Shown piece after piece: positions 1 through 15,087 of a DNA stretch of 15,087 nucleotides (positions are counted from its first letter, which is position 1; every line of letters starts with the position of its first letter). The position numbers and the translations under genes are program-made. This stretch comes from a candidate division WOR-3 bacterium (GTDB taxonomy: Bacteria; Hydrothermota; Hydrothermia; JBDRYB01), in the NCBI GenBank assembly GCA_049969615.1, contig JBMFOM010000042.1, positions 1 to 15,087 of the forward strand, written 5' to 3'. The notes under the pieces are model-generated. The model was given only the letters and a program-made list of their open reading frames with translations, searched no databases and had not been told where the DNA came from.

Positions 1-95
1 GCTCACCCGGTTCTCCGACCATATATTTCTATGTGCTTTCTTAGGGGAAGAAATTATAAAGGCCGGGTAAAGTGATATACAGGGGTCTCAAATAA

Positions 96-124
96 ATGAT
101 CCTGCGCAGGAGGTGGGTTATAAT
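96..124 (+). promoter_or_regulatory. Sigma70-type promoter (ATGATC-17-TATAAT) with palindrome TCCTGCGCAGGA (100-111)
   Basis: TATAAT at 119-124, 17-nt spacer, and close similarity to the promoter at 3382-3416. Confidence 0.6.
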
Positions 125-133
125 TTCACTCCC

Positions 134-571
134 ATGACCTACCTGGTTGACGGCTACAATGTTATACTAACTACCCGTTTTAAGGAAATGGACATGGAAC
201 GGGCCAGGGAATATCTGGTCTCATTCTCTAGGGTCTTTGCTCCAGCCGAGGTTATAGTGGTCTTTGACGGAAGAGAAGGAATATTCCAGCACTTGCCCGG
301 AGCGGTCTTCACGAAGGGCGAGAGCGCGGACGAATACATTCGGCGCTGGCTAAGAAAGTGCCCCAACCCAAGGGAGGTCATCGTGGTGACAGAGGACAGG
401 GAGATAAGGGGAACAGCCGGTGCGTTGGGCGCGAGGGTAATGTCAGCTAGAGAGTTTGTGAGGGGGCCAAGACGGCTCACCAGCAAAAAGGAGGGAGGCG
501 GATGCCGCCCAACAAGCAAGGAGGCCGCTGACATAAACCGGGAGCTCATGGACGAGTGGGAGATAACTTAG
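134..571 (+). CDS. NYN/YacP-like (PIN-fold) putative RNase
   Basis: Motifs YLVDGYNV, VVFDG, ESADEYI and VVTEDREI match the acidic PIN/NYN_YacP pattern. Start moved from GTG113 to ATG134 (MTYLVDGYN) because the family starts there and a TATAAT lies at 119-124. Confidence 0.85.
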   Translation: MTYLVDGYNVILTTRFKEMDMERAREYLVSFSRVFAPAEVIVVFDGREGIFQHLPGAVFTKGESADEYIRRWLRKCPNPREVIVVTEDREIRGTAGALGARVMSAREFVRGPRRLTSKKEGGGCRPTSKEAADINRELMDEWEIT

Positions 572-608
572 GGGCAGGTCCCTCTGCCTGTCCCTTATGA
601 GGGCAGGG
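569..608. repeat. REP-like hairpin or possible terminator after the NYN gene
   Basis: TAGGGGCAGGTCCCTCTGCCTGTCCC contains a GGCAG/CTGCC stem. An alternative CCTGTCCC/GGGCAGG stem is also possible. Confidence 0.35.
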
Positions 609-651
609 AACGATCCCTTCGCTTTATAATTTAAACATTCTGGAGGATAGC

Positions 652-1314
652 ATGAAGAAATACCTTCTGATTATCGGGACGATGGTTATGGTCTCCGGAT
701 GCATCGGCGGCATGGGACAGGGTTGCGGAGGATGCATCTCATCCACCGTCAAGAAGGAGATAGAGAAGCAGACAGGCCTTGATCTGGGTGGCGAGATGAG
801 CCATGAAGAGATGGAGAAATACAGGCTAACCGATGCGGATGTGGAAAAATACATAAGGGATTTTCCGAAGCTGGCAAAGGATTTTAAGGAGCTGGGCGAG
901 TCCATAGAGAAGACCCCTGGCAAACCCATGAAGGGACTTGCCACATTGGTGGGTTCCGAGAAGATGATGGCGGAGCTCCGCGCAATGGGCTGGAACCCGC
1001 CGGAGAAGTTCTTCGCTGTCCACTATGCCATAATGATGAGTACATCCTACAACGCCATGAAGGCCGGGATGGAAGAGTTGCCAGGGGACCTCGGTGAGTC
1101 CAAAAAACAGATGGAGCAACTGCTGAACGATCCAAATATTCCCCCCGATCAGAAGAGACAGATAAGAGAAAGCCTCAAAGAAATGGACAAGGTCCAGGAA
1201 CAGATGAATGAGCAGATAAAGGAGCTGGAGAAAAACACGGAGATAAGGCACAACGCCGGGGTGGTTGAGAGACATATGGATGACCTGGAAAGGATGTTCA
1301 ACAAGTTGGATTAG
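652..1314 (+). CDS. Hypothetical lipoprotein with N-terminal CGGC and a helical/coiled-coil body
   Basis: GGAGG RBS at 642-646 and TATAAT at 625-630. Signal peptide MKKYLLIIGTMVMVSG-C ends in a lipobox. An intrinsic terminator follows. Confidence 0.8.
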   Translation: MKKYLLIIGTMVMVSGCIGGMGQGCGGCISSTVKKEIEKQTGLDLGGEMSHEEMEKYRLTDADVEKYIRDFPKLAKDFKELGESIEKTPGKPMKGLATLVGSEKMMAELRAMGWNPPEKFFAVHYAIMMSTSYNAMKAGMEELPGDLGESKKQMEQLLNDPNIPPDQKRQIRESLKEMDKVQEQMNEQIKELEKNTEIRHNAGVVERHMDDLERMFNKLD

Positions 1315-1331
1315 CAGAATCGCAAACCGGT

Positions 1332-1363
1332 AGCCCGGAGTCACCCCGGCTCCGGGCTTTTTT
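1332..1363 (+). terminator. Rho-independent terminator
   Basis: Stem AGCCCGGAGTC / GGCTCCGGGCT with a 5-nt loop, followed by a T run (1358-1363). Confidence 0.9.
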
Positions 1364-1552
1364 ACGCGCGGACATGAGGCGGCCCGGCAAAGCATCGGGC
1401 TTCACCCATTTCCTGGCCATCACAGGAAAGAGGCACGGGCGAAACCGGTTTCCAGTTGTTATTTGTTGGTTCTGACCAGGAACGAACACTCAGACTGTTT
1501 GCGGCCACTCAAGGCCTCGCTTTAAAATATGCGCACGAGAGGAGGTAGAGAA

Positions 1553-3217
1553 ATGGCTGTTCACGACTACAAACCGGTAAAGGCGCCCAGGGGCACCGCG
1601 CTGACCTGCAAATCCTGGCAGACAGAAGCGCCCATGCGCATGTTGATGAACAACCTTGATCCAGAGGTGGCCAAGGACCCAGCAAACCTAATAGTCTATG
1701 GTGGAACAGGCAAGGCCGCGAGGAGCTGGGAGGCCTATCACGCCATAGTTGAGGCCCTAATGAACTTGGAGCTGGACGAGACCCTCCTGGTTCAATCCGG
1801 AAAGCCAGTCGGTATCTTCAGGACGCACGAATGGGCGCCTCGCGTTCTCATCGCAAACTCAAACCTGGTGGGCAAGTGGGCGAACTGGGAGTATTTCAGG
1901 GAGCTGGAAGACCGGGGTCTCATCATGTATGGCCAGATGACCGCTGGCAGTTGGATATACATAGGGACGCAGGGTATCCTGCAGGGGACATACGAGACCT
2001 TTGGCGCGGCCGCGAAAAAATACTTTGGGGGGGATCTCAGGGGCAAAATAGTGGTGACGGCAGGCCTCGGGGAAATGGGTGGAGCACAACCCCTCGCGGC
2101 CACCCTTAACAACGGCGTGATCATAGCGGTTGAGGTCAACCCCTGGGCAATAGAGCGGCGGTTATCGCATGGCTATCTTGACACCGAGGCAAAGGATATT
2201 GATCAGGCCCTTGACATGGCGAGGAAGGCCGCTGACAGGGGGGAGGCAATCTCTATAGGGCTACTCGGCAACATAGCCGATGTCCTGCCGGAGATGGAGA
2301 GGAGGGGGTTTGTCCCCGATATCCTCACGGATCAGACTGCCGCGCATGATCCCCTGGTCGGATATATCCCATCCGGGTTCACAGTTGAGGAGGCCGCTGA
2401 GCTCAGAAAGAAGCCGGATGAATACCTCGCGAGGGTAAAGGATTCCGTTGCCCGGCATGTCACGGCCATGCTGGAGCTCTTGAGAAAGGGTGCCATAACA
2501 TTTGAATATGGCAACAACCTGAGGCGGCTCGCGCAGGAGGCTGGCGTCCGGGACGCGTTTGATATAAAGGGCTATGTCCCGCATTTCATAAGGGACCTAT
2601 TCGCACGGGGTTCGGGTCCATTCAGGTGGGTGGCCCTCTCCGGCGATCCGGAGGACATCTTTAAGACGGACAGGAAGGCCTTGGAACTGTTTCCCCATGA
2701 TGAACACCTCCGCCGGTGGATAGACCTGGCGCAGAAGAAGGTGAAGTGGCAGGGCTTGCCCGCGAGGATATGCTGGCTCGGCCAGGGCGAGCGCGCTGAG
2801 TTCGGTCTCGCGATAAACGAGATGGTGAGGCGGGGCGAGCTCAAGGCGCCCATCGTCGTAGGCAGGGATCACCACGACACAGGCTCGGTCGCGTCGCCTT
2901 TCAGGGAGACCGAGGCAATGGCCGACGGCTCAGACGCGATAGCGGACTGGCCGATATTGAACGCGATGCTCAACGTCGCGTCGGGCGCATCTTGGGTTTC
3001 GTTCCACCACGGAGGAGGCGTTGGCATAGGCTACTCATTGCACGCTGGCATGGTCGTCGTCGCGGACGGCACGAAGGAAATGGATGTGAGGCTGGAAAGG
3101 GTTCTGACGAACGATCCGGGCATAGGGGTCATCAGGCACGCTGACGCGGGATACGAGATAGCAAAGGAGACAGCGAAAAAACACGGCCTGAAGAGGCCGA
3201 TGAGTAATATTAAGTAG
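1553..3217 (+). CDS. hutU: Urocanate hydratase
   Basis: Hallmark motifs [59 protein letters not shown] and [15 protein letters not shown] at 1540-1545 supports ATG1553. Confidence 0.98.
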
Positions 3218-3228
3218 GCTGATCCCTT

Positions 3229-3267
3229 ATAATTCAAGGCTTCCAGCCTGCCGCAAAATCTGGGTTA
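3229..3267 (-). repeat. Dispersed repeat fragment E (5' part of the family)
   Basis: Reverse complement matches 6942-6980 at 31/39 without gaps (hand alignment). Confidence 0.7.
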
Positions 3268-3387
3268 GAATGTCCGTGTCCTTTGTTATAACTTGAGAAT
3301 CTCAATTTTTGCTCCGGGACCGATAAACCCTTGGCCCAACTTGGCTAGGGCCAAGAAGGGTCAAGGGGGTGAAGGATCACCAAATAC

Positions 3388-3416
3388 TTGATCCTGCACA
3401 GGAAGTATGCTATAAT
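3388..3416 (+). promoter_or_regulatory. Sigma70-type promoter of fprA (TTGATC-17-TATAAT, extended -10 TGc)
   Basis: TTGATC at 3388-3393, TATAAT at 3411-3416 and an AGGAG RBS before ATG3448. Palindrome TCCTG-CA-CAGGA at 3392-3403. Confidence 0.8.
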
Positions 3417-3447
3417 ATATCTCTTTAATAGGTGACAGGAGCCTATC

Positions 3448-4635
3448 ATGCCAAGGGAGATAACGAACGGAATTTTCTGGGTCGGTGCGAAAGATTTTTC
3501 CCTGCGTGACTTTCACAGCTACAAGACCACGAAGGGAACCACATATAACGCGTATCTTATAAAGGCAAATAAGTCCGCGCTTGTTGACACGGTCAAGGAA
3601 CCCCATTTTGACCAGATGGTCAGACGAATTGAAGCTCTTCTGCCCCTTAAAGACCTTGACTATCTGGTTGTTAACCACTGCGAGCTTGACCACATGGGAT
3701 CAGTGGAGCGTCTTTTGGCTCTGGCCCCAAAGGCAAAGGTGATCACCAGTGCGAAGGGCGCTGAGGGGCTTTTGCTTCACTTCCCCGCCCTGTCTGACCG
3801 AGATATAACCGTTGTCAAAGCTGGTGATACCCTTGACCTGGGTGGAATAACCCTTTCCTTCTACCCTATTCCCATGGTCCACTGGCCCGATTCCATGGCC
3901 ACCTATGCGGCTGAGCTCGGTGTCCTTATGCCAAACGACGCGTTTGGACAGCACTACTCAACCGAGGCTCTCTTTGATGATGAGTCCCCTACCGAGCTCG
4001 TTTTACGAGAGCTTCAGAAATACTACGCGAGCATACTTGATCTCCTTAACCCGGGACCCGTTCAGAAGGCCGTTGAGGCCGTGAAGTCTCTATCTCCCAG
4101 GATAATAGCCCCCTCACATGGTGTGATCTGGCGCAGGGATGTCCAGAAGGTTATAGAACTCTATGAGACCTGGGCTTCCGGCTCGATTGAATCAAGGGCA
4201 ACACTGATCTATGACACCATGTATGGTGCGACCGAGGAGATGGCCAAGGCAATAGAGGAGGGTTTTGAGGCAGAGGGTGTTCCCCTTTCGGTCTATAAAG
4301 CTTCCGTATCTGATTTCCAGGAGGTTCTCACTGATGCCATGCTATCCCACGGGATAATTGTTGGTGGCCCCACCATGAACAACCACCTGTATCCTCCAGT
4401 TTCCTTCTTGCTTGAATATCTGGCAATGGCTTCCAAACGGGATAGGGCGGGTTTCGCTTTCTCGGCCTATGGTTGGGGTGGAGGGGCTGAGAAAGACATT
4501 CTCGCCTATTTTGAGAGGGCGGGGATAAGGCCCTTTGGCGAGGCCTGGAGGGTTCGTTTCAGACCCACGCGAGAGGACCTCACCCTGGGTTTTGAAAGGG
4601 CGAGGGATTTCGCCAGGCTCATAAAAGGCGCGTGA
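3448..4635 (+). CDS. fprA: Class A flavodiiron protein (metallo-beta-lactamase + flavodoxin domains; O2/NO reductase family)
   Basis: GTTYNAYLI, NHCELDH (HxExDH), MVHWPDSM, NDAFGQH, IAPSHG, YDTMYGATEEMA and AYGWGGG motifs. Confidence 0.95.
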   Translation: MPREITNGIFWVGAKDFSLRDFHSYKTTKGTTYNAYLIKANKSALVDTVKEPHFDQMVRRIEALLPLKDLDYLVVNHCELDHMGSVERLLALAPKAKVITSAKGAEGLLLHFPALSDRDITVVKAGDTLDLGGITLSFYPIPMVHWPDSMATYAAELGVLMPNDAFGQHYSTEALFDDESPTELVLRELQKYYASILDLLNPGPVQKAVEAVKSLSPRIIAPSHGVIWRRDVQKVIELYETWASGSIESRATLIYDTMYGATEEMAKAIEEGFEAEGVPLSVYKASVSDFQEVLTDAMLSHGIIVGGPTMNNHLYPPVSFLLEYLAMASKRDRAGFAFSAYGWGGGAEKDILAYFERAGIRPFGEAWRVRFRPTREDLTLGFERARDFARLIKGA

Positions 4636-4652
4636 TTCCGATTCTTCCCGGT

Positions 4653-4743
4653 CCCCTCTTAGAACCCTGTTCACTTGGACAAAGTGTTCCTCCCCCAAAC
4701 CAACAAGTTATTGCTACTTTATTAGAGGTCTCTCTGGGTTATA
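4653..4743 (-). repeat. Dispersed repeat fragment D
   Basis: Reverse complement of 4653-4732 matches 6987-7066 at 65/80 without gaps. It also matches 12910-12959 (TGGTTTGGGGGAG..TTTGTCCAAG.GAACAGG.TTCTAA.AGGGG). Confidence 0.9.
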
Positions 4744-4847
4744 AAAGACTCCAATAATCCCCATTGCCTGCCCGTTGGGAACAAATTAATTATGTCTATC
4801 CGTGTTGGAGTTTGCGAGAGCGCCCGCGTTCGGTCCTATGATGTCGT

Positions 4848-6029
4848 TCAGAACAGACTGAGAGCCACTTCCTTCAACGCCCTTTGGCCCCTCACCGTTA
4901 TAAACTGGCACGCTCGTTTCATTATCACGCCCAGGCCCCTGAGATCGGCCGGGCTTATCCCATACCTTGCCCTGTGCTGTAGTATCTTTTTTGCTGTTTT
5001 CGGGCCTATGCCGGGAACCATGATCAGCTCCTGATAATCCGCTTTTGCTAGGTCTATTGGAAAGCGCTCCGGATGCAATTTGGCCCAGATCATCTTCGGA
5101 TCGGCTCCTGTAGGAACCCTCTCGTTTTCGTCCATCGGAATGTCGTCTGCCGAGAACCCGTAATCCCTTAGAAGAAAATCTGCCTGATACAGCCTGGCAG
5201 TTCTCTTGGGGTTTTCCGGCGCCATGTCCTCAAGAGGGGTCCCGCTTACAGGTCTAAACGGGCTGTAATAGACCCTTTTCAGGCCAAAAACCCTGTAGAG
5301 CTTTTCTGTTGTCACGAGTATCTCTCTGTCCGTTTCGCCCGCCGCGCCAACTACCATCTGGGTAGTCTGGCCTGCCTTGGATTCCGTTCTCTCTATGATT
5401 TTTTTCATCTCCCGGATTGCCTGACCGAGCTGTTCCCTGAAGGATTTGTCCGGGCTGAGCCTTGAGAGTCTCTCCGCGTTCGGCGCCTCAAGGTTAACAG
5501 AAACCCTATCCGCGAGCCTGCAGGCGGCCTCCACCTGCGCCTCATCAGCGCCTGGCATGATTTTTAGGTGCACATATCCCCTGAAGCCGTATTTATGCCG
5601 GAGCAGTTCGCCGGTCGCGAGTATCTCGTCCATTGAACGAACTGGTCCCCCCCTTACCCCTGATGTCAGAAATATCCCCTCAACCATGCCCTTGGAGTGG
5701 AGTTCCATAAAGGCGCGTGCCATCTCATCCGACGTTATCCTGGTTCGGCGCACATCCCTGTCCCGTCTCAATGCACAGTAATAGCAGTTGTTCTCGCACG
5801 CGCTGGTCATCGCGACCTTGAGTATGGGGCACGCGCCGCGGGGGGTCTGGGCCATGTGGATAAACTGCCTGAGTGAGAAGCTTTTCCCTGAACACTTATC
5901 ATCGTGGGCCGCGTCCACTAGTGCACCCAGCCGCTCAAAAAGGCTCATGATCTCAGTATAGAGCGCGCGGCCATGCTCGGTCAAGCACACTCCCTCGGGT
6001 ATGTCAGGTTTCCCCAGATAAACAGACAT
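4848..6029 (-). CDS. Radical SAM protein with C-terminal HhH (putative DNA modification/repair radical SAM, TIGR03916-like)
   Basis: CENNCYYC; GIFLTSG, FRGYVHLKIMPGA, LADRVSVNLEAP, RLYQADFLLRDYGF; HhH motif VPGIGPKTAKKI. Start uncertain: ATG6029 chosen because ATG6137 overlaps the divergent sigma gene. Confidence 0.9.
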   Translation of the reverse strand: MSVYLGKPDIPEGVCLTEHGRALYTEIMSLFERLGALVDAAHDDKCSGKSFSLRQFIHMAQTPRGACPILKVAMTSACENNCYYCALRRDRDVRRTRITSDEMARAFMELHSKGMVEGIFLTSGVRGGPVRSMDEILATGELLRHKYGFRGYVHLKIMPGADEAQVEAACRLADRVSVNLEAPNAERLSRLSPDKSFREQLGQAIREMKKIIERTESKAGQTTQMVVGAAGETDREILVTTEKLYRVFGLKRVYYSPFRPVSGTPLEDMAPENPKRTARLYQADFLLRDYGFSADDIPMDENERVPTGADPKMIWAKLHPERFPIDLAKADYQELIMVPGIGPKTAKKILQHRARYGISPADLRGLGVIMKRACQFITVRGQRALKEVALSLF

Positions 6030-6050
6030 GATCCTGCGCTTGAAATGGGT

Positions 6051-6082
6051 TGTAACGAAACCTCCCTTTCCTGCGTCATAAT
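6051..6082 (+). promoter_or_regulatory. Putative ECF autoregulatory promoter TGTAAC-N17-CGTC(ATAAT)
   Basis: TGTAAC at 6051-6056 and CGTC at 6074-6077 resemble the AAC/CGT promoter class of B. subtilis SigX/SigW/SigM. The site lies directly upstream of the ECF gene. Confidence 0.6.
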
Positions 6083-6088
6083 ATACAG

Positions 6089-6622
6089 GTGGATGATGAA
6101 CGGCTGGTTGAGAGGGCAAAGAGGGGCCATGTGCCATCTTTTGAGGAGCTGGTCATGAGATACTCGCGCATGGTTTTTGCCGCGACCTATGCTGTTCTTG
6201 AGGACACCGAGGCCGCGATGGACGCCTCGCAGGAAGCTTTCCTGAAGGCATATTTGGGTATCAGGAATTTCAAGGGCCAATCCCGGTTCTCAACCTGGCT
6301 CTACTCAATAGCCAGAAACTGCGCTCTTGACATGGCCAGGCGCAGATTGAGGAGCCTTACCGATAGCCTGGAAGATGTCCCAGAGCCGTCAGAAACCCCT
6401 GACAGGAGAGGAATGATTCTGGAAGAAGCCATGAAAACCCTTGATGAGCGTGAGCGAGAGGTGCTCAGCCTTTATTACAAAGGAGGGTTTTCCTCGGTGG
6501 AGATAGGCGAGATGCTTGGTTTAACCGAGGGCAATGTTCGGGTTGTAATGTTCAGAGCCAGAAAGAAACTGCGCGAGGCGCTGAGAGGCAAAGAGGATGA
6601 ACTGCTCGGAAGCGAAAGATAG
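6089..6622 (+). CDS. ECF RNA polymerase sigma factor (SigW/RpoE-like)
   Basis: Region 2 (DASQEAFLKAY...FKGQSRFSTWLYSIARN) and region 4 (EIGEMLGLTEGNVRVVMFRARKKL). Confidence 0.95.
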   Translation: MDDERLVERAKRGHVPSFEELVMRYSRMVFAATYAVLEDTEAAMDASQEAFLKAYLGIRNFKGQSRFSTWLYSIARNCALDMARRRLRSLTDSLEDVPEPSETPDRRGMILEEAMKTLDEREREVLSLYYKGGFSSVEIGEMLGLTEGNVRVVMFRARKKLREALRGKEDELLGSER

Positions 6623-6944
6623 GATCCCGCAGTATCTCGCGGGCTTGCTTGACGACCCCGGTGAGCTCCTGGAGCACATGGAGTCCTGCCCTGTCTGCCG
6701 CATGGAGCTGGAGATATACCGGAGGTTGGATGCCTTGCTCTCGTTTCCGCAGATGCCTCCGGACCTGCCAGGCCAGATCATTGAACGAATCAGGGTTTTC
6801 GGGCCAAGCCTTGCTGTTGTGGGTTGGGATGCTATTACCTGGATAGGTGCTGGCCTTGGTGCTTCTCTCGCTATATGGCTCGTGATGTTGACAAACCTTA
6901 ACTCCATAAGGGACATTATCAGGTTCATTCTGGCCGCTTTATAA
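6597..6944 (+). CDS. Zinc-binding (ZAS/zf-HC2) membrane anti-sigma factor
   Basis: MNC...HMESCPVC (HxxxCxxC) and a C-terminal hydrophobic helix. Overlaps the end of the sigma gene. Confidence 0.9.
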   Translation: MNCSEAKDRIPQYLAGLLDDPGELLEHMESCPVCRMELEIYRRLDALLSFPQMPPDLPGQIIERIRVFGPSLAVVGWDAITWIGAGLGASLAIWLVMLTNLNSIRDIIRFILAAL

Positions 6945-7174
6945 CCCGGATTGAGCGGTAAGTTGTGAGCCTTGAATTATCAACGGGAGACCTTCGATAA
7001 AGTAGCAATAACTCACTGGTTTGAATTAGGGGCACTTTGTCCAAAAGAACAAGGTTCTAAGAGGGGCCACCTGAAAAATCCCGACACGAGGGCATTTCAT
7101 CAGGATTTTCTTCCAGCTATGGTGAGGCTCCCAGATGGGGACAAAGGGCAAACCGGAATTCTTCAGGGGTTTCA
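6942..7174 (+). repeat. Dispersed repeat, longest copy A (~230 bp)
   Basis: Successive segments match 3229-3267(-), 4653-4732(-), 12909-13066(+) and 8591-8667(+). Internal inverted repeat at 7070-7083 / 7154-7167. Confidence 0.9.
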
Positions 7175-7321
7175 TAGGGTCTTCACCGAGGCCTTGCTCT
7201 GCCTTGACCGATTGTGAGGAGAACACGCTAAGTTGTTGTGCCCCAAGAACTTACAGGCTATCCTAAATCAGACCTTGCCTCTGGGAAGTGGGAATATGTG
7301 AGAGCTCAGGGAACCATTTGA

Positions 7322-7350
7322 TTGCGTGGCCATGCACCTTCCGTTATAAT
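7322..7350 (+). promoter_or_regulatory. Sigma70-type promoter TTGCGT-17-TATAAT, probably giving a leaderless mRNA
   Basis: TATAAT at 7345-7350 lies 8 nt before ATG7359, with no Shine-Dalgarno. Confidence 0.65.
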
Positions 7351-7358
7351 TTGCCCGT

Positions 7359-8150
7359 ATGGACATATACATCGCTTCTGTAATTATGGGCATAGCCCTA
7401 GCCGCGACGACCAGGCTCAAAATGACCCTCCCATTTCTCATCCTCGGCATCGCCATAAAGCTCAACTGGGGCATGGTTCATCCTACCGTTGGAACCGAGT
7501 GGCTGGGTTCATGGCCGGCCCTAATCTGCTTCGGGGTAGCCGTGGTTCTTGAGATAGTAGCTGATAATATCCCGGCGGTTGAGCACGGGCTTGATGTAGC
7601 CGAGGGGTTCATTTCCCCCGTAGCCGGCGCTTTCATCGTGATAGCCACCTCGGGCATGGCTAAGTTTGACCCCCTAATGACCCTTGTCCTCGGCCTCATA
7701 GGCGCTGGTGTAGGGGCCGGAGCCTATCTCGCGCACAATATACCCAAGCGCGGAGCAAGGGAAATCTCTGGCGGATCTTTCACGGGAGCGTCATTCCTCT
7801 CCAGCATATCCGAAACCGGCCTCGGGGCCGCTGAGGCCTTCATAGCGGTCAACTGGCCGTGGATAGCGCTTGGGCTTGCCGTCCTGAGTCTCGTCGCTGG
7901 TTGGCTTCTGTTCATCTTGCTGAAAAAGAGGCCCGGTCTCATATCCATCCTGGTGGGATTGATCTCCCTGTGTGGGCTGGTTCCCGCGCTATTACCATTC
8001 CTGGGGATACTGGCCTGGTTCACTTTGGCCTGGAGCTTCATCGGCCTTGTGGTGGCCGCCAGGGCCCGGAGCTGGGCTGGTGCTATCCTGAACTTCCTGG
8101 CGCTTCTCTTGTCCCTAGTAAGAGTGATAGTGGGGCTAGGAGTATTCTAG
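7359..8150 (+). CDS. DUF4126-family membrane protein with extra C-terminal TM helices
   Basis: WLGSWPALICFGVAVVLEIVADNIPAVEHGLD...ISPVAGA pattern of DUF4126; strongly hydrophobic. Confidence 0.8.
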   Translation: MDIYIASVIMGIALAATTRLKMTLPFLILGIAIKLNWGMVHPTVGTEWLGSWPALICFGVAVVLEIVADNIPAVEHGLDVAEGFISPVAGAFIVIATSGMAKFDPLMTLVLGLIGAGVGAGAYLAHNIPKRGAREISGGSFTGASFLSSISETGLGAAEAFIAVNWPWIALGLAVLSLVAGWLLFILLKKRPGLISILVGLISLCGLVPALLPFLGILAWFTLAWSFIGLVVAARARSWAGAILNFLALLLSLVRVIVGLGVF

Positions 8151-8262
8151 AGAAAACTGACCTCATCCGGGCGAAAAATTCCGGTCCTGAAAGATAATTA
8201 GTCTCCCCTAATCTGCTTTAGCGATGGCTCCCTTTGAGCATTCCGACAAAACCGCGTATAGA

Positions 8263-8590
8263 GATGAGGGACCAAAATTTACGAGCGGAAAAAAGTCCAC
8301 AAGAGCAAAACCGTGAACCCAAAAGCCTTCCAGAGGAATGGGCTGAGGCCGCTGGTGAAAGGGTATCGTTTTTCAGTGAATTTGAATCCAGGCTTGATAG
8401 CATAAGAAAGAGGAACCCGGCCCGGCACCAGGAGGTTGGGGGGATGAACACTGTCCTCCTAGGGATGAAGGCAATGGGCGAACCATAAGGAGCAAGGGAC
8501 CACTTCTACATGAGATTCACCCTCGGTATAAACGCGTGGCTGGCGATCTTTATGGGGAACATACACGAGGCTGAGCGATTCTTTAGGCAA
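8263..8590 (+). pseudogene. Possible degraded gene (two in-frame ORFs separated by TAA 8486-8488, running into repeat B)
   Basis: ORFs 8234-8488 and 8510-8734 share a reading frame. The segment AWLAIFMGNIHEAERFF is loosely TPR-like. No family recognised. Confidence 0.25.
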
Positions 8591-8667
8591 GAGGGTATTT
8601 CCTCGGGGTTTTCTTGTAGTTATGATGAGGCACCAAAGAGACAAACCGGGATTTTTCAGGGGCTTCA
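8591..8667 (+). repeat. Dispersed repeat fragment B (3' part, ~10-nt internal deletion)
   Basis: GAGGG.ATT.CCTC...TATGATGAGGC...GACAAACCGGGATTT..CAGGGG.TTCA is shared with copies A and C. Confidence 0.85.
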
Positions 8668-8737
8668 CCCAAACTCAGTCCTACGCGTAATACAACCCAC
8701 TTTTATTCAGAGGATCATGCATTTGTATATTTGAAGA

Positions 8738-8974
8738 TTACCCAGCTAGCTTCTTCAGGGTCTCGAGGATTGTGGGATATGGTTTCAGGCCCTCCATCAC
8801 CACCTTCTCGTCAACAACCATTGTGGGGGTGATGTAGGTGTGGCGGGCAATCTCGGCTATGTCATGTACTTCCTCAACCTGCGCCTGTATCCCCAGCTCC
8901 TTCACAGCCCTTGTGGCCAGCTCTGCCATCTTCTTGCACTTGGGACAACCAGGCCCCAGTATCTTTATCGTCAT
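8738..8974 (-). CDS. Small redox-active disulfide protein (Thioredoxin_3, MTH895/TM0996-like)
   Basis: IKILGPGCPKC and cis-Pro motif ITPTMVVDEKV. GGAGG RBS and an ATGA overlap with the upstream stop support ATG8974. Confidence 0.9.
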   Translation of the reverse strand: MTIKILGPGCPKCKKMAELATRAVKELGIQAQVEEVHDIAEIARHTYITPTMVVDEKVVMEGLKPYPTILETLKKLAG

Positions 8975-9381
8975 TGCCATTCCTCCGGACTCTTATCAAG
9001 CTCCCCCGGATAATCCCTTGATGTTCCGAGCATCACCCAGAGGTTGCTGTAGCCTCTATCCTTGAGTATCTTGGCCGCGGAAAGGGCTATTCCGCCGTGG
9101 CCGCAATCGCAGTAGAGAACTATCATGTCGGTTGGCTTGACGCCGAGCTTCTCGTTGGACTTGATGACCTCGTATGGGATGTTTATGGCTCCGGGGATGT
9201 GGCCTTTCCTATAGGAGGTTTCTGACCTAACATCCACAATGATCAGGCCCGTCCCGGCGTCAATGGCTTCTTTCAACTCCTGGGGCGTGACCCACTCTAT
9301 GCCCTCAGCAGGCTTATCTTCGGCCGCCGCGGCCGGGAAAGCAAGGGCCAAAACCAAAGCTAAGCTTTTCATAACTCTCAT
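8971..9381 (-). CDS. Exported rhodanese-domain protein
   Basis: IVDVRS...YRKGHIPGAINIP and VLYCDCGHG; Sec-type signal peptide (KSLALVLALAFPAAAA). GGGAG before ATG9381. Confidence 0.9.
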   Translation of the reverse strand: MRVMKSLALVLALAFPAAAAEDKPAEGIEWVTPQELKEAIDAGTGLIIVDVRSETSYRKGHIPGAINIPYEVIKSNEKLGVKPTDMIVLYCDCGHGGIALSAAKILKDRGYSNLWVMLGTSRDYPGELDKSPEEWQ

Positions 9382-9382
9382 A

Positions 9383-10486
9383 TTATAACTCCCGTTCCTT
9401 GTAGGTTTCAATCATGACCCGCTGTTCTTTATAGACCATGAAAGCCTTCGCCCTGTTCCGCGCGAACCAGACCAGAACGAGCATGACCGGGACCTCAATT
9501 AAAGGCCCTACAACAGTAGCCAGGGCAACCGTGGGGTTAAAAACAGTTATGGCTATGGCTATGGCTATCTCAAAGTCTCTGCCGGTTGAATTGAAGGCCA
9601 CGGCCGCGGAGTCCTCGTAGTTGAGCCGGAATGCTTTTGCCACATAGAAAATCGCGATGAAGCTGGCCCAGAAGAAAATGGTCATTGGAACGGCCATCCT
9701 GAGGATCAGCATGGGGCTTTCAAGGATAAGGTCCCCTTTTAGGGCAAACATCACTATCAGTGTAAAGAGAAGCCCGATGATGCTGATGGCCGAGAGGACC
9801 TTCTTGAACCTCTCAAAACCCTGCTCTCCCCACCGGGCAACCCCTATTCTCCTGGTGAGAAAACCGGCCACCAGGGGCAGGCCCAGATAAAGCGCGACGC
9901 TCTCTCCCACAACCAAGGTTGATATTCCTGTCCTCCCCAGGAGAAGTTTCGCGTAGACCGGTATCAGGATCATCTGCATTACCGAGTTAAAGGCGACCAA
10001 CAGCAAAGCCAGCGCGTTGTTTCCCCTTGCCAGGTAAGTGAAGACTATGACCATGGCTATGCACGGCGCGAAACCATAGAGAACCAATCCAGTGTAAAGG
10101 TCTGGCGAGTTTCTCAGGAATACCCACGCGAGGCCCAGCATGAAAAATGGCGCGATCAGGTAGTTGTAGAAAGCCACTATGCCAAATTGTTTCGGACTTT
10201 TGAAGGCCTTTCCCAGGTCCTCAAGCCGAACATTGGACATGGCGGGATACATCATCAGGAAGAGGCCGAGAACGACGCCAAGACCGAGGAGGTTCGGCAG
10301 GTTGAAAACCAGCTTTCCCTGGAAAAGGGCTATTATCGCGTCAATGGGAGGGGTGAGCTGGTAGTTGGAGATTCCCGCCCACTTGCCTATGCCGATGCCT
10401 ATTGCCATGCTTATCACAACCCAGGCCGGCAACAGCCTGAAATCCTCTATGTAGTCAAGAAAACCCTTGTTTTTCTTTTGAGCCAT
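9383..10486 (-). CDS. acr3: Acr3-family arsenite efflux transporter
   Basis: LMMYPAM, APCIAMV, AFNS, VMFALKG, GRDFEIAIAIA and VVGPLIEVPVML. AGGAG RBS supports ATG10486. Confidence 0.95.
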   Translation of the reverse strand: MAQKKNKGFLDYIEDFRLLPAWVVISMAIGIGIGKWAGISNYQLTPPIDAIIALFQGKLVFNLPNLLGLGVVLGLFLMMYPAMSNVRLEDLGKAFKSPKQFGIVAFYNYLIAPFFMLGLAWVFLRNSPDLYTGLVLYGFAPCIAMVIVFTYLARGNNALALLLVAFNSVMQMILIPVYAKLLLGRTGISTLVVGESVALYLGLPLVAGFLTRRIGVARWGEQGFERFKKVLSAISIIGLLFTLIVMFALKGDLILESPMLILRMAVPMTIFFWASFIAIFYVAKAFRLNYEDSAAVAFNSTGRDFEIAIAIAITVFNPTVALATVVGPLIEVPVMLVLVWFARNRAKAFMVYKEQRVMIETYKEREL

Positions 10487-10497
10487 ACAGGTATCTC

Positions 10498-11640
10498 CTA
10501 TAATAGCGAGCCATATAGCCAGCCCGCGAGAGTTGAAAGGATAACCACTATGCCTATGTATGCCCCGGTCTTTCTCCATCCCATTATCCGGAGTAAAACG
10601 AGCATTGACGGAAGCGAGACCGCTGGCCCCGCCAGGAGCATAGAGAGCGCAGGTCCCTTTCCCATGCCTGAACCCATGAGTCCTTGAAGTATGGGGACCT
10701 CTGTGAGGGTCGCGAAATACATGAAGGCCCCGGCCACCGACGCGAAGAGGTTCGCCCGGATGCTGTTCCCGCCGACAAGCGCGATGACCCAGTTCTCCGG
10801 GACTAGGGCGGGATGGCCCGGCCTACCCAGGAGGAACCCCGCAACCAGAACGCCGCCCAGGAGAAGGGGCAAAATGAGCTTGGCATAGAACCAGCTCTCG
10901 CCGAACCACTCCAAGGCCTCATCCTTGTTCATCCAGGCTATGGACAACCCGACCACAAGGACGAGGAACGTTCCTCCCCACGCGAAACGCCACCAGCCCA
11001 GGAACCCCATGTTGACCAGGACAAGAAATCCAACCATGGCCACCAGGAGGGTAGCGTTCTTCCACAGGGGCCTGGAAGGGGCCTCTCGGACCCTTTCGCC
11101 CTCGTCAGCGAGCTTTCTCCTCTCCTCTTTTAGGAAGATGAGGTGCATTAGAAGCCCTACTATAACCGAGAAACCAACCGCGCCTATTGCCCTTGCAAGG
11201 CCCATCTCAAGGCCCAGAACCTTAGCGGTAAGGATTATCGCGAGGACATTTATGGCCGGCCCGGAGTAAAGGAACGCGGTCGCCGGACCAATTCCCGCGC
11301 CCCTGGTGTAGATTCCAGCGAAAAGTGGCAGGACAGTGCAAGAGCAGACAGCCAGGACTGACCCCGAAACAGATGCGACGCTGTAGGAGAGGAGCTTGTT
11401 CGCCATTGGCCCGAAATACCTCAGGACCGCGTCGTTGCTCACGAAGACAGATATTGCCCCTGCGATGAAGAACGCGGGCACCAGACACAAGAGGACATGG
11501 TTCCTCGCATAATCCTGCAGGAGAAGGAGGGACTCCTTGAGCGCGTTGAGAACCACGTAGTGCTCCCACGGGACAAAGTATGCGAGGAGAAAAGCCGTTA
11601 TTATCCACAGAACCCACTTCAGGTCTTTCTTCTCAAACAA
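10498..11640 (-). CDS. DUF318/ArsP-family permease
   Basis: HVLLCLVPAFFIAGAI, LAVCSCTVLPLFAGIY, FLYSGPAIN, FMYFATLTEVPI and LLAGPAVSLP motifs. Confidence 0.9.
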   Translation of the reverse strand: MFEKKDLKWVLWIITAFLLAYFVPWEHYVVLNALKESLLLLQDYARNHVLLCLVPAFFIAGAISVFVSNDAVLRYFGPMANKLLSYSVASVSGSVLAVCSCTVLPLFAGIYTRGAGIGPATAFLYSGPAINVLAIILTAKVLGLEMGLARAIGAVGFSVIVGLLMHLIFLKEERRKLADEGERVREAPSRPLWKNATLLVAMVGFLVLVNMGFLGWWRFAWGGTFLVLVVGLSIAWMNKDEALEWFGESWFYAKLILPLLLGGVLVAGFLLGRPGHPALVPENWVIALVGGNSIRANLFASVAGAFMYFATLTEVPILQGLMGSGMGKGPALSMLLAGPAVSLPSMLVLLRIMGWRKTGAYIGIVVILSTLAGWLYGSLL

Positions 11641-11643
11641 GGC

Positions 11644-11982
11644 TTACCTCCCGCATGTGCATGGGCCAGAAGCAAAGGGCCTCGCCTTTCCGTTCAGGAA
11701 GCTCCAGACAGCGGCCTCGGGATTCTTGTCTTCAATGATGAAGACCCCCAGGCCCTCGGCCCATATATCCATGAGAAAGTCCCTGTTCCCGTCGCGGGAC
11801 AGGAATACCTCACAGGAATCCCTTATGGCCTTCATCTTCTCTTCTCTATCTGGCGGAAGGTCAATCACGGACTGGCCGTTCCGGTTTCCCTTATCGTCCA
11901 CCGAATAAACGATGATCTTGGGCGCGTGGAGGGGAAAGTAAGCCACATCCGCGCCGGATTTGCTAGGTATGGCTATCCTCAT
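11644..11982 (-). CDS. NifB/NifX-like (FeMo-cofactor-binding fold) protein, divergent
   Basis: MRIAIPS start, size, and EAAVWSFLNGK end with a CTC tail. The usual HFG motif is replaced. Translationally coupled to the CMD gene (ATGA). Confidence 0.6.
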   Translation of the reverse strand: MRIAIPSKSGADVAYFPLHAPKIIVYSVDDKGNRNGQSVIDLPPDREEKMKAIRDSCEVFLSRDGNRDFLMDIWAEGLGVFIIEDKNPEAAVWSFLNGKARPFASGPCTCGR

Positions 11983-12275
11983 TCTCCGAGGACCTCCGCT
12001 ATTATTTCCCTTGACCAGACATCCGCGGGCCCACCGTTCATCAGGAGCGTCACTGCGAGTGTCTCGGCTATCTCAGCCTTGGTTGCGCCGAGCTTCATAG
12101 CCCTCTTCAGGTGAACCTTGAGACATGGCTCGCACCTGAGAGCTATGGATAGCGCTACCATCACCAGTTCCTTCATTTTGGCGCTTATGGCGCCATCCGA
12201 GGAAGCCTTCTCCGCAAGGGAGAAGTAGTCATTCCAGAGTTCAGGCGTCTCTTTTTCAAGCAGTGATGGTTTCAT
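11979..12275 (-). CDS. Carboxymuconolactone decarboxylase/AhpD-family protein (CxxC)
   Basis: DGAISAKMKELVMVALSIALRCEPCLKVHLKRAMKLGATKAEIAE; AGGAGG RBS. Confidence 0.92.
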   Translation of the reverse strand: MKPSLLEKETPELWNDYFSLAEKASSDGAISAKMKELVMVALSIALRCEPCLKVHLKRAMKLGATKAEIAETLAVTLLMNGGPADVWSREIIAEVLGE

Positions 12276-12276
12276 T

Positions 12277-12414
12277 TCAGCCTCCTATTTCAAGAGCTGG
12301 CCCTCTGCTTGCTATGTTTGACAGCTTCACATCGTTCCCGTCCGTGTCCTTTAGGGTAAAGTCCAACGCGGAGCTGGACGCCCCCAGGACGAGGCTTATC
12401 AAAAGACCGGTCAT
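12277..12414 (-). pseudogene. Truncated TlpA/AhpC-TSA redoxin (45 aa, below the ORF-track cutoff)
   Basis: GGAGG RBS followed by MTGLLISLVLGASSSALDFTLKDTDGNDVKLSNIASRGPALEIGG*. This is the redoxin N-terminal signature, ending before any CxxC. Confidence 0.75.
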
Positions 12415-12449
12415 GGTTCATCCTCCATTAAGTTAATGTTTTTCATTAT

Positions 12450-12758
12450 TCATCCACCAAACTTTACTCTGGAAACGGCCTCCGTGAGCATACCGAAGAA
12501 AACAAGGACTCCAGCGATCACCTGGAGAACGCCGGAGGCCTTCTCTAGGATATGAAGGTGGACGGTAAAAAGGTCCCCGAAGAAGAATGCGAAGGCGCCG
12601 GAGACCCCGCCAACGCCGACATAGATGGTTGAGAAACCCAGGACAAAAAGCAGAGAGGCGGCCAGGACCCTCCGGGTTGATCTACCCAGGGAGCCGGCCG
12701 CAAGCTCCTCAACCGAAATGCCGGTTATGAAAGAGACATAGACCGGAACCAGCGACAT
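12450..12758 (-). pseudogene. ccdA: Internally deleted CcdA/DsbD-beta cytochrome c biogenesis protein
   Basis: LVPVYVSFITG and LFVLGFSTIYV (N-terminal part) are joined to LHILEKASGVLQVIAGVLVFFG (C-terminal part). 102 aa, no cysteine, both PC motifs missing. Confidence 0.75.
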
Positions 12759-12775
12759 GTTATCTCCTCCAATAC

Positions 12776-12821
12776 ATTCTCATTTCCGAATATTATAATG
12801 CAATTTGTCGCCCCGGATCAA
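12776..12821 (-). promoter_or_regulatory. Promoter TTGATC-18-TATAAT followed by ATTC-N8-GAAT (candidate ArsR operator)
   Basis: -35 at 12816-12821 and -10 at 12792-12797. The 12-mer GAATATTATAAT (12788-12799) is identical to 13565-13576 at the arsR promoter. Confidence 0.6.
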
Positions 12822-12908
12822 ATTCCCTTTCCGCAGGTGGGGCAGGACCCGCCCAGAAACTGGTCAAGCTTGCCAGCAAGAAAGCTGTAGAGCGCGGTCT
12901 CGGGCCTT

Positions 12909-13066
12909 CTGGTTTGGGGGAGAAGCATTTTGTCCAAGAGAACAGGATTCTAATAGGGGTCCCCCGAAAAATCCCGCCACGAGGGCATTCCCTCATGGTT
13001 CTCATCCGGCTATGATGAGGCTCACGGATGGGGACAAAGGACAAACCGGGATTTCCGGGGGTTTCA
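12909..13066 (+). repeat. Dispersed repeat copy C
   Basis: 12925-13054 matches 7032-7161 at 108/130 without gaps (hand count). Internal inverted repeat at 12961-12976 / 13047-13061. Confidence 0.93.
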
Positions 13067-13195
13067 AACATGTTCTAGACCTCAGAAGACAACATTCCCT
13101 CCTATTCCTTTTAGCGGCCTTGTTATCCTTGGTGGAGCAAACCTCTTTGGGTTGAATCGGGAACCCATTAGCGGGTGAACTGCTATAAGCAATCC

Positions 13196-13561
13196 TCATT
13201 CAGATTCTCCTTCGCAGAAGATTCTGCCTTCTTTAAGGTATTCCCTGAGCCTTTCCATGTCGGATTTTACCGCCTCGTCATCCAGGAGCTCAGCCAGGAG
13301 TTTTCTCAGTGGGCCTGGTATGTTTCCCAACCTATATAACCTCCAACGTCCTCTCGTTTCCTGTATGACGAGGCCCGTCTCACGGAGATGTCTCAGGTGG
13401 TTTGAGAGAGTGGGCTGAGGTAAGCCTATAAGCCTCGCCATCTCACACACACAAAGGTCACGCGCGGCAAGGAGCATGAGGAGCCTGAGCCTCACAGGAT
13501 CGGAGAGAGCGGAAAACAGCCTTTCGGCTGTCTCTATGGAAAACCTATTCGTATTTACCAT
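13196..13561 (-). CDS. arsR: ArsR/SmtB-family repressor with alpha3 CVC metal site
   Basis: FSALSDPVRLRLL, DLCVCEM, QPTLSNHLRHLRETGLV and RGRWRLY. ATG13561 chosen because the longer ORF overlaps the divergent gene. Confidence 0.93.
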   Translation of the reverse strand: MVNTNRFSIETAERLFSALSDPVRLRLLMLLAARDLCVCEMARLIGLPQPTLSNHLRHLRETGLVIQETRGRWRLYRLGNIPGPLRKLLAELLDDEAVKSDMERLREYLKEGRIFCEGESE

Positions 13562-13644
13562 TTTGAATATTATAATTCCGAGGCTGGTCTTTCCGCAAGA
13601 TTTCCCTTTGCAAATCCACGCGCATTCGCGGCATACTATGAGTC
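13562..13644. promoter_or_regulatory. Back-to-back promoters for arsR (-, TTGCGG-18-TATAAT) and flippase (+, TTGCAA-18-CATACT)
   Basis: Minus strand: 13593-13598 and 13569-13574. Plus strand: 13608-13613 and 13632-13637. Each -10 box is 7 nt from its start codon. Confidence 0.65.
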
Positions 13645-14931
13645 GTGCGCAAGGGATTCCTTCGGGACAACCTGCTGACCTTCTCCGCCAGGATAGTGGG
13701 GGTTCTCTTCTATGTATTCTTCGGGGCCATTGTGGGACGGGTTCTCGGCCCCGATGGGAAAGGTATCGTCTCTCTATCCTTGATGGTTGTAACCTACACG
13801 AGCACAATAGGCACCCTTGGAGTGGATTACGGCCTCATTTTCCTGGCGGGCAAACGCCGCGAGTCCCTGAAAGCCGGCGTCGCCGCGCTCCTCTGGACAT
13901 GCTCCGTATCCTCTGTAGTGCTCTGCATCCTCCTATGGGTTCTCGGCCCCTGGAGAAAGTTTGCGGGACTGGCCGGACTCAATGACACACTCTGGCTCCT
14001 CACTATAATCGCCGTCCCGCTGAGCCTATTCAGCAAATCCTTTCAGGAGATATTCAGGGCAAAAGGAAATCTTATAGGGTTCAACGCGTTTGACGCTGGA
14101 AGGAGCCTTCTCTCGGCCCTTCTTGCTCTACCGCTAGTATGGTGGCTGGGTTTCGGCAAGCTGGGCGCTGTCCTAACGGTCCCCCTGAGGGACGCGATCC
14201 TGGTCATCGTGGGCCTTGTTGCCCTATGGCCAGTCCTCTCTCTTGCCCCAAAGGCAGACGCCTGGAAAAAGGTCCTCTCCTTTGGATTCAAGGCCAGCCT
14301 GGGCAACGCCCTACAGTTCCTGAATTACAGGCTAGACGCGTTTATTGTAGCCTACTTCATAGGCAGTTATGGTGTGGGTATATACTCTGTCGCGGTGGGC
14401 CTCGCGGAGCTCCTCTGGTTCGTTTCCGGCTCAGTGGCCCTGGTGCTTTTCCCCCGCGCCGCGGCCCTACCAGAGGATGAGGCAAAGAACCTTGCCGCGT
14501 CAGCAACACGGATAACACAGTTCATAACCCTCATTGGCGCCATAATCCTGGCCGCGCTGGGTTGGCTCGCCATCTGGATCGTCTATGGCCCGCAGTTCTC
14601 CTCGTCATACCTTCCCCTCCTGCTCATCCTGCCGGGGATATGGCTCTTTGGCTACGGAAAGCTCTCGGTCAGCTACCAGATGGGCATGGACAAGCCCCTC
14701 TACGGCACATATCTGACGGTGTTCTCGCTCGTGCTCATGGTTCCCCTTGACCTCCTGATGATCCCCGGGTGGGGCGTTTCCGGCGCGTCCATTGCGTCAA
14801 CCATCGTCTATAGCCTGGGCGGCTTCCTTGGCCTCTGGTGGTTCGTCAGGCACACACGCCTGCCCCTTTCGGCCTTTCTCTTGCCCCGGAAAGAGGATTG
14901 GAAGGTTCTGAGGGGGGCGATGGGGAAGTAG
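13645..14931 (+). CDS. Wzx/MOP-superfamily oligosaccharide flippase (polysaccharide biosynthesis protein)
   Basis: About 12 hydrophobic segments; GRVLGPDGKG, LNYRLDAFIV...VGIYSVAV and LMIPGWGVSGASIASTIVY. Confidence 0.9.
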   Translation: MRKGFLRDNLLTFSARIVGVLFYVFFGAIVGRVLGPDGKGIVSLSLMVVTYTSTIGTLGVDYGLIFLAGKRRESLKAGVAALLWTCSVSSVVLCILLWVLGPWRKFAGLAGLNDTLWLLTIIAVPLSLFSKSFQEIFRAKGNLIGFNAFDAGRSLLSALLALPLVWWLGFGKLGAVLTVPLRDAILVIVGLVALWPVLSLAPKADAWKKVLSFGFKASLGNALQFLNYRLDAFIVAYFIGSYGVGIYSVAVGLAELLWFVSGSVALVLFPRAAALPEDEAKNLAASATRITQFITLIGAIILAALGWLAIWIVYGPQFSSSYLPLLLILPGIWLFGYGKLSVSYQMGMDKPLYGTYLTVFSLVLMVPLDLLMIPGWGVSGASIASTIVYSLGGFLGLWWFVRHTRLPLSAFLLPRKEDWKVLRGAMGK

Positions 14932-14954
14932 AAGGGTTTTCGCCGAACAAGTTC

Positions 14955-15059
14955 GGCGTTCTGGTGAGCTCCTGAGTCTCCCCAGGATAAATCCTGGGCA
15001 TCCAGGCTTTGGCGTTCTGGTGAGCTCCTGAGTCTCCCCAGGATAAATCCTGGGGCATC
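14955..15059. repeat. Two-copy tandem repeat (period 56) carrying a REP-like hairpin
   Basis: 44 identical nt at 14955-14998 and 15011-15054, each containing CCCAGGAT-AA-ATCCTGGG. Preceded by hairpin CGCCGAAC-AA-GTTCGGCG (14941-14958). Confidence 0.95.
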
Positions 15060-15087
15060 TTTTTCGGGGAGTTGTGAACGGTGGTTT

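Follow-up and report, generated by a model that had tools for sequence, protein, structure and literature searches.

The dispersed intergenic repeat described here is very probably a MITE, a small mobile DNA element without genes, which is now in decay after its copies had risen to a couple of hundred in the genome of a single uncultured hot-spring bacterium. The element family is an ordinary kind of genome parasite; what is new is its exact ends, its 5-bp duplication, an empty site, its long and short forms, a census, a negative search for a helper and a linked gene loss. An earlier note on the window (the whole stretch of 15,087 nucleotides that was analysed) had proposed an old, abundant, non-autonomous mobile element, and that proposal holds up well: the source genome has 223 matches, and the element shows terminal inverted repeats (TIRs), 5-bp target-site duplications (TSDs), an empty site and a mean identity of 78% among its copies.

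The window has the contig label C42 in G000, the assembly of the source genome (2.06 Mb in 203 contigs, 98% complete, GC 53.8%), which has two sequenced congeners, G001 and G002. In public runs the window sequence is found in hot-spring metagenomes only, namely in three DNA runs of one study, one of which contains 37% of the sampled words; no RNA run is listed among them. Contigs from these three runs cover the window sparsely, and their sole joints are cross-mappings among repeat copies. The gene context of the fragments is as first described, with an anti-sigma TAA, an fprA stop and a hutU stop nearby: the zf-HC2 anti-sigma ORF, which accompanies an ECF sigma factor, occupies 6597-6944 with its TAA at 6942-6944, the ORF of an FprA-like flavodiiron protein stops at 4635, and the urocanase ORF stops at 3217. 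The window was also said to be free of transposases, and no transposase domain is found in the 18 window ORFs scanned.

Similarities to the copy behind the anti-sigma gene, hereafter copy A, were collected with a repeat finder run on the window and a profile search of G000. Three of the previously noticed fragments reappear with nearly the same limits: 4653-4732 on the minus strand matches 6987-7066 (81% over 80 nt), the plus-strand fragment at 12925-13054 becomes 12909-13053 and matches 7016-7160 (81% over 145 nt), and the plus-strand fragment at 8591-8667, described as carrying a deletion, is matched at 8588-8631 to 7085-7128 (80% over 44 nt) and extended by the profile to 8587-8668, with about 10 nt missing. 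The 223 profile matches genome-wide place these similarities far above chance. For the minus-strand fragment at 3229-3267 the similarity to copy A is confirmed, but the family is another one, termed modL. The same distinction applies to copy A itself, which had been taken as one unit of 6942-7174: the repeat is real but not a single element, being modL fused to a core at 6987-7173, so that the left limit had been placed about 45 nt too wide.

The true boundaries are set by the genome-wide copies. A search of G000 with 6930-7230 gave 248 first-look candidates and 213 blastn pieces, most of which begin at query position 58 and stop at 244-245. When 67 full-length copies are aligned together with 40-nt flanks, conservation starts and stops sharply at GAGACC and GGTTTC, and the core ends are therefore set at these motifs. 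The core element runs from GAGACCYCTGATAAAG to TTTCAGGGGTTTC, which in copy A is window 6987-7173. The features of the window are collected in Table 1.

Table 1. Repeat-derived features of the window and the end sequences of the element
Feature	Position	Strand	Basis or detail
Element end sequences			5' GAGACCYCTGA...; 3' ...TCAGGGGTTTC
Copy A, full-length core, 187 bp	6987..7173	+	profile match 6986-7175, model 3-192, 196.9 bits
Copy A termini	6987..7173		GAGACCTTCGATAAAG (start) to CTTCAGGGGTTTC (end)
5'-truncated copy	12906..13065 (profile to 13067)	+	model 30-192, 166.1 bits
5' module fragment	4640..4732 (profile to 4733)	-	model 3-97, 79.7 bits
3' part, ~10-nt deletion	8587..8666 (profile to 8668)	+	model 101-192, 56.0 bits
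modL, separate ~45-bp repeat	6939..6983		blastn in G000: 20 matches, 19 cover at least 70% of query
modL copy	3229..3270	-	inverted repeat I3, 79% over 42 nt against 6939-6980; no core profile match here
modR, separate ~135-bp repeat	7174..7310	+	abuts 3' end of copy A; blastn: 21 matches in G000
Remnant of ~128-aa conserved gene	12824..12931	-	located by tblastn with the G001 protein as query

The element has common sharp termini in all 57 listed full-length copies, with GAGACC in 40 and GTTTC in 49. The long form measures 187 bp and is bounded by an imperfect 13-bp TIR (GAGACCYCTGATA versus GAAACCCCTGAAA). The 3' terminal 16-20 nt, CGGGATTTTTCAGGGGTTTC, are matched perfectly, in inverted form, by an internal stretch, CCCCTGAAAAATCCCG, at model positions ~84-99. 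A motif of about 16 nt is thereby present three times, as two direct copies, one at the 5' end (GAGACCYCTGATAAAG) and one within the element (CCCCTGAAAAATCCCG), and as an inverted copy at the 3' end (CGGGATTTTTCAGGGGTTTC). Conservation is highest at the termini and in the internal repeat, and the three motifs most likely act as transposase-binding sites.

Partial matches suggest that the long form is itself modular. Seventeen of them begin at model 75-95 and reach the 3' end, several starting with GAAACCCCTGAAAAATCCCG, a sequence missing from the long form at the corresponding place; this short form is about 110 bp long and has near-perfect 20-bp terminal repeats. A further 25 partial matches are 5' fragments, many of which end at model 60-87, indicating that the 5' module occurs alone. 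The fragment at 4640..4732 is one of these 25, and the module is found alone elsewhere in G000 too; a few of the 5'-fragment matches are internal deletions between the inverted repeats. The window copy at 8587..8666 retains its 3' terminus, located at 8666. About six short-form copies have no TSD as judged by eye rather than by formal count. From this anatomy, the short form is probably the older unit, and the 187-bp long form would then be the short form joined to a 5' module of 83 bp, the terminus of which is weaker.

The case for transposition is made by the sequences that flank the element. Target-site duplications and empty sites were sought, and both were found. Perfect 5-bp direct repeats abut the tips in 10 of the 57 full-length copies, where 0.4 are expected from shuffled pairing of the flanks, and four more copies match at four of the five pentamer positions (shuffled, 1.7). 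With up to 2 nt of slack per boundary, 22 of 57 copies have a perfect repeat; shuffling gives 2.6 on average and never more than 7. The duplicated pentamers are varied in sequence and somewhat A/T-rich. The remaining 35 full-length copies, copy A included, have no recognisable TSD even with slack; at copy A the flanking pentamers, AACGG and ATAGG, match at three of five positions, so any TSD there is degraded.

The clearest insertion is a minus-strand copy of 187 bp at C16:15472-15659 (L152:10676-10863), which has CATCC on both sides, with TTCATAACATCC to the left and CATCCTCAAAG to the right. The orthologous site in G001 reads TTCATGTCATCCTAAAAA, with a single CATCC and no element, and is an exact empty site; at the same place G002 has only a 40-nt spacer, again without the element. 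A second copy on this contig, C16:9545-9736, is absent from both congeners as well; its boundary is exact on the left, while the repeat on the right is degraded, and both copies are missing in G001 and G002 between the same genes. One G001 copy has a flanking repeat of its own, AAACA(A). At the copies in the window itself there are no clean empty sites, the intergenic DNA of the congeners being too diverged or not syntenic, and G000 has no clean empty site for the G001 copies L035 and L036. The insertion at C16:15472-15659 lies about 7 nt 5' of the ATG of a gene, between that gene and its former upstream region, and may have rewired the expression of this gene.

The element is widely dispersed and confined to close relatives. 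The profile built from full-length copies gives 223 matches spread over many contigs of the 2.06-Mb genome. The model is covered to 90% or more by 83 of them, to 50% or more by 137, and to less than 50% by the other 86. Copies thus lie far beyond the window, and the expectation that the repeat would be very numerous genome-wide, instead of a local duplication, is borne out. The core family totals 26,815 bp, or 1.30% of G000. By a crude ORF caller, 84% of the element bases fall outside ORFs, when 86% of the genome as a whole is coding. Where the neighbouring genes are in tandem, 14 copies are oriented with the genes and 18 against, which is no bias. Pairwise identity among full-length copies averages 78% (range 57-93%, maximum 92.7%), values indicating that the copies are old and none is recent.

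BLAST against 31 genomes, G000 and 30 relatives, returns matches in G000 and G001 only. The G001 copies form a subfamily of their own, and one of them used as query finds 10 matches in G001, which is 86% complete, and none in G002. When all 64 genomes of the class are scanned for the terminal 20-mer, allowing at most 2 mismatches, it occurs 130 times in G000, three times in G001 and not at all in G002. It also occurs once each in five other genomes of the class, where there is neither further similarity nor an inverted partner. The element is present in two of these 64 genomes and, as far as sequence comparison goes, the family is confined to one genus. In public genome contigs, a two-part pattern search gave one match, in the Syntrophorhabdaceae MAG L037 (JAOAHW010000172.1, 1437-1527), which has the inverted pair CCTGAAAAATCC / GGATTTTTCAGGGG in common with the element. 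It fails the element profile at E 0.01 and was not accepted as a member; the match is probably due to chance or to a very distant relative. The terminal 18-mer picks out 73 stretches in public metagenome contigs, none of them real, and there are no matches to the element in public viral contigs or, by blastn, in a plasmid collection. No paper was found on MITEs and Hydrothermae, and the element is not described among the matches listed for bacterial MITEs with a TIR and a 5-bp TSD.

Copy A stands between two other repeat families. The modL repeat is apart from the core at most of its places in G000, and the modL-core junction is seen again on C43. The modR repeat is found in at least seven places in G002, without the core element, and in one place in G001. 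Since modL, core and modR lie side by side, the 414-bp spacer that separates the anti-sigma gene from its next neighbour is a mosaic of three families. The core-modR junction on C42 recurs on C67 and C14; either such composites were duplicated whole or insertions favour this site. On C10, C8, C9 and C15 the core is joined to another module, and several copies that share a junction are without TSDs. The family may have spread partly through duplication or recombination of composites, not transposition. Intergenic regions of this genome can consist almost wholly of repeat modules.

Other repeats are present in the same genome. A young system with 93-100% identity occupies window 14932-15087, C39:1-500 and C73:1-500, and the tandem 47-mers that end the window (14952-14998 and 15008-15054) are part of it. 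It has REP-like hairpins, many of its copies are at contig ends, and at two contig starts it adjoins fragments of a Y1 (IS200/RAYT-type) transposase; it may represent a REP/RAYT or IS200-type system and is a likely cause of the assembly breaks. Several short contigs (C184, C188, C190, C196 and C147:1-546) consist of a tandem array that is 83-88% similar to itself at offsets of ~114 nt. A promoter-like cassette, the palindrome TCCTGCGCAGGA followed by TATAAT, is found at window 89-131, 3381-3423 and 6021-6063, and a cassette of this kind lies within 25 nt of a MITE end on C72, C144, C52, C16 (at 19437), C27 and C181.

A transposase flanked by the same ends was sought, and none is found in G000, G001, G002 or the public collections scanned. 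G000 has two DDE transposase genes (DDE_Tnp_1) only, each with ends unlike those of the element. The IS1182-like gene at C82:4359-5858 (DUF772 and DDE_Tnp_1_6) is 150 bp downstream of a full element copy and has its own, different inverted repeat; the other is an IS4-like gene at C70:31-1458. An end-like motif, CAAAGTTGAG..., is seen near both of these genes and again beside a MITE fragment on C6. Neither rve, Tn3-type nor TnpB domains have a match in G000. Two rve-type genes are present in G001, and a single one in G002 together with several IS5-like pieces. At nine transposase loci there is no 16-mer within 3 mismatches of either terminus besides the element copy itself, and none of the nine has ends that would identify the element with a known IS.

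An autonomous copy was also looked for directly. Split 5' and 3' profile matches form five pairs, whose gaps hold ordinary genes. G000 has 414 terminus-like 15-mers with at most 2 substitutions, 116 of them outside profile matches, and tighter end pairs bracket 19 ORFs, of which 13 are housekeeping by Pfam and none is transposase-like; six have no Pfam or NCBIfam match, the largest (481 aa) having a terminal aromatic residue like that of an outer-membrane barrel. Self-megablast of G000 reveals no repeat of IS length besides the tandem-array contigs. With no parent IS found, the link to a family name is missing. For an old MITE family it would not be surprising if the helper were absent or unassembled, and in an assembly of 203 contigs an autonomous copy could lie unassembled. 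That this is an orphan family, moved by an unrecognised or since-lost transposase lineage or cross-mobilised by the IS1182-like or IS4-like enzymes without similarity of ends, is unlikely. The multi-site ends and 5-bp duplication loosely recall transposons of the Tn7 or Mu type (rve), a likeness that, if true, would be unusual for a bacterial MITE.

The repeat might instead be kept for its fold, as a structured non-coding RNA family or an RNA-level cis element such as a terminator, stabiliser or sRNA, and the sequence does fold strongly. The consensus folds at -70.4 kcal/mol in the forward direction and -61.9 in reverse, the copies average -61.5 and -52.4, forward folding is the stronger in 60 of 68 copies, and several window fragments sit just 3' of gene ends. 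This excess in forward folding arises because the consensus stems contain G.U pairs, and it is not required of a purely DNA-level element. Conservation of the fold is nevertheless not apparent. Applied to 31 copies drawn from two genomes, RNAalifold reaches only -11.5 kcal/mol (covariation term -0.96), the main helix being the sequence-conserved internal inverted repeat, and the consensus fold of 68 copies is close to nil (-1.2 and 0.0). Single changes at the Watson-Crick pairs of the consensus are symmetric (G.U 239, A.C 247), 35 of 790 are compensated, and divergence in paired columns (11.8%) is similar to that in unpaired columns (14.0%), all of which argues for neutral decay without strand asymmetry. 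The copies show no preferred orientation relative to neighbouring genes, none of 4227 Rfam families reaches its gathering score, and the TSDs and empty site imply that copies arise by transposition. The structured RNA family that the earlier note had offered as an alternative is accordingly very improbable. A protein-coding origin, as a decayed gene family or a short ORF, deserves almost no credence: one forward frame of the consensus is open, and still open in 24 of 68 copies, and an 81-aa ORF (6972-7217) spans copy A, but substitutions over the 68 copies show no preference for any codon position (503/552/491, p = 0.10), the length of 68 of 75 deletions is not divisible by three, the ORF has no Pfam match even at E up to 1, and the copies lie between genes in both orientations.

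In a further reading the element would be of the REPIN/REP or IS200/IS605 (PATE) type, which moves in single-stranded form and depends on a Y1 (HUH) transposase, for instance a RAYT. HUH-type elements are not known to have TSDs or TIRs and insert beside a fixed target of 4-5 nt; PATEs have this conserved target at the left end, depend on a Y1 TnpA and often have TnpB, and REPINs consist of a doublet of short REP palindromes, also without TSD, with a RAYT gene flanked by REPs. The present element is, like REPINs with RAYT, short, hairpin-rich, intergenic and lineage-specific, and G000 does contain Y1 transposase fragments (C73:33-182 and C39:149-274). It differs in having TIRs and 5-bp TSDs of varied sequence, in lacking both a doublet of one short palindrome and a conserved tetramer in the left flank, and in standing apart from the Y1 fragments, which belong to the different and much younger repeat system at 93-100% identity; C73 has no match to the element profile, and TnpB is not found in G000. 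A REPIN-like nature, as once suggested, conflicts with the TIR-plus-TSD anatomy, and mobilisation by an HUH enzyme is highly unlikely. Somewhat less remote, and still quite improbable, is a transposon-derived repeat that is now used by the host, at some sites at least, as a carrier of promoters or operators or as an array of protein-binding sites. The motif repeated three times per element, the better conservation of the termini and internal repeat, the promoter-like cassette within 25 nt of some copies and the insertion about 7 nt from an ATG, between a gene and its upstream region, would all suit this use. Yet there is no sign of overall purifying selection, divergence from the consensus being ~12-14% everywhere, truncations and internal deletions are frequent, copies are absent at orthologous congener sites with the same genes, and better-kept ends are expected for any transposon family that derives from active masters.

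A decaying MITE remains the best explanation. The TIRs, the 5-bp TSDs and the empty site together indicate that the element behaves as a non-autonomous DNA transposon. The transposase cuts with a stagger of 5 bp, leaving each insertion between two copies of a 5-bp target. The family expanded to a couple of hundred copies, mostly between genes, most likely after the species split from its two sequenced congeners; the transposase source would then have been lost, and the copies would since have decayed neutrally, some becoming internally deleted or truncated and some joining other small repeats in mosaics. The order of these events, expansion after the split and then loss of activity, is deduced from the empty sites and the divergence.

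The features expected of a MITE are present: small size (187 or ~110 bp), no coding signal, TIRs, TSDs, dispersed intergenic copies and absence at orthologous sites. The element fits the published descriptions of prokaryotic MITEs in size, TIR length, length and fading of the TSD, intergenic habit and stable hairpins (PMC10969869, section 2.1; PMC11602168, introduction), and the type II (TIR-only) MITEs of the former review are among the closest known systems. MITEs are reported in 56.5% of 183,232 prokaryotic genomes (PMC11602168); another family is thus unsurprising. With MITEs in general the element has in common a length below 500 bp, a lack of coding capacity, TIRs of 13-20 bp, short direct repeats at the flanks that weaken with age, many copies between genes, stable predicted hairpins and restriction to a genus. 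It differs in that a parent IS or helper transposase with matching termini has not been found for it, and in its asymmetric ends, with a weak 5' terminus and an internal direct copy of the motif.

Comparison with individual families leads to similar conclusions. Among the examples of prokaryotic MITEs, the duplicated target is of the TA type for Correia/NEMIS and RUP and 9 bp long for MITEAba12, whereas the TSD of the present element is 5 bp without a fixed sequence. TIMEs, which derive from Tn3, are likewise non-autonomous, with 5-bp TSDs and inverted-repeat ends. Tn3-family ends are ~38 bp long and begin with a run of G; set against these general Tn3 features, the ends of the element are 13-20 bp and begin with GAGACC or GAAACC, and the Tn3-type transposase PF01526 is absent from all three congeneric genomes. 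The pneumococcal BOX elements and enterobacterial BIMEs are modular or mosaic small repeats, and their combinable modules have a counterpart here in the 5' module, the short form and the recurring junctions with modR and others. There is no sequence relation to either, and the core unit of the present family has, by contrast, a TSD and an empty site.

One copy in the window is associated with the loss of a gene. The copy at 12906-13065 is absent in G001 and G002, which have ~330 bp of conserved sequence in its place (alignment A3) and there carry a conserved, intact gene of 128-129 aa. Of this gene the window retains no more than the C-terminal 36 codons (72% identity over residues 92-127), having lost the 91 codons of the N-terminal part, and the remnant directly adjoins the 5'-truncated element copy. 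As the remnant abuts a truncated copy and the gene is intact in both congeners, the 12906-13065 copy is tied to the deletion that destroyed the gene. The ~128-aa gene belongs to no Pfam family, has a C-terminal CPxCG motif and lies downstream of an ArsR-type regulator; an intact paralogue, 47% identical, is found at window 11647-11985, 1 kb from the remnant.

The consequences for the organism and for its annotation are several. The MITE family accounts for the fragmentation of the G000 assembly and for its look-alike intergenic regions, and ORFs of 60-80 aa that run through copies should not be called as genes. At least one loss of a gene in the window is flagged by the family, which can also serve as a lineage marker to tell the source species apart from its congeners. 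In this compact 2-Mb genome, about 10% of the non-coding DNA (~280 kb) belongs to this one MITE family, a high load for a streamlined hot-spring organism.
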